Of a stretch of 64,000 nt of DNA, positions 1 to 64,000 are shown one piece after another (positions within the stretch are counted from its first letter, which is position 1; the number at the start of each line of letters is the position of its first letter). The position numbers and the translations under genes are program-made. The stretch is from the NCBI GenBank assembly GCA_050298595.1, contig JBNKUM010000067.1:2976-66975 (forward strand), read 5' to 3'. This DNA comes from Gammaproteobacteria bacterium (GTDB lineage Bacteria; Pseudomonadota; Gammaproteobacteria; GCA-001735895). Under the pieces are notes generated by a model. The model saw nothing but the letters and a program-made list of their open reading frames with translations. It had not been told where the DNA came from and did no database searches.

Positions 1-215
1 TCGTGACGATATTTGTTATCTTCCAGGCAATTAAAGGTGCTCACATTAGTTTTTAACCAACTGTATTTAAAGGATTAATTCGAAAAGGCGAGATTCGACA
101 TAAATTATGGAGCAAATTGTCATTGGATCATCATCGAAAAACCATCAATCTTCAGACTGATGCGATAACACCATCATGTTGTCATTTAAATCCACCTGAT
201 AAGAGCTTGAACGAC

Positions 216-2015
216 ATGTCTGAATATAAAGTCCCTCATCGAGATATGAGCTTTGTACTGAATGAAGTACTCGATTTACCGGCCCACTATAGTGAGCTAC
301 CCGATTGTGAGGAAGTCACACCAGATCTGGTAGAAGCTATTCTTGAAGAATGCGGAAAATTTTCCGAACGCGTACTTTCACCCTTAAACCAGATTGGCGA
401 CCAGCAGGGTTGCAAATTCAATGATGGCGAAGTTACCACGCCTGACGGTTTTAAAGAAGCATACCAGCAATATTGTGAGGCTGGCTGGCCTTCACTCCCA
501 CATAGCCCCGAATGGGGTGGCCAGGGTCTTCCTGAATCACTAGGTATCTTAGTCAGTGAAATGACGGGGACCGCTAACTGGTCCTGGAGCATGTATACTC
601 ATTTGAGTCATGGCGCCATGAACACTCTGGAGCAGCATGGCACGCAGCAACAGAAGGAAACCTACCTGCCTCCTCTGGTAAGCGGTGAATGGACCGGCAC
701 CATGTGCCTGACTGAACCACACTGCGGCACCGATCTGGGTATGTTGCGTACCAAAGCCGAACCTCAGGAAGATGGTAGCTACACTATCAATGGCAGCAAA
801 ATCTTTATCTCGGCCGGACAGCATGACATGTCCTCCAACATCGTGCATATAGTGCTGGCGCGTCTACCCGGCGCACCCGAAGGTACCAAAGGTATCTCGT
901 TATTTGTAGTGCCCAGACAGTTACCCGACGAACAAGGTAATGCAGGTGCAGCAAACGGCGTTAGCTGCGGCTCTATTGAACATAAGATGGGGATACATGG
1001 CAATGCAACCTGCACCATTAACTTCGATGACGCAAAGGGCTTTTTAATTGGCCCACCGAATAAAGGCCTCAACTGCATGTTTACCTTTATGAATGGTGCA
1101 CGTATAGGCACAGCTGTGCAGGGTCTGGGGCATGCTGAAATGAGTTTCCAGAACTCTTTGACCTATGCACGCGAACGCCTGCAAATGCGCGCACTGACAG
1201 GCCCCAAAGCACCCGACAAAGCGGCCGACCCCATCATTGTGCATCCTGAAGTCCGCAAGATGCTGCTGATCCAGAAATCAATCGCCGAAGGTGGTAGAGC
1301 CATGCTGTACTTCCTTGCCATGCAGGCAGATAAAGCGCTGCGCCTGAAAGATGAAAAGGAGCGTACCGAAGCAGATACCTTATTATCCTTCATGACCCCT
1401 ATTGCAAAAGCTTTTCTGACCGAAATGGGCTTTGAAGCAGCTAATCATGGACTGCAGGTTTTTGGTGGTCATGGCTATATCGCTGAACACGGCATGGAAC
1501 AAAATGTACGCGATTGCCGTATCTCCATGCTATACGAAGGTACCACTCAGATACAGGCGCTAGATTTACTGGGACGTAAAGTTCTGATGACCAAGGGCGA
1601 TTCATTAAAGATGTTCACCAAAATCATCCACCTGTTCTGTAAAGAGCATGCCAAAGACAAGGCGATGAAAGAATTCATCAAACCGCTTGAAGAGCTGAAC
1701 AAGGAATGGGGCTCCATCACCATGAAGATTGGTATGAAAGCGATGATGAACAAGGATGAAGTTGGTGCCGCCTCGGTGGATTACCTGATGTACTCTGGCT
1801 ATGCAGTACTGGCCTATTTCTGGGCGAGAATGGCCAAAACTGCGCAGTTAAAACTTGCCGAAGGTAGTTCTGAGACAGGCTTTTATCAGGCAAAAATCAC
1901 CACTGCTCGTTTTTATTATCAGCGTATGTTGCCGCGCACCCGCAGTCTGGTGGAAACCATGCAGTCAGGCGCAGATAACCTGATGTCGCTGGATGAAGAG
2001 AACTTTTCATTTTAA
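216..2015 (+). CDS. Long-form acyl-CoA dehydrogenase (about 600 aa family). The start at ATG 216 (MSEYKVPHRDMSFVL...) matches the usual N-terminus of this family; the ORF track's TTG at 117 is probably too long.
   Basis: Acyl-CoA dehydrogenase-like sequence throughout; length and N-terminus typical of the large FadE-like ACADs found next to fadBA; directly upstream of SCP2-fadB-fadA. Confidence 0.8.
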   Translation: MSEYKVPHRDMSFVLNEVLDLPAHYSELPDCEEVTPDLVEAILEECGKFSERVLSPLNQIGDQQGCKFNDGEVTTPDGFKEAYQQYCEAGWPSLPHSPEWGGQGLPESLGILVSEMTGTANWSWSMYTHLSHGAMNTLEQHGTQQQKETYLPPLVSGEWTGTMCLTEPHCGTDLGMLRTKAEPQEDGSYTINGSKIFISAGQHDMSSNIVHIVLARLPGAPEGTKGISLFVVPRQLPDEQGNAGAANGVSCGSIEHKMGIHGNATCTINFDDAKGFLIGPPNKGLNCMFTFMNGARIGTAVQGLGHAEMSFQNSLTYARERLQMRALTGPKAPDKAADPIIVHPEVRKMLLIQKSIAEGGRAMLYFLAMQADKALRLKDEKERTEADTLLSFMTPIAKAFLTEMGFEAANHGLQVFGGHGYIAEHGMEQNVRDCRISMLYEGTTQIQALDLLGRKVLMTKGDSLKMFTKIIHLFCKEHAKDKAMKEFIKPLEELNKEWGSITMKIGMKAMMNKDEVGAASVDYLMYSGYAVLAYFWARMAKTAQLKLAEGSSETGFYQAKITTARFYYQRMLPRTRSLVETMQSGADNLMSLDEENFSF

Positions 2016-2066
2016 AGCACAAAACACCCGCTTTAATGATGACACTAAACCCAAAAGGAGAACCCT

Positions 2067-2384
2067 ATGAGTGATGTAACAACGCTATTAGACACCATGC
2101 AACAGCGATTCAGCCCAGACGCAGCAGCCGGAATGGACGCTATTTTTCAATACGATATTACCGATGAAGGTAGCTGGCATATCTCGGTTAAGCAAAATCA
2201 ATGCGAGATTGCACCCGCCGATACCAGCGAAGCCACAGTCACGTTAAGCATGAGCAAAGACACTCTGGCTGAGGTTATCAGTGGTGAAACCGATGGCATG
2301 CAGGCATTTATGATGGGCGATATCACCGCCACTGGCGACGTGATGCTGGCTACACGCCTAAGTGATCTTTTTCCGCTGACTTAA
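2067..2384 (+). CDS. SCP2 sterol-carrier domain protein
   Basis: 105 aa with an SCP2-like fold signature (…GDITATGDVMLATRLSDLF) and a good RBS (aaaaggagaa); lies between the ACAD and fadB. Confidence 0.7.
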   Translation: MSDVTTLLDTMQQRFSPDAAAGMDAIFQYDITDEGSWHISVKQNQCEIAPADTSEATVTLSMSKDTLAEVISGETDGMQAFMMGDITATGDVMLATRLSDLFPLT

Positions 2385-2442
2385 GGCAGTCAGTTACTAA
2401 CACATTTTATAAATAACTACTCTGATAAAGGAGACATATGCC

Positions 2443-5783
<3,341 letters not shown>

Positions 5784-5793
5784 GCAATATCCA

Positions 5794-5830
5794 CTGGTGA
5801 CTATGGCCCGAAAGCCATGGTCACCATTTA
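5794..5830 (+). terminator. Rho-independent terminator of the fad operon
   Basis: 13-bp stem tggtgactatggc/gccatggtcacca (one mismatch), loop ccgaaa, followed by a T-rich stretch about 10 nt after the fadA stop. Confidence 0.7.
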
Positions 5831-5960
5831 CAACTTATATCACCAAAACTGCACTATCCTCCCACGGACTGGTTGCTATCAGCTTGACCGGGCATTCAAG
5901 CTAGATATTTGGAAACATAGTCTCTATACTTTCCAGATTAACAAATCGGGCTAAAAAGCT

Positions 5961-6662
5961 ATGGACTTCAACGCTTTATCTAAACGACTTATCACAATTG
6001 GTTTGCTTATCTTTTTAAATGCCTGCGCAGAAGATGGGGCCGAAAAAGATTCAAGGGTTGTTATTTCAGATTCTGATGTAATTTCTGATCTTACTGACTT
6101 ACAGTATCAACTGCCCATAGTCGTTCAGGTAGCTGACTCAGATGGATCTCCTCAGGCAAATGCAGAGGTGAAAATAACCTTAACGACCCTGGGCTACTAC
6201 AAAGGCTACTATACTTATCAGGATATCAAGCTGCCACTTGACGGCACCCCTGAGCAATGGGCAGAATTTACATCATCCGTCCTGTGTCCTGCTGAAGACA
6301 TTAACAATAATTTAATGATGGATGCGGGAGAAGATCTCAATGGAAACGGCCTGTTGGAACCAGAAACACCCACCATTACCACACACCCTTCCGAGATACC
6401 AACCCTGATAGCCGGCACATCTACCCTGATCACTGACAGCAATGGCTTTGGGTATTTCACTATCACTTACCCTAAATCTGAAGCCCATTGGGTTAGATAC
6501 AGGCTGACAGCAACTACTCAAGGTGGTTTATCTGAAAATAGAGATGTTTTCGAACGTAATTTACCAGTCTCTGTAGCCGATTTGGAAAAACCGCAGAATG
6601 AACCGCCAGCCTTTATGAAAAGTCCTTATGGTATCACCGCCAACTGCGCCAGCACTAACTAA
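5961..6662 (+). CDS. Predicted lipoprotein, function unknown
   Basis: Signal peptide with lipobox (LIFLNAC); Ser/Thr/Asp-rich mature part; no recognisable enzymatic motifs. Confidence 0.5.
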   Translation: MDFNALSKRLITIGLLIFLNACAEDGAEKDSRVVISDSDVISDLTDLQYQLPIVVQVADSDGSPQANAEVKITLTTLGYYKGYYTYQDIKLPLDGTPEQWAEFTSSVLCPAEDINNNLMMDAGEDLNGNGLLEPETPTITTHPSEIPTLIAGTSTLITDSNGFGYFTITYPKSEAHWVRYRLTATTQGGLSENRDVFERNLPVSVADLEKPQNEPPAFMKSPYGITANCASTN

Positions 6663-6852
6663 AACAACCCAAAAGAAACCGAACTCGACATAATTTAACA
6701 GCCATTTAATCTAATTAAATAGCTATTAACTGGTAGATTCAGTCATTTCATCCAGCAGCTTTTTGGGATGAATCAGGGCATCCAGCTGGTTATCGTAAAT
6801 CTTGCCCAATAACTGAGCCACATGTTAAATCTTTATTTTTTATCTGACTTGA

Positions 6853-7112
6853 ACCTAGAATCCGCAGTTGGACGAATTGTAGTGCGTTTGTGGTGGTAAC
6901 GCAGAGATACGCCGCCTCAAACGTGCAATTCAGCTCGTAGCGGGACTCACCTGTTGGGTTTTCAGCATGGATGCTGTTATTTCGCGAATGCATGGAAGCA
7001 TAGGAGCGTGAAAATACAAACTGACTATGATCGTTTACGAAACAGTGGGTTACTCTCCAATGCGAGCGGTTAACTGCGGAATCCAGGTTAAAGGGAGTTG
7101 CTATCACCTAAG
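6853..7112. repeat. Noncoding repeat element, copy A. It has a roughly 110-nt conserved core (6895-7010) flanked by imperfect inverted repeats, gaatccgcagttgg and aactgcggaatcc.
   Basis: The core is about 85% identical to 40246-40350 (caattcagctcgtagc…ggttttcagcatggatg.tgttatttcgcgaatgcatgga); in the two copies open frames are kept in different phases, which argues against coding. Confidence 0.6.
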
Positions 7113-7150
7113 AGATTATGACCCTTTGATGCTATTGATCAACTACTAAA

Positions 7151-7231
7151 AGATTATCCACGAAGCACACGAATATAAACCTCTATTAATCTTCTTGCTC
7201 TTCATGGTTAATAATACTTTCTAACCATGAG
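7151..7231. repeat. Short hairpin repeat flanked by inverted repeats (attatccacgaag … cttcatggttaat), related to the element at 12643-12773.
   Basis: Shares the motif ccacgaag.acac…aaacctctattaatcttc with 12643-12700; imperfect terminal inverted repeats. Confidence 0.45.
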
Positions 7232-7279
7232 AAAAGTATTCAATATAGGTTGTCCATGTTTGCATTAAATCCCTGAAAT

Positions 7280-7696
7280 TTATACTCCACTGTGTGAGTC
7301 ATTACTCGGCAGCAGGCTAGCAATAATCTTATCAACATCGTCGTAATCCTTTCCTTCATCCTCTACCGGGCAATTGTAGGTTACGAAGAGCATCAGCTGT
7401 CCACAGCAGAGATACCATTCACACCAATATTCTTCTTTAGTTGAATAGTCAAACCAGAATCCATGAAAATCATCCAGATCCAGCTCCTGTGGACTCGCGC
7501 CAGCTTGAAGATCTTCTTCTGCAATATGCATGAGATCATTCGGGGTTAATTCTTTATCGTGAATCACCGAACTGATGTGAACTTCGCCATGAGCGTTTTC
7601 GCCAAACAATACATCAATGCCTTCCTCATTGTCGTACTCCGAGTCCCAGGTGTCAGGTATGCTGACGGTAAAGTAGTTGCCTTGATGGATTTTCAT
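7280..7696 (-). CDS. Hypothetical acidic protein (138 aa)
   Basis: Open frame with reasonable codon usage; very acidic (runs of D/E) with a conserved-looking CEWYLCCG motif; no family recognised. Confidence 0.4.
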   Translation of the reverse strand: MKIHQGNYFTVSIPDTWDSEYDNEEGIDVLFGENAHGEVHISSVIHDKELTPNDLMHIAEEDLQAGASPQELDLDDFHGFWFDYSTKEEYWCEWYLCCGQLMLFVTYNCPVEDEGKDYDDVDKIIASLLPSNDSHSGV

Positions 7697-7818
7697 AATG
7701 TGAATCTAATGATTGGGAGGAATGATCTGCATATTGTACAGCAGCTTGTTCACTCGGGCGAAATATCACAGCCGGTATGAGCGACTATTCCTGTATCATC
7801 TAAGGCTTTTAGTCTACC

Positions 7819-8829
7819 TTGATTTGTGTGATTCTCGCTCCCGAAAATAGCCCTGTGCCAGATTCTATTACTCCGCCTGCAAGAATTTTACTTGCACCTA
7901 TGGAAAGTGTGATCGATTTTAATATGCGCCACTTGTTGACGAAGATTGGGAGCTTTGATCGATGTGTGACTGAATTTATCCGGGTCACAAACACCGTATT
8001 GCCTGCTCGGGTATTCCAGCGTTATTGTCCCGAGCTGCATCAGGATAGTCGTACCAGCAATGGCACACCCGTATTTGTACAACTGATGGGTGGCGATCCA
8101 TTGATGATGGCAGCAAATGCCAAACGAGCCTCAGAACTGGGTAGTGCCGGTATTGATCTTAATTTTGGCTGCCCGGCAAAAACTGTCAACCGAAAAGACG
8201 GTGGCTCTATTTTGTTACAGACACCCGCACGAGTGAAGGCTATCGTACAGGCTGTGCGGGATATTGTTCCTGAGACCGTGCCGGTTAGCGCAAAAATCAG
8301 GTTGGGTTTTGATGACAGTCGTTTACTCACACAGCTCTGCACTGGAATAGAGCAGGCTGGTGCCGATGAACTCTGTATCCATGCCCGTACAAAGCAGGAT
8401 GGTTACAAACCGCCTGCATACTGGTCTCAAATAAAACCTGTCCGTGAGTTGCTTTCCATACCTGTAGTGGTCAACGGTGAAATATGGAATCCACATGATG
8501 CCGATAAGGCAATCTATGAAAGCCAATGTAGCGACCTGATGCTCGGCCGTGGCGCTATTGCCTGTCCCGATCTGTCGATGCAAATCCGCGCTCGCTTATC
8601 AGGAGTCGAATATACGCCATTACAATGGCCAGAGATTGTGGAGTTATTGCAGCAATCATTCGATAGTACCGTACATGTACGACAGAAACATACCGGTAAT
8701 CGTCTTAAACAATGGCTGGTTTATCTTAAACGACAATACCCCCAGGCTGGAGAGCTTTTGCAATCCATTAAGCCACTCAAGGAAATTCATGCGATTAATG
8801 TTGCAATCGAAAGGCATCGTTCACGGTGA
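7819..8829 (+). CDS. dusC: tRNA-dihydrouridine(16) synthase, DusC-like
   Basis: Close to E. coli DusC along its length (LLAPME…CITEF…FVQLMG…DLNFGCPAKTVN…KIRLG…ARTKQDGYK…NGEIW). The true start may be downstream of 7819, since the DusC-like N-terminus begins around ILLAPMESV. Confidence 0.85.
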   Translation: MICVILAPENSPVPDSITPPARILLAPMESVIDFNMRHLLTKIGSFDRCVTEFIRVTNTVLPARVFQRYCPELHQDSRTSNGTPVFVQLMGGDPLMMAANAKRASELGSAGIDLNFGCPAKTVNRKDGGSILLQTPARVKAIVQAVRDIVPETVPVSAKIRLGFDDSRLLTQLCTGIEQAGADELCIHARTKQDGYKPPAYWSQIKPVRELLSIPVVVNGEIWNPHDADKAIYESQCSDLMLGRGAIACPDLSMQIRARLSGVEYTPLQWPEIVELLQQSFDSTVHVRQKHTGNRLKQWLVYLKRQYPQAGELLQSIKPLKEIHAINVAIERHRSR

Positions 8830-8889
8830 ATTCACTTAACTCAGTGCCAAACATAAGGTCTGCCACCTAAGGACATACTACTTTCACCA

Positions 8890-11800
8890 TTATTTTAAAT
8901 ACTGTTTTATAAAAGTACTTATCCCCTCAAGATCAAACCCTTTGGCCAGTTTGTTAAGCTTTCGGGCAAAAGAAATGTAAACCTCATTCTCTGCTTGCAG
9001 ACGAGAGGCCAGCTCCTGTATTTCAAAGACTTGTCCTATATCGGCTAACTGATACAACTCACGCAGCTGGTCGCTGGGCGGTGCAACCAGTGCTGCCTCG
9101 TGGTCGCTTTCTTCCTCAGCGTATACCAGGGTCAATCCCAGTTGCTTTTCCAGGATGTGGTAGATCTCATCGAAGCGGTAGGGCTTGCTGACGTAGTCAT
9201 CCATGCCTGATGCACGTAAGGTTTCCTCCTCCTCTTTTAGGGCGGATGCGGTAACGGCGACGACCTTCACCTGGTCCCCACCCGGCAATTCGCGAATGCG
9301 ACGGGTGGCCTCGTCCCCATCCATGACTGGCATGCGTCTATCCATCAAGATCAGGTCTGGCCTCCATTGCTGGAATATCTGTATACACTCTTCGCCGTTC
9401 TGCGCCACCTTTACGTCCAGGCCGAGGTCAGTCATCACCCTGGCGAGCAGGATTTGACTGTCCCGCTGATCCTCGGCGATCAGGATGCGGCGGGTGGCCT
9501 GCCCCGGCGCGAGGCCTGCCACTGCTCCGTGAGTTTCAGCACTGAGGCGGATCATCTCCGCTTCATCGGGCTCATTCAGCGGCAGATCGACGCGAAACAG
9601 CGAGCCCTGGCCCGGTTTGCTTTCAACGGAGACACTTCCACCCATCAGTTGCACGAACTGGCGCACGATGGCAAGTCCCAGGCCGGTCCCCTCCTGCGAA
9701 GAAGTGCCTGCGGACAGCTGTTCGAAAGGCTTGAACAGACGCCGTTGATCCTTTTTGCTAATCCCTGGGCCATTATCCTCGACCTCGATCAGTAGATGGT
9801 GATGGGCATTGTGTTTGCTGCGCAGGCGCATGGTTACGCTGCCCTGTTTGGTGAACTTCACCGCATTGCTCACCAGGTTGACCAGGATTTGCCGTAGCCG
9901 CGCCTCGTCGCCCTTGATGTAGCGAGGAAACGCTGACGACTGATCCAGCTCTAGTTGCAGCCCCTTCTGTTGCGCCTTCAGTCTCATCATGTCACTTACC
10001 TCACGCACCAGTTCATGCAGGTCAAAGGTGGAGATCTCCAGTTGCTGTTTACCCGCCTCAATCTTGGAGATCTCCAGTACATCGTTGATCAGCTTGAGCA
10101 GGTGATCGCCACTTTTGTTGATGATTTCCAGGTTTTCCCGCTGGCTGGAATTCAGAGACTGGTCCTTACGCATCAGTTGCGAGAAGCCGAGGATGGCGTT
10201 GAGTGGGGTGCGCAACTCATGGCTCATGTTGGCGAGGAAGGTGCTCTTCGCTTTGTTGGCCGCCTCTGCCGCATCACGCGCCAGGCGCAGCTCATCAGTA
10301 CGTTGCTGCACCAGCTCTTCCAGCTCATCCTTGTGCCGACGTAACGTCTCCTCTGCCTGTTTTTGATAGGTGATGTCGTGTGCAATCCCCAGCACGCTGA
10401 CCACCTTGTCCTCCTCATCGTGCTCTGGCGCATACAGGACTTCAAAAGTGCGCGGACCGTCGACCGTTTGCCATTGCATCTGAAGCTTCTGTGTTTGTGC
10501 GGTCGCAAACACCTGAAGGATGGATTGCTCAAGTTCGTAATTTATTGCGTCATCACCCGGCTTACCAATTTGTGTCGGGCTTTTGCCGATGAAGGTCTTG
10601 CGCGGGATGCCAAACGTTTTTTCTACAGACGGATTGACGAACAGGTGACGGCAGTCAGGGGCGAAACGGGTGATACAGTCAGGCAGGTTCTCGATCAGTG
10701 TGCGATAGTCTCGCTCTCGCGCTACCAGTGTCTGTTCTGCAAGTTTGCGCTCGCTAATATCCCGTACCAGGGCAAGATTATAACTCTGTTCGGCATATTC
10801 AATGAAATTGGCGCTAATTTCGACCGGTATGATACGCCCATCCTTTGCTCTATGCCGTCCCTCGAAGGTGATTGATCTCTTTTCCTGCAGATCCCGCCAA
10901 TGCTCCGGCCAGCGAACGGCCGGCCAGTCAGGGTCGATATCCTCCACGCCAGAAGCAAGCAATTCATCGTGAGAATAGCCCAGAATGCGACAGGCCTCCT
11001 CGTTCACGAAGTGGAATCTGGCCCTTTCGTCGATCAGGAATGCCGCTTCATGCACACTATTCAGGGCAAAGCTCAGCAGAGTGACCTGATGTTCGGTCTG
11101 CTTACGCTCTGTGATATCTTCCGAAATCCCCAGTAGATAGACAGGTAGTCCCTCTTTGTTACGCAGGGCAAGTTTTCTGGTATGCAGAATGCGGGTGCCG
11201 TTTACCGTTTCGACAGGCTCTTCCGGGATGTCCACTACACCCGTCTGAGTCAGCACATCACGGTCCTTGCTAATGAAGAAATCGGCCTGTTCCTTCGGAA
11301 AGAAGTCGTAATCATGCCGTCCCAGCAACTCTTCGCGACTAAGTCCCAACAGTTCCTGACCTGTACGGTTGAAGCGGATGAAGCTGAGATCTGATGCACG
11401 TTTCAGAAAGACCATTACCGGGAGATTGTCGACGATGTCGTCGAGCAGGTTTCGGCTCTCCGTGAGGGACCTGTTTAGTAGCAGCATGCCGATGCCAAAG
11501 AACAGCAGTAGCGTAAACACCACCGCGACGGCAACAACCTTGTCTCGGTAAAGTTCGTAAAAGTTTACCGGACGGTTAATAACGACCGAACCTTCAGGCA
11601 GAGACTTATCTTGCAGGTCGAAGCGCTGCAACTGCTCGTAATCGAAGAGGTAACGGTTCGCACTCTCCCATTCGATCGGGATTGAGTCTGCTTCTTCACC
11701 ATTGAGGATACGTATAACCTGCTGGGCTGCCACTTCGCCGTGGGCCTCGCCAGAGGTCAGCTTTCCACCGACAATACCATCGCCAAACATGTAATCCCAG

Positions 11801-12552
11801 ACCGAAAAGACTGGCTGCCTGCTGGCGTCACTGATGGCACGTACGGCAGTACTGCTGTCGATGGTCTCGCCATCATCGTTGGTGGGCCGGTTCAAGATGA
11901 AAACAACTGTATCTGACCCAGCGAGCCTGACTCTCTCCTCAATGTGCGAGAGTACTGGATCATCGAAAAGTTCAAGTTCAGAGGGCCTGCTCCGTTGTTC
12001 ATTGTCCTTTTGCAGACTCGCGAAGTTTCCACGGAAAGTCGGCGACTGCTCACCGAGTACAAGTACACGCCGCCCGGGCAGCAACTTATCAATGATCTCC
12101 AGCGTTTCCTTGAACGCAGCCTCTTCGGCAACACCCGTCAGGTTTTTGTATCGGTCCCGAATGTTGGGACTGAGGCCATTAATTCCACAGAAAACCACAG
12201 GTACGTCGGGCGCCAGCAGTGGACGCACGTCCAGCACAAAATCCAGAGCATTGTTGTCCGTTACCGCAATGACCTCAGGGGGATTCCTCTTGAATTTGCT
12301 CTCAAGGGTCTGCAGGAGATCCTGACGCATGAGATCCTTTTGCTCGCGGTAGCGTAAGGAATCGAGATACTCGATGTGCAGGTCAACCGGTATACCGTTA
12401 TTGGCAAGGGCGTTGATGAACCCCTGATGCTGAGAATCGGTCCAGGGCATGCCGCTGTGATAGGAATGGATTAATAGCACACTGTGACTCTGAGCGACAG
12501 CCGTTGCCGACAGCCCCAGCAGAGCAATGAACAAGACAAGTAGTCGAATCAT
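8890..12552 (-). CDS. Hybrid sensor histidine kinase / response regulator with an N-terminal periplasmic COG2984-type substrate-binding-like domain, multiple PAS domains and a C-terminal conserved tail
   Basis: 1220 aa in the order: signal peptide, periplasmic binding-protein-like domain, TM, four or more PAS/PAC repeats, HisKA ([17 protein letters not shown]), HATPase (GTGLGLAIV), REC (MDRRMPVMDG … D-x-Y-V-S-KP), then an 80-aa tail. Confidence 0.85.
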   Translation of the reverse strand: MIRLLVLFIALLGLSATAVAQSHSVLLIHSYHSGMPWTDSQHQGFINALANNGIPVDLHIEYLDSLRYREQKDLMRQDLLQTLESKFKRNPPEVIAVTDNNALDFVLDVRPLLAPDVPVVFCGINGLSPNIRDRYKNLTGVAEEAAFKETLEIIDKLLPGRRVLVLGEQSPTFRGNFASLQKDNEQRSRPSELELFDDPVLSHIEERVRLAGSDTVVFILNRPTNDDGETIDSSTAVRAISDASRQPVFSVWDYMFGDGIVGGKLTSGEAHGEVAAQQVIRILNGEEADSIPIEWESANRYLFDYEQLQRFDLQDKSLPEGSVVINRPVNFYELYRDKVVAVAVVFTLLLFFGIGMLLLNRSLTESRNLLDDIVDNLPVMVFLKRASDLSFIRFNRTGQELLGLSREELLGRHDYDFFPKEQADFFISKDRDVLTQTGVVDIPEEPVETVNGTRILHTRKLALRNKEGLPVYLLGISEDITERKQTEHQVTLLSFALNSVHEAAFLIDERARFHFVNEEACRILGYSHDELLASGVEDIDPDWPAVRWPEHWRDLQEKRSITFEGRHRAKDGRIIPVEISANFIEYAEQSYNLALVRDISERKLAEQTLVARERDYRTLIENLPDCITRFAPDCRHLFVNPSVEKTFGIPRKTFIGKSPTQIGKPGDDAINYELEQSILQVFATAQTQKLQMQWQTVDGPRTFEVLYAPEHDEEDKVVSVLGIAHDITYQKQAEETLRRHKDELEELVQQRTDELRLARDAAEAANKAKSTFLANMSHELRTPLNAILGFSQLMRKDQSLNSSQRENLEIINKSGDHLLKLINDVLEISKIEAGKQQLEISTFDLHELVREVSDMMRLKAQQKGLQLELDQSSAFPRYIKGDEARLRQILVNLVSNAVKFTKQGSVTMRLRSKHNAHHHLLIEVEDNGPGISKKDQRRLFKPFEQLSAGTSSQEGTGLGLAIVRQFVQLMGGSVSVESKPGQGSLFRVDLPLNEPDEAEMIRLSAETHGAVAGLAPGQATRRILIAEDQRDSQILLARVMTDLGLDVKVAQNGEECIQIFQQWRPDLILMDRRMPVMDGDEATRRIRELPGGDQVKVVAVTASALKEEEETLRASGMDDYVSKPYRFDEIYHILEKQLGLTLVYAEEESDHEAALVAPPSDQLRELYQLADIGQVFEIQELASRLQAENEVYISFARKLNKLAKGFDLEGISTFIKQYLK

Positions 12553-12642
12553 CTGATGGTTCTCCGTCTAGACCGATACACCTTTACCAAAGGTGAAAAG
12601 TTCTTTGATTTAGGTTCCTAATAATTTTTCGCCTGTCAAAAG

Positions 12643-12773
12643 ATTAACCACGAAGTACACAGAGCGCACGAAGAAAAACCTCTATTAATCTTCGTGACCT
12701 CGGCAACTGCTCGGCTCAGGCTTCCTGCGTTGTTCTAATTACGGGCATCCTGCCCTAATTCGTGGTTAATTAG
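12643..12773. repeat. Hairpin element flanked by inverted repeats (gattaaccacgaa … ttcgtggttaatt), in the leader/promoter region of the 1220-aa kinase
   Basis: Perfect 12-13 bp terminal inverted repeats about 105 bp apart; an internal hairpin gggcatcctgccc; shares a 5' motif with 7151-7200. Confidence 0.5.
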
Positions 12774-12908
12774 ATTTTCGAGTCATTGCATTCACAACGA
12801 CAGCCTTGAACGAATTAATCGAAGACTCCTTGGTAGTAAAATATATCACTCCGTCATCTAACAATTTAAAATTCAAGAGTTCAGACGCGTGGGTCAATGC
12901 GCCAATAG

Positions 12909-13973
12909 CTACAAAACCACCGGGAATTCCCCATGATGGTAAAAGGCATCTAGCTGATTGCTGCAGGATTCCAGATCAAAGTTGTTATCCGCCAGCCATT
13001 CATCATTGTAGTAGGTATGCTGGTAGCGCTCGCCACTATCGCACAACAGTGATACCACGCTGCCACTTTGACCCTTTTTATGCATCTCTGCCATAACCTG
13101 GAACGATGCGTAAACATTTGTCCCTGTCGATCCTCCACAACGTCGGTTGAGTAATTTCTGCAGGTAGTGGATGGTGGCTATAGAGGCTTCATCTGGAACC
13201 TTTATCATGTTGTCGATAACGCCAGAGATGAATGATGGCTCTACCCTTGGACGACCGATGCCTTCTATACGCGAGCCGCTGTTGATGGCGATGGAAGTAT
13301 CGCCGGTTTTGAAGTAATCGTAAAAAACCGAGTTTTCAGGGTCGGCTACACAGAGCTGGGTATTATGTTTTTTGTAGCGCACATAGCGGCCTAAAGTGGC
13401 CGAGGTGCCTCCGGTGCCAGCACTCATGACCAGCCAGCTGGGTTCGGGAAAGCGTTCGCAGGACATCTGCGCGAATATCGAATCAGCAATATTGTTGTTA
13501 CCGCGCCAGTCGGTGACACGCTCGGCATTAGTGAATTGATCGACATAGTGTCCGTTTAAATCCTCTGCCAGTCGTCTGGCTTCGGTATAGATATCGCCAT
13601 TGTCTACCAGATGGCATTCGCCCTGATAGAAACAGATCTGGCCGATTTTTTCCTGCGAGGTGCCGCGTGGCATTACCGCGATAAAACGCAGGCCTAACAG
13701 CTTGGCAAAATAGGCTTCGGAAACCGCCGTACTACCGGATGAGGATTCAATAATTGCAGTATCTTCATTGATGTTACCGTTACACAGCCCATACAGGAAC
13801 AGGGATCTGGCGAGTCGATGTTTCAGACTGCCGGTAGGGTGAGTGGATTCGTCTTTCAGATAAAAATCTATCTCCGGCAGGGCGGGTAGATCGACCCGGA
13901 TCAGATGGGTATCGGATGAGCGTTGAAAATCGGCTTCTATGGTAGCTATAGCCTGGTTGACCCATTCTCGCAT
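12909..13973 (-). CDS. PLP-dependent cysteine synthase family protein (CysK/CysM/CBS-like fold type II)
   Basis: PLP-lysine region (…[12 protein letters not shown]…) and glycine-rich loop ([14 protein letters not shown]) typical of the fold-type II tryptophan-synthase-beta superfamily. Confidence 0.7.
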
Positions 13974-14041
13974 TTTTGTCCTCGGTTTGTATACTGACTA
14001 ATTTTTAATTGCAATGATCTTTTATTGCAACTCAGTATAGT

Positions 14042-15244
14042 ATGCCCGCTAACGAAACTAAACAAGAACGCTATATGTTTAACCGCAATCAATTAATCAT
14101 TGTTTATTGCACCATCATTGCATTTGCGATTTTGTACGAGCATCAACCCCTGCTGCCGCTGCTCGCCAAACAATGGGGCCGCTCCTTGAGTGACGCTGCA
14201 CTGCTGACTACGGTAACTATGATTCCACTGGCCCTGGCCCCTTTGATTTACGGTTACTTTCTGGAACGTATTTCATCGCGCCACATGTTGATAGGCGGCT
14301 TTTCTCTATTACTGATCACTCAGGCAATTCTATCAACTGCGCCCGGTTATTCATGGTTTCTGGTATTACGTGCGCTTGAAGGTCTGCTTTTGCCCGCTAT
14401 CTTTACTTCACTGATGACCTATACCTCGGCCAGTGGAGGCTCTCATCATTCGCGCCGCAATATCAGCTTTTATATCGCAGCCACTATCATAGGCGGCTAT
14501 TGTGGTCGTACTCTGACCGGTCTGGTGACCGATCTGTATAACTGGCAAACCTCGTTCTGGATGTGGTCAACCCTGGCTCTGGTCGCTGTCCTCAGTCTAC
14601 TCAAGCTGGATACCGATCCTCGCGGTCAACTGGTTAAGATATCCCTGCCCGAAATACGAAAACTGATCCGTAAGCCGGTGAACCGAGAAGGTCTGATCGG
14701 TGCATTCCTGCTATTTTTTGTCTCAGCCGCGATGATGAACTTCCTGCCCTTTCGCATCTTTGAACTCAAGCCCGATATAACTACAGGTACCATGTCGCTG
14801 GTATATACCGGTTATCTGATAGGTGCTGTTATTTCTGTATTTTCTACCCGTATCATTCCCTTATTCGGTAGTGAAAAGCGTACGCTGCTCACTGCAGCGG
14901 TTATATACGCCACAGGAGCCTTGCTGTTTATGGCTGAACAGATTGCAGTACTTTATCTCGCCATGTTTGTGATGATGGCTGGGATGTTTAGTATCCACAG
15001 CGTGCTTTCAGGCTATCTCAATCATCTGGAATCTTCGCGCAAGGGTATGATTAATGGTTTGTATGTATCCTGTTACTATAGCGGTGGTGTTCTCGGGTCT
15101 TTTGTTCCAGGCCTGCTATACCAATCGGCAGGATGGGTCGCTTTTTGCCTGCTATTGATTAGCCTGATTGGCCTGCTGGGTGTTATGATCTTGCTGATGC
15201 CGAGTTCTGGCAATCACGCAAGTGATAAACTGGTGAGCAGATGA
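14042..15244 (+). CDS. MFS transporter
   Basis: 400 aa with about 12 predicted TM segments and an MFS-like loop motif (GR.LTG…D). Confidence 0.7.
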   Translation: MPANETKQERYMFNRNQLIIVYCTIIAFAILYEHQPLLPLLAKQWGRSLSDAALLTTVTMIPLALAPLIYGYFLERISSRHMLIGGFSLLLITQAILSTAPGYSWFLVLRALEGLLLPAIFTSLMTYTSASGGSHHSRRNISFYIAATIIGGYCGRTLTGLVTDLYNWQTSFWMWSTLALVAVLSLLKLDTDPRGQLVKISLPEIRKLIRKPVNREGLIGAFLLFFVSAAMMNFLPFRIFELKPDITTGTMSLVYTGYLIGAVISVFSTRIIPLFGSEKRTLLTAAVIYATGALLFMAEQIAVLYLAMFVMMAGMFSIHSVLSGYLNHLESSRKGMINGLYVSCYYSGGVLGSFVPGLLYQSAGWVAFCLLLISLIGLLGVMILLMPSSGNHASDKLVSR

Positions 15245-15306
15245 TCTGCCTCATTTTCAAGCAACTACATGCGCCTAAACTGGCGTTTTTCTCTGGGAAC
15301 TGAGCT

Positions 15307-16518
15307 ATGGATTACGATTTAGCTATCATCGGAGCTGGCCCGGCCGGTCTGAGTTTTGCCCTTTCGCTACGCGACAGCGGGCTTAAAATCGTCGTTATTG
15401 AAAAATTGTCTCGCAAGGAACTGGCCGATCCACCGATAGATGGCCGTGATATCGCGCTCACCCATTTATCGCGCCGCCTGATGCAACAGCACGGTAGCTG
15501 GCAAAGAGTCGATGAGCATCAGATTTCACCGATTATCCGCGCCGAGGTTTTCGATGGCGATTCACCCTATACCCTGGGCTTTGATACCCCCTCTGACGAT
15601 ACCGATGCACTCGGCTTTATCATCTCTAACCACCTGATCCGCAAAGCCATCTATGAAGAATTCAGTACGCTGGACAATGCAACCCTGCTGGATGAGTGCA
15701 TGGTCAAACAGGTATCCACTGATGACAACTGCGGCAGTCTGGTGCTGGATAATGGACAAACTCTGCAGGTTAACCTGATTGTCGCTGCGGACACCCGTTT
15801 CTCTGATACGCGTCGCCAGATGGGCATCTCTGCCGGTTCATACGATTTTGGTCGTAGCGCGGTACTGTGCTGGATGGATCATGAACTCAGCCACAACAAC
15901 ACTGCATTTGAATGTTTTCATTATGGGCAGACCCTGGCGATCCTGCCACTGAGCGGCAACCGCAGCTCGGCAGTCATTACTATGCCCTCCAACGAGGTCA
16001 ACCAGATGCTGGGTATGAGCGAAGAGGATTTTAGTCTGGAGATAGAAAACCGTCTGGGTGGAAAACTCGGCAAGATGACTCAGGTTGGCGAACGCTTTAC
16101 CTATCCTCTGGTTGGTGTGCATGCAAACCGTTTTGCCGCCAGACGTTACGCACTCATCGGCGATGCTGCAGTCGGTATGCATCCGGTGACCGCGCATGGT
16201 TTTAATCTGGGGCTAAGTGGCCAGGACATACTCAAGGATGAAATCATCCACGCCATCCAGCATGGACATGCATACTGGGATATCAGTGTGCTTAGACGCT
16301 ACCAGCAACAACATATGCTATCCACCAGACCTCTATATCATGGCACCAATAGCGTGGTGACCCTGTTTACCAACGATAGCTTCCCTGCCACCCTGATTCG
16401 TAAGGCGGTACTACGCTTGAGTAATAACCTGCCACCAATCAAGTGGGCAATAACTCAGAAACTGATGACCAAGAATCATGTAAAACTGACATTGCCGGGG
16501 TTATTGGGACGCAGTTGA
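15307..16518 (+). CDS. FAD-dependent monooxygenase, UbiH/UbiF/Coq6 family
   Basis: N-terminal dinucleotide-binding motif (DLAIIGAGPAGLSFALSL) and a later GDAAVGMHPVTAHGFNLG motif typical of ubiquinone-biosynthesis hydroxylases. Confidence 0.75.
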   Translation: MDYDLAIIGAGPAGLSFALSLRDSGLKIVVIEKLSRKELADPPIDGRDIALTHLSRRLMQQHGSWQRVDEHQISPIIRAEVFDGDSPYTLGFDTPSDDTDALGFIISNHLIRKAIYEEFSTLDNATLLDECMVKQVSTDDNCGSLVLDNGQTLQVNLIVAADTRFSDTRRQMGISAGSYDFGRSAVLCWMDHELSHNNTAFECFHYGQTLAILPLSGNRSSAVITMPSNEVNQMLGMSEEDFSLEIENRLGGKLGKMTQVGERFTYPLVGVHANRFAARRYALIGDAAVGMHPVTAHGFNLGLSGQDILKDEIIHAIQHGHAYWDISVLRRYQQQHMLSTRPLYHGTNSVVTLFTNDSFPATLIRKAVLRLSNNLPPIKWAITQKLMTKNHVKLTLPGLLGRS

Positions 16519-16712
16519 TCGGGCAGATGCAAATATAACTACCTGTCACCAACCATTGTCGCGAACGCAAGTGAATCGGTCTAACACAGCCAAGTTAAAA
16601 TCCACTGGCTTCGATAACCACCAACAGACTGCCGCGCCTGTCAATTCGTAGTAAAAACAGGAATTCCAGATAGTGTTCGTGAATCACCCTTTGAATGAGT
16701 TATCATTGATTC

Positions 16713-17099
16713 ATGATCACCAAGATACTTTTCACCATTACTATCATCGTTGCAGTTATATTTTATCTGCGCATGAGGAACACTTCAGAAGACTCTACTC
16801 CTGCCAGCGGCAGAGTTCACAGTAGCAAACCCACTGCACCCAGCGAAAATGAGAAAATGTTCCGTCAGGGTGCCTGGCTGTTCCTGATTTTTATGGGCAT
16901 TAGTGCGCTGGTGGTGGTCGTATTTGGCCTGAATGATCAATATACCACTGCCAATGTGCATGTGGTGAATACCCAGACCGGCCAAACAAAGACCTATCAG
17001 GCTGAGATGAAGGATATTAAATCCAACCAGTTCACGACGCTTGAAGGCCGTACCATCTACATCGCAGATATCGAAAGAATGGAAGTTGAACGCGATTAA
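16713..17099 (+). CDS. Small membrane protein with two TM segments, function unknown
   Basis: Two hydrophobic segments; no motifs recognised. Confidence 0.4.
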   Translation: MITKILFTITIIVAVIFYLRMRNTSEDSTPASGRVHSSKPTAPSENEKMFRQGAWLFLIFMGISALVVVVFGLNDQYTTANVHVVNTQTGQTKTYQAEMKDIKSNQFTTLEGRTIYIADIERMEVERD

Positions 17100-17106
17100 C
17101 TTTTGA

Positions 17107-18045
17107 TTGTCGAATTCACTTTATATCCACTACTTTGCATGGATGTTTATGACTACAAAATTTTTCAGGTTTTCGCCCTTTCTGTTTTTCATCTTACTGG
17201 TTAATGTTCATATCTTTCAGTCGGCTAATGCCCAGCAGATTGACTTCAAACAGATTCGACAATTTGCCTCTTTGGCAAAAGCAGCCTATGAACCCGAAGA
17301 TATAATCAAACAGGCGGGGTATTTAGAAGGTTATACCCTAAAGCAGTATCGCAATATTCCTGAGGTTGAAGTCACCTACCTGATCGCTATTGATAAGCTT
17401 ACAAAGCAGCCCGTTATCGCGGTACGTGGCACTTCAAATGTCGAAAACGCCCTGGTCGATATCGCCGTTAAACTGCGTGACGATGAACATGCTGGCATCA
17501 AGTTGCACGAGGGTTTCTCACTATCTGCCAGTAAAATCTATCAGGATATTCAACCCCTGCTTGATAAATCTGGCAAAGTCCATTTAACCGGGCATAGTCT
17601 GGGTGGGGCTGTTGCCGTGATTCTGGCTATGTATCTTGATCATGATGGCTTTAATGTGGGTAAAGTTATTACCTTTGGTCAACCCAAGGTCACCAATATT
17701 GCGGGTAGTCGACAATATACCGATATCAATTTAATCCGCGTGGTAACGCCCAGAGATCTAGTGCCACTGGTACCGCCAATGGATCCATTGGATATTCAAA
17801 ATCTGGATGTCTACTGGCATGGTGGAACAGAAGTATTGCTCAACACCGATAACAGCTATTCAATTCTGCAAGGTACGGCCAGTATGTTACGTGCGACCAA
17901 ATTCACCCAACAGATGCTGGATGAGCAAAATCTGGTGAATCATAAGATGGATTTATATTTAAAGCTGATTGATTCGATGATAAAACAGTCTAAGCAGGTT
18001 CCCTTTGAGAATGACTTCAATCTGTTTAATTTGTTTGGTCAGTAA
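17107..18045 (+). CDS. Secreted lipase class 3 (alpha/beta-hydrolase) family protein
   Basis: GHSLGGAVA nucleophile elbow and surrounding class-3 lipase pattern. A signal peptide follows an internal Met (MFMTTKFF…ANA), so the likely start is near 17143. Confidence 0.7.
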   Translation: MSNSLYIHYFAWMFMTTKFFRFSPFLFFILLVNVHIFQSANAQQIDFKQIRQFASLAKAAYEPEDIIKQAGYLEGYTLKQYRNIPEVEVTYLIAIDKLTKQPVIAVRGTSNVENALVDIAVKLRDDEHAGIKLHEGFSLSASKIYQDIQPLLDKSGKVHLTGHSLGGAVAVILAMYLDHDGFNVGKVITFGQPKVTNIAGSRQYTDINLIRVVTPRDLVPLVPPMDPLDIQNLDVYWHGGTEVLLNTDNSYSILQGTASMLRATKFTQQMLDEQNLVNHKMDLYLKLIDSMIKQSKQVPFENDFNLFNLFGQ

Positions 18046-18079
18046 ACCGCTTTAAACCAGGTGACTTGATAACTAATAT

Positions 18080-18553
18080 CTACGACTGCGCTGCCTGCTC
18101 TTCTCTCAGTTTATCCCGAATCCCCATCAGCAACTTGCCAAAGGCGTTATTGCCGCGCATATCGCGGCCGCTGCCCCAGAAGTAGTCGTACTGGCTTACA
18201 TCAACAATTTCTACCTCGCCTGAATCCAGTAACATTTGCGCAACTTCCGGATGAGTGCGGCATTTGATATACATACCGCGTGTCATATAGGTCACCTTGA
18301 CCATATCCCAGTCCTTGCGCCTTTGGTGTTTTTTGCTTTTGCCCAATTTGGCTGCTTCTTTGGGATGGCTCGTCTGACGGATCTGCGCACTGTATTCGGC
18401 ATCTCCGAATTTCATCGCCTGATAGTAATGCTCAACCGAAGGCCACTCAAAACCATCAAGTTCGAATGCGTGTTTAGAGTAGGAAGCCAGCAGGTGATTG
18501 GGATCATTACGCGTGAGGGTCAGGAGTTTTTTCTCTTTTTGGTCAAAAAACAT
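18080..18553 (-). CDS. NADAR (YbiA/DUF1768) family protein
   Basis: …WPSVEHYYQAMKF… and the overall pattern of the YbiA/NADAR N-glycosidase / ADP-ribose-processing family. The start is taken at MFFDQKEKK; the ORF track extends it to 18622. Confidence 0.7.
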   Translation of the reverse strand: MFFDQKEKKLLTLTRNDPNHLLASYSKHAFELDGFEWPSVEHYYQAMKFGDAEYSAQIRQTSHPKEAAKLGKSKKHQRRKDWDMVKVTYMTRGMYIKCRTHPEVAQMLLDSGEVEIVDVSQYDYFWGSGRDMRGNNAFGKLLMGIRDKLREEQAAQS

Positions 18554-18740
18554 TATGCTTTTCCAAATTAGCCATGTGTGGGTAAAATACCATAAAGATT
18601 CCTGATCCAGATTGTTATTCAATTATTGGAGCAAGAATGTCTGAGGCTTTAAACTCCATATTTGAATTTTAACGAATACCTGTTCTCAGTTATTGTCACT
18701 AAACAGGCGTTTATGTCAGTCACCGCTTCAAACAATAAGC

Positions 18741-20369
18741 TCAAGTTTTAACGTCACAGGTTTGACCGGCGATCTTATCTAAATAACTTCTAATATCTCT
18801 TAAAAATTTCTCAAATTTATTTCCAGGCATCTGCTTCAACTGCTCATCCATTACAAAAACAAGGCTTTTTCGGTAAGCATTTTTCGCCAGTCTTACCCTT
18901 TTCTGAAACGCAAAAAATTCATTTTGATCCGGTATTAGTATATGGCTTTTCTGACTATCCTGCTGTAGACGAATCTTGTGAGTAAGAACAAGATCATAAA
19001 TCGAAGATTTAACCGACAGGTTCATTATTTTGACAGGATTACCCGCAACAAAAGGATTTACTTCACCACTATTGTTAGTAATTTTAATAAATCCATCATC
19101 CGTTTCACTTTGTAATTCAACGTATCGAATAGTCTTCCACTTTCCTAAAACAACTAATAGCAACCAGGCAAGAAATGATGGCTTGAGCGGCTTTATTTCA
19201 ATTGCAGTTGCACTAATTTGACTATCACTGGATACAAAAAAACGCAGGAATACTCGTTTACCTAAATACGGCTTGAATCCTTTTGGCTCAAAATCACCCA
19301 ACTTTAAGAAACCCATCTTTTTAATTTCTTTTTCCACTTTATCACAGAATTTTCGCGCAGCCTTATCAAGCTTAGTCGGAGTGAAATCGGCATTCGGGTC
19401 ACGCACATTCTTTGGAATATTCTGAGCGATACTATTCGCAATTTTCTGGTCTGGATTATCCTGCATATCTATATTAATTAATGCGCTGTCTTTTGCTTGA
19501 GTTAATTGATTTTCCTTAACATCTGGTAAATTATTTGCTATAGCACTGTCCTTTAAAACTTCACTCTTTGCTTTAATGTTAAGCAACTCTCCGCGTAGTG
19601 GATTTTCAATCTCCTCAGCGTCATTAAGGCTAACATTCAGACAGTCGTCTCTTTCCTGCTGGATGCTTATTCTAAACTCTTCTGCCTCACTACTAAGAGC
19701 GCTTAAAGCGCTGTCGTATGTGAAAATGGCTAGTTCGAAATCTTTCAGTTGTTTATATAAGCGGGCAATCTTCAGTGGTATTCTGAAATCCTCTTCGTCG
19801 CAATCCATCGCATCATTTAAATCATTTATTGCTTTTTTCAGAGGCCCGACTGCGTAAACTATGCCACAACAATCTTTTAGCTGCTCTTCTGCATCATCAG
19901 GGTGAAGGGAAAGACGTTGGTAAATCGATGCGCGTTCAATGAGTAGATCTTTTTTATTGTCTGGATGCTTTTTGATGGTAGCGTCAACCAGTGATCGCAT
20001 CTCATCGACTCGGTCTAAATCAGCAAGCAAATGAGATTTCTGGGCCAGCAGGGGTAAATTGTTCGGATTATAAAACAGTCCTTTATTAAGCGCTTTAAGC
20101 GCAGTTTCCAGATTTTTGTCTGCCTGATAGATGCGGGATAAACGAATCCATAAACCATAATTTTGTGGGAAAAGCCTGATGCCTTTGCTCAGCATGGCTC
20201 GGGCTTTTCCACGTTCGCCCAAATTTTCGAAGCCAGTAACTACTTCCAGGATGATGTCTAAATTGCTGGCATCTAATTTATACAAATTCTTGAGTATGTT
20301 TAATGCTGCTCTTGGTTTGCCCTCTTTATTCAGCGACCTCGCTTTTTTTAATTCCGCAATACTACCCAT
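18741..20369 (-). CDS. TPR-repeat protein with a C-terminal domain of unknown function (about 250 aa)
   Basis: The N-terminal 240 aa or so show TPR-like periodicity (…LGERGKARAML…, YNPNNLPLLAQKSHLLADL…); the C-terminal half matches no known family; markedly AT-rich codon usage compared with its neighbours. Confidence 0.55.
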   Translation of the reverse strand: MGSIAELKKARSLNKEGKPRAALNILKNLYKLDASNLDIILEVVTGFENLGERGKARAMLSKGIRLFPQNYGLWIRLSRIYQADKNLETALKALNKGLFYNPNNLPLLAQKSHLLADLDRVDEMRSLVDATIKKHPDNKKDLLIERASIYQRLSLHPDDAEEQLKDCCGIVYAVGPLKKAINDLNDAMDCDEEDFRIPLKIARLYKQLKDFELAIFTYDSALSALSSEAEEFRISIQQERDDCLNVSLNDAEEIENPLRGELLNIKAKSEVLKDSAIANNLPDVKENQLTQAKDSALINIDMQDNPDQKIANSIAQNIPKNVRDPNADFTPTKLDKAARKFCDKVEKEIKKMGFLKLGDFEPKGFKPYLGKRVFLRFFVSSDSQISATAIEIKPLKPSFLAWLLLVVLGKWKTIRYVELQSETDDGFIKITNNSGEVNPFVAGNPVKIMNLSVKSSIYDLVLTHKIRLQQDSQKSHILIPDQNEFFAFQKRVRLAKNAYRKSLVFVMDEQLKQMPGNKFEKFLRDIRSYLDKIAGQTCDVKT

Positions 20370-20458
20370 TTAAATATCCTGATACAAAAATCTATGGATT
20401 TATATCAAAGCCTTATTTGATAACATTGCTTGTCCTGAAGATAGCCCATGCTCTAACT

Positions 20459-21217
20459 TCAAAAATCATTACTAACTTCTATAATGTCACTCTCCTGAAT
20501 CAAATCACTATAGCGGTCAGTCTCTATTATCTCTATTGCCAGTCCGGCAAAATGTGCAACCTGCTTCTTGTCATTGATGGTATAAGCAACCCATTGCCAT
20601 TCGCCCGGCCAGAGGGCTGATTTTTCATTCGGGCAGATTTCTTCATCAACAAATAAAAATTCTGGTTCCAACTCCTGTGCCATGATGCGATTCTCATCAC
20701 TCCACTCGGGCAACACCCAGCCAACACGTAGATCCTTATCTTTCTGTTTTGCGTAGGCCAGGGCATCATATTCATAAGAAATTAGCACAGCCTGTGAGTG
20801 AATTTTATTGAGCTGTTTTAGAACGAGCTCGACTGCCTTTAATCCAAAGTTATTCAGGCTGGCTTCTTTCAATTCAATAAAACAGATGGCATCCGGCCAC
20901 TGTGACATGAGTTCAATAAACTGCTCTAGCGTTGCAATTCGGCAATCCTGATATTTATTGCCAAAACGCTCAGCATGCCCTGCGGGGAGATCTTTAATCA
21001 CACTATACGCATGATCAGCAACTATGATTTGCTTCCCGGTCACTTTTAGCAGATGAGCGTCATGACTTAGAACCGGGATCGCATCGGCGGTGATCTGTAC
21101 ATCAGTTTCAACATATTTAGCACCAGACTTGAGTGCATGGCTGAAGCCCTGCAGGCTATTTTCAGGGAAAGTTGAGGGTTGGCCTCTATGTGCCACTAAA
21201 GAAACTCGACCCATCAT
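20459..21217 (-). CDS. Glycerophosphodiester phosphodiesterase (GDPD) family protein
   Basis: N-terminal VAHRG…ENSL…E.D.Q.T.D..PVL.HD catalytic motif. Confidence 0.75.
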   Translation of the reverse strand: MMGRVSLVAHRGQPSTFPENSLQGFSHALKSGAKYVETDVQITADAIPVLSHDAHLLKVTGKQIIVADHAYSVIKDLPAGHAERFGNKYQDCRIATLEQFIELMSQWPDAICFIELKEASLNNFGLKAVELVLKQLNKIHSQAVLISYEYDALAYAKQKDKDLRVGWVLPEWSDENRIMAQELEPEFLFVDEEICPNEKSALWPGEWQWVAYTINDKKQVAHFAGLAIEIIETDRYSDLIQESDIIEVSNDF

Positions 21218-21423
21218 GGGGCATACTCCTCTTTTATAGTTTCAGGTTGTTTTTTTAGAGAGTATTCAGTATAGCGACAAATCACATGATCTAGTTCAAG
21301 AATGCAGATATTTGTGAATTTTTTTAGAGTGCGTTTAGGTTAAGGGCGAAGCGGGAAGCCAGAGCCAAGCAAAAATCTGTCACTGCGCTCGTGATATACA
21401 GTACATCCTGTACATAACAATGG

Positions 21424-21765
21424 TTAATTCATATAGGCTCTGGCTTCTTCGCCGGGATTGGGTAATCCAGCCATTTTCCACAGATTCAGACAGCTACCAA
21501 ACTGCTGCTTAAGCTCACGTTTATCGAGACCAGCCGACTTACATACGCTACGCATGGGCGGTAATGCACCTAGTCTCATGTATTTATCTCGAATAATGTC
21601 GATCAAATGCCAGTGCTGTTGAACCAGTTCGATGCCAGCTTCTTCCGCTCTACGTACAGTAAAGGATTCGGTCCAGTCGACTGGATTAATCAGATAACCG
21701 TCTTCGTCCAGTATTTGCTTATTCTGCAAATTTTCTATGTTGTTTTCAGTTTGTATATGAAGCAT
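21424..21765 (-). CDS. TusE/DsrC-family protein lacking the conserved C-terminal cysteine
   Basis: Alignable to E. coli TusE (…GYL…W…HW.VI.F.R..Y…LFP.G…AGLP.P), but it ends …GLPNPGEEARAYMN instead of …KPxKC[IV]. Confidence 0.6.
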   Translation of the reverse strand: MLHIQTENNIENLQNKQILDEDGYLINPVDWTESFTVRRAEEAGIELVQQHWHLIDIIRDKYMRLGALPPMRSVCKSAGLDKRELKQQFGSCLNLWKMAGLPNPGEEARAYMN

Positions 21766-21869
21766 TTTGGTGCCTCCAATATGGGGTGAGGAGATTATAG
21801 TCAGGCTGCATATATTAAATAAAATAATAAATAATGATTCAATATCATAGTTATTGATACACTCCGCTT

Positions 21870-22790
21870 ATGGAAATCCGTCAACTACAGACTCTGATCA
21901 CCCTGATCAATAATGACTTCAATGTTTCGGTCACTGCTGAAAAGCTATTTCTGGTTCAATCAGCAGTATCTCAACAGTTAAAACGTCTGGAGCTGGAGCT
22001 GGGTAGCGGTTTATTTATACGCAAGGGTAAGCGTATGACCGGCCTCACCCCATTTGGCGAACAGGTCGAACAACTGGCGTATGAAGCAATTCAGGTATTT
22101 AAAAATATTGAACGCCTGGCAGAGGATCAACTGCAACACAGCCAGGGCATACTACGTATTGGCTGTACGCATACTCAGGCGCGCTATATATTGCCAGCCG
22201 TAATCAATCTGTTCAATCGCAGCTACCCGGATGTTGAGCTACAGATGCATCAGGGCAATCCGCAACAGCTGGTTGAATGGGCCGTCCACGATGTAGTGGA
22301 TTTTTCTATCTGCACGGAAGAACTTGCTCAATCAGATAAGCTTGAGAGCATCCCCTGTTATCGTTGGAATCGTTGTCTTATCACTCTGCCTGATCATCCG
22401 ATTCAGCAACTGCAAAAGCCCACACTGGCTGACCTGTGCAAATATCCCATTGTTACCTATGTCGTGGGGTTTACCGGGCGTAAAAGTTTTAATCAAACCT
22501 TCGAAAAAGAAAAGCTTAAACCCAACACCGTACTCAGTGCTGCGGATACCGATATCATCAAGACCTATGTGCTGGATGGATTAGGCATTGGGGTCATCGC
22601 CAGTATGGCTTACAATGAAAACATTGACAAACAGCTTTGCTTTAAAGATTTAAGCCATCTTTTCCCCTGGGAAACCACCCGCATCGCCTACCTGAAAAAT
22701 AAGTATATTCGACGTTATCAGCAAACCTTTATCGATTTGTTTCTGGAAACCATCCGCAAAGATCAAAGCTCCCGGTTCGAAGCCTTATAG
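21870..22790 (+). CDS. LysR-family transcriptional regulator, CysB/Cbl-like
   Basis: N-terminal HTH (…LNVSSTAE.L…QSAVSQQLKRLE.ELG..LF.R.GKR…) closely resembles CysB-type regulators; divergent from the TusE-like gene. Confidence 0.7.
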   Translation: MEIRQLQTLITLINNDFNVSVTAEKLFLVQSAVSQQLKRLELELGSGLFIRKGKRMTGLTPFGEQVEQLAYEAIQVFKNIERLAEDQLQHSQGILRIGCTHTQARYILPAVINLFNRSYPDVELQMHQGNPQQLVEWAVHDVVDFSICTEELAQSDKLESIPCYRWNRCLITLPDHPIQQLQKPTLADLCKYPIVTYVVGFTGRKSFNQTFEKEKLKPNTVLSAADTDIIKTYVLDGLGIGVIASMAYNENIDKQLCFKDLSHLFPWETTRIAYLKNKYIRRYQQTFIDLFLETIRKDQSSRFEAL

Positions 22791-22791
22791 G

Positions 22792-23217
22792 TTAATCAGT
22801 ATCGCGCACCTTCGAACGCAGATTTTTGATCTGTCCTTTATGAGTTTTTGAATCCATACGTTTTCGTTTTGCCGCTCTGGAGGGTTTAGTTGCAATTCGC
22901 TTCTTCTGACTGATGTTGACACTCTTTATCAATTCAGCCAATCGAGCGAATGCATCATCACGATTTTTTTCCTGAGTCCGATATCGTTGCGCCTTAATCA
23001 CTATGACGCCTTCTTTACTGATACGTTTATCCTTCAGATTAAGCAGGCGCTGTTTATAAAAGTCAGGCAGGGACGAACTTTCAATATCAAAGCGGCAATG
23101 TATCGCACTGGAAACCTTATTGACGTTCTGGCCACCTGGACCCTGTGCGCGGATGGCTTCGAGCTCTATCTCGGTTTCGGGCAGTGAAACGTTAGAAGAA
23201 ATCTTTAACGCAATCAT
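22792..23217 (-). CDS. arfB: Alternative ribosome-rescue factor B (peptidyl-tRNA hydrolase)
   Basis: 141 aa with a GGQ motif (GPGGQNVNKVSSA) and a basic C-terminal tail. Confidence 0.85.
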   Translation of the reverse strand: MIALKISSNVSLPETEIELEAIRAQGPGGQNVNKVSSAIHCRFDIESSSLPDFYKQRLLNLKDKRISKEGVIVIKAQRYRTQEKNRDDAFARLAELIKSVNISQKKRIATKPSRAAKRKRMDSKTHKGQIKNLRSKVRDTD

Positions 23218-23271
23218 ATTGTTCGCATGGGAGGTTAGATATTAATACCTGTATAGCCTTTTGTAGGTTGG

Positions 23272-24741
23272 TCATTCTCCACGCTGTTGATCAATACGTC
23301 GTCTGAACGAAGCCATAATGCTTTTATATAACTGATGCCCCAACACCTTGTCTTCTACTTCGGAATCTATACTGGGGTTATCATTCACTTCGATCACAAA
23401 TACACCCGCATCGGTTTCTTTTAGATCTACTCCATATAGACCATCACCAATCAGGTTAGCTGCTTTGACTGCGGTCTTAACTACCTTTTTGGGTGCAGCT
23501 TCTATGGTCATAGTTTCAAAGTCACCGCTATAGTTTTCACCTGCCGCATGATCGTAGATTTGCCAATGTCCGGAAGACATCATGTATTTACACACAAACA
23601 GAGGTTTACGATCGAGTACTCCTACGCGCCAGTCATAATCTGTGTACATGTATTCCTGCGCGAGGATAAGGTCAGAATCGCGAAACAGCTTTTGACAGGT
23701 AGATTTCAGCTCTTTTAAGTTTTCAGCCTTGTAAACACCACGAGAAAAGGAGCCGTCGGGTATCTTTAGAATAATAGGGAAACTAATATCCTTACTGAGT
23801 TGCTTTTCCTGACCCTTGCTCAGGATTAATGTCTTTGGTGTCGGCACCTTATTGGCACGTAATAATTCTTCCAGAAACACCTTGTTAGTACAGCGCAATA
23901 TCGAATCAGGATCATCCATCACCACCAGTCCTTCATTCTGCGCCCGGCGCGCAAAACGAAAGGTATGGTGATCTATGGAAGTCGTTTCACGAATAAACAG
24001 GGCATCATATTCAGCAATGCGACCGTAATCTTTTTTAGTGATCAATTCTGCGGACATGCCTGACTCGTTTGCCGCCTTAATAAAGCACCCGAGTGCCTCT
24101 GCATCTGATGGCGGTAATTTCTCCGCTGGATTGTGCAAGATTGCCAGTTCATATTTATATTGGCGCTGAGCTTTTGGTTTACGCCAGGGTTTACTCAGAT
24201 AAGCCTGTAACGCTGAGACAAAAGTAATCTTTTCCTGATCATCAAGAGACTTGAGTGAAACTGGCCGAACATCTTCTATCCTCCAACCTTTTTTATACCT
24301 GAAATCTACTCGCAGTAAAGGCGTACTAAAGATCTCAAAAATCTGTTGCCCCAGTTCCTGTAACTCAGGAATAGAGGAACGACCAAACATCACTTTGATT
24401 TTCAGGCGTGTTATTTCCGAAGATAGTCCTTTTTTACTGATGGCTTTTTCCACCTGGTTTTCAAGATTTCGTGTCATCAGGCTATAGATAGAGCGTCGAC
24501 TCAAATCCTGAATAGTGCGCACCGACGGTATTACCTTATGGTTCCTGGCTTCGGCTAGCAGTGAACAGTAATAGCCCAGACTGGCATAGCGATGACTGCG
24601 ACACAGATTGACGATGCGCAAGCGCTGCTCGGGGGGATAGCTTTTGCCTGTCAGGTATTCATTTACGGTAATCACTTTCAGATCCGGAAATTGCTTAGGC
24701 CAGTGTGACAGCTTTTCGACGATGACTATGTGCTCTGACAT
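23272..24741 (-). CDS. RimK-family ATP-grasp protein with an N-terminal domain of about 190 aa (function unknown)
   Basis: The C-terminal 300 aa form an ATP-grasp (RimK/LysX-like …GSFSRGVYK…AQEYM.TDYDWRVGVLD…GVDLKE…VIEVNDNPS); a unique N-terminal domain; adjacent to the GNAT/C39 gene. Confidence 0.7.
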   Translation of the reverse strand: MSEHIVIVEKLSHWPKQFPDLKVITVNEYLTGKSYPPEQRLRIVNLCRSHRYASLGYYCSLLAEARNHKVIPSVRTIQDLSRRSIYSLMTRNLENQVEKAISKKGLSSEITRLKIKVMFGRSSIPELQELGQQIFEIFSTPLLRVDFRYKKGWRIEDVRPVSLKSLDDQEKITFVSALQAYLSKPWRKPKAQRQYKYELAILHNPAEKLPPSDAEALGCFIKAANESGMSAELITKKDYGRIAEYDALFIRETTSIDHHTFRFARRAQNEGLVVMDDPDSILRCTNKVFLEELLRANKVPTPKTLILSKGQEKQLSKDISFPIILKIPDGSFSRGVYKAENLKELKSTCQKLFRDSDLILAQEYMYTDYDWRVGVLDRKPLFVCKYMMSSGHWQIYDHAAGENYSGDFETMTIEAAPKKVVKTAVKAANLIGDGLYGVDLKETDAGVFVIEVNDNPSIDSEVEDKVLGHQLYKSIMASFRRRIDQQRGE

Positions 24742-24762
24742 TCTTTTTCTCAGCCCGGGTAA

Positions 24763-25866
24763 TTATTTTTTGTGGTTATTCGAAATCAATACGACAGCCT
24801 GCAGGCCAGAACGACCGAAACGTGCCATGCGTGAGAACTCCCTGCGCGGGATAGCGATATTGATTGAGTCAGTTGGTGTTTCTCCTTCCTCACGATCAAC
24901 AAAAGGGTCATTCACGTATACCAGATGCTGGTCAAATCCACAAACGACTACCCAGTGAGGATTCTTTTCACCATAAATACGGTAAGAACTGATCAGTACA
25001 ATCGGAATCGCACCTGAGTTAAGCCTGGCTTCCATCTCCGGTTGTTCCAGGTTCTGGTAATGCACCGGGATCTGGTAATCTTTGATCTCCCCCAGCATCT
25101 CTTCATGTACCAGACGCATGACTTCTTTCTTTTCTGGGCTACGTACTGTTTCCACAAATGGCACGCCCTGATCATTAACATGAATAACTGCATTGAATCC
25201 ACGCTTATGAGCCGCTAGCGCCAGACCAAAGGGGCCGCAGCCGCCATGGCCGGATGTCATAAATATCGTAGTCGCTTCACGCCATAGACGGATTTCCAGT
25301 GTTCTATCCAGTGTCAATTCAGGTTGCAGACTTTTCATTGCCATCATCAAAGCAGAAGCACCGCAGGTAAATTCCAGTGTCTGCTCGTAAAAAGGCATAT
25401 TGGCTAATTGTGGAGGCTGATCTGGTTGCAGGCTTTTCTCGAAGCGTAGTGCGGGCATATGATCTTCATAATAATCTGCCAGTACGCCAAAGCGATGGTA
25501 GCCCAGTCCTTCAAACAGTCGCAATGACGCAGCATTGTCTTCTCGTATTTCAAGGCGAATATAAAAACGTCCCTGATCACGTGCCGCGGTTTCGGCAGCA
25601 TTGACCAGCCGCCTGCCTATTCCCATGCCACGAGCGCGTTCCTCGATGGCAATAGAATACAGACGTGCAACCGAGGTTGCCCGGTTATATAGCACCATGA
25701 CATATCCAGCCAGCCCTTCATTATCTTCAGATAACAGTATATCCGCATGAGAGCGGGTCAGCAGATAACGCCATTGTCGACGTGAAATCAGGTCTGTCTC
25801 GAAACAACGTTTTTCTATACCCGTGAGCTGGTCAATATCAGAAAGTTTGGCAGGGCGGATCAACAA
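24763..25866 (-). CDS. Bifunctional GNAT N-acetyltransferase / peptidase C39-like protein
   Basis: N-terminal GNAT region (…RLYSIAIEERARGMGIGRRL…) and a C-terminal papain-like region with a candidate catalytic Cys (FTCGASALMMA) and a downstream His; paired with the RimK-family gene. Confidence 0.65.
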   Translation of the reverse strand: MLIRPAKLSDIDQLTGIEKRCFETDLISRRQWRYLLTRSHADILLSEDNEGLAGYVMVLYNRATSVARLYSIAIEERARGMGIGRRLVNAAETAARDQGRFYIRLEIREDNAASLRLFEGLGYHRFGVLADYYEDHMPALRFEKSLQPDQPPQLANMPFYEQTLEFTCGASALMMAMKSLQPELTLDRTLEIRLWREATTIFMTSGHGGCGPFGLALAAHKRGFNAVIHVNDQGVPFVETVRSPEKKEVMRLVHEEMLGEIKDYQIPVHYQNLEQPEMEARLNSGAIPIVLISSYRIYGEKNPHWVVVCGFDQHLVYVNDPFVDREEGETPTDSINIAIPRREFSRMARFGRSGLQAVVLISNNHKK

Positions 25867-26155
25867 AGTATCGCAATTGGGATATTTAGAAATCTTATCT
25901 TAGCAACTTTGAATAAAAAGGAAATGGATATTTTTTAAAGTTGGAATAGCTACTATGACTGTTATTTTTGGCATTAAATTGAATTCCTGACCAATATGAA
26001 AATCCGATAAAACTACTTTTTTGTGATCGTGCTCGTTAAAATACAGCCTTAACCACCAGATGAACCACAACAGTGATCAGTTTTTTTATCTGTTACATGA
26101 TGCCGTATCGTAAGCAACCACACACTTTACTTGCAAAAGAACATCGGGGTTCCTG

Positions 26156-27283
26156 ATGAGTTTCTGCCGCTTTTACGATAATGCAGACTGCCGTTCCTGT
26201 TCGTTGCTTGAGCTCTCCTACCCAATGCAATTGCAACAGAAAGAACAACAACTGCATCAGATTCTCGATCACTTCAAACCAGCCCACTGGCTTGCGCCGA
26301 TAACCGGATCTCAAACAGGTTTCCGCAACAAAGCAAAAATGGTCGCTACAGCGTCACCCCAGGGTATCGTACTCGGATTGTCTGGTGGCATTAGTCTGAT
26401 CGAATGTCCACTGTATGAAAGCAACATGCAAAGGGTATTGCAGCAGGTGCAGCGCTGGTTGAATACTATAGGGGTCAAAGCATATGACGTAAAACGTAAA
26501 AGCGGTGAATTAAAGTATGTATTATTCACCCGCAGCACATACGATAACTCGATGATGCTGCGTTTTGTATTACGCTCGACGTCCAGTATTGATGTTCTGC
26601 GCAAATCTCTCAACTTACTACTCAATAGCGCAACTGAATTAAAAGTAGTCAGTGTCAATCTACAACCTGTACACATGGCGATACTCGAGGGTGATGAAGA
26701 GATTTTTCTCACAGAGCAAACTGTGCTGGAGGAATCCCTGAATGGAATCCCGCTGTTCATCCGGCCCAAAAGCTTTTTCCAGACCAATCCTGAAGTAGCG
26801 GCAAAGCTATACCAGAGCGCAGCTGAATGGGTCGACTCTACCGGCGCTAAAACTATTATGGATCTGTTTTGCGGTGTCGGCGGATTTGCCCTGCATGTCG
26901 CGAATAATGATCGTAACGTCATTGGCATTGAAATCGAAGAGGAAGCCATCATCTGTGCGTCCAAATCTGCCAGGCGACTCGGCATCAATACTCTGAGCTT
27001 TAAAGCACTGGATGCAACGAGTTACAGCACAGAAACATCTACTCCGCCTGAGGTACTCATTGTCAATCCTCCGCGCAGAGGATTAGGCCAACAGCTATGC
27101 AACTGGATAGAAAGCAGTTCGCCTCAGCATATTATTTATTCAAGCTGTAATGCCGCCAGTCTCGGCCAGGATCTGACTGCAATGGAATCTTACAGTGTTG
27201 CCAAAGTACAGATGTTTGATATGTTCCCTCACTCGCGGCATTTCGAGACACTGGTTTATCTGGTAAAAAAAACAGGTAAATGA
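26156..27283 (+). CDS. rlmC: 23S rRNA (uracil747-C5)-methyltransferase
   Basis: 375 aa with an N-terminal Cys cluster (C…C..C), a SAM-binding motif (DLFCGVGGF) and a C-terminal catalytic nucleophile region (SSCNAASL), consistent with RlmC/RumB. Confidence 0.8.
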   Translation: MSFCRFYDNADCRSCSLLELSYPMQLQQKEQQLHQILDHFKPAHWLAPITGSQTGFRNKAKMVATASPQGIVLGLSGGISLIECPLYESNMQRVLQQVQRWLNTIGVKAYDVKRKSGELKYVLFTRSTYDNSMMLRFVLRSTSSIDVLRKSLNLLLNSATELKVVSVNLQPVHMAILEGDEEIFLTEQTVLEESLNGIPLFIRPKSFFQTNPEVAAKLYQSAAEWVDSTGAKTIMDLFCGVGGFALHVANNDRNVIGIEIEEEAIICASKSARRLGINTLSFKALDATSYSTETSTPPEVLIVNPPRRGLGQQLCNWIESSSPQHIIYSSCNAASLGQDLTAMESYSVAKVQMFDMFPHSRHFETLVYLVKKTGK

Positions 27284-27286
27284 TAT

Positions 27287-30100
27287 TTAGTCTTTCAATG
27301 CTTTTAATATGGTCGTGTAGTCAAAGTTCCTGGCGAGCTGAGTCAGTTTGCTCTGTAATTCCTGGTCGTGCATCGAAACCTGCTGGATGACCGCCTCAAT
27401 GCGCTTGGACTCCAGGCTTTCTAGCACTTCAACGAACTCATTGCGCAGTGCTTCAGGCAGGCTATTCAACATCTGCGGCGTTAACGATATATCCGGTTCT
27501 ATTACGTCTGATTCCACAGCGCTCTCATAAAGATATTTCACGCCTAGCTGTCTTGAAAGGCAATCATAAATCTCGCCCGGTCGGTAGGGCTTGCGCACAT
27601 AGTCATCCATGCCACTAGCAAGCATTTCGTCCCGCTCTTCGTCAAACGCCGATGCAGTCACTGCAGCAATCTTAACCTCCTTGCCACCCGCTAATTCACG
27701 GATGCGCCGTGTCGCCTGTATGCCATCCATCACAGGCATGCGTCTATCCATCCAGATGAAATGTGGATGCCAGCTCTCAAACAGTTGTACCCCCTGCTCA
27801 CCGTTCTCGGCTATCCTGACCTTAAAACCAACAGATTCCATAAACCTGCTCAGTAGCAACTGATTATCACGCTGGTCTTCCACGATCAAAATACGATACT
27901 CGCCCTGGTCAGGGGCCAGCGCCATCACTTCGTCCTTGACGATCACCTGCTCTGCCATAGTAATATCTGCCTCCTGTGCTTCAATCAGGGGTAGGTCGAG
28001 CCTGAACAACGAGCCTTTACCTGGAGCACTTTCCAGCCAGATATTCCCGCCCATCATCTTTACAAATTGACGCGTAATCGTTAATCCCAGCCCGGTGCCT
28101 TTATTGGTACCCTGTTCGCCAAGTTGCACAAAAGGCTCGAAAACCTTTTGCTGGTCTTCAACCGCTATGCCAATGCCAGTGTCCTCTACATCGATCAGCA
28201 GATGAGAGATCTTATTATCCTTTGTGTCCAGGCGTAGCGTGACCCCCCCCTGCTCAGTATTTTTGATGGCGTTGCTTACCAGATTGATCAGAATCTGCCG
28301 TAGACGGGCCTGATCACCGACAATGAAACGTGGGAATAGAGAACTCTGGTCGATCCTTAATTGCAGGCCTTTGTTGAAAGCACGTTGCTGCATCATGTCA
28401 ATAATATCGCGCACCAGAGTACCCAGATCGAAGGCTGCATTTTCCAGATTCACCTGTCCCGCTTCGATCTTGGCCATATCTAGCACATCGTTAATCAGCG
28501 CCAGCAGATGTTTACCGCTACGACTAATAATTTCGATGTTCTCACGCAGGGATTCGTGTAGTAATGGATTATTGGTCATGAGTTCGGAGAACCCGAGGAT
28601 GGCGTTCAGAGGTGTGCGAAGTTCATGACTCATATTGGCCAGGAAGGCACTCTTGGCACGGCTGGCTGATTCAGCGTGTTCCTTGGCAGATAGCAACTGC
28701 CGATTTGAATCGGCTAACTCGTGAGTACGTTCATTCACCTTTGCCTCCAGGCCCCCAATTAATGCATGCAATTGACCTGCAATATTATTAAAGACGGATG
28801 TCAGCTCACTGATTTCATCTTCCGATTGGGGTGCTATTGGATGCTGTAGATAACGTCTCAGAGCAATACGCTGGCTATACTCTCTATCTACTTCTTCTTC
28901 CACCATCTCAGGTTTCTCCAGACCCATCGCAGATACTGCCCTGGTAAGCGCCCTGATCGGTGCAACGATTCTACTGATCAAGGAGTATCCGACGGCACCT
29001 CCCAACACAAGAATAAACACAGACGCGGCAATAATGCCCATGACGGTTTGGCGGATGGTGGCAATGGTGTTTTCCCTCGAAAGTGCCTGACTCAGAATAA
29101 GCGAGCTACCATCCTCTGCTATCTGCCAGGGCATAGAAGCCTGGTAGTAGGAATCCCCTCCTATATTTACGGTATGCAACTGGATAAGCGGGTCTCTTTG
29201 CGCAGACAAAACTTCAGTTGGTGTAGCCAGATCTACCAATTGAACACGCTGCTGCCCATCTGCGGAGATAATAGCCGGCAACAAACCCGTCTTCTCAGTA
29301 AGATTTTGCAGAAAGCCTTTGTCAAATACCTGAGTAAAAACAAACATACCGATCCTGACCGGTAAGTCCTCCTGCGTTAGCTGGGCTTGCAAAGCTGTCG
29401 TAGGCGTGGCTATGCTCAGGTTTTCGGCAATGACTTCGTTAAAAGACTGGCGAATCATACCTTGAATCGGCACTATCACGTGCAGCTCGATAACCTCTTG
29501 TGCAGGAAAATCGAAGCTTACCGTCACCCTGTCCACATTGGGAAAGTGGCGATGGATTGATCCTGGCAGTGGGATTTCTGACCAGTTACGCCAGTCATCC
29601 AGCGGTACCTTACCATTTCTGTACTGCTGAATCCCAACCACCCTAGTTTGACTATCGTGTCGCTTTATCATGCCCGCCGCCTGCGGCGTCACAAAATGTG
29701 ACAGGTCATCATCTAGATACACCGCCACACTGGACAGGCGTGCGGAGAGCAGGATTAACTGTAAGCGGTTTAAGGATGTGACCCGGTTAAGACTTACAGC
29801 GCTGTCGAGAGGAGCGCTAGGTTGATTTTTCAGCTTGAGTAGCTGGCTGTATAAAACAGCCATATCGCTAAGATTCTTTTCGTCACGCGCGGCTTGCATA
29901 GACACATTAGACATACGGTTGCGCATTTCCTGTAGATCGTTTTGAAATACGATCAACTCACGTGACAATCGGTTATAGGCTTCTGCCTGACTCTCGCGGT
30001 TAATCAGGTATGAAGCCAGCAGGGCATTAAGCAGCGTAACCGCTAACAGAAATGCCGCAAAGATAGCCAGTAGCTTGTATTTAATACTTACAATTTTCAC
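27287..30100 (-). CDS. Hybrid sensor histidine kinase / response regulator (copy 1) with a periplasmic sensor domain of about 320 aa
   Basis: Order: TM, periplasmic domain, TM, HAMP-like region, HisKA ([17 protein letters not shown]), HATPase (GTGLGLTI), REC (…MDRRMPVMDG…DDYVRKP), then a conserved tail of about 80 aa. About 55% identical to the kinase at 31766-34588. Confidence 0.85.
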   Translation of the reverse strand: MKIVSIKYKLLAIFAAFLLAVTLLNALLASYLINRESQAEAYNRLSRELIVFQNDLQEMRNRMSNVSMQAARDEKNLSDMAVLYSQLLKLKNQPSAPLDSAVSLNRVTSLNRLQLILLSARLSSVAVYLDDDLSHFVTPQAAGMIKRHDSQTRVVGIQQYRNGKVPLDDWRNWSEIPLPGSIHRHFPNVDRVTVSFDFPAQEVIELHVIVPIQGMIRQSFNEVIAENLSIATPTTALQAQLTQEDLPVRIGMFVFTQVFDKGFLQNLTEKTGLLPAIISADGQQRVQLVDLATPTEVLSAQRDPLIQLHTVNIGGDSYYQASMPWQIAEDGSSLILSQALSRENTIATIRQTVMGIIAASVFILVLGGAVGYSLISRIVAPIRALTRAVSAMGLEKPEMVEEEVDREYSQRIALRRYLQHPIAPQSEDEISELTSVFNNIAGQLHALIGGLEAKVNERTHELADSNRQLLSAKEHAESASRAKSAFLANMSHELRTPLNAILGFSELMTNNPLLHESLRENIEIISRSGKHLLALINDVLDMAKIEAGQVNLENAAFDLGTLVRDIIDMMQQRAFNKGLQLRIDQSSLFPRFIVGDQARLRQILINLVSNAIKNTEQGGVTLRLDTKDNKISHLLIDVEDTGIGIAVEDQQKVFEPFVQLGEQGTNKGTGLGLTITRQFVKMMGGNIWLESAPGKGSLFRLDLPLIEAQEADITMAEQVIVKDEVMALAPDQGEYRILIVEDQRDNQLLLSRFMESVGFKVRIAENGEQGVQLFESWHPHFIWMDRRMPVMDGIQATRRIRELAGGKEVKIAAVTASAFDEERDEMLASGMDDYVRKPYRPGEIYDCLSRQLGVKYLYESAVESDVIEPDISLTPQMLNSLPEALRNEFVEVLESLESKRIEAVIQQVSMHDQELQSKLTQLARNFDYTTILKALKD

Positions 30101-30184
30101 TATTAATTAGCATCAGTAATCGATGCACGTCCCTCAATCAATCAGCTGATAAAAAACAGGGGCTCGTTGCACATCCGTTCAACA

Positions 30185-31546
30185 CTACCGATGAGCATAA
30201 CCGTTATGATCTTGAATGTCCTGATCAATCTTTTCGGCTGCTTTACTGAGTTCGGCCTGCACATCAGCCCCTTTAATTATATTATCTACCGCCTCGGCGA
30301 AGACTTTGGTGATAGTTGCATAGGCTGGCGTGAGGGGACGAGGCACAGCCCAACCGGCTTCTATCTGTTGAACATACACGTTTAAAGGGCCACCTGGCTG
30401 GTAAAGCTCTGACCTGGCAAATGCCGATTTACGCGCCGGTACACCAGGGTGAATACCTGTCCAACGCACAATCTTGTCGGGTTGCAGAATATAGTCCAGG
30501 ATCGCCCAGCTCCCTTCAGGATTCTGGCAGGAGCTGGTGATACCAAAATTCCAGGCACCCAAACCAGTTTTGGGTCCATTGCCAAAGTCAGGCATGGGGA
30601 TGACAACCAAATCTTCGCCCAAAGCATCCGCATAGCTGCTATAGGTCCAGTGTCCTACCCAGGAAAGCGCCGCTTTGCCAGAAGCAAAATCCGTATCTCC
30701 CTGTGGGCTGGGGTTAGCCCAGCCCTTCTGGAACCAGCTCTGGAAATGCTGCATAGCTGTGACGGATTGAGGTCCATCCAGTACGCCTTTGGCAGACTGG
30801 TAGTTATTGCGATCAATCAAGTCACCGCCGAAAGACTGCAGGATGGGTGAAAAACCATAGGTAAAGAATTCACCGCGCCCATAGTTGATTTTCATATCCA
30901 GTGGATATTCAACGTCTGGGACGGCGGCCAGTTTTTCTAAAGCCGCTTCAAACTCAGCCAGATCCCATGGCTGCTGGATGGTAGGTATGCGCACGCCAGC
31001 TGCCTTTAGGTACTGGCGATTGCCATACATCGCCAGACCAGAGTCAACTATACCCAGTGTATACAGATTATTATTGTAGGTTCCCTGGGCAATGATAGAG
31101 GGCAGGAAATCGGCCTTCATCTGTGCTGACACAAAGCGGTCTATGGGTTGCAGGTAACCCAGCCAGGCCAGATATGAGACCATAGGTCCGTCAAAGAAAA
31201 GCAGGCAGGGCAGATCACCTGTGCGCCCGGCAGCCAGGATGCGGTCGGTGTAAATGCCTTCTGGCACCAGTGTCATCTCGGCTGAGTAGCGATCCTGCTC
31301 CTTGTTAAAGTCCTTCAGATTGAGTTCCATTGCTTTTAAGGCATTACCGGTACCGGCATTGAACCATACCGTCACGATTTGATTCCTGCTAACTGCGGCT
31401 GATGGAGGCTTAATCTTAGTGGGCGCTGGTTCAGGCGCTATACTGGCTGGTGGGCTTTTAGCAGTGGGTTCACTGGGTGGATCGCAAGCCGTTAGCACGG
31501 ATGCTAGCATGAATAAAATTATTAGATAACTAACCTTCTTGTGCAT
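30185..31546 (-). CDS. Periplasmic solute-binding protein, ABC family 1 (sugar-type), lipoprotein; partner of hybrid kinase copy 1
   Basis: Signal peptide with lipobox (LTAC); typical family-1 binding-protein length and motifs; about 65% identical to the copy at 34615-35982; directly upstream of, and co-directional with, the kinase. Confidence 0.75.
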   Translation of the reverse strand: MHKKVSYLIILFMLASVLTACDPPSEPTAKSPPASIAPEPAPTKIKPPSAAVSRNQIVTVWFNAGTGNALKAMELNLKDFNKEQDRYSAEMTLVPEGIYTDRILAAGRTGDLPCLLFFDGPMVSYLAWLGYLQPIDRFVSAQMKADFLPSIIAQGTYNNNLYTLGIVDSGLAMYGNRQYLKAAGVRIPTIQQPWDLAEFEAALEKLAAVPDVEYPLDMKINYGRGEFFTYGFSPILQSFGGDLIDRNNYQSAKGVLDGPQSVTAMQHFQSWFQKGWANPSPQGDTDFASGKAALSWVGHWTYSSYADALGEDLVVIPMPDFGNGPKTGLGAWNFGITSSCQNPEGSWAILDYILQPDKIVRWTGIHPGVPARKSAFARSELYQPGGPLNVYVQQIEAGWAVPRPLTPAYATITKVFAEAVDNIIKGADVQAELSKAAEKIDQDIQDHNGYAHR

Positions 31547-31765
31547 GACTTTTCACCTGTAAATGAATCGAATACCTTTTCAATCGTCGAGCTCTAATGA
31601 TCTGCCTGTCAGCAGCGGGATGCATGCGCTACTGCTTTTACTTTTATCTTCATACCCTTCAGACTCCTGAGTGTGAAAACCTATTTCTTACTTACGCGAT
31701 ATATAGCCCAGTTTGCACAGCGGTGTATGAATAATAAACGCCTCAGCCTTAGATCGACAGGCCAA

Positions 31766-34588
31766 TTATTCAGCCTTATTTAGTGCTCTTAATATAGCAG
31801 GGTAATCAAACTTACTGGCGAGCTGGCTGAGTGCCCTGTGTAACGCCGGGTCAATCGCCTCGGTGCGCTGGATCACTGCCTCAATGCTCTCGGGCTCCAG
31901 ACTTTCCAGTACCTCAATAAGCTCACTACGTAACACTTCTGGTAACTTTTCCAGCATCTGTGGCGTTAATACTACATGCTCATCTTGCGCCTTTGACGCA
32001 GTACTTCCGTACAGATATTTAACGCCCAGGTGTTTTGATATCACATCGTAGATTAGCGTCGCTCTGTATGGTTTGCTCACGTAATCGTCCATACCGATTT
32101 TTAGAATTTCATTGCGCTCCTCTTCAAAGGCCGAGGCGGTCACCGCGACAATCTTTACCTCTTTGCCGTCAGGCAATTCCCGGATACGTCGTGTTGCCTG
32201 CATGCCATCCATCACCGGCATATGTATATCCATCCAGATTAAATGTGGATGCCAGCTCTGAAACAGTTGTACACCCTGCTCACCATTTTCCGCCAGCTTT
32301 ATCTGGAAACCAACACTCTCCATAATTTCAGAAAGAAGGAGTTGATTGTCGCTCTGGTCTTCGACGATCAGGATACGGTATTCGGGTTGTCCCGGCGCAA
32401 GGCTAGTCACAACCCCCCTGCCAATCTGATCCGGTTTGCTGATATCCTGTTCCAGTGCTTCCTGCAAGATCAGTTCTATGCTGAATACCGTGCCTTTATC
32501 AATCTCGCTTTGCAGGCTGATACTGCCACCCATCATTTGCACGAACTGGCGCGTAATAGCCAGCCCGAGTCCCGTGCCCTTACTGCTATCCTTTTCACCC
32601 ACCTGTACGAAGGGGTCGAAGATAAGTTGTTGATCTTCAGGGCTGATACCTATGCCTGTATCCTCAACCTCGATCAGCAGATGAGATATTCTGTTTTGCT
32701 TTGTGGCCAGACGCAGAGTCACGCCCCCCTGCTGGGTAGCTCTGATGGCATTCCCTATCAGATTGATCAGAATCTGGCGCAGGCGCGACTCGTCGCCTAC
32801 GATGTAACGAGGGAACTGCGATGACTGGTCGACATGTAATTGCAGATCCTTATTTTCCGCGCGTATGCGCATCATATCGATAACATCTCGTAGCATACCG
32901 CCCAGATCAAAAGGCTCATTCTCCAGTTGTACCCGCCCGGCTTCTATCTTGGCCATTTCCAACACATCGTTGATCAGCGTTAGCAGGTATTCGCCACTAC
33001 GATTAATAATATTATTATTGTGCTGTAATCTTTCAGGCAGTGATGGATCCTGGTTCATCAGGTTGGAAAACCCGAGGATAGCGTTCAATGGGGTACGCAG
33101 TTCGTGGCTCATGTTGGCAAGGAAAGTACTCTTGGCTCGGTTGGCAACTTCGGCCTTTTCTTTGGCCGCCTGTAACTCCTGAGTGCGTTCGTCAACGCGT
33201 TGCTCCAGTGTTTCAAACGATTGCCGCAGTTGCCTGATCATGGCATTGAAGGCGGCGGCCAGTTGCCCTACTTCATCACTGGCTTTAAGGTCAATCTCGA
33301 TCAGCTTATCCGAGACTACAGGCGTATCTTTCGCTGTGGAACTATTAATCTGGGTGTTCAGACCGATGCGTGAAACGCTTTCCGTTAAGGCCACAATCGG
33401 TTTGACCAGACGATCTAACAGTATATAGCCCAATATCCAGACCACGATCAAAACCAGAGTAGCCAGGCCAATGAGTGCAGTAACGGTTTCTCGTATCTTC
33501 TGGGAGGCGCTCGCCCCTGATTGCGTAAACCCGATAATCAGCCGGGCTTTATCGCCATAGTGCAACAGGGTCAGGGCCTGGTAATAGGTTTCATCATCCA
33601 CGCTCAGAATCCTTTGTTGCATCGGTTGTTCAGGTGTCGCCTGACTCTGTTGCACCCATTGCACCAGATCTTCCGGCTTCATCTTCATTTTGACGATTTC
33701 GATTTGATGCATCCCATCTAACGAATACAGTGCTGGTAATAAACCACTTTTCTGCGCAATGCCTTGCAAAAATGCCTGGTCAAAGACCTTCTTGAATACA
33801 AAGGCACCAATGAGAACTGGTTTGATTTGGTCGGGATTTTTCTGGTTAAGCGCTTCCTGAGAAGCGATGACTGGATTGTTGACCACAAATCCTTCGGAGG
33901 AACCCAGGGTAATATTGTTTCGCATTACCGTTCGAGTAATTGCCTGTACCGGGACAACGATTTGCAATACCAACGCCTGCTGTTCAGAAAAATAAAAGGA
34001 AATCATGGGTTGCCTGGGTAATGTAATTTGAGATGAGATTAATGGAGGAGGGGTACCCAGCGGCCATATTGGCCAGTTATTGAACTTCATCTCTCCGCTC
34101 TGATCTGGATCAGTTTTAATCAGCCTCTGCTGCCCCTCCCGAAACACACTGATGCCAGCCTCAGTAGTAGTCACGAAATGACTTAACTCATTGCCCGTGT
34201 AAACGGCGGCGCTGGAAAATCCGGCCGTACGCAGAATAATCTGAAACCGATTCAGTGAAATGGTTTTATCGAACAGGAATCCGCGTTCATTCTTTGATGC
34301 TAGCTCAGGATAGTTCTTAAATTGCTGTGTTTTTGCATACAGCGTAGCCAGATCACTCAAGTTATCGATTCCGGTAACATTTTTTTCGGCAACCCTGCGC
34401 AGATCAGTTATCGTTTCCTGCAACTCGTACTGTAACAGGTCGGTCTGTTTGGTCAGGCTGCTAAACGCCTCTCGCTCGCTTTGTTGCGTGGTCAGGTAGA
34501 TGGCGAGTGCTACATTAAGCCCAGCGATAATGATCAGGGCCGTGCTAAACGCCAGCAGCAATTTCGTCTTGATACCCGATATGTTCAC
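31766..34588 (-). CDS. Hybrid sensor histidine kinase / response regulator (copy 2)
   Basis: Same architecture as 27287-30100 (His[19 protein letters not shown]; [13 protein letters not shown]…DDYVSKP; conserved tail). Confidence 0.85.
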
Positions 34589-34614
34589 TGTAACTTGTCA
34601 GCTTTTTCTGTGCA

Positions 34615-35982
34615 CTATTTGATCGGATAGCCGCCGTGATCTTTTATATCCTGGTCAATTTCCTGCGCCGCCCGGTGAAGTTCCGTTTTGACGTCTGCGC
34701 CATTAATAATATTCTCCATCGCTTCGGCAAAGACCTTTGAGATCACGGCATACGCTGGAGTGATCGGACGAGGAATGGCGCGCTCGCTTTCCAGTTGTTG
34801 TGCAATCAAATGTAAGGGGCCTGATTCACCATACAATTTTGACTGTGCCAGCACTGACTTCCGGGCCGGTGGGCCTCCGTTTTCGTTCGTCATACGTAAC
34901 ATTTCCTGCGGGGATAGCAGGAACTCGATGAATGTCCAGGCGCCAGTGGGATCCGGGCAATTGCTGGATATCCCCCAGCTCCAGCTACCCATCGCGGTTT
35001 TTGACCCATACCCAAAATCAGGCTGCGGTAACAACACCAGATCTTCCCCCAGAGCCTCGGCATGCGGTTTGTACATCCAGTGCCCCACCCAGGCGAGGGC
35101 CGCTTTTTTAGATCCGTAAAAATCGTCGTCCGTGGTCCTGGATTTGCCGGCCCAGCCCTTTTCAAACCAGCTCTGAAAGTGTTGCATGGCCTCAATCGAC
35201 TGGGGACTATCCAGCACGCCAGTTGCATGCTGGTAGCTGCTGCGATCAATCAGATCACCACCAAATGACTGGATGATGGGCGTAAAACACCATGAATAAA
35301 ACTCGCCAGGACCATAATTAATTTTCATATCAATTGCATACTCTACGTCAGGCAGGGCGGTCAGTTTTGCCAGCGCCTCTTCAAATTCGACCAGATTCCA
35401 CGGTTTTTCAAAGGTCGGTATGCGGATTCCAGCCGCGTTCAGATAGCGGCGATTGCCGTAGATTACCAGCCCTGAGTCAAACTGTCCGAGGCTATAGAGC
35501 TGTCCGTTGAAGGTTCCCTGGGTGAGAATCGAGGGCAATAAGTCGGCTTTTAGATCTGCTGAAACAAAACGGTCAATCGGCTGCAGATAGCCTGGCCATG
35601 CAAAGTTATAGAGGTATGGACCGTCAAACTCCAGGGCGCAGGCCAAACTACCAGACTGTGCGCTGCCAATGATCCGGTCAGCATAGATTTCCGGTGCAAT
35701 CGGCACATATTCTATGGTGTATTTATTTTGAGCCTGCTCAAAGGCTTCCACCGACTTAGCAAACACATCACCTTCTATGCTGCCAGGTAACATATGCGTC
35801 CAGACGCTGATCACTTTGCGCCTGTCTGTCTGGGGCGAGGGTGTTGAAGGTAGCGCTGTTGGTACTGAAGAGGGAGCGGCTAAAGCAGTGGATGTAGTCA
35901 AGTCCGAAATCCTGCAAAAAGTTAGTATCATGGCCACCAGAATCAGCTTATTTTGATAAAGTATTTTCTTTCTCATTTTCAC
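34615..35982 (-). CDS. Periplasmic solute-binding protein, ABC family 1 (copy 2), partner of hybrid kinase copy 2
   Basis: Signal peptide; paralog of 30185-31546; the 27-bp gap to the kinase start implies co-transcription. Confidence 0.75.
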   Translation of the reverse strand: MKMRKKILYQNKLILVAMILTFCRISDLTTSTALAAPSSVPTALPSTPSPQTDRRKVISVWTHMLPGSIEGDVFAKSVEAFEQAQNKYTIEYVPIAPEIYADRIIGSAQSGSLACALEFDGPYLYNFAWPGYLQPIDRFVSADLKADLLPSILTQGTFNGQLYSLGQFDSGLVIYGNRRYLNAAGIRIPTFEKPWNLVEFEEALAKLTALPDVEYAIDMKINYGPGEFYSWCFTPIIQSFGGDLIDRSSYQHATGVLDSPQSIEAMQHFQSWFEKGWAGKSRTTDDDFYGSKKAALAWVGHWMYKPHAEALGEDLVLLPQPDFGYGSKTAMGSWSWGISSNCPDPTGAWTFIEFLLSPQEMLRMTNENGGPPARKSVLAQSKLYGESGPLHLIAQQLESERAIPRPITPAYAVISKVFAEAMENIINGADVKTELHRAAQEIDQDIKDHGGYPIK

Positions 35983-36121
35983 TCCCCTCTAATGTACTTC
36001 AATACCAATGAGTAATTTCGGGCTCCTGACAAGCCGGCTCTGCTTATAATTAGGGCACCTCCGATGTAAATATTATGCCTTTCATATGTATCCAAATTAT
36101 GATTTGCCTGCTACATCATTA

Positions 36122-37927
36122 TTATTTCTGGAAATTTTCGGGTGAAATCCCCTTGCTGCACATCTCCAGAATTTTGTCTCCTGATACGGACTTGCTGTAA
36201 TAAAACCCTTGCGCAACATCACAATCCACGGATTTCAGAAATTCCTGCTGAGTACCCATCTCAACGCCTTCAGCAACCACTTTCAGATTCAGGCTATGGG
36301 CCATGGCAATAATGGCCAACGGAATCGCATTGCCATGCTCAGTACCAATGTTTTTTATAAAGGACTTATCGATCTTCAGTTCGTTGACGGGGAAATCCTG
36401 CAAATAGGCTAGACTTGAATATCCTGTTCCGAAATCATCAACTGAAAGCCCAACACCTAAATCATGCAGCTTGTTTAGAATATCCAGATTAGTTTTACTG
36501 TACTGCATCAGCAGACTTTCGGTTATCTCCAGTCCAAGCCTGGAGGGCGGTATCTGAAACTCTTCAATAGTACGATGCACGGTATCTTCAAAGCCATCTG
36601 AGTGTAATTGCGGCACTGAGATATTTACCGAGATAGATAAATCATCATAACCAGCATCATGCCATCGTCTTAATTCTGCACAACTCTCACGTAAGCCAAA
36701 CGCTCCAAGTTCCTTGATCAGTCCATTCGCTTCTGCTACCGGGATAAATTCTGCCGGGGATATCAACGTTCCATTGGCGAGACGCCATCGCATTAGCGCT
36801 TCAGCACCTATGATTTTATTTGTAGTTAAATCAATCTGTGGTTGATACTCCATAAACAGTTCCTGATTATGAATCGCATCTATGAGCAAATTGGAAAGGT
36901 TAAGATGATCCTGCACAGTCCTGTTTAATTCGCTGGTATACAGTTTGATTTCGGCTCGACCAGATTGCTTGGCGTGATACATGGCGGTATCGGCATTGCT
37001 CAACAGGGTATCCACATCCGTGCCGTCCTCCGGGTAAACAGCTATACCAATGCTAGCACCTATATGAAAATTCAAATCATTCATTTGAAATGGTATTCGA
37101 AGAGAATCAAATATTTTTCTGGCCATAGCCATGATATCTTGATTTTTCTGATGCAATGGTAGACAAATTACAAACTCATCTCCACCCAGCCTGGCAACAA
37201 TATCTTCATCACGTATGGCACTTTTAAGTCTATCGGCAACTTTACTTAGCAGCTTGTCGCCAGCATGATGTCCTAACGAATCGTTAATAATTTTAAATTG
37301 ATCCAGATCGAGAAACATCAATGCAATATTCTCATCACATCGTTTCGCTCGAGTGATTAGCTGGTTAAGTCGCTCCACCAACAATATACGATTGGGCATG
37401 TCGGTTAACGAATCATGAGTAGCGATATACCTGACCTGTTCTTCAACTCGCTTTCGCTCCTCAATTTCATGGCGTAATAAAACGTTAGCATCAACTAGCT
37501 CCTGAGTGCGCTCGCTAATACGTATATCAAGCTCTTTGCGTAAACCCGAAAGCTCGAGATGAGTATTGATTCGAGCCATTACTTCCGCAAAATTGATCGG
37601 TTTGGTAATGTAATCGACAGCACCCACGGCAAAACCATGCACCATATCGGATGTTTCTGTAGCAGCGCTTAAGAATATGATAGGGATATCTATCAGATCC
37701 TGTTCTAATCTGATGCGACGACAGGTCTCATAGCCATCAATACCCGGCATCATAATATCAAGCAGAATAAGGTCTGGCTTAGGGAGATTGGCCAGTTTTA
37801 GGCGTCGAAGTGCCTGTTCTCCACTTTGCGCGACTGCTATCTTGAGATTCTGCCCCTCAAGACCGTCAACTAGCAACTTCAGATTGGCAGGATTATCGTC
37901 AACTAGCAGGATAATTTTACTTACCAT
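36122..37927 (-). CDS. Response regulator with REC-GGDEF-EAL domains (predicted c-di-GMP turnover protein)
   Basis: N-terminal receiver (…LLDIMMPGIDG…), GGDEF (RLGGDEF) and EAL (EALMRW…) motifs all intact. Confidence 0.85.
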   Translation of the reverse strand: MVSKIILLVDDNPANLKLLVDGLEGQNLKIAVAQSGEQALRRLKLANLPKPDLILLDIMMPGIDGYETCRRIRLEQDLIDIPIIFLSAATETSDMVHGFAVGAVDYITKPINFAEVMARINTHLELSGLRKELDIRISERTQELVDANVLLRHEIEERKRVEEQVRYIATHDSLTDMPNRILLVERLNQLITRAKRCDENIALMFLDLDQFKIINDSLGHHAGDKLLSKVADRLKSAIRDEDIVARLGGDEFVICLPLHQKNQDIMAMARKIFDSLRIPFQMNDLNFHIGASIGIAVYPEDGTDVDTLLSNADTAMYHAKQSGRAEIKLYTSELNRTVQDHLNLSNLLIDAIHNQELFMEYQPQIDLTTNKIIGAEALMRWRLANGTLISPAEFIPVAEANGLIKELGAFGLRESCAELRRWHDAGYDDLSISVNISVPQLHSDGFEDTVHRTIEEFQIPPSRLGLEITESLLMQYSKTNLDILNKLHDLGVGLSVDDFGTGYSSLAYLQDFPVNELKIDKSFIKNIGTEHGNAIPLAIIAMAHSLNLKVVAEGVEMGTQQEFLKSVDCDVAQGFYYSKSVSGDKILEMCSKGISPENFQK

Positions 37928-38508
37928 ACTGAGTTAATCCCGACAGCACAAAACAGATAATTTGAGAGACAATATAGTTTTATTTTTTTCACAAAACTGC
38001 CTGCATAATTGATGAGTTCCTTATTTATTAAGCTGACGCTGTAAAACCCCGGATATCTATGCGCTCTGGAAGCGCCACCTTTTTGAGGACTTATCTATCA
38101 TTAAAAAAAGGTGAGAAAAACAACATCCTGCTATATTGTTTTCCTGTTAACCCTGAGATTCTTATACTGCAATATACTTTATAGCAAAATTTCAGGGAAT
38201 TCGCCTAAAAGGATTTTAAAGATTATTCAGGTAGTCTAAATCAAGTACATAGATTGAAATATGAGCCTGTTTATATTTTTATATTCAATAACTTATAGGA
38301 AATAGTTAGCTTTCTGATCAGTATTTTCAGGTTTATACAGGCATCCCAAAAAATTCAACTATGCGTGAGTCTGTCGGTACTTTTTCAGAGCTTCCTTAAA
38401 TGATGTTGTTCAAACCCACCACTGGAAAGCCAAATGTACTTGAAAAGTAAAAGCCAGGGATAGATCATCAGGGTTTAATTTTCATCCATTCCCAGAGAGC
38501 GGAAACCC

Positions 38509-38934
38509 ATGCATCATAATTCCAGCAAAGCTTATCGTGGTTCCTGCCTGTGTCGAGCTATTCAATTCGAAGCAAGTAACCTGTCACCACAAATGGGGCA
38601 TTGCCATTGCAGTATGTGCCGTAAGTTTCACGGTGCGGCTTTTGCTACCTTTGGCGAAACAACCTCTGAAAATTTTCGCTGGCTAAACGGAGCAGAGCTT
38701 CTTAAGAGTTATCAGGCCCCCAATGGAACCACCCGTCAGTTTTGTAGCGTCTGTGGCTCCAGTCTTACCTTTAAACCCAGTGGCGAGGATACCGGCCTGG
38801 TTGAATTTGCTCTGGGTGCACTGGATGGTCCAATTAGCGAACGGCCGGATGCTCACATCTTCACCGCCTACAAAGCTGACTGGATGGATCTTTGTGATGA
38901 TCTGCCTAAATTTAAGGAAGGCAGAGATGGTTGA
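38509..38934 (+). CDS. GFA (glutathione-dependent formaldehyde-activating / CENP-V) family protein
   Basis: Zn-binding Cys pattern C.C…C.C…C..C (GSCLCRA…HCHCSMCRK). Confidence 0.75.
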   Translation: MHHNSSKAYRGSCLCRAIQFEASNLSPQMGHCHCSMCRKFHGAAFATFGETTSENFRWLNGAELLKSYQAPNGTTRQFCSVCGSSLTFKPSGEDTGLVEFALGALDGPISERPDAHIFTAYKADWMDLCDDLPKFKEGRDG

Positions 38935-39430
38935 CGCTAATACCATCAAGATTCGTGATTTTCATCCTTCTGATGTAAACCTGATTGTTACGTTAAATTA
39001 TCAATCGGTTGCGGTTTTAAGTGCGATGGATGAACAGCGTTTTGATCTTTTGCGGGAACAAAGCAGTGTATTGTGGATTGCCGAACTTAACCAGCAGCCG
39101 GTTGGATTTTTGATGGGTTTTGGCGATGGAAGCAACTACGACAGTGTTAATTATCAGTGGTTTAATGAGCGGTATGATAGTTTTGTGTATATCGACCGAG
39201 TGGTAGTTGGGGTCGAAGTGCGTAGTGCTGGCATAGGCAGCGCCTTTTATGCCCGGCTTGAGCAATGGGCATATGAGCAACAAAAGTCCTGCCTTGTAGC
39301 TGAGGTAGATATTGTTCCTCTTAATCAGGGTTCTCTCAATTTTCATCTGCGCCTGGGGTTTGTTGAAGCTGGGCAGCAGGTGTATGGAAATCCGCAAAAG
39401 AAGGTTTCATTGATGAGAAAAAATCTATGA
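38928..39430 (+). CDS. GNAT family N-acetyltransferase
   Basis: Acetyl-CoA binding motif (…VVVGVEVRSAGIGSAFY); its ATG overlaps the GFA stop (ATGGTTGA). The ORF-track start at 38723 would overlap GFA and is probably too long. Confidence 0.7.
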
Positions 39431-39533
39431 GCTTTCACAGCCGATTGATTTTCAGGCTTTGGGGTCACGAAACCCTGCGATAAGCTTAAATTCTATACGT
39501 AAGATAATCTGACTTACCTTCTATCCATTAATA

Positions 39534-40202
39534 ATGAAACGAACCATTAAGTCACTATCATTCAGGGCTGAATTTTCAATTGTGATCCTTATCGCTTTTG
39601 GATACTTCATGTTATCCAGCCTGCTTTTCATTTTTATCCCATACACTAACGCACCTGTTTCTGAGTCTCATCTCAGGTTTTTATTGGTCTACGAAACTTT
39701 GGTAACCATAGCGCTTTGGAAATTTTTATCTTTTCGAGGGTGGAAGATTCAACAGTTAGGATTAGTGCCTTCGATTCGAGATACTCTTATCGGTATTGGA
39801 CTTTTCGTTGTAGCGTACACTGCCTACCTGGTTGTATGGCTAATTTTTAACAACATAGTCACTGGGTTGGAGGATCAATCACGCGGACTTGTTTCTTCCG
39901 GACTAAGTCTGACAACCGTGCTGATAGTTTCCATTCTGAATCCGATCTTTGAAGAGGTCTTTGTGTGTGGCTATATCATCACGGCTCTAAGAAAAATGCG
40001 AAGTATCTCATTCGCTATTAACATGAGTATAGGTATAAGACTTGTTTACCACCTTTATCAAGGTTCGGTCGGGGTTATTGGTATAATCCCGCTGGGATTT
40101 ATCTTTGCGTATTGGTATGCAAAGACGGGACGTTTGTGGCCTGTAGTTATCGCACATGGTCTAATTGACTTTCTGGGCTTATTTGCCTATACGCAAAAGT
40201 AA
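39534..40202 (+). CDS. CPBP (CAAX) family intramembrane metalloprotease
   Basis: Multi-TM protein with EExxxR (FEEVFVCGY), FxxxH and terminal HGLIDF motifs typical of the Abi/CPBP family. Confidence 0.75.
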   Translation: MKRTIKSLSFRAEFSIVILIAFGYFMLSSLLFIFIPYTNAPVSESHLRFLLVYETLVTIALWKFLSFRGWKIQQLGLVPSIRDTLIGIGLFVVAYTAYLVVWLIFNNIVTGLEDQSRGLVSSGLSLTTVLIVSILNPIFEEVFVCGYIITALRKMRSISFAINMSIGIRLVYHLYQGSVGVIGIIPLGFIFAYWYAKTGRLWPVVIAHGLIDFLGLFAYTQK

Positions 40203-40245
40203 GGCTTCCGCGTCCTGCTCACGCCCCTTGCCAATGTCCCGACAG

Positions 40246-40432
40246 GTAAGGTAGAGATACTCCGCCGCAAACGAGCAATTCAGCTCGTAGCAGAATTCAC
40301 CTATTTGGTTTTCAGCATGGATGATGTTATTTCGCGAATGCATGGACGCCTACATGGACGTAGGTGGTACGAGCTCAGGGGTGAGCGAAGGTAGGACAAT
40401 GCAGGACGCCTAAAGGGATTTAGGTGATAGAG
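40246..40432. repeat. Noncoding repeat element, copy B (same family as 6853-7112)
   Basis: About 85% identical core to copy A over roughly 110 nt; the 3' end is conserved (cctaaagggatttaggtgatagag versus ggttaaagggagttgctatcacctaagag); lies 40 nt after the CPBP stop and abuts the GDSL-lipase remnant. Confidence 0.6.
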
Positions 40433-40696
40433 CGAAAGCTGGATGCCAGAGCAAACCGGTATCCAGAGAGTCAATTGCTGGATTGTCATACCCTGTGGTT
40501 GCACCAGCAAAGGCATAATCGGAAAGGATGGCGGAATAATGATTAACCAAATGCTCGACCCAGATGGTACCGTCAGAAAATCTCTTTACGTTGCCGTTAT
40601 CCGTAAGACTGTCACCGAATGTCAAACAGTACTATAACCCAGAGCACTCCCTGAGGTAAAAAGAGAAAAAAACAGAACAAGTACTAAATATTGCAT
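40410..40696 (-). pseudogene. Remnant of a secreted GDSL/SGNH lipase. It has a signal peptide and a GDSL block separated by a frameshift, and is truncated at its C-terminal side where repeat copy B begins.
   Basis: Minus-strand ATG at 40696 gives MQYLVLVLFFSLFTSGSALGYSTV* (a signal peptide). In the +1 frame the sequence continues TFGDSLTDNGN…SDG…W (GDSL block I) but stops after about 70 aa where repeat copy B begins. Confidence 0.6.
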
Positions 40697-41329
40697 ATGA
40701 TTCAGGCCCATACGCGGTCCTCTTTCAACATTATTTGGATATCCAGGAACTTCTGGTCTCGCAGGATCCAGCTCCTGGTACTCTGCAGATTATTTTTGTC
40801 ATTTATGAGTAGCCTTCGTTTAGTAAATCTATATAAACTGATTGTGATTGATGCGATATGTAGGCAGGTTCAAGAACAAACGTAACCCACCCCGTCTTTA
40901 TCATTTTTTGCCCGATTCAAAGTGCTAAATGCTTTGAAATTGACACCATTACCAGGATTAATGGAATCTGCTTGCGTTGCGACGAGAAATGCCGTTGTAA
41001 TGACGGTAACTTGATATGTATTCATCTTCTTTCCATAAGTACTATTGACACTTAGTTAACAGATATTGAATAGGCATACTCTAACGTAAGAGACAAAAAA
41101 CAATAAAAATGGTTGATCTAGCTTGATAGAATAAAAGTTGAGAAGCCGATATTCTAGCAACTCCTTATAACGTTTAACTGCATTAATTCAGAGCTGCTTA
41201 TTCCGCGCGTGTTTTGATTAAAAAAAGTGTCATTTTTGTAGATGACAAGAATCAGGTACACATAAAGTTATTCTTTGAGTGATTCGAAGTGTACCTATCT
41301 AAATACTCAGTACATGTGAACGGCTGCTC

Positions 41330-43030
41330 CTGGCACAGCCTGTGTGAAAACCCTACTTAGGAGTATAATAAGTCATTCAAATAGACAGGTGAAACAATGA
41401 CTGGATTCATTGAAGGCGTAGCCAGAATACAAGCCACCTTATTTCCTGAATTACTTGACGATTACATCAGCGAAGAAAATCCCGTTCGCGTTATTGATGC
41501 CTTTGTCGATAATCTTGACCTCGATAAATTGGGTTTCAAAACCTACCCAGCAATAACCGGTCGTCCTGGTTACCACCCATCCAGCATGCTCAAGCTGTTT
41601 ATCTACGGTTACCTCAATCGTATCCAGTCTTCTCGTCGTTTAGAAAGGGAGTCGGGGCGTAATGTCGAGTTAATGTGGTTACTCGGTCGTCTATCTCCCG
41701 ACTTTAAAACCATAGCTGACTTTAGAAAAGATAATGGTAAAGGCATTAAAAATACCTGTCGAACCTTTATCGATTTGTGCAGACAATTAAATATGTTCAC
41801 CGATGCTATTGTCGCCATTGATGGCAGTAAATTTAAAGCAGTCAATAGTAAAGAAAATAATTACACACCCAAGAAACTACAATTTCATATAGACCGGGTT
41901 GAGAAGCATATCGAAGACTATTTACAACAACTCGATACCGCTGACAGGGCAGAAAAACCAGAGACTGATGGCAGGTCTATCGAAGATAAAATCACCTGGC
42001 TTAAGAAAAGACTCGCTGAGTTAAAGGCACTGGAAGGTGAGGTGGACAATCATCCTGACAAACAACTATCAACAACGGATCCGGACTCTCGATTAATGAA
42101 AACACAAGGGATGACCAGAGTGGTTTGTTACAATGTACAAACGGCCGTTGACCCCAAAAACCACCTGATTGTAGCCCATAAGGTAACGAATACACCTGAT
42201 CGTGGACAACTCTGCGGTGTAGGTAAACTGGCTCAAGACGCACTGGATACTAAAGGGATCACTGTTATTGCTGACAAAGGTTATTACAGTGGCCAGGATA
42301 TCAAAGATGCTCAGGATGCGGGTATGACGGTACTTGTACCCAAAGGTGATACTTCTGGCAGCGAGAAAAAAGGCATATTTAACCGATCCCGGTTCGAATA
42401 CGATGCAGAGCAAGATAGATATATTTGCCCCGCCAAACAAGAGTTATCCTATCGATTCACTTCGGTTGAGAAAGGACTATCGTTAAAGAAGTATTGGGCC
42501 TATGAACCCACTTGTAGGGCTTGCTCGATGAAACCACAATGCTCTAACAGTAATCAGGCTCGTAGAATCACTCGTTGGGTTCATCAGGATAGATTGGATC
42601 AAATGGACAAGTTACTCTCTTCTCAGCCAGAGTGCATGCTCATCAGAAAGCAAACCGTTGAACACCCTTATGGCACGATTAAATGCTGGATGGGATCAAC
42701 TCATTTTTTAACGAGACAATTCAAAAATGTCAGCACCGAAATGAGTCTGCATGTTTTGGCTTACAATTTAAAACGCATGATGTCGTTATTTGGACAGGCT
42801 GGATTAGTCGCCGCAATGACAAAGGTATAGGGATTAATGGCCCATAGTAATTGCATCTATAAAATACGTCGATATGACGTGTTTATTCTTTTGTGTAAGC
42901 CAGACAATTTTCTTATTCATAAAAAGGACTCTGAAAATAAGGAAGCTCAGGACTTAGCATAAGAAGTCTGAATAATGACTGGAGGACGAAATTATTAAGA
43001 TAATAGTTTTTACACAGCCTGGGCACATAC
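41330..43030 (+). mobile_element. IS1182-family insertion sequence (about 1.7 kb) with imperfect terminal inverted repeats
   Basis: Left end …ggcacagcctgtgtgaaaaccc (about 41328-41350) versus right end ttttacacagcctgggcaca (about 43008-43030; its reverse complement gtgcccaggctgtgtaaaa matches). A single transposase ORF lies inside. Confidence 0.6.
41397..42830 (+). CDS. IS1182-family DDE transposase
   Basis: 477 aa; the N-terminus (…LFPE.LDDYI…NPVRVIDAFVD.LDL…GF…) and the downstream DDE region are typical of IS1182/IS5-superfamily transposases. Confidence 0.8.
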   Translation: MTGFIEGVARIQATLFPELLDDYISEENPVRVIDAFVDNLDLDKLGFKTYPAITGRPGYHPSSMLKLFIYGYLNRIQSSRRLERESGRNVELMWLLGRLSPDFKTIADFRKDNGKGIKNTCRTFIDLCRQLNMFTDAIVAIDGSKFKAVNSKENNYTPKKLQFHIDRVEKHIEDYLQQLDTADRAEKPETDGRSIEDKITWLKKRLAELKALEGEVDNHPDKQLSTTDPDSRLMKTQGMTRVVCYNVQTAVDPKNHLIVAHKVTNTPDRGQLCGVGKLAQDALDTKGITVIADKGYYSGQDIKDAQDAGMTVLVPKGDTSGSEKKGIFNRSRFEYDAEQDRYICPAKQELSYRFTSVEKGLSLKKYWAYEPTCRACSMKPQCSNSNQARRITRWVHQDRLDQMDKLLSSQPECMLIRKQTVEHPYGTIKCWMGSTHFLTRQFKNVSTEMSLHVLAYNLKRMMSLFGQAGLVAAMTKV

Positions 43031-43224
43031 CTCCCTTTGCACGGCACATCTTGAACGTCCTCAATTGCATCCCTGTCCCCCACCACCGCCGGGGAGATAC
43101 AAAATCAAACGCAGATGTGCAATCCAGGTATATTTATATCCCTAAACTATTGGCTTGACATTGGAGTAAACTGGAATAGTATATCTGGATATCCGTATAT
43201 GCGTATTACCACAACAGATCTACT

Positions 43225-43566
43225 ATGAATGAATTCTTTAAAGTTCTGGCCGATGAGACAAGATTAAGGTGTCTGGCATTAATTTTTGAAAACGATGAGC
43301 TTTGTGTATGTGAATTAATACATGCGCTGGATCTACCGCAATCTAAAATATCGCGTCATTTATCCATCATCAAGTTGAATAATCTAATCACCCAGAGGCG
43401 TGAAGGTCAATGGGTGTTATATTCAAAAGAACCGACGTTATCAGACTTCAAGACAGGTTTGATCAAAATGACTATCGATGAGTTAAGTAAAACCAGCATC
43501 TTCAAGCAGGATAAGAAAAGATTAGCCACTATGAATAATCGACCAGCCTTGAGTTGCTGTAAGTAA
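43225..43566 (+). CDS. arsR: ArsR/SmtB-family metalloregulatory transcriptional repressor
   Basis: 113 aa with a winged HTH and the metal(loid)-binding ELCVCEL motif in helix 3. Confidence 0.8.
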   Translation: MNEFFKVLADETRLRCLALIFENDELCVCELIHALDLPQSKISRHLSIIKLNNLITQRREGQWVLYSKEPTLSDFKTGLIKMTIDELSKTSIFKQDKKRLATMNNRPALSCCK

Positions 43567-44519
43567 TGTTTGAGTTATTAGCCGACTTGATAGCCTACCA
43601 ATTACTGGGCCTTTCGACAGAATCCCAGTTTGGACAGAGCATGCACTTTTTTGTTATGGATGTAACCAAAATCTTCTTCATGCTGATTGCAGTTATTTAT
43701 GTGATGGGTTTATTTCGCTCCTTTGTTTCTGCGGAAAGAGTCAGGGATTATGTACGCGGAAAATCAAGCTTAGTCGCCAGGATTTTAGCAATATTTCTGG
43801 GAGCGATTACCCCTTTTTGCTCCTGTTCATCGGTTCCTTTATTTATCGGTTTTGTAGAAGCAGGTATACCGCTAGGCGTCACCTTTTCTTTTCTGATTGC
43901 CAGTCCGATGATTAATGAAATCGCGGTCGTGATGCTGTGGGGAATTGTCGGTTGGAAAATCACCGTGTTGTATGTAGTGTCGGGTATGTTCGCCGCATTT
44001 TTTGGCGGCATGGTGATGGAAAAATTCAAACCCGAAAGATGGGTTGAAGATTATGTGTGGAAAATCAAGGTGGGTGAGGCTGCAAGATTAGAGCAGGATA
44101 ACTCACTCAAAGCGAGACATTATTATGCTTATGCACAGGTCGATGAAATTGTCACGCGTATCTGGAAGTGGGTAATCCTGGGGGTTGGTGCAGGAGCCTT
44201 ATTTCATGGCTATTTTCCAGAAGCATGGGCTACAAACCTAAGCGATAGTAATAATTTCTTCGCGGTACCGATGGCAGTGCTTATCGGCGTTCCGCTCTAC
44301 TCGAATGCTGTTGGTGTTATCCCCTTAGCCGAAGCGATGTTGTTAAAAGGTGTTGCGATTGGAACAACGCTCAGTTTTATGATGAGTATTGCGGCCATAT
44401 CATTGCCAGAATTATTGATTCTAAAGAAGGTCATAAAATGGCAGGCTCTGGCACTATTTACTGCTATAGTGGCTATATCAATTATTTTAGTTGGCTGGTT
44501 TTTTAATATTATTCTGTGA
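43566..44519 (+). CDS. DUF318/ArsP-type permease with a vicinal-cysteine TPFCSCS motif (putative organoarsenical/metalloid efflux permease)
   Basis: 8-TM permease with a conserved TPFCSCSS motif in a TM helix; start overlaps the arsR stop; followed by a thioredoxin-like gene, the usual context for this family. Confidence 0.7.
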   Translation: MFELLADLIAYQLLGLSTESQFGQSMHFFVMDVTKIFFMLIAVIYVMGLFRSFVSAERVRDYVRGKSSLVARILAIFLGAITPFCSCSSVPLFIGFVEAGIPLGVTFSFLIASPMINEIAVVMLWGIVGWKITVLYVVSGMFAAFFGGMVMEKFKPERWVEDYVWKIKVGEAARLEQDNSLKARHYYAYAQVDEIVTRIWKWVILGVGAGALFHGYFPEAWATNLSDSNNFFAVPMAVLIGVPLYSNAVGVIPLAEAMLLKGVAIGTTLSFMMSIAAISLPELLILKKVIKWQALALFTAIVAISIILVGWFFNIIL

Positions 44520-44527
44520 GGTGAAAA

Positions 44528-44794
44528 ATGATAGAAGTTAAGGTTTTAGGTTCTGGTTGTGCTAATTGTAAAAACACACAAAAGTTGATCGAAGAGGTTA
44601 CCGATGAAAATGGCATAGCCATAAACCTGCAGAAGGTAGAGGATATGGCTGAGATAATGTCGTATGGCATTATGTCAACGCCGGGTGTCATCGTTGATGG
44701 TAAAATAGCTCACGCAGGTGGCGTGCCAGATAAAAAAACAATCCTGTCCTGGTTTAAGGCATCCTGTTGCCCAGGTGATGATAATTGCTGTTAG
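44528..44794 (+). CDS. Thioredoxin-fold 'redox-active disulfide protein 2' family protein with a C-terminal Cys-rich tail (CCPGDDNCC)
   Basis: MIEVKVLGSGCANCK…YGIMSTPGVIVDGK matches the small TM0996/MTH895-type thioredoxin family (CxxC); a 15-aa tail carries two vicinal Cys pairs. Confidence 0.7.
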   Translation: MIEVKVLGSGCANCKNTQKLIEEVTDENGIAINLQKVEDMAEIMSYGIMSTPGVIVDGKIAHAGGVPDKKTILSWFKASCCPGDDNCC

Positions 44795-44935
44795 TTAAAA
44801 AAATTTACCACAGAGGGTTAAAAAAGGTGTTCTTAAAATTAAGGAACATTTCAAAATTCTGATAACTAGTGAATTTAAATGGCAATATTACGCTAATAGC
44901 CCTTCTCTGTGTCCTCTCTGTGGTTTTAAAAGCTT

Positions 44936-47001
44936 TTATAGGTTGTTCCGTAACCCTTCAATAGCCAATTTAAACTCATTAATGTCAGTAACGGGTTCAC
45001 GGCAGATCATGCCTTCGCAAAGATATGCTGATACCTGATCATTAATCGGTTTCTTATCATGGAATATGTCTGAAACTTCTGCCTGTTCGTCTACTGGAAA
45101 ACACAGAACATCAGGCAGGTAATATTGGTTAACTATCTGCTGCCATTCCTTTATTGCCTTGTGCTCACCACGAAGAATGACAATGGTAACAGAGTGAAGA
45201 TGGATATCGACCGCATTAAGCATAGAGGCATAGGCTATTGGTTGTTTGGCCAGCTGTAAAGAAGCTGCGCTTATGGTTTTTTCTGCGACATCAAGATAAC
45301 GGGGTTCAGTGCACAGATAACCCAGATAGTATAAAGCCTGAGCAGCAATCGCGTTGCCAGAAGGCATGGCATCATCATTAAATGTCTGGCTGCGCAGAAT
45401 CAGGTTTTCATGGTCATTGCGGGTGAAATAAAACCACCACTTTTCTTATTGGCAAAATCATCGATTAGGCTATCTGCCAGTTCAACACACCATGTAAATA
45501 TATCTTTATCCCATTTTGCCTGTAGCGCTTCGATACAGCTGAGCAACAAGTAGGCGTAATCATCCAGATAGGCATTCAGATGAGCCTTGCCATCTTTCCA
45601 GGTTGCAAGCAATCGGCCATCATGCCAGATATATTGGCGCACAAAGTCGAGTGCGCGGAATGCAGATTTTGCATAGTCAGGACGATTGAGTATACGTGCG
45701 GCAATCAACATGCCACGTATCATCAGCGCATTCCATGAGGTTAGTACCTTGTCATCGGTGCCAGGTTTGATACGCCGATTACGGTGTTCAAACAATTGAT
45801 GACGCGAGCTTTCCAGTGATTCAATTATTTCAACTTCTTTCAGGCCGAATTTTTGACTGAGTTGTGTGTAGGTACGGTAGATGTGCGGATACCAGCTACC
45901 CTCAAAATTCGCTGGGCGATCCAGTCCGTAGGTTTTTATAAAAATATCAAACTCAAATTCGGATAGCAGGTGCTTAACCTCCTCTACCTGCCAGATATAA
46001 TATTTACCTTCCTCACCTTCAGAATCTGCATCCTGTGAGGAATAGTAACCACCCGCAGGTGATTGCATTTCACGCATAAGCCAGTCAGCGGTTAGAGATA
46101 TTGCCCGTTCATAATAGTGGTTTCGTCGTAGTTGATTAGCCCAGACATATATCGGCATCAACTGTCCATTGTCATAAAGCATTTTTTCAAAGTGCGGTAT
46201 CATCCATTGATCGTCAGTAGAGTATCGACAGAAGCCGCCGCCAATCTGATCGAATAAACCACCCTGAGCCATTTTTTCTGCTGTAAATAAACCGGCCTCA
46301 AGTAAGTTAGCATAATCACTCCCATAGAGTGAAAACTGACGCAGACAGCGTTCAACAAAACAGGCATGTGGGAACTTGGGTCTAGGCGTAAAGCCGCCAT
46401 CATCCGCATCGAATTGCTCCAGCAATTGTTGGGACATTACTGCAAAAATATTATCGCTTAACTCGGCCTGATGCTTCGCTGGTTGATTGATATGTTGCAG
46501 TTGTTCAAGTAACGACCGGTTTTGAAATTCGATATCGTTGCGTTTTGTATTATAGGCATTGTGCACAGCCTGAATAATGGACCTGAAAGATTGCATGCCA
46601 TAACGTTCCTGCGGTGGAAAGTAGGTACCCGCAAGAAAAGGCGTCTGGTCATCTGGCATCAGGAACAGGGTTAGTGGCCAGCCACCGCCGCGATGGGTTA
46701 ATACTTGATGCGCCAGTTGATAGATCTTGTCCAGATCCGGGCGTTCTTCACGATCAACCTTGATATTGATGAAATACTCATTCATCAATGCTGCTGTTTG
46801 TTCATCTTCGAAAGATTCATGCGCCATCACATGGCACCAGTGGCAGGCGGAATAACCAATGGATAATAGTACAGGCTTATCCTGTTCTAGAGCTAGTCTT
46901 AAGGCTTCATCTCCCCAGGGGTGCCAGTCCACAGGATTGTGTTTGTGCTGTAAAAGATAAGGACTGGTTTCATCGGCCAGTCGGTTTTCATGCGTATTCA
47001 T
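44936..47001 (-). pseudogene. yyaL: Thioredoxin-domain protein YyaL (DUF255) disrupted by a single frameshift
   Basis: An N-terminal 533-aa ORF (thioredoxin CHWCHVM, six-hairpin glycosidase-like region) ends at …KKSGGFISP. The expected continuation ([31 protein letters not shown]…) reads in another frame. Consistent with loss of one base in the A/T homopolymer at 45431-45434. Confidence 0.7.
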
Positions 47002-47300
47002 GATTCAGTTTCATCCGCAGGGCCTGAACTGGAACCTTGCTGTGACTTTAAAGTTTCAGTGTGTCTTCCTGGAGGTGGCGTCCAGCCTCGTTCGCTACCA
47101 TCATGAAACTGATTGTGATCTTTTTCTAGCAGGCCGCTCAATGTGTCCATATGCTCTCTGCTATGGGAAAGAAAATCATGTTCTTTGAGACCTCTTCGTG
47201 TTCATCCTAAAGTTCATACAGATGTTCTATGCCATGATAGTCGTGTTCGTGAAACGCCATGACCATTTTCTCCACCTTAGAAGGGGTAATCCGAGAAGTT

Positions 47301-47633
47301 TTAAAGCCAGCGGTCCTGTTTCAACAAGGCTATCAAATAGTTCTCGAAACGCATAATCAACGCTGGCTTTTTTAGTAAATAAAGATGCCCTACATCAAAG
47401 GCTCTGGCGAGAACCTTTATGTGAGGGTGATGTCGTTTTACATGCTCAAGCAGTTCTACAGCACGATCTTTGTCATCTATGGCAACAATAAGCGATAATG
47501 TTTTACCTGGTTCTACTGAGATTACGTGATATAGAGCAATTATCGTTTTCCCTGGTTGATGAATTTTGATTCTATACCGACATACCAGCCTCAACAAAAA
47601 CAGTGCGGTTAAACCGCGCCACAGTTCGGACAT
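47301..47633 (-). pseudogene. Fragment of a CPA2 K+/H+ antiporter (KefB/KefC-type TrkA-N regulatory domain)
   Basis: …AIDDKDRAVELLEHVKRHHPHIKVLARAFDVGHLYLLKK… resembles the KefC RCK domain (HPHLQILARARD); the membrane domain is missing and flanking frames are broken. Confidence 0.5.
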
Positions 47634-47833
47634 ATAATCTATCCATCAGTTAAAAATTGGTAAATCATGCTAGTCCTGGGGACAAAAATCGATTTGAGAG
47701 CAGGATAAAGGTAAAAAAGTATTAATTTGCAGTAAAAATAGTAAATATTTCTACTTTTGTTGTTTATTAACAGGAGTATAAGGAACGAAAAACATAAAAC
47801 AAACATGGCAGGCATTTGGCTAGGGAGATCGCA

Positions 47834-48295
47834 ATGTTACGTTTAACAGGCTTTATTCTTCTATTTCTGACTTTCAACACATGTTTCGCAGACAGGTTGT
47901 GTGACACGGGATGCCGTCTGGATATAGACTTTCCAACAGGCGGGGATATACAGGCAGTTAATGATCTGACCATTGTTTTTGGGCAGTCGGGTCTGATAAA
48001 TACTGTTGCTACCACTGTAGGCTTCGTTAACAGGGATAGTCTGGTTTTACACGCTGGCGAACGACTTTTGTTTTTACCGGGTGGCAGCTTCAACCTTGGG
48101 GAAGGCGGAAATCTGGATTATTCACAGTTAATCATTCAAAGCGATGGCGAAATTCAGTTATCAGCGATAGGTGGAACAAGAACACTCTTCATATCGGCTG
48201 GTTCAAGTTTTATCTTATCAGGAAAGGCGAGAATTGAATTTGATGCATATAACCTCATTCTTGATGGAATCCTGACCCGTGTCGACAAAGAATAG
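47834..48295 (+). CDS. Secreted hypothetical protein
   Basis: Signal peptide (MLRLTGFILLFLTFNTCFA); Gly/Ser-rich beta-strand-like repeats; no family recognised. Confidence 0.45.
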   Translation: MLRLTGFILLFLTFNTCFADRLCDTGCRLDIDFPTGGDIQAVNDLTIVFGQSGLINTVATTVGFVNRDSLVLHAGERLLFLPGGSFNLGEGGNLDYSQLIIQSDGEIQLSAIGGTRTLFISAGSSFILSGKARIEFDAYNLILDGILTRVDKE

Positions 48296-48420
48296 AGGTC
48301 ACAATAAAGTAGTTACCGATATAGGATATGGAATGTAGTAATAAGTCGCAGCGCTTATCTTAAAAATTAGCCTTTATACATTTCGCGACAACACTTTTTA
48401 TACAGCAGGAGTTACCACTG

Positions 48421-48834
48421 ATGAATCTATTCGCGTATGGGACATTGATGGATGAGGCCATTATGCACAATGTCTGTGGTGAGCGGTTTCAATCACGAGT
48501 GGCTACTTTATCAGGCTATATGCGCAAAAAACTATGCGGTGAGGTTTATCCAGGGATTATTAGGCAGGCCGATTCAAAGGTTAAAGGGCGGGTATATCTT
48601 GATGTGACCGCGCAGGCTTTGCAGTATCTAGACCAGTTTGAAGGTTCGTTTTATCAAAGACAGCTCGTGTCAGCTGTTTTTGATGATGGCGCAAGCATGG
48701 AGGTTGAAACTTATGTGCTAACCAAAAGCTGTGCCAAACTGCTATCTGCGGAAGACTGGAGCCTGGAAGAGTTTCTAAACCGTGATAAGCCACTATTTGT
48801 GGATAAATATGGCGGTTATGAAAAGCTGGTTTAA
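48421..48834 (+). CDS. Gamma-glutamylcyclotransferase (AIG2/GGCT-like) family protein
   Basis: N-terminal LFAYGTLMDE motif and overall size typical of GGCT-like proteins. Confidence 0.7.
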   Translation: MNLFAYGTLMDEAIMHNVCGERFQSRVATLSGYMRKKLCGEVYPGIIRQADSKVKGRVYLDVTAQALQYLDQFEGSFYQRQLVSAVFDDGASMEVETYVLTKSCAKLLSAEDWSLEEFLNRDKPLFVDKYGGYEKLV

Positions 48835-49050
48835 ACACAAAAACAAGCACCTTTAGGCTGAAGGCTAAACTGACCAGGCTATTTATCTTAGTGTAATAAA
48901 GTCCTTACAAATAACTTGCTAAAATCAGAATTTATCCTAGAATTCGCGCCACTTTAATATCCATCGAGGATTTATGTTATTTCGCTAACCGTGCGCTAAT
49001 TCAAAACAGCGCCGGAACTATTTTTTCTGACGTTATTTTGAGGCTCTTTA

Positions 49051-49353
49051 GTGGAACACTTAACTTCTCAGGCACTGGATCGTGTGATCCAGATGTTGAT
49101 TCATCTCTCAATTCCTGCCATCGCCTACTCAGCTGATGATGAATTTGAGAATCATTTCATGACACACAATGGTATCGAATATGCTGGTATTCCTATCAGT
49201 GTGCCTGGCTTACCGGAACACAACTACGCGGCTTTCGATGCGTTTACTTGTACAGATGGCTGTCCAGAGACAGTGCTGCCCGTATTAAAACCACCTTTCT
49301 TCCCTCGGAGCATGGAAGTCACCGAGCAGCCACGTGGTATTATCCGAGATTAA
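49051..49353 (+). CDS. Short divergent class-1b (SpeH-like) S-adenosylmethionine-decarboxylase-related protein (GTG start)
   Basis: …[18 protein letters not shown] aligns to the SpeH/archaeal AdoMetDC motif WPE.GYAA.D.FTCG; lies immediately upstream of speE; only 100 aa; the canonical ESH autoprocessing site is not evident. Confidence 0.45.
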
Positions 49354-49370
49354 AATTGGAGAATAGACCT

Positions 49371-50225
49371 ATGAAAGAATTCGAAGAAACTTTGTACGAT
49401 GCACTGGCACAGACCTTTCGTATCGATAAGCTGTATTTTGAACATAAAACCGATCATCAGCATCTGATGATTTTCCACAATGCTTTTCTTGGTCGTGTGA
49501 TGACCCTGGACGGAGTAGTTCAAACTACGGAAAAAGATGAGTTTTTCTATCATGAAATGCTGACACATGTGCCTGTTCTGGCGCATGGTAATGTAAAAAA
49601 GGTATTGATTATTGGTGGTGGTGATGGCGGCATGCTGCGAGAAGTGTTAAAGCATGCATCTGTGGAGCAGGTTACTATGGTCGAGATTGATGACAAAGTA
49701 ATCGAGATGGCGAAACAGTATTTACCCAACCACTCAGCCGGTGCATTTGACGATGCGCGAGCTAACATTGTGATTGCCGACGGTATAGATTTTGTGCGGA
49801 ATACTGACGAATGTTTTGATGTCATTATCTCTGACAGCACCGACCCTGTGGGTCCTGGTGAAGTACTGTTTACGGATAATTTTTATTCCGCCTGTCAGAA
49901 AATCCTGAATTCAGGTGGCGTTATGGTGACACAAAATGGCGTTCCTTTTTTTCAAATGGATGAATTAATTAATACGCAGAAGCGTATGGGCGCACAATTT
50001 AAGGATCAAACCTTTTATAGCGCCGCAGTACCTACCTATTACGGTGGGATTATGACATTCGCCTGGGGTAGCGATGATGAAACACTGAGACAGCAGGATA
50101 TCAGTGTTCTTCAACAGCGGTTTATTGATAGCGGTATTAAAACCCGTTACTACACACCGCAAATTCATCAGGCATCTTTTGCTTTACCAGCATATGTACT
50201 GGATAAACTGGAGAAAAACAGTTAG
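49371..50225 (+). CDS. speE: Polyamine aminopropyltransferase (spermidine synthase)
   Basis: …[15 protein letters not shown]…[15 protein letters not shown]… are canonical SpeE motifs; strong RBS (ggagaa) before ATG 49371. The ORF-track start at 49248 is too long. Confidence 0.9.
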
Positions 50226-51367
50226 TGAACAAACGCTCTGTCAGATATGGTGCCAGTCCCGAAGAGAATGAATATTTCCAGGGGCTAGTGTCAAAGTATG
50301 GTTCTCCTTTATTGGTCATCAGTCGTAGTAAACTGATTCAACAGTATCAGAGTCTTAAAAACTACCTGCCCGGCGTGTCGCTATATTACGCCATCAAGGC
50401 TTTTCCTCACCCTGATGTGATTCGAATTCTGGCTGAACAGGGGTGTAATTTTGATGTGGCTTCAGAAGGCGAGATTGAGTTACTTAAGCCACAGCAAATC
50501 AGTGGTCGCAAAACTATCCATACTCATCCTATTAAGAAGGAAGCTCATATCAAGGCAGCATTGCGTGGCGGCTCAACCACTTTTGTAGTGGATAATATTG
50601 ATGAACTGAAAAAAATGATTCCATTTCGACAGCGAGTCGGTGTACTACTACGAGTTAGTTTTCGCAGTGATACCGCGAGTGTCGATCTATCGCGCAAGTT
50701 TGGTTGTAGCCCCGCCCAGGTCAGGGATCTGGTATTAGAGGCACAACAGTATGATATTCATATACGTGGACTGTCATTCCATGTAGGCTCACAGAGCCTG
50801 TCTTCAAATACGCATGTCGATGCGATTCAAAAATGTGCACAACTCATTGAAGAGATTAACGAAGATATTCCGAACCCGATGAATGTACTGGATATAGGCG
50901 GAGGTTTTCCAGTGGATTATGCTCAGGAAAATCCAGATCTGGAAGGATTCTTTAAGCCGATTCAACAGGCACTGTCTGAACTGCCAGATTATCTGGACAT
51001 TATCGCTGAGCCCGGACGTTATCTGGTGGCACCTGCAGTAACCGGCATCAGCAGTGTCACCGGTATCGCCAGGCGAGGGGAGTATATGTGGTATTACCTG
51101 GACGACGGTGTATATGGTTCTTATAGTGGGCAATTGTTTGACCATGTTCTGTACCCCCTGCAAATTCCGAATGATGCCGAACCACGCACTCTATCAATTC
51201 TATCTGGACCAACCTGCGACAGCATCGATATCATCTCCGAAGATATCATGCTGCCCGACCTGCGCGAAGGCGAACTGGTTATAGGCCACATGATGGGCGC
51301 CTATTCGGCAGCCACATCGACGCATTTTAATTCATTGTCGGGTGCCAGGATTATTCTTGAGGACTAG
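50225..51367 (+). CDS. Fold-type III PLP-dependent decarboxylase (ornithine/lysine decarboxylase family)
   Basis: PLP-lysine context (LYYAIKAFPHP), the EGEIELL and HVGSQ motifs, and a C-terminal beta-barrel region; third gene of the speE operon. Confidence 0.7.
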   Translation: MNKRSVRYGASPEENEYFQGLVSKYGSPLLVISRSKLIQQYQSLKNYLPGVSLYYAIKAFPHPDVIRILAEQGCNFDVASEGEIELLKPQQISGRKTIHTHPIKKEAHIKAALRGGSTTFVVDNIDELKKMIPFRQRVGVLLRVSFRSDTASVDLSRKFGCSPAQVRDLVLEAQQYDIHIRGLSFHVGSQSLSSNTHVDAIQKCAQLIEEINEDIPNPMNVLDIGGGFPVDYAQENPDLEGFFKPIQQALSELPDYLDIIAEPGRYLVAPAVTGISSVTGIARRGEYMWYYLDDGVYGSYSGQLFDHVLYPLQIPNDAEPRTLSILSGPTCDSIDIISEDIMLPDLREGELVIGHMMGAYSAATSTHFNSLSGARIILED

Positions 51368-51624
51368 GCAAGTGGGCCAACAACAGGTGCATTTTGTTAT
51401 CCCCTTTTTTTTATTCATATTTATTTTTCACTGCTATACTTTGAGGACTAAAAATACCCAGGGCCAGGCGTATTGTTTTACATCAGCCAGGAATATGAAA
51501 TCTAATAAATAGAACGGAGTAGTCAGGTGCTATCTATCTCCTTAATTAAACTGGGTTATCTCAAAGACAATTGTTGTGACTTTTTACATTCACAGGCTGT
51601 GAGCTGCAAAGTACTTTTGTCGCA

Positions 51625-53700
51625 ATGAATAGCTGGAAGTTATGCATTTTGCTCTGTGCATCCGCCTTTTCTTTATCGGCTGTGGCAGGTAGTGATGACA
51701 GGCTCGATCACTTTCTTTCCTTAAGTTTTGAAGATCTGGTGAATCTGGAAACCAGTATAGCCACAGCATCTCGTCAAACCATTTCTCGAGCACCAGCAGT
51801 TGTTTCAGTAATAACAGCAGATGATATCAAGGCAACTGGAGCGGTAAATCTGGTTGACGCTTTACGTACAGTGCCGGGTCTTCACATCAGGACAGACCCC
51901 TTTGGCAACCGCCCCCTCATCCACTTCCGTGGTTCAAAAGCGGTAAATACTTTGTTAATGGTCAACGGAAACCCAATGAAAGATCTTATGTGGGTATTTG
52001 GCATATTCTGGAAAGGATTACCCGCCAGTATAATTGATCGCATAGAGATTATCCGAGGACCTGGTTCAGCACTATTTGGTGCCGATGCAGCTGCCGGTGT
52101 TATTAATGTGATCACTAAAACAGCAGGCAAGACCGAAGGTACAGAAGCAGGCTTACGTATCGGCAGCTTTAACAGCAAAACCAGCTGGCTACAGCATGGT
52201 GGTAACCTTAATGGCTTCGATATTGGGCTCACGGCCAATATTCATGATACGGATGGATATAGTCCGTTTATCTCAAGCGACAACCAAACCCTCTATGATC
52301 AGGCGCAGACAAGCAATGTTTCGCTTGCACCATCCAATGTGCATTATGGTTGGCATGGCGAAGATCTTCGGCTCTCTATTGGCAAAGGAAACTGGCGATT
52401 ACTGGCGGATTATATGGGTCATAACGATATTCAAACCGGCATGACTGGAACTGCTGTGATCGATCCGCTTACTGTGGCCAGTGATAGCAGATATAACATT
52501 GATGTACTGTATAGCAATGATAACCTGTATGAAGACTGGTTGATCAATGCTGATTTTGGATATGAGCATTTGCAGTATGATTCCGGTGAAGGGTTTCAGG
52601 AACGGCCACCAGGCTTTGTTGATTCCAGTGGCGTTTACCCGAACGGTCTTATCAACCAGATGGAATCGGCTGAGCGTAGTCTGTCTTTTGAAGCCAGCGG
52701 TTTGTATAGTGGTTTTGAAAACCATGTACTTCGCGTCGGTGCGGGTTATTCGGTAAAAGATTTATACTCAGTCGTGCAACGGGTGAACTTTGGACTGGGA
52801 CCCGATGGCAATCAGTTGCCCGCTGGTGGACCGCTGGTTGATGTATCGGATACGCCGTACGCATTCGCCCCTGAAAAAAAACGTGAAATTGCTCATCTGT
52901 TTATTCAGGATATCTGGACTATTACTGACGACTGGGAGCTGACTGCTGGTGCGCGCTACGACGACTATTCTGATTTTGGCGATACGCTGAATCCACGTCT
53001 GGCTCTGGTATGGCAAACTACCGATAAACTAACTAGTAAGTTCATGTATGGAAAAGCATTCCGGGCGCCTTCTTTCCAGCAGCTTTTTTCTGAAACCTCT
53101 CGCGCCCTGCCTAACGACCAGCTTGATGCAGAAGAGTTTGATACGACTGAACTATCACTTTCATATGCCGCAACACAAAAACTTCAACTATCGATGAATA
53201 TGTTCCACCTTAATCAGGAAAATATTATTCAGCGTGTGGCAGTCAGCGGTCTAACCAAGAATCAATATAATAACATTGGAGATCACTGGACCAGGGGCTT
53301 CGAACTCGAAATGAAGTGGCAGACACTGCCGGATCTTAGAATGTCGGCAAACTATGCAGTTCAGCAGCAGAAAGATGATGAGTTTCGATATTTTCTGGTT
53401 CCAGAACAGTCTGCCTACCTGCGTGCTGACTGGTCATTTCACCCCAAATGGAACTGGGATTTTCAGGCAAACTGGATTGGTGAGCGGGTACGCCCATCTA
53501 CTGACACCCGCCCCTCACTTGCCGCTTATACGATTAGCGATACAACGCTTCGTTACACCGATTCAAACTCCTGGTCATTTGCCGCTTCGGTAAGAAATCT
53601 TTTTGACGAGGAGGCAAAAGAATATAGTTCGGGTTCTCTTGAGGATGACCTGCCATTACCAGAACGTAGTTTTTATGTTGAGATGCAATATAAATTTTAA
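51625..53700 (+). CDS. TonB-dependent outer-membrane receptor
   Basis: Signal peptide, TonB box / plug region (…ETSIATASRQ…VITADDI…), a 22-strand barrel-length protein ending with aromatic residues (…YVEMQYKF). Confidence 0.85.
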   Translation: MNSWKLCILLCASAFSLSAVAGSDDRLDHFLSLSFEDLVNLETSIATASRQTISRAPAVVSVITADDIKATGAVNLVDALRTVPGLHIRTDPFGNRPLIHFRGSKAVNTLLMVNGNPMKDLMWVFGIFWKGLPASIIDRIEIIRGPGSALFGADAAAGVINVITKTAGKTEGTEAGLRIGSFNSKTSWLQHGGNLNGFDIGLTANIHDTDGYSPFISSDNQTLYDQAQTSNVSLAPSNVHYGWHGEDLRLSIGKGNWRLLADYMGHNDIQTGMTGTAVIDPLTVASDSRYNIDVLYSNDNLYEDWLINADFGYEHLQYDSGEGFQERPPGFVDSSGVYPNGLINQMESAERSLSFEASGLYSGFENHVLRVGAGYSVKDLYSVVQRVNFGLGPDGNQLPAGGPLVDVSDTPYAFAPEKKREIAHLFIQDIWTITDDWELTAGARYDDYSDFGDTLNPRLALVWQTTDKLTSKFMYGKAFRAPSFQQLFSETSRALPNDQLDAEEFDTTELSLSYAATQKLQLSMNMFHLNQENIIQRVAVSGLTKNQYNNIGDHWTRGFELEMKWQTLPDLRMSANYAVQQQKDDEFRYFLVPEQSAYLRADWSFHPKWNWDFQANWIGERVRPSTDTRPSLAAYTISDTTLRYTDSNSWSFAASVRNLFDEEAKEYSSGSLEDDLPLPERSFYVEMQYKF

Positions 53701-53761
53701 GGATTGATATCATCAGGATGAAAAGACAAAAAAGAATGGCAAGGCATCTGGCCAACCGGGA

Positions 53762-54334
53762 ATGGAGTATCTGTTGAAGCCTATGATAAGGACATGGATG
53801 CTGTGGCTTCTACTATGCCTGTTGTCAGGCATGAAAAATATTGCTGTTGCTGAACAATACCCCGCTGAGGTTCATTTATTTAAAGCTGCTTACATCTACA
53901 ATTTTGGCAAACTGGTGAGTTGGCCAGAGGGAACCTGGCAATCTCAGGAAAGCCCCTTCACTCTATGTACTCTTGGTCAGGATGATGTTATCAATGCGCT
54001 AAATAAATTAGGTGGAAGGAAAATTCAAGGCCACCGTGTCACTATTCAATCGTTTAAAAATAATTTCCCTACAGGTCATTGTCAGATACTGTATATCGCT
54101 AAGAGCAGCGCCCACAACTATCCAGATAAACAGGATAAAGCCTCCCAGCAGGCACTATTAACGGTTAGTGAAATTCCTGGCTTTATAGATCAGGGTGGCA
54201 TTATCGAGCTCTATCGAGAAGATAATCGAACCCGCTTTAAGATTAATCTTGGCAAAGCTCGTGAACTGGGTCTCGAGATCAGTTCTCGATTGTTGACCCT
54301 GGCAACATCTGTTGAGGATAAAATAAAACAATGA
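53762..54334 (+). CDS. YfiR-like periplasmic protein (DUF4154)
   Basis: 190 aa with a signal peptide and a conserved …[14 protein letters not shown]… core like YfiR-family proteins; overlaps the start of the downstream kinase. Confidence 0.6.
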
Positions 54335-56232
54335 TCCTCAGAAATGCCAAAATACAGCAAAAGCTGGAAGCTATCATGCTCATCACCACGGCAGCTGTAT
54401 TAGTGCCGTGTATCCTTGCATTCATGTTTCTTGAGGCCTCATCGGCACGTGATGAGGCCATCATACGTTTAGAATCTCTGGCAACTGTTTTAGCGGTCAA
54501 CAGTAGTGCCGCAATTGCTTTCAGGGATGAGAAGGCAGCATCCGAAGTTATCAACAGCCTTTCTTCTCAGGGTGATATCATCTGGTCAGGCATTCGACTG
54601 ATGAATGGGGAGCTGTTTATCGTGACTAAATCCGGAAGTTTCGAGAAAACCCGTATCCCAAATATCTGGCTTTCAATGTTCAAATCTTTACTGGGTAATA
54701 TCGAGGTAAAAAAAGCGATTGTATTCGATGGGTCCAAGCTTGGTGATTTCATCATTATTGGTGATATGAGTCGGCTGTATCATCATCTCATTCAGCAAAT
54801 ATACGTCGGCCTGGGCATGTTTGTTATCGCCATGCTAATAGCTCTGGTTCTGGCTGATCGGCTGCAACTGGTAGTTTCTGTGCCGGTAAAGAGATTGCTA
54901 GAAACCATGGAAAAAGTCATAGCAGGAAAAGGTTTTGGCTTTAGAGCTGAACGAGTCAGTAATGACGAACTTGGTATTTTGGTCGATGGGTTCAACGAGA
55001 TGCTGCAAAAGATTCAATCCTATGATGAAGAACTGAATAGTCAGCAGAAAAATCTTGAGCTGCAGGTTATAGAGAGAACCCAGCAGCTACAGGAGTCAAA
55101 GATACAGGCTGAATCAGCCAATAAGGCAAAAAGTCTTTTTCTTGCCACCATGAGTCATGAGATACGAACGCCTTTGAATGGTGTGGTGGGGATGATTCAG
55201 GTGTTACGCGAAACGGCGCTGGATAAAGAGCAGCAAAAGTATATCGAGACTCTGGATAGCTCAAGTAAGAGTCTGATGATGCTGATTGATGACCTGCTTG
55301 ATCTTTCAAAAATCGAGTCGGGGAAACTGATATTGGACATTGAACCTTTCTCAAGTAGACAGTGGATAGGCGATATTAGAAATCTGGTCAGCCCTCTTTT
55401 TGACGGTACTCAGGTCGAATTCGACATTAAAGTAAGCAATAACTTGCCGGCCTATCTGCAAGGAGATGCTGCCCGACTGCTTCAGATCGTAGTGAATCTT
55501 GTGACTAATGCGGCCAAATTTACCCGATTTGGAAGGGTGACATTAGATATAGGCGGCCAGCCAGCAAAACAGGGTTATTATGATTTGAGGCTATCCGTTG
55601 AAGATACCGGAATTGGCATACAGGAAGATAAGCTGGATCTCATCTTCAAAGCTTTTCAACAATTAGAAGTGGACCAGATCACCAATAAAGGGGTCGGCCT
55701 TGGGCTTGCGATATGCAAGAGGTTGGCAGATATCATGCAAGGAAGCCTGCGCGTTACCTCTCAACCTGAAGAGGGAAGTTGCTTTACCTTAGAGGTGACT
55801 CTGGCTGAAGCTGAAGTAGGCAGTGATAGCGTCAATAGTGACAATATGCTGGTCATAAACCGGAACCTTTCGGTTCTATTGGTTGATGATGACAATATAA
55901 ATCGTTTTGTTGCACGGTCATTACTGGAAAATGTCGGAATAAAAATCACTGAAGCTCAGAATGGTCAAATTGCCTATGACAAAGTCAAACAGCAGGCATT
56001 TGACCTGATTTTAATGGATATTCAAATGCCTGTAGTGGATGGCATAACAGCGACAAAAATGATTCGAGAATCCGAGGGTGAGGCTCATCGAGTTCCTATC
56101 ATCGGTATAAGTGCCAGCGTCATGAGTGATGAAAAAATTCGCTATCTTGATTCGGGTATGGATGCTGTAGTTGAGAAACCATTGGTGGTCGAGAAGCTGT
56201 TTAAAACTATTCAATCCCTGCTGTATAAGTAG
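54331..56232 (+). CDS. Hybrid sensor histidine kinase / response regulator with a small periplasmic sensor domain and HAMP
   Basis: Order: TM, periplasmic region of about 130 aa, TM, HAMP, HisKA ([17 protein letters not shown]), HATPase, REC (…[10 protein letters not shown]…). Confidence 0.85.
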
Positions 56233-56283
56233 TCGTCCCTGAAAAAGTTTTCAGGGCGCGTTCCATAGTGTTGTGAATAACTA

Positions 56284-56412
<129 letters not shown>

Positions 56413-56537
56413 TCAGTTAGAAAAAGAGCAAACAGATAACTTGTTGAAAAATAGGTAAAAATCAATGCGATTGCCTGCAAATTCTGTTCACTCATTGGGC
56501 AACCTGATAAAGCTATAAGCATTTGTGAAAAATACAT

Positions 56538-56585
56538 GTCCAACTGCGGAATCCAGGATTATTTTGCCAATCCTCGAATTGTCCG
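56538..56585. repeat. Palindromic REP-like unit (caactgcggaatccagg … cgaattgtcc), same family as the units flanking repeat copy A and the hairpin at 62652-62680
   Basis: gtccaactgcggaatccaggatt matches the reverse complement of 6853-6882 and 7072-7087. Confidence 0.5.
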
Positions 56586-56745
56586 TAGAGAGCTATACGG
56601 AATAGCTACTTATCGCTGCTTTACCAAAAAGTAATTGCTGAGTTTAATTGACGCAATATGCATATATCTTAAATAATTAATGCGACATGATATTTAATAA
56701 GCTACAGTACGCAATATAAACAACAATTACACATATGTCGACATC

Positions 56746-58236
56746 ATGAAAGATACGAATCTACCTCCATCTGTCCTCCACAATCGGCTCGATAGCCATG
56801 GCAAAGCTATAGCCTGGGACACTCAGTCATTTCATGACGCACTGATCGCTGCTGGTGCCAACCACTCGTTGCGGACTTCGGAAAGAGAGCTGGAGAATCT
56901 ACTCCCTGCTGCCGTATCGGTGGACAATCTGATCGATGAGACAGGTCGTCAAGCTCTGAAGCTGGTCGTCAGGCAACTGCTGGATGATGTTAAACGCAAG
57001 CGCCACCAGTCCTTGATCCTGCAGCTTGTTGCCTTGCCTGAATCCGGATATCTGTTGCTGGCAAACGATGGTCGTTCTGGCAGGAGATGGATTTTTATTA
57101 ATGAGCTGGATCATCAGACGCTGATAGATGCACTGGACTTATTGGCCGCCGGAAAAACTACATTGTTCTGGCCACATGGCGAGGTGACAAAATATTGCAG
57201 AGATCTGGTGCGGGTACAGGGCAGCATCAAACTCGATTTAGCATCAGGAACTGCTGCATCTCTGGCTACCGTAATATACCGTGAGCCCCTTACGCTACAG
57301 ACCCAGACTCGCCAGAGTGCCGAGTTGATCGAGAAGGCACAACTCTCGCACCTGGACAGGTTAGAGGCCGAGAGCATCTATATCATCCGGGAGGTTGTTG
57401 CCCAGGCGGAAAACCCTGTCATGCTCTACTCAATCGGCAAAGACTCATCTGTGATGTTGCATCTGGCCAAAAAGGCGTTCTACCCCAGCCCGCCTCCATT
57501 CCCGTTGATGCATGTAGATACGCGCTGGAAATTCACCGCTATGTATGACTTTCGGGATCGCATGGCAGAAGAAGTAGGTATGGATCTGATTGTTCACACC
57601 AATCCTGAAGGCATAGAAAAAAATATCAACCCCTACGACCATGGCAGTGCGCTACACACCGACGTGATGAAAACTCAGGGCCTGAAACAGGCACTGGACA
57701 AATACAAATTTGATGCTGCCCTTGGTGGGGCCAGAAGAGACGAGGAAAAAAGCAGAGCGAAGGAAAGGGTCTTCTCGTTCAGATCCACAGCCCATCGCTG
57801 GGACCCGAAGAACCAGAGGCCAGAGCTGTGGAATCTATACAACGGGTACAAGAAAAAGGATGAAAGCATCCGCGTGTTTCCTTTGTCCAACTGGACAGAG
57901 CTGGATATCTGGCAATACATATATCGAGAGAGCATACCCATCGTTCCTCTTTATTTCGCGGCAGAACGGCCAGTTGTTATGCAGGATGGCATGCTGGTGC
58001 TGGTGGACGATGACAGAATGCACCTGTTTGAAGATGACAAGATTGAAATCCGCAAGGTACGTTTCCGTACACTGGGTTGCTATCCGCTGACCGGTGCCGT
58101 CGAATCAGAGGCGGACAATCTCTCCTCTATCGTTCTTGAACTGCTACAGAGCAGAACCAGCGAACGAGAGGGTCGAGCCATAGATAGTGATTCATCTGCA
58201 TCCATGGAAAAGAAAAAACAGGAGGGCTACTTCTGA
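56746..58236 (+). CDS. cysD: Sulfate adenylyltransferase subunit 2 (CysD) carrying an in-frame N-terminal extension of about 190 aa of unknown function
   Basis: The C-terminal 300 aa or so are near-collinear with E. coli CysD (LEAESI.IIREV…[24 protein letters not shown]…HVDT.WKF…[14 protein letters not shown]…RTLGC.PLTGA…). The open frame continues about 575 bp upstream with no stop; the first ATG is at 56746. Confidence 0.8.
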
Positions 58237-60104
58237 TGAACGAGCTTATTAAACAGGTCGATGACTACATAGAAACTCAGTCAAAACTTGACCTTCTCAG
58301 ATTCATCACTTGCGGTAGCGTGGATGACGGCAAGAGCACACTTATCGGCAGGATGCTGTATGATGCTCAGTTACTCTTTGAAGATCAGGTTAGCGCTCTT
58401 CAGAGCGATTCCAGAAAGATGGGAACCCAGGGGGGCGATATAGACTTCGCGTTGCTGGTCGATGGACTGGGAGCCGAACGGGAACAGGGAATTACCATTG
58501 ATGTAGCCTACCGCTACTTCAATACCGACAGACGAAAGTTTATCGTGGCGGATACACCGGGGTACGAACAGTACACCCGTAACATGGTAACCGGGGCCTC
58601 TACTGCAGACGTCGCTGTGATACTTGTGGATGCATCGCAGGGGATTCTTAGTCAGACCCGCAGGCACTCATTCATCGCTTCGCTGCTGGGTATCAAGCAT
58701 GTGGTCCTTGCGATCAACAAAATGGATATAGTCGACTATAAAGAAACGATATTCGATCAAATCCATGAAGCCTACCTGAATTTTGCCGAGCTACTGAACT
58801 TTGAGGCTATCACAGCCATTCCGCTATCGGCACTGAAGGGCGACAACGTTATTCAGCGCTCCAAAATGACAGACTGGTATCACGGCCCAACCTTGCTGGG
58901 TTTCCTGGAAACCGTTGATGTTCGAAAATCCCAGCTAGACTATCCATTCCGCTACCCGGTTCAGTGGGTTAATCGTCCAAATTCTGAATTCCGTGGTTTT
59001 TCTGGTACTGTCGTCGCTGGCAGTATTGCGCGCGGCGAAGCAGTCAGAGTGCTGCCTTCTGGAGAAGTCGCCAATGTGAAGGAAATCGTACTGTATCAGG
59101 ATCAGCTCAGCCGCTGTGTTGCTGATCAGTCCGTTACCATTACCCTGGACAGGGAGATCGATATTTCACGCGGAGACATACTCGTTACCGCTGATGACCC
59201 CTGTGAAGTATCCGACCAGTTTGAGGTTACCCTCGTCTGGATGGATCAGGAAGAAGGTTTTGCCGGTCGCTCCTACCTGATGAAAATTGGCACCCAGCTG
59301 GTTAATGCCACAATCACAGACATCAAATACAAGTACGACATCAATACACACGACCGGCTCTCCTCCAAGACATTGCACCTCAATGAAATTGGTCGCGCCA
59401 CCATAAGTCTCGACAAAGCAGTACCTTTTGAGGCCTACGAAAAATGCAGGCAAATGGGAGCCTTCGTACTAATTGACCGCTACCGTTTCGCCACGGTATC
59501 AGCCGGGATGATTTCTTTCGCCCTGCGTCGCGCGAGTAATGTACACACCCAGGCCCTCACTGTTGACAGAGCAGCACGGGAACGGCTGAATAATCACAGC
59601 GGCAAGGTCATCTGGTTTACAGGGCTGAGCGGATCAGGAAAGTCGACGCTGGCTAACGCCATGGAACAACAGCTGTACAAACGGGGTATTCGCACCTACA
59701 TACTGGATGGTGACAATGTCCGACAGGGACTCAACAAGGATCTAGGCTTTACCGATGCAGACAGAGTCGAAAATATCCGGCGCATTGCCGAGGTGGCCAA
59801 ACTCATGGTTGATGCTGGTCTGGTGGTGATGACCGCCTTCATTTCTCCATTCCGTTCAGAGCGCGACATGGCGCGCTCTCTGTTCGGCGAAGGTGAGTTT
59901 ATAGAGGTGTTTGTCGATACGCCACTGGCGATAGCTGAGGAGCGAGATCCGAAAGGACTGTACAGGAAAGCTCGTCGTGGAGAACTACCCCACTTTACCG
60001 GCATAGACAGCCCTTACGAAGCACCGGAAGCGCCCGAACTTGATTTGAATACAGGAAGCTTATCGATTGACGAATGTGTCGAGAAGTTGCTGAAATTATT
60101 CTGA
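58236..60104 (+). CDS. cysNC: Bifunctional sulfate adenylyltransferase subunit 1 / adenylylsulfate kinase (CysN-CysC fusion, NodQ-type)
   Basis: N-terminal translational-GTPase domain ([13 protein letters not shown]…DTPGYEQY…NKMD), then a C-terminal APS kinase with P-loop ([11 protein letters not shown]); start overlaps the cysD stop (CTGATG). Confidence 0.9.
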
Positions 60105-60109
60105 TGAAT

Positions 60110-60640
60110 AAGTCCTACTACAGAGAAACGCATCTCTAAAGCATGGCAAAAGTACTGTCCTGGTGGGTGACGGCAACGCTCACCAGGGGCCTCATTGCGT
60201 TCTTTATAACCAGTGATTTTATACGGCTCTGACCATCCAGTGATCATGGCAAAGGATACCCTTGAAATGAGGCAGGATGCCGGTTTCATCGGCCTGAGCC
60301 AGTTTGTCTTTAGTCAACTGTTCAAATTGGAATAAACTCGACGATATAGGGATCATCCGTCTTTTTCAGCATCTTGCCCATATACCCTGTTTGAGCTCCT
60401 GAGGGTTTGTCTGATTTCTTGTGTGAGGTCTTTAAACGATTTGGATCACTCGACGGTGGCTTGCTGCTGTTTTTACTGGTCAGTGTTGTGCGGTTTATCA
60501 GCACAGAAACTAACAGCAGCAGAACCTTTAAAGCGGCTCGAACAGAAGATGACAGTCCAAGTTCCTGGTCAATCAGTTGCCGGGCATTATGGAGAGTCTT
60601 TTCAACCTCAATCGAATCTATTTTCAATGGATACACCCGT
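60110..60640 (-). pseudogene. Degraded IS66-family transposase remnant
   Basis: The minus-strand frame encodes …KNSSKPPSSDPN…KSDKPSGAQTGYMG… (the characteristic IS66 TnpC N-terminal motif). After the stop, a second frame reads …LPHFKGILCHDHW… (DDE-region-like). Multiple frame breaks and far too short for an intact gene. Confidence 0.55.
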
Positions 60641-61154
60641 CCCTTTCAGTACAGGGGTATTCTCGTATGACTTTTCAGGGGCGACTTTTTCTCTTTGTAT
60701 AGCTCTGTGCGCCGTTAAAAAAATGAATTCATGAATGGGGTCACTGTCATGCTGTTAAAGCAATTAAACATTATCAGGTACGACCTGAGTACGCTTTATT
60801 ATACGATTGATAATTCTTGTGAAATTTTCAAAAAACCTATGAAATCCACCCAAGCTTTTTTTATGATTAATTTACGGTGAGTAGTTACACTTAAATTTTA
60901 AATAAGTGTTATAAATCTGTGCATAAATATGGGGCAGAGAGCATTATTCTCTAATGCTGGAATCAATGGCTCTATGCTCCGGACTTTAGCAGTAATCTTT
61001 CACCAGCTCTGAATAATATTAAGCGCGCTCGGTTAGAACTTGATTTTGTCCATGTTTCTATATAAATACACTGTATTGAGTATTTGTATAGAAAGAATTT
61101 GATTATTGAGTAGTATCGTGGCCACAATGTTCCTATTCACTAAGATCTTAAGCT

Positions 61155-62648
61155 ATGGCAAATAAAAATATAGACGTCCTTTTAGTCGGTGCGGGAGCAA
61201 TGAGCGCGACTTTAGGCTCTATGCTCAACCAGCTCGATCAAAACCTTACTATCACCATGGTAGAAAAGCTCGATAAGCCATTACAGGAAAGTAGCGATGG
61301 CTGGAATAATGCAGGCACTGGACATGCCGCTTATTGCGAACTCAACTACACGCCAGAGAAAGAGGACGGAAGTATCGACGTCCATAGAGCCTATGGTATC
61401 AATGCGCGCTACGAAGTAAGCCTGCAATACTGGTCACATCTGGTTAAGAGTGGAGCACTACCATCGCCAGAAAAGTTCATTAACCCTGTCCCGCATATTA
61501 GTTTTGTATGGGGTGAGGCAAACGTAGAGTTTTTACGTAAACGTCATCAGTTATTAATTGAACACCCGATGTTTGAACAAATGGAGTTTACCGAAGACCA
61601 CGAAGTTTTAAAGCAGTGGCTCCCTTTAATGATGAAAAACAGAGATCCTGCGCAAAAGCTCGCTGCTACCAGGGTTTCTTATGGAACCGATGTGAATTTT
61701 GCTGCCGTAAGTAGAGGCATGATTAATCACCTGAAAACTCAGGATAGCTTCAACCTACTACTTAACAGCTCGGTTGAAGATTTAGTACAAAACCCTGACT
61801 CAAGCTGGCAAGCCACTATAAAGAATATTCAGACTGGAGAGACTGAAAAAATTAACGCAAAATTTGTATTTATAGGAGCTGGTGGGGCAGCACTTCCTCT
61901 ATTGCAAAAATCAGGGATTGAGAATATTAATGGTTATGCCGGTTTTCCGGTGAGTGGTCAGTGGCTGGTGTGCAAAAATCCGGATATTGTTAATCAGCAC
62001 ATGGCGAAGGCGTATGGTAAAGCACCGTTAAACGGGCCACCGATGTCTGTACCCCATCTGGACACGCGAATAATCGACGGTGAAAAAGCCTTATTATTTG
62101 GCCCTTTTGCCGGGTTCACTACCAAATTTTTAATCCATGGTTCTATTTTTGATTTATTTAAATCTATTCGTTTAGACAACCTCTGGCCGTTATTAAATGT
62201 TGGCTTAAGAAACTTTGCCCTGATTAAATACCTGATCACTGAAGTCCTGCAAACACATAAGTCGCGCATGGTTGCTTTACGAGATTTCTATCCTGATGCC
62301 AAAAGTTCTGACTGGAAGCTGGCTAAAGCTGGCCAACGCGTTCAAATCATCAAAAAATGTCCCGAAAAGGGTGGCAAATTAGAGTTTGGAACAGAGGTTG
62401 TACACTCGAATGATGGCACATTAGCAGGCTTACTGGGCGCATCTCCTGGCGCATCATTACTGGTACCAATTATTTTAGAAGTTATTGAAGATTGTTTTAG
62501 CGAAAAGCTGGCGACACCGGAATGGCATAAAAAGATTAGACAAATTATCCCATCCTATGGAATATCCATCGTTTCCCATAAGGATTTATTTATGTCGATT
62601 CGTGAAGACACTTTATCTACGCTAAAATTAAACAGGAATTTAAATTGA
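61155..62648 (+). CDS. mqo: Malate:quinone oxidoreductase
   Basis: 497 aa; N-terminal FAD-binding motif (DVLLVGAGAMSATLG) and family-wide conservation (…WNNAGTGHAA.CELNYTP…). Confidence 0.88.
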   Translation: MANKNIDVLLVGAGAMSATLGSMLNQLDQNLTITMVEKLDKPLQESSDGWNNAGTGHAAYCELNYTPEKEDGSIDVHRAYGINARYEVSLQYWSHLVKSGALPSPEKFINPVPHISFVWGEANVEFLRKRHQLLIEHPMFEQMEFTEDHEVLKQWLPLMMKNRDPAQKLAATRVSYGTDVNFAAVSRGMINHLKTQDSFNLLLNSSVEDLVQNPDSSWQATIKNIQTGETEKINAKFVFIGAGGAALPLLQKSGIENINGYAGFPVSGQWLVCKNPDIVNQHMAKAYGKAPLNGPPMSVPHLDTRIIDGEKALLFGPFAGFTTKFLIHGSIFDLFKSIRLDNLWPLLNVGLRNFALIKYLITEVLQTHKSRMVALRDFYPDAKSSDWKLAKAGQRVQIIKKCPEKGGKLEFGTEVVHSNDGTLAGLLGASPGASLLVPIILEVIEDCFSEKLATPEWHKKIRQIIPSYGISIVSHKDLFMSIREDTLSTLKLNRNLN

Positions 62649-62651
62649 ACC

Positions 62652-62680
62652 TGAATCCGCAGTGGCTCAACTGCGGATCC
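62652..62680. terminator. Bidirectional hairpin between the convergent mqo and prpF genes (REP-like)
   Basis: tgaatccgcagt-ggctca-actgcggatcc forms an 11-bp stem immediately after the mqo stop and 18 nt from the prpF stop. Confidence 0.55.
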
Positions 62681-62697
62681 AGCTTGAAAGAAGTTTC

Positions 62698-63876
62698 CTA
62701 AAAACAATCCCCCGGCACACGAACCCAGCCTTCCATCAATACTCGTGCACTGCGACTCATAGCGACTTTCTTTACTGCCCATAGTCCATCAACTTCAGTG
62801 GCTTCTGCGCCCACCTTTAAGGTACCTGAAGGATGTCCAAAAACAACAGAATCCCGTTCACCGCCACCGGCGGCCAGATTAACCAGCGTACCGGGTATGG
62901 TTGCAGCGGTACCGATGGCAACTGCCGCTGTGCCCATCATCGCATGGTGTAATTTGCCCATGGATAAGGCGCGAACATTAAGGTCAATATCTGTGGCATT
63001 AATCTGTTTGGCGCTGGATGAGGTATAAGCCTGGGCTGGTGACACAAAAGCCACCTTGGGTGTATGCTGGCGCGCAGCAGCATCTTCCAGTTTCTCAATC
63101 AAGCCCATTCTGATCGCGCCATGTGCGCGGATGCTTTCAAACATCGCCAGTGCTTTTTCGTCGCTATTAATGCTGTCCTGTAATTCGGTGCCAGAGTAAC
63201 CGATATCGGCGGCATTCAGGAATATAGTCGGGATACCGGCATTGATCATAGTGGCGTTAAATGTGCCAATGCCTGGAACCTCAAGTTTGTCGACCAGATT
63301 TCCAGTGGGGAACATATCGCCTTCACCATCGGCGGGATCGAGAAACTCAACCTTCACTTCGGCAGCAGGGAAGGTGACGCCATCCAGCTCAAAATCTCCG
63401 GTTTCCTGAACCTCACCATTGGTCATGGGTACATGCGCAATAATGGTTTTTTTGATATTGGCCTGCCAGATGCGCACCACTGCGGTACCATTTACAGGTA
63501 CTCGCTCAGGGTCTACCAGTCCACTGCTGATGGCAAATGAACCAACCGCTGCGGTCAGGTTGCCACAGTTACCACTCCAGTCTACGAAAGGCCTGTCGAT
63601 GGAGACCTGTCCGAACAGGTAATCCACGTCATGCTCCGGCTGGCTGCTTTTGGACAGGATAACGGTCTTGCTGGTGCTTGAAGTCGCACCACCCATACCA
63701 TCGGTTTGTTTGCCGTAAGGGTCCGGGCTGCCGATAACACGCAATAATAATTTATCGCGCGCTTCACCGGGAACCTGTGCCGATTCGGGTAAATCACTCA
63801 GGTTAAAGAAAACGCCCTTGCTGGTACCGCCACGAATATAGGTAGCAGGTATCTTAATTTGTGGTACGTGGGTCAT
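62698..63876 (-). CDS. prpF: 2-methylaconitate cis-trans isomerase PrpF (AcnD-accessory protein)
   Basis: The N-terminus (…PQIKIPATYIRGGTSKGVFF…) and length (392 aa) are characteristic of PrpF. Its usual partner acnD would lie beyond the window edge. Confidence 0.85.
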   Translation of the reverse strand: MTHVPQIKIPATYIRGGTSKGVFFNLSDLPESAQVPGEARDKLLLRVIGSPDPYGKQTDGMGGATSSTSKTVILSKSSQPEHDVDYLFGQVSIDRPFVDWSGNCGNLTAAVGSFAISSGLVDPERVPVNGTAVVRIWQANIKKTIIAHVPMTNGEVQETGDFELDGVTFPAAEVKVEFLDPADGEGDMFPTGNLVDKLEVPGIGTFNATMINAGIPTIFLNAADIGYSGTELQDSINSDEKALAMFESIRAHGAIRMGLIEKLEDAAARQHTPKVAFVSPAQAYTSSSAKQINATDIDLNVRALSMGKLHHAMMGTAAVAIGTAATIPGTLVNLAAGGGERDSVVFGHPSGTLKVGAEATEVDGLWAVKKVAMSRSARVLMEGWVRVPGDCF

Positions 63877-63896
63877 AGTTATTTGATCTCTTGTTT

Positions 63897-63961
63897 AACC
63901 ACAGAGGGCACAGAGGTAATTAATAAATAAAATCTCTGTGTTCTCTGTGGTTGATATGTTT
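63897..63961. repeat. Long imperfect hairpin in the prpF 5' leader
   Basis: Arms aaccacagagggcacagagg and ctctgtgttctctgtggtt (19 bp with a 2-nt internal mismatch) around a 26-nt AT-rich loop; 20 nt upstream of the prpF start. Confidence 0.5.
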
Positions 63962-64000
63962 TTTAATGATTCGATTCAAGAAAGTCCTGTGCGAAGCGCT

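Follow-up and report, generated by a model that had tools for sequence, protein, structure and literature searches.

Directly upstream of an intact speE, the window (the whole stretch of 64,000 nucleotides analysed here) carries a GTG-initiated open reading frame of 100 codons that resembles class 1b AdoMetDC (SpeH), raising the question of what so short a frame is and whether its product could provide the operon with decarboxylated SAM (dcSAM). A sequence-only reading of this DNA had described a short SpeH-like ORF upstream of speE, starting with GTG, encoding 100 aa and lacking Glu-Ser, and had left it between a divergent self-processing variant, a non-catalytic functional homologue and a degenerate gene. 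That description agrees with the DNA in coordinates, motifs and sequence, and it is the degenerate gene that finds support, in a deletion, near-neutral omega values and a lineage-wise loss of invariant residues. We consider it very probable that the ORF is a relic of speH from the speH-speE-ODC operon of related gammaproteobacteria; it is thus a further example of a gene relic, a known kind of thing. The genes at the locus are arranged as follows.

48421 to 48834, plus strand: GGACT/AIG2-like gene, the syntenic upstream neighbour, outside the leader/promoter unit.
49051 to 49353, plus strand: probable speH relic (class 1b AdoMetDC proenzyme gene), GTG start, 100 codons, without 56 internal codons.
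49371 to 50225, plus strand: speE (polyamine aminopropyltransferase, 284 aa), intact; NF002010 at 389.7 bits, TIGR00417 at 351.5 bits.
50225 to 51367, plus strand: PLP-dependent decarboxylase, 380 aa, alanine-racemase fold (PF02784 and PF00278), its start overlapping the speE stop.

Because an in-frame TGA lies at 49039-49041, no 5' extension of the ORF is possible. A GAGG stands 7 nt upstream of its GTG start, and 17 nt separate its end from the start of speE, a gap of 15-17 nt being the same as in intact operons. A frameshifted N-terminal SpeH part was sought in the translated frames of 48835-49053, and all three frames proved stop-rich. An alternative frame or opposite-strand gene was rejected: the minus strand has no ORF of at least 40 aa within 49051-49349, and the sole overlapping plus-strand ORF at 49051-49353 is an upstream extension of the speE frame. 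An assembly artefact was also rejected, since the ORF was found identical on 15 contigs from several assemblies, with the same deletion in NCBI, JGI, ENA and Logan data; assemblies with the relic include GCA_050306155.1, GCA_050300895.1, GCA_050297635.1, GCA_050305375.1 and GCA_050302215.1.

By sequence comparison, the AdoMetDC homology of the ORF is genuine but partial, covering its C-terminal 43-48 residues. PF02675 covers only aa 54-96 of the ORF (positions 64-107 of the 107 in the profile) and reaches 25.6 bits where the cut-off is 25; TIGR03330 reaches 28.7 bits where 75.65 are required, 47 bits short. A full-length match to the family profile of class 1b AdoMetDC is thus lacking. A phmmer match to a full-length 167-aa AdoMetDC (E=3e-11) likewise covers only aa 47-97. 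The SpeH-like C-terminal motif noticed earlier is present (aa 54-70, directly after IPISVPG at aa 47-53). Searched exhaustively with phmmer, 1.84 billion representatives contained only two proteins of similar length, P0002 (100 aa; identity 63%) and P0003 (104 aa; identity 55%); the remaining matches were 130-200-aa AdoMetDCs with L(A/S)ESH, aligned to query residues of about 34-98 only. Short forms number only 4 among 5.8 billion proteins, and the loci of P0002 and P0003 share the gene order of the window: GGACT, short ORF, speE, decarboxylase and TonB receptor.

The missing part of the gene is found in close relatives. In a scan of species-representative genomes, three gammaproteobacterial MAGs (L017, L018 and L022), whose SpeE is 87-89% identical to that of the window, carry at the same site upstream of speE an intact, GTG-initiated AdoMetDC of 156-157 aa with LAESH. 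The synteny GGACT - speH - speE - ODC - TonB receptor is identical in the window, in L011 and L012, which carry the short form, and in L017, L018 and L022, establishing orthology by position as for a gene relic or unitary pseudogene. In farther relatives, Ca. Thiodiazotropha (SpeE 75% identical) and Arenicella (66%), an AdoMetDC-coding region also lies directly upstream of speE, the gene of one Ca. Thiodiazotropha genome (L019) being an ATG-initiated ORF of 156 aa. A scan of metagenome contigs with SpeE reached a best identity of 64% and yielded no further close lineage, and the 90% clusters of three SpeE proteins were all singletons, so they gave no unbiased added sampling. On the far side of the GGACT gene the loci differ in content: cowN (PF20543) adjoins it in L011 (554-880) and L012 (2287-2577), and the window has at that site two ORFs that match no Pfam family (47301-47633, minus strand; 47816-48295, plus strand) within a region, 47000-48400, that contains long stretches with no ORF of at least 130 aa.

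The window ORF and the intact proteins share their N-terminus (MEHLTSE.LDRVIQMP) and their C-terminus (MEVTEHLRGVIRD), and the only gap between them in the alignment measures exactly 56 codons, or 168 nt. In the intact row, NGTEFAGTH is followed by the deleted block LILDLW...GISGVAVLAESH and then by ISVHTWPERDYAAFDVFMCG. At the DNA level the breakpoints fall between two ancestral His codons (GGT ACN CAY / ... TCN CAY / ATC AGT), and the junction codon is CCT, a change from His to Pro, in all four lineages that carry the deletion: the window, L011, L012 and L177, the last encoding a 94-aa relic (P0148) that was found with a relic profile. The deletion divides the ORF as follows.

49051 to 49194, plus strand: retained 5' part, encoding the N-terminal extension (aa 1-44) and the first 4 residues of strand beta1 (AGTH changed to AGIP).
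49192 to 49197, plus strand: deletion junction, codons 48-49 (CCT ATC), 168 nt gone.
49195 to 49350, plus strand: retained 3' part, homologous to the alpha-chain (T. maritima residues about 65-117), without the pyruvoyl-precursor Ser; in the window the His68 equivalent is Pro, Trp is changed to Leu and the Cys83 equivalent is present.

A neighbour-joining tree of the GGACT, SpeE and decarboxylase proteins sets {window, L011, L012} apart from {L017, L022, L018}, which fits one deletion event. Comparison with the intact family also revises the expected length of the enzyme. The 110-130 aa assumed beforehand for class 1b does not apply to this subfamily, whose members have 155-158 aa, made up of a 44-aa N-terminal extension and a core of about 112 aa; of 7982 intact-type homologues retrieved, the best 120 are all about 147-172 aa long. 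The extension (aa 1-44 of P0028; 4515-4646 in L017) is predicted by AF2 to be disordered, carries the conserved motif ME..(T/A)SEALD.VI.(L/M)P ... DHF and evolves under purifying selection where the gene is intact (omega 0.07-0.30).

Across 37 intact homologues, 60 residues are invariant, 27 of them in the deleted block and 24 in the retained core. LAES(103)H belongs to the invariant set and falls within the 56-codon gap, so that the alignment proposed as a check recovers no conserved Glu-Ser in the window ORF, which contains no Glu-Ser anywhere and thus has no serinolysis site of a class 1b AdoMetDC. This bears directly on whether the ORF could be a divergent, minimal self-processing enzyme in which another Ser, for instance that of ISV, forms the pyruvoyl group. 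A Ser is indeed present at aa 50, and the downstream PE..YAAFD.FTC motif is recognisable, but this Ser corresponds to Ser106 of the family, 3 residues downstream of the processing Ser103, and L012 has Cys there. Missing from the ORF are the preceding Glu, the His68 equivalent, three strands and a helix; the TIGR03330 equivalog cut-off is missed by the 47 bits given above, and evolution is neutral. With the Glu-Ser-His segment removed by a clean deletion relative to intact orthologues, we regard self-processing as refuted, its chance of being correct being negligible.

The structural comparison points the same way for the fold. The intact orthologue matches T. maritima AdoMetDC (1TLU) over residues 4-113, the full core, with E=6e-21; in alignments to 1TLU/1VR7, the deleted block corresponds to T. 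maritima residues of about 8-64, Glu62-Ser63 included, and residues 49-96 of the window ORF align with residues 65-113, the alpha-chain. An AF2 model of the intact orthologue P0028 (97% identical to the L017 protein; pLDDT 73) has strands at 37-39, 42-44, 46-54, 82-89, 92-95, 104-110, 115-122 and 143-151 and helices at 62-76 and 128-139, with residues 1-35 predicted to be disordered. Strand 46-54, helix 62-76 and strands 82-89 and 92-95 lie in or across the deletion; one helix, three strands and the cleavage loop are therefore lost with it, and by both comparisons the window ORF lacks a complete alpha-beta sandwich. The AF2 model of the relic itself has a pLDDT of 38 and no secondary structure; with only four sequences in the alignment, this counts for little by itself.

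The residues that survived the deletion have been eroded differently in each lineage. Of the 24 invariant positions of the retained core, 18 are kept in the window, 12 in L177, 11 in L011 and 6 in L012, with H108, W110, R113, M122, G124 and A126 gone in all four. At the position of His108 the window has Pro and the other relics have Tyr; Cys123 is present in the window and L012, replaced by Tyr in L011 and deleted in L177. In T. maritima, His68 and Cys83 are reportedly the catalytic residues of the alpha-chain, and the window ORF does not retain the catalytic His and Cys together, as a class 1b AdoMetDC does. Besides substitutions, there are lineage-specific disabling lesions, another mark of a gene relic: a 1-nt deletion in L012 frameshifts the last 20 or so codons, so that termination occurs 4 nt before the speE ATG, and an additional in-frame 18-nt deletion in L177 removes FTCTDGCPE, including the catalytic Cys. 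No premature stop was seen in the four lineages.

Omega, estimated by the Nei-Gojobori method with bootstrap confidence intervals (CIs) for six relic pairs and for intact pairs, is 0.53-0.98 among relics versus 0.03-0.09 among intact orthologues, and its CI includes 1 in five of the six relic pairs, the exception being window-L177 (CI 0.31-0.92). The values are 0.51-0.77 in the retained 5' part (intact genes, 0.07-0.30) and 0.7-1.3 in the retained 3' part (intact orthologues, about 0.01). In the C-terminal core, pN is 0.22-0.45 in relics and 0-0.008 in intact genes, at similar or higher pS. Differences between relics are spread evenly over the three codon positions (for example, [16,23,17] and [20,19,21]; chi-square p 0.17-0.95), in contrast to the third-position excess of intact genes ([19,11,59] and [11,6,64]; p 1e-10 to 1e-17). 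Purifying selection at the protein level has thus been lost, as in other gene relics.

This near-neutral drift weighs against a functional pseudoenzyme or small regulator made of the N-terminal extension and the alpha-chain-like half, such as a prozyme-like AdoMetDC partner or a regulator of SpeE. Such a role would account for the retention of an ORF with its own SD and start and for an omega below 1 in one pair, and it has precedents in the trypanosome prozyme and in the degraded SpeD2 domain of the V. vadensis fusion (PMC10407285). Set against these are the omega of 0.7-1.3 in the C-terminal core versus 0.01 in intact genes, the evenness of the codon-position changes, the loss of other invariant residues in each lineage, a C-terminus frameshifted in L012 and partly deleted in L177, and an AF2 model with no fold; known dead paralogues, moreover, retain a complete fold. 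The window ORF shows neither the conserved sequence nor the fold of a prozyme-like protein, and the 64-kb window holds no AdoMetDC partner for it. We therefore judge the functional, non-catalytic homologue improbable, given an omega of about 0.5-1, the frameshift and the further deletion.

We propose that the common ancestor of the four sampled lineages lost 168 nt in one in-frame event. Residues 49-104 of the 156-aa proenzyme went with them, comprising the greater part of strand beta1, helix alpha1, strands beta2 and beta3, and the serinolysis site Glu102-Ser103-His104. No pyruvoyl cofactor can form in the absence of Ser103, and half of the alpha-beta sandwich is missing; for both reasons the product cannot be an AdoMetDC. 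Since the deletion, the remnant has drifted under almost no protein-level constraint, with the promoter, leader, ribosome-binding site, speE and decarboxylase still conserved. Its frame may have remained open solely because ribosomes passing over it favour the expression of speE.

Among the four relic lineages, the frame is open in all despite at least 141 substitutions inferred by parsimony, and a stop hazard of about 0.029 per substitution gives this openness over the clade a naive probability of about 0.02. Nucleotide divergence between relics is 0.19-0.34, versus 0.33-0.56 at 4-fold sites in the GGACT, speE, ODC-like and TonB receptor genes, and the relic has one indel, compared with 50-87 gap columns in the ODC-TonB spacer. 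Together with the window-L177 CI, the open frame, the low divergence and the few indels suggest some residual constraint on the relic, and the ORF may therefore not be a fully inert pseudogene. The low divergence could reflect constraint on RNA or translation, or a recombination tract. The 4-fold divergence of speE is also below that of its neighbours in most comparisons.

One form that such constraint could take is a translated spacer: the protein would be useless, and frame and RBS would be kept for the expression of speE, through translational coupling or protection from Rho-dependent polarity, so that the sequence drifts freely and selection removes stops and early frameshifts. Such a reading would refine the relic explanation and is compatible with it. 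It would explain the absence of stops in four lineages (the naive probability of about 0.02), the conservation of the SD GAGG and the GTG start, the gap to speE of 15-17 nt as in intact operons, the L012 frameshift that still terminates 4 nt before the speE ATG, the in-frame nature of the L177 deletion, and far fewer indels than in the ODC-TonB spacer. Random-substitution simulations, however, leave the frame open in 19-24% of runs for each pair; furthermore, the relic lineages were recovered by protein searches, an ascertainment that favours open frames, and only four are known. We regard the translated spacer as possible but less likely than not.

Conservation is strong upstream of the relic. 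Together with roughly the first 30 codons of the ORF, the non-coding interval 48915-49050 shows about 95% identity between lineages in which the neighbouring genes approach saturation at silent sites. It contains the following elements.

48916 to 48943, plus strand: sigma-70-like promoter, TTGCTA-N16-TAGAAT, its hexamers kept in all relatives including Ca. Thiodiazotropha and its spacer variable.
48966 to 49026, plus strand: conserved leader, with SD, mini-uORF, hairpin and T-run.
48966 to 48970, plus strand: leader SD, GAGGA.
48974 to 48988, plus strand: 4-codon mini-uORF, ATG TTA TTT CGC TAA (ATGTTATTTCGCTAA).
48989 to 49015, plus strand: GC-rich hairpin of 8 bp, CCGTGCGCT/AGCGCCGG, abutting the uORF stop codon.
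49021 to 49026, plus strand: T-run.

The same leader precedes intact speH in L017, L018, L022 and Ca. Thiodiazotropha (L019, L020). In Ca. Thiodiazotropha the arrangement is kept, with uORFs MEHH* and MLHR* and one hairpin pair changed from U-A to C-G, and the length and sequence of the hairpin loop vary among relatives. RNAalifold on six close leader sequences found no compensatory pairs, the sequences being too similar; a covariance model of the leader matches only its own clade and L177, and an Rfam search of 48800-49450 at a permissive threshold returned nothing relevant. A heuristic scan found the same layout of SD, uORF of 3-4 codons and hairpin in front of speH in Arenicella, in one Oceanospirillales genome and in two MAGs of Pseudomonadales; loci with such an architecture include L021, L027, L030 and L031. 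In Arenicella and the Pseudomonadales MAGs, conservation extends to the -10 box and the CCGCGC that follows it. Among 29 other speH loci, mostly alphaproteobacterial, 28 have no leader candidate and one (L034) has only a start-stop 'M*'. The uORF peptide is variable (MLFR, MFFR, MLLR, MLHR, MEHH, MLIR, MYL). Within the gene itself, a perfect 7-bp hairpin (CTGGATC-GTGT-GATCCAG) spans 49075-49092, codons 9-14 of the relic, its stem being largely retained and its loop variable in relatives, those with intact speH included. Silent-site divergence is unusually low over roughly the first 90 nt of the gene, in relic and intact lineages alike.

Polyamine-responsive leader ORFs include the MAGDIS uORF of mammalian AdoMetDC, the tiny and small uORFs of plant AdoMetDC, and speFL and mdtU of E. 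coli. Like these, the leader described here carries a very short uORF upstream of polyamine biosynthesis genes, and in the window this uORF abuts a terminator-like hairpin; unlike them, its uORF has 3-4 codons, shares no sequence similarity with theirs and belongs to no Rfam family. A literature search by title found no description of a bacterial speH or speD leader of this architecture. Judging by its layout, the leader is possibly a ribosome-dependent attenuator which, if real, might sense polyamines or translation status. That an undescribed attenuator of mini-uORF and terminator hairpin governs speH-speE-ODC, with the relic kept as an open translated spacer for ribosome traffic into speE, is a conjunction that we regard as rather unlikely. 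The conserved leader is a candidate new cis-regulator of bacterial spermidine synthesis.

Downstream of the relic, selection is strong. Among relic lineages omega is 0.055-0.072 for speE, indicating strong purifying selection, and about 0.03 for the 380-aa decarboxylase. The top NCBIfam match of the latter is lysA, under its cut-off, and its Orn_Arg_deC_N and Orn_DAP_Arg_deC domains with the alanine-racemase fold are compatible with the ODC/LDC-type assignment proposed earlier for the third gene; it is probably an ornithine/lysine decarboxylase. Since the relic has no AdoMetDC function, the operon has no dcSAM source of its own, and the concern that its own spermidine supply is affected proves justified, the ORF being a degenerate gene. 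Because speE and the ODC-like gene remain under strong purifying selection, dcSAM must come from elsewhere, and we infer that it is made by an AdoMetDC encoded elsewhere in the genome or taken from outside the cell. Within the 64-kb window, the relic was the sole tblastn match to class 1b queries for a second AdoMetDC, and among the other large ORFs Pfam scans detected neither an AdoMetDC nor CASDH/CASDC. The homologues P0090, P0091 and P0103, found at NCBI only, lie in other MAGs of the same project, not in relic-bearing assemblies.

The constraint on speE and the decarboxylase long after the death of the linked speH (dS at least 0.5) thus predicts a second source of dcSAM, whether another speD/speH or uptake. 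Annotations should accordingly name the ORF a speH remnant rather than an AdoMetDC, and pathway reconstructions should credit no dcSAM synthesis to this operon. In a wider sense, the locus offers a natural example of an in-frame deletion pseudogene that lies inside an operon and is still open, which is relevant to the effect that translating upstream relics has on downstream genes.

Elsewhere in the window, a Thioredox_DsbH-family gene (44932-47005, minus strand) is split into ORFs of 533 aa and 143 aa by a 1-nt deletion near 45434; it is intact (688 aa) in the sister assemblies L001 and L003, the strains being 97.9% identical across the gene, and by this comparison it is a strain-level pseudogene. 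A DDE transposase gene (41397-42830, plus strand; DUF772/DDE_Tnp_1, 477 aa) is also present in L002 and L003 and absent at that site from L001 and L004, so that, from these alignments, the IS insertion is polymorphic among near-identical strains. At 27287-35982 (minus strand) lie two tandem pairs, in each of which a hybrid histidine kinase of about 940 aa comes after an extracellular solute-binding protein of 453-455 aa (SBP_bac_8/SBP_bac_1).

Among known AdoMetDC derivatives, the ancestor family of the window ORF is class 1b AdoMetDC/SpeH (T. maritima TM0655; 1TLU/1VR7/3IWB; PF02675; TIGR03330). Like class 1b speH, the relic lies directly upstream of speE, and it has the 44-aa N-terminal extension typical of the gammaproteobacterial and alphaproteobacterial subfamily of 155-158 aa. 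Unlike T. maritima AdoMetDC, it lacks the equivalents of residues 8-64, and its His68 equivalent is replaced; unlike class 1b AdoMetDC in general, it is free of protein-level purifying selection. The trypanosomatid AdoMetDC prozyme is reportedly full length, conserved and catalytically dead, activating the enzyme by heterodimerisation. The relic is likewise a catalytically dead relative of AdoMetDC, but it is neither full length nor conserved, and activation by heterodimerisation is unsupported for it. In the V. vadensis (Victivallis) SpeD1/degraded-SpeD2 fusion and the C-terminal half of eukaryotic class 2 AdoMetDC, the degraded SpeD domain has no self-cleavage site, yet it has a complete fold and remains part of an active enzyme (PMC10407285, Li et al. 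2023). The relic resembles these degraded domains in being derived from AdoMetDC, in having lost the processing Ser and in having no pyruvoyl group, and differs from them in that it stands alone, with half of the fold missing and its sequence in neutral drift.
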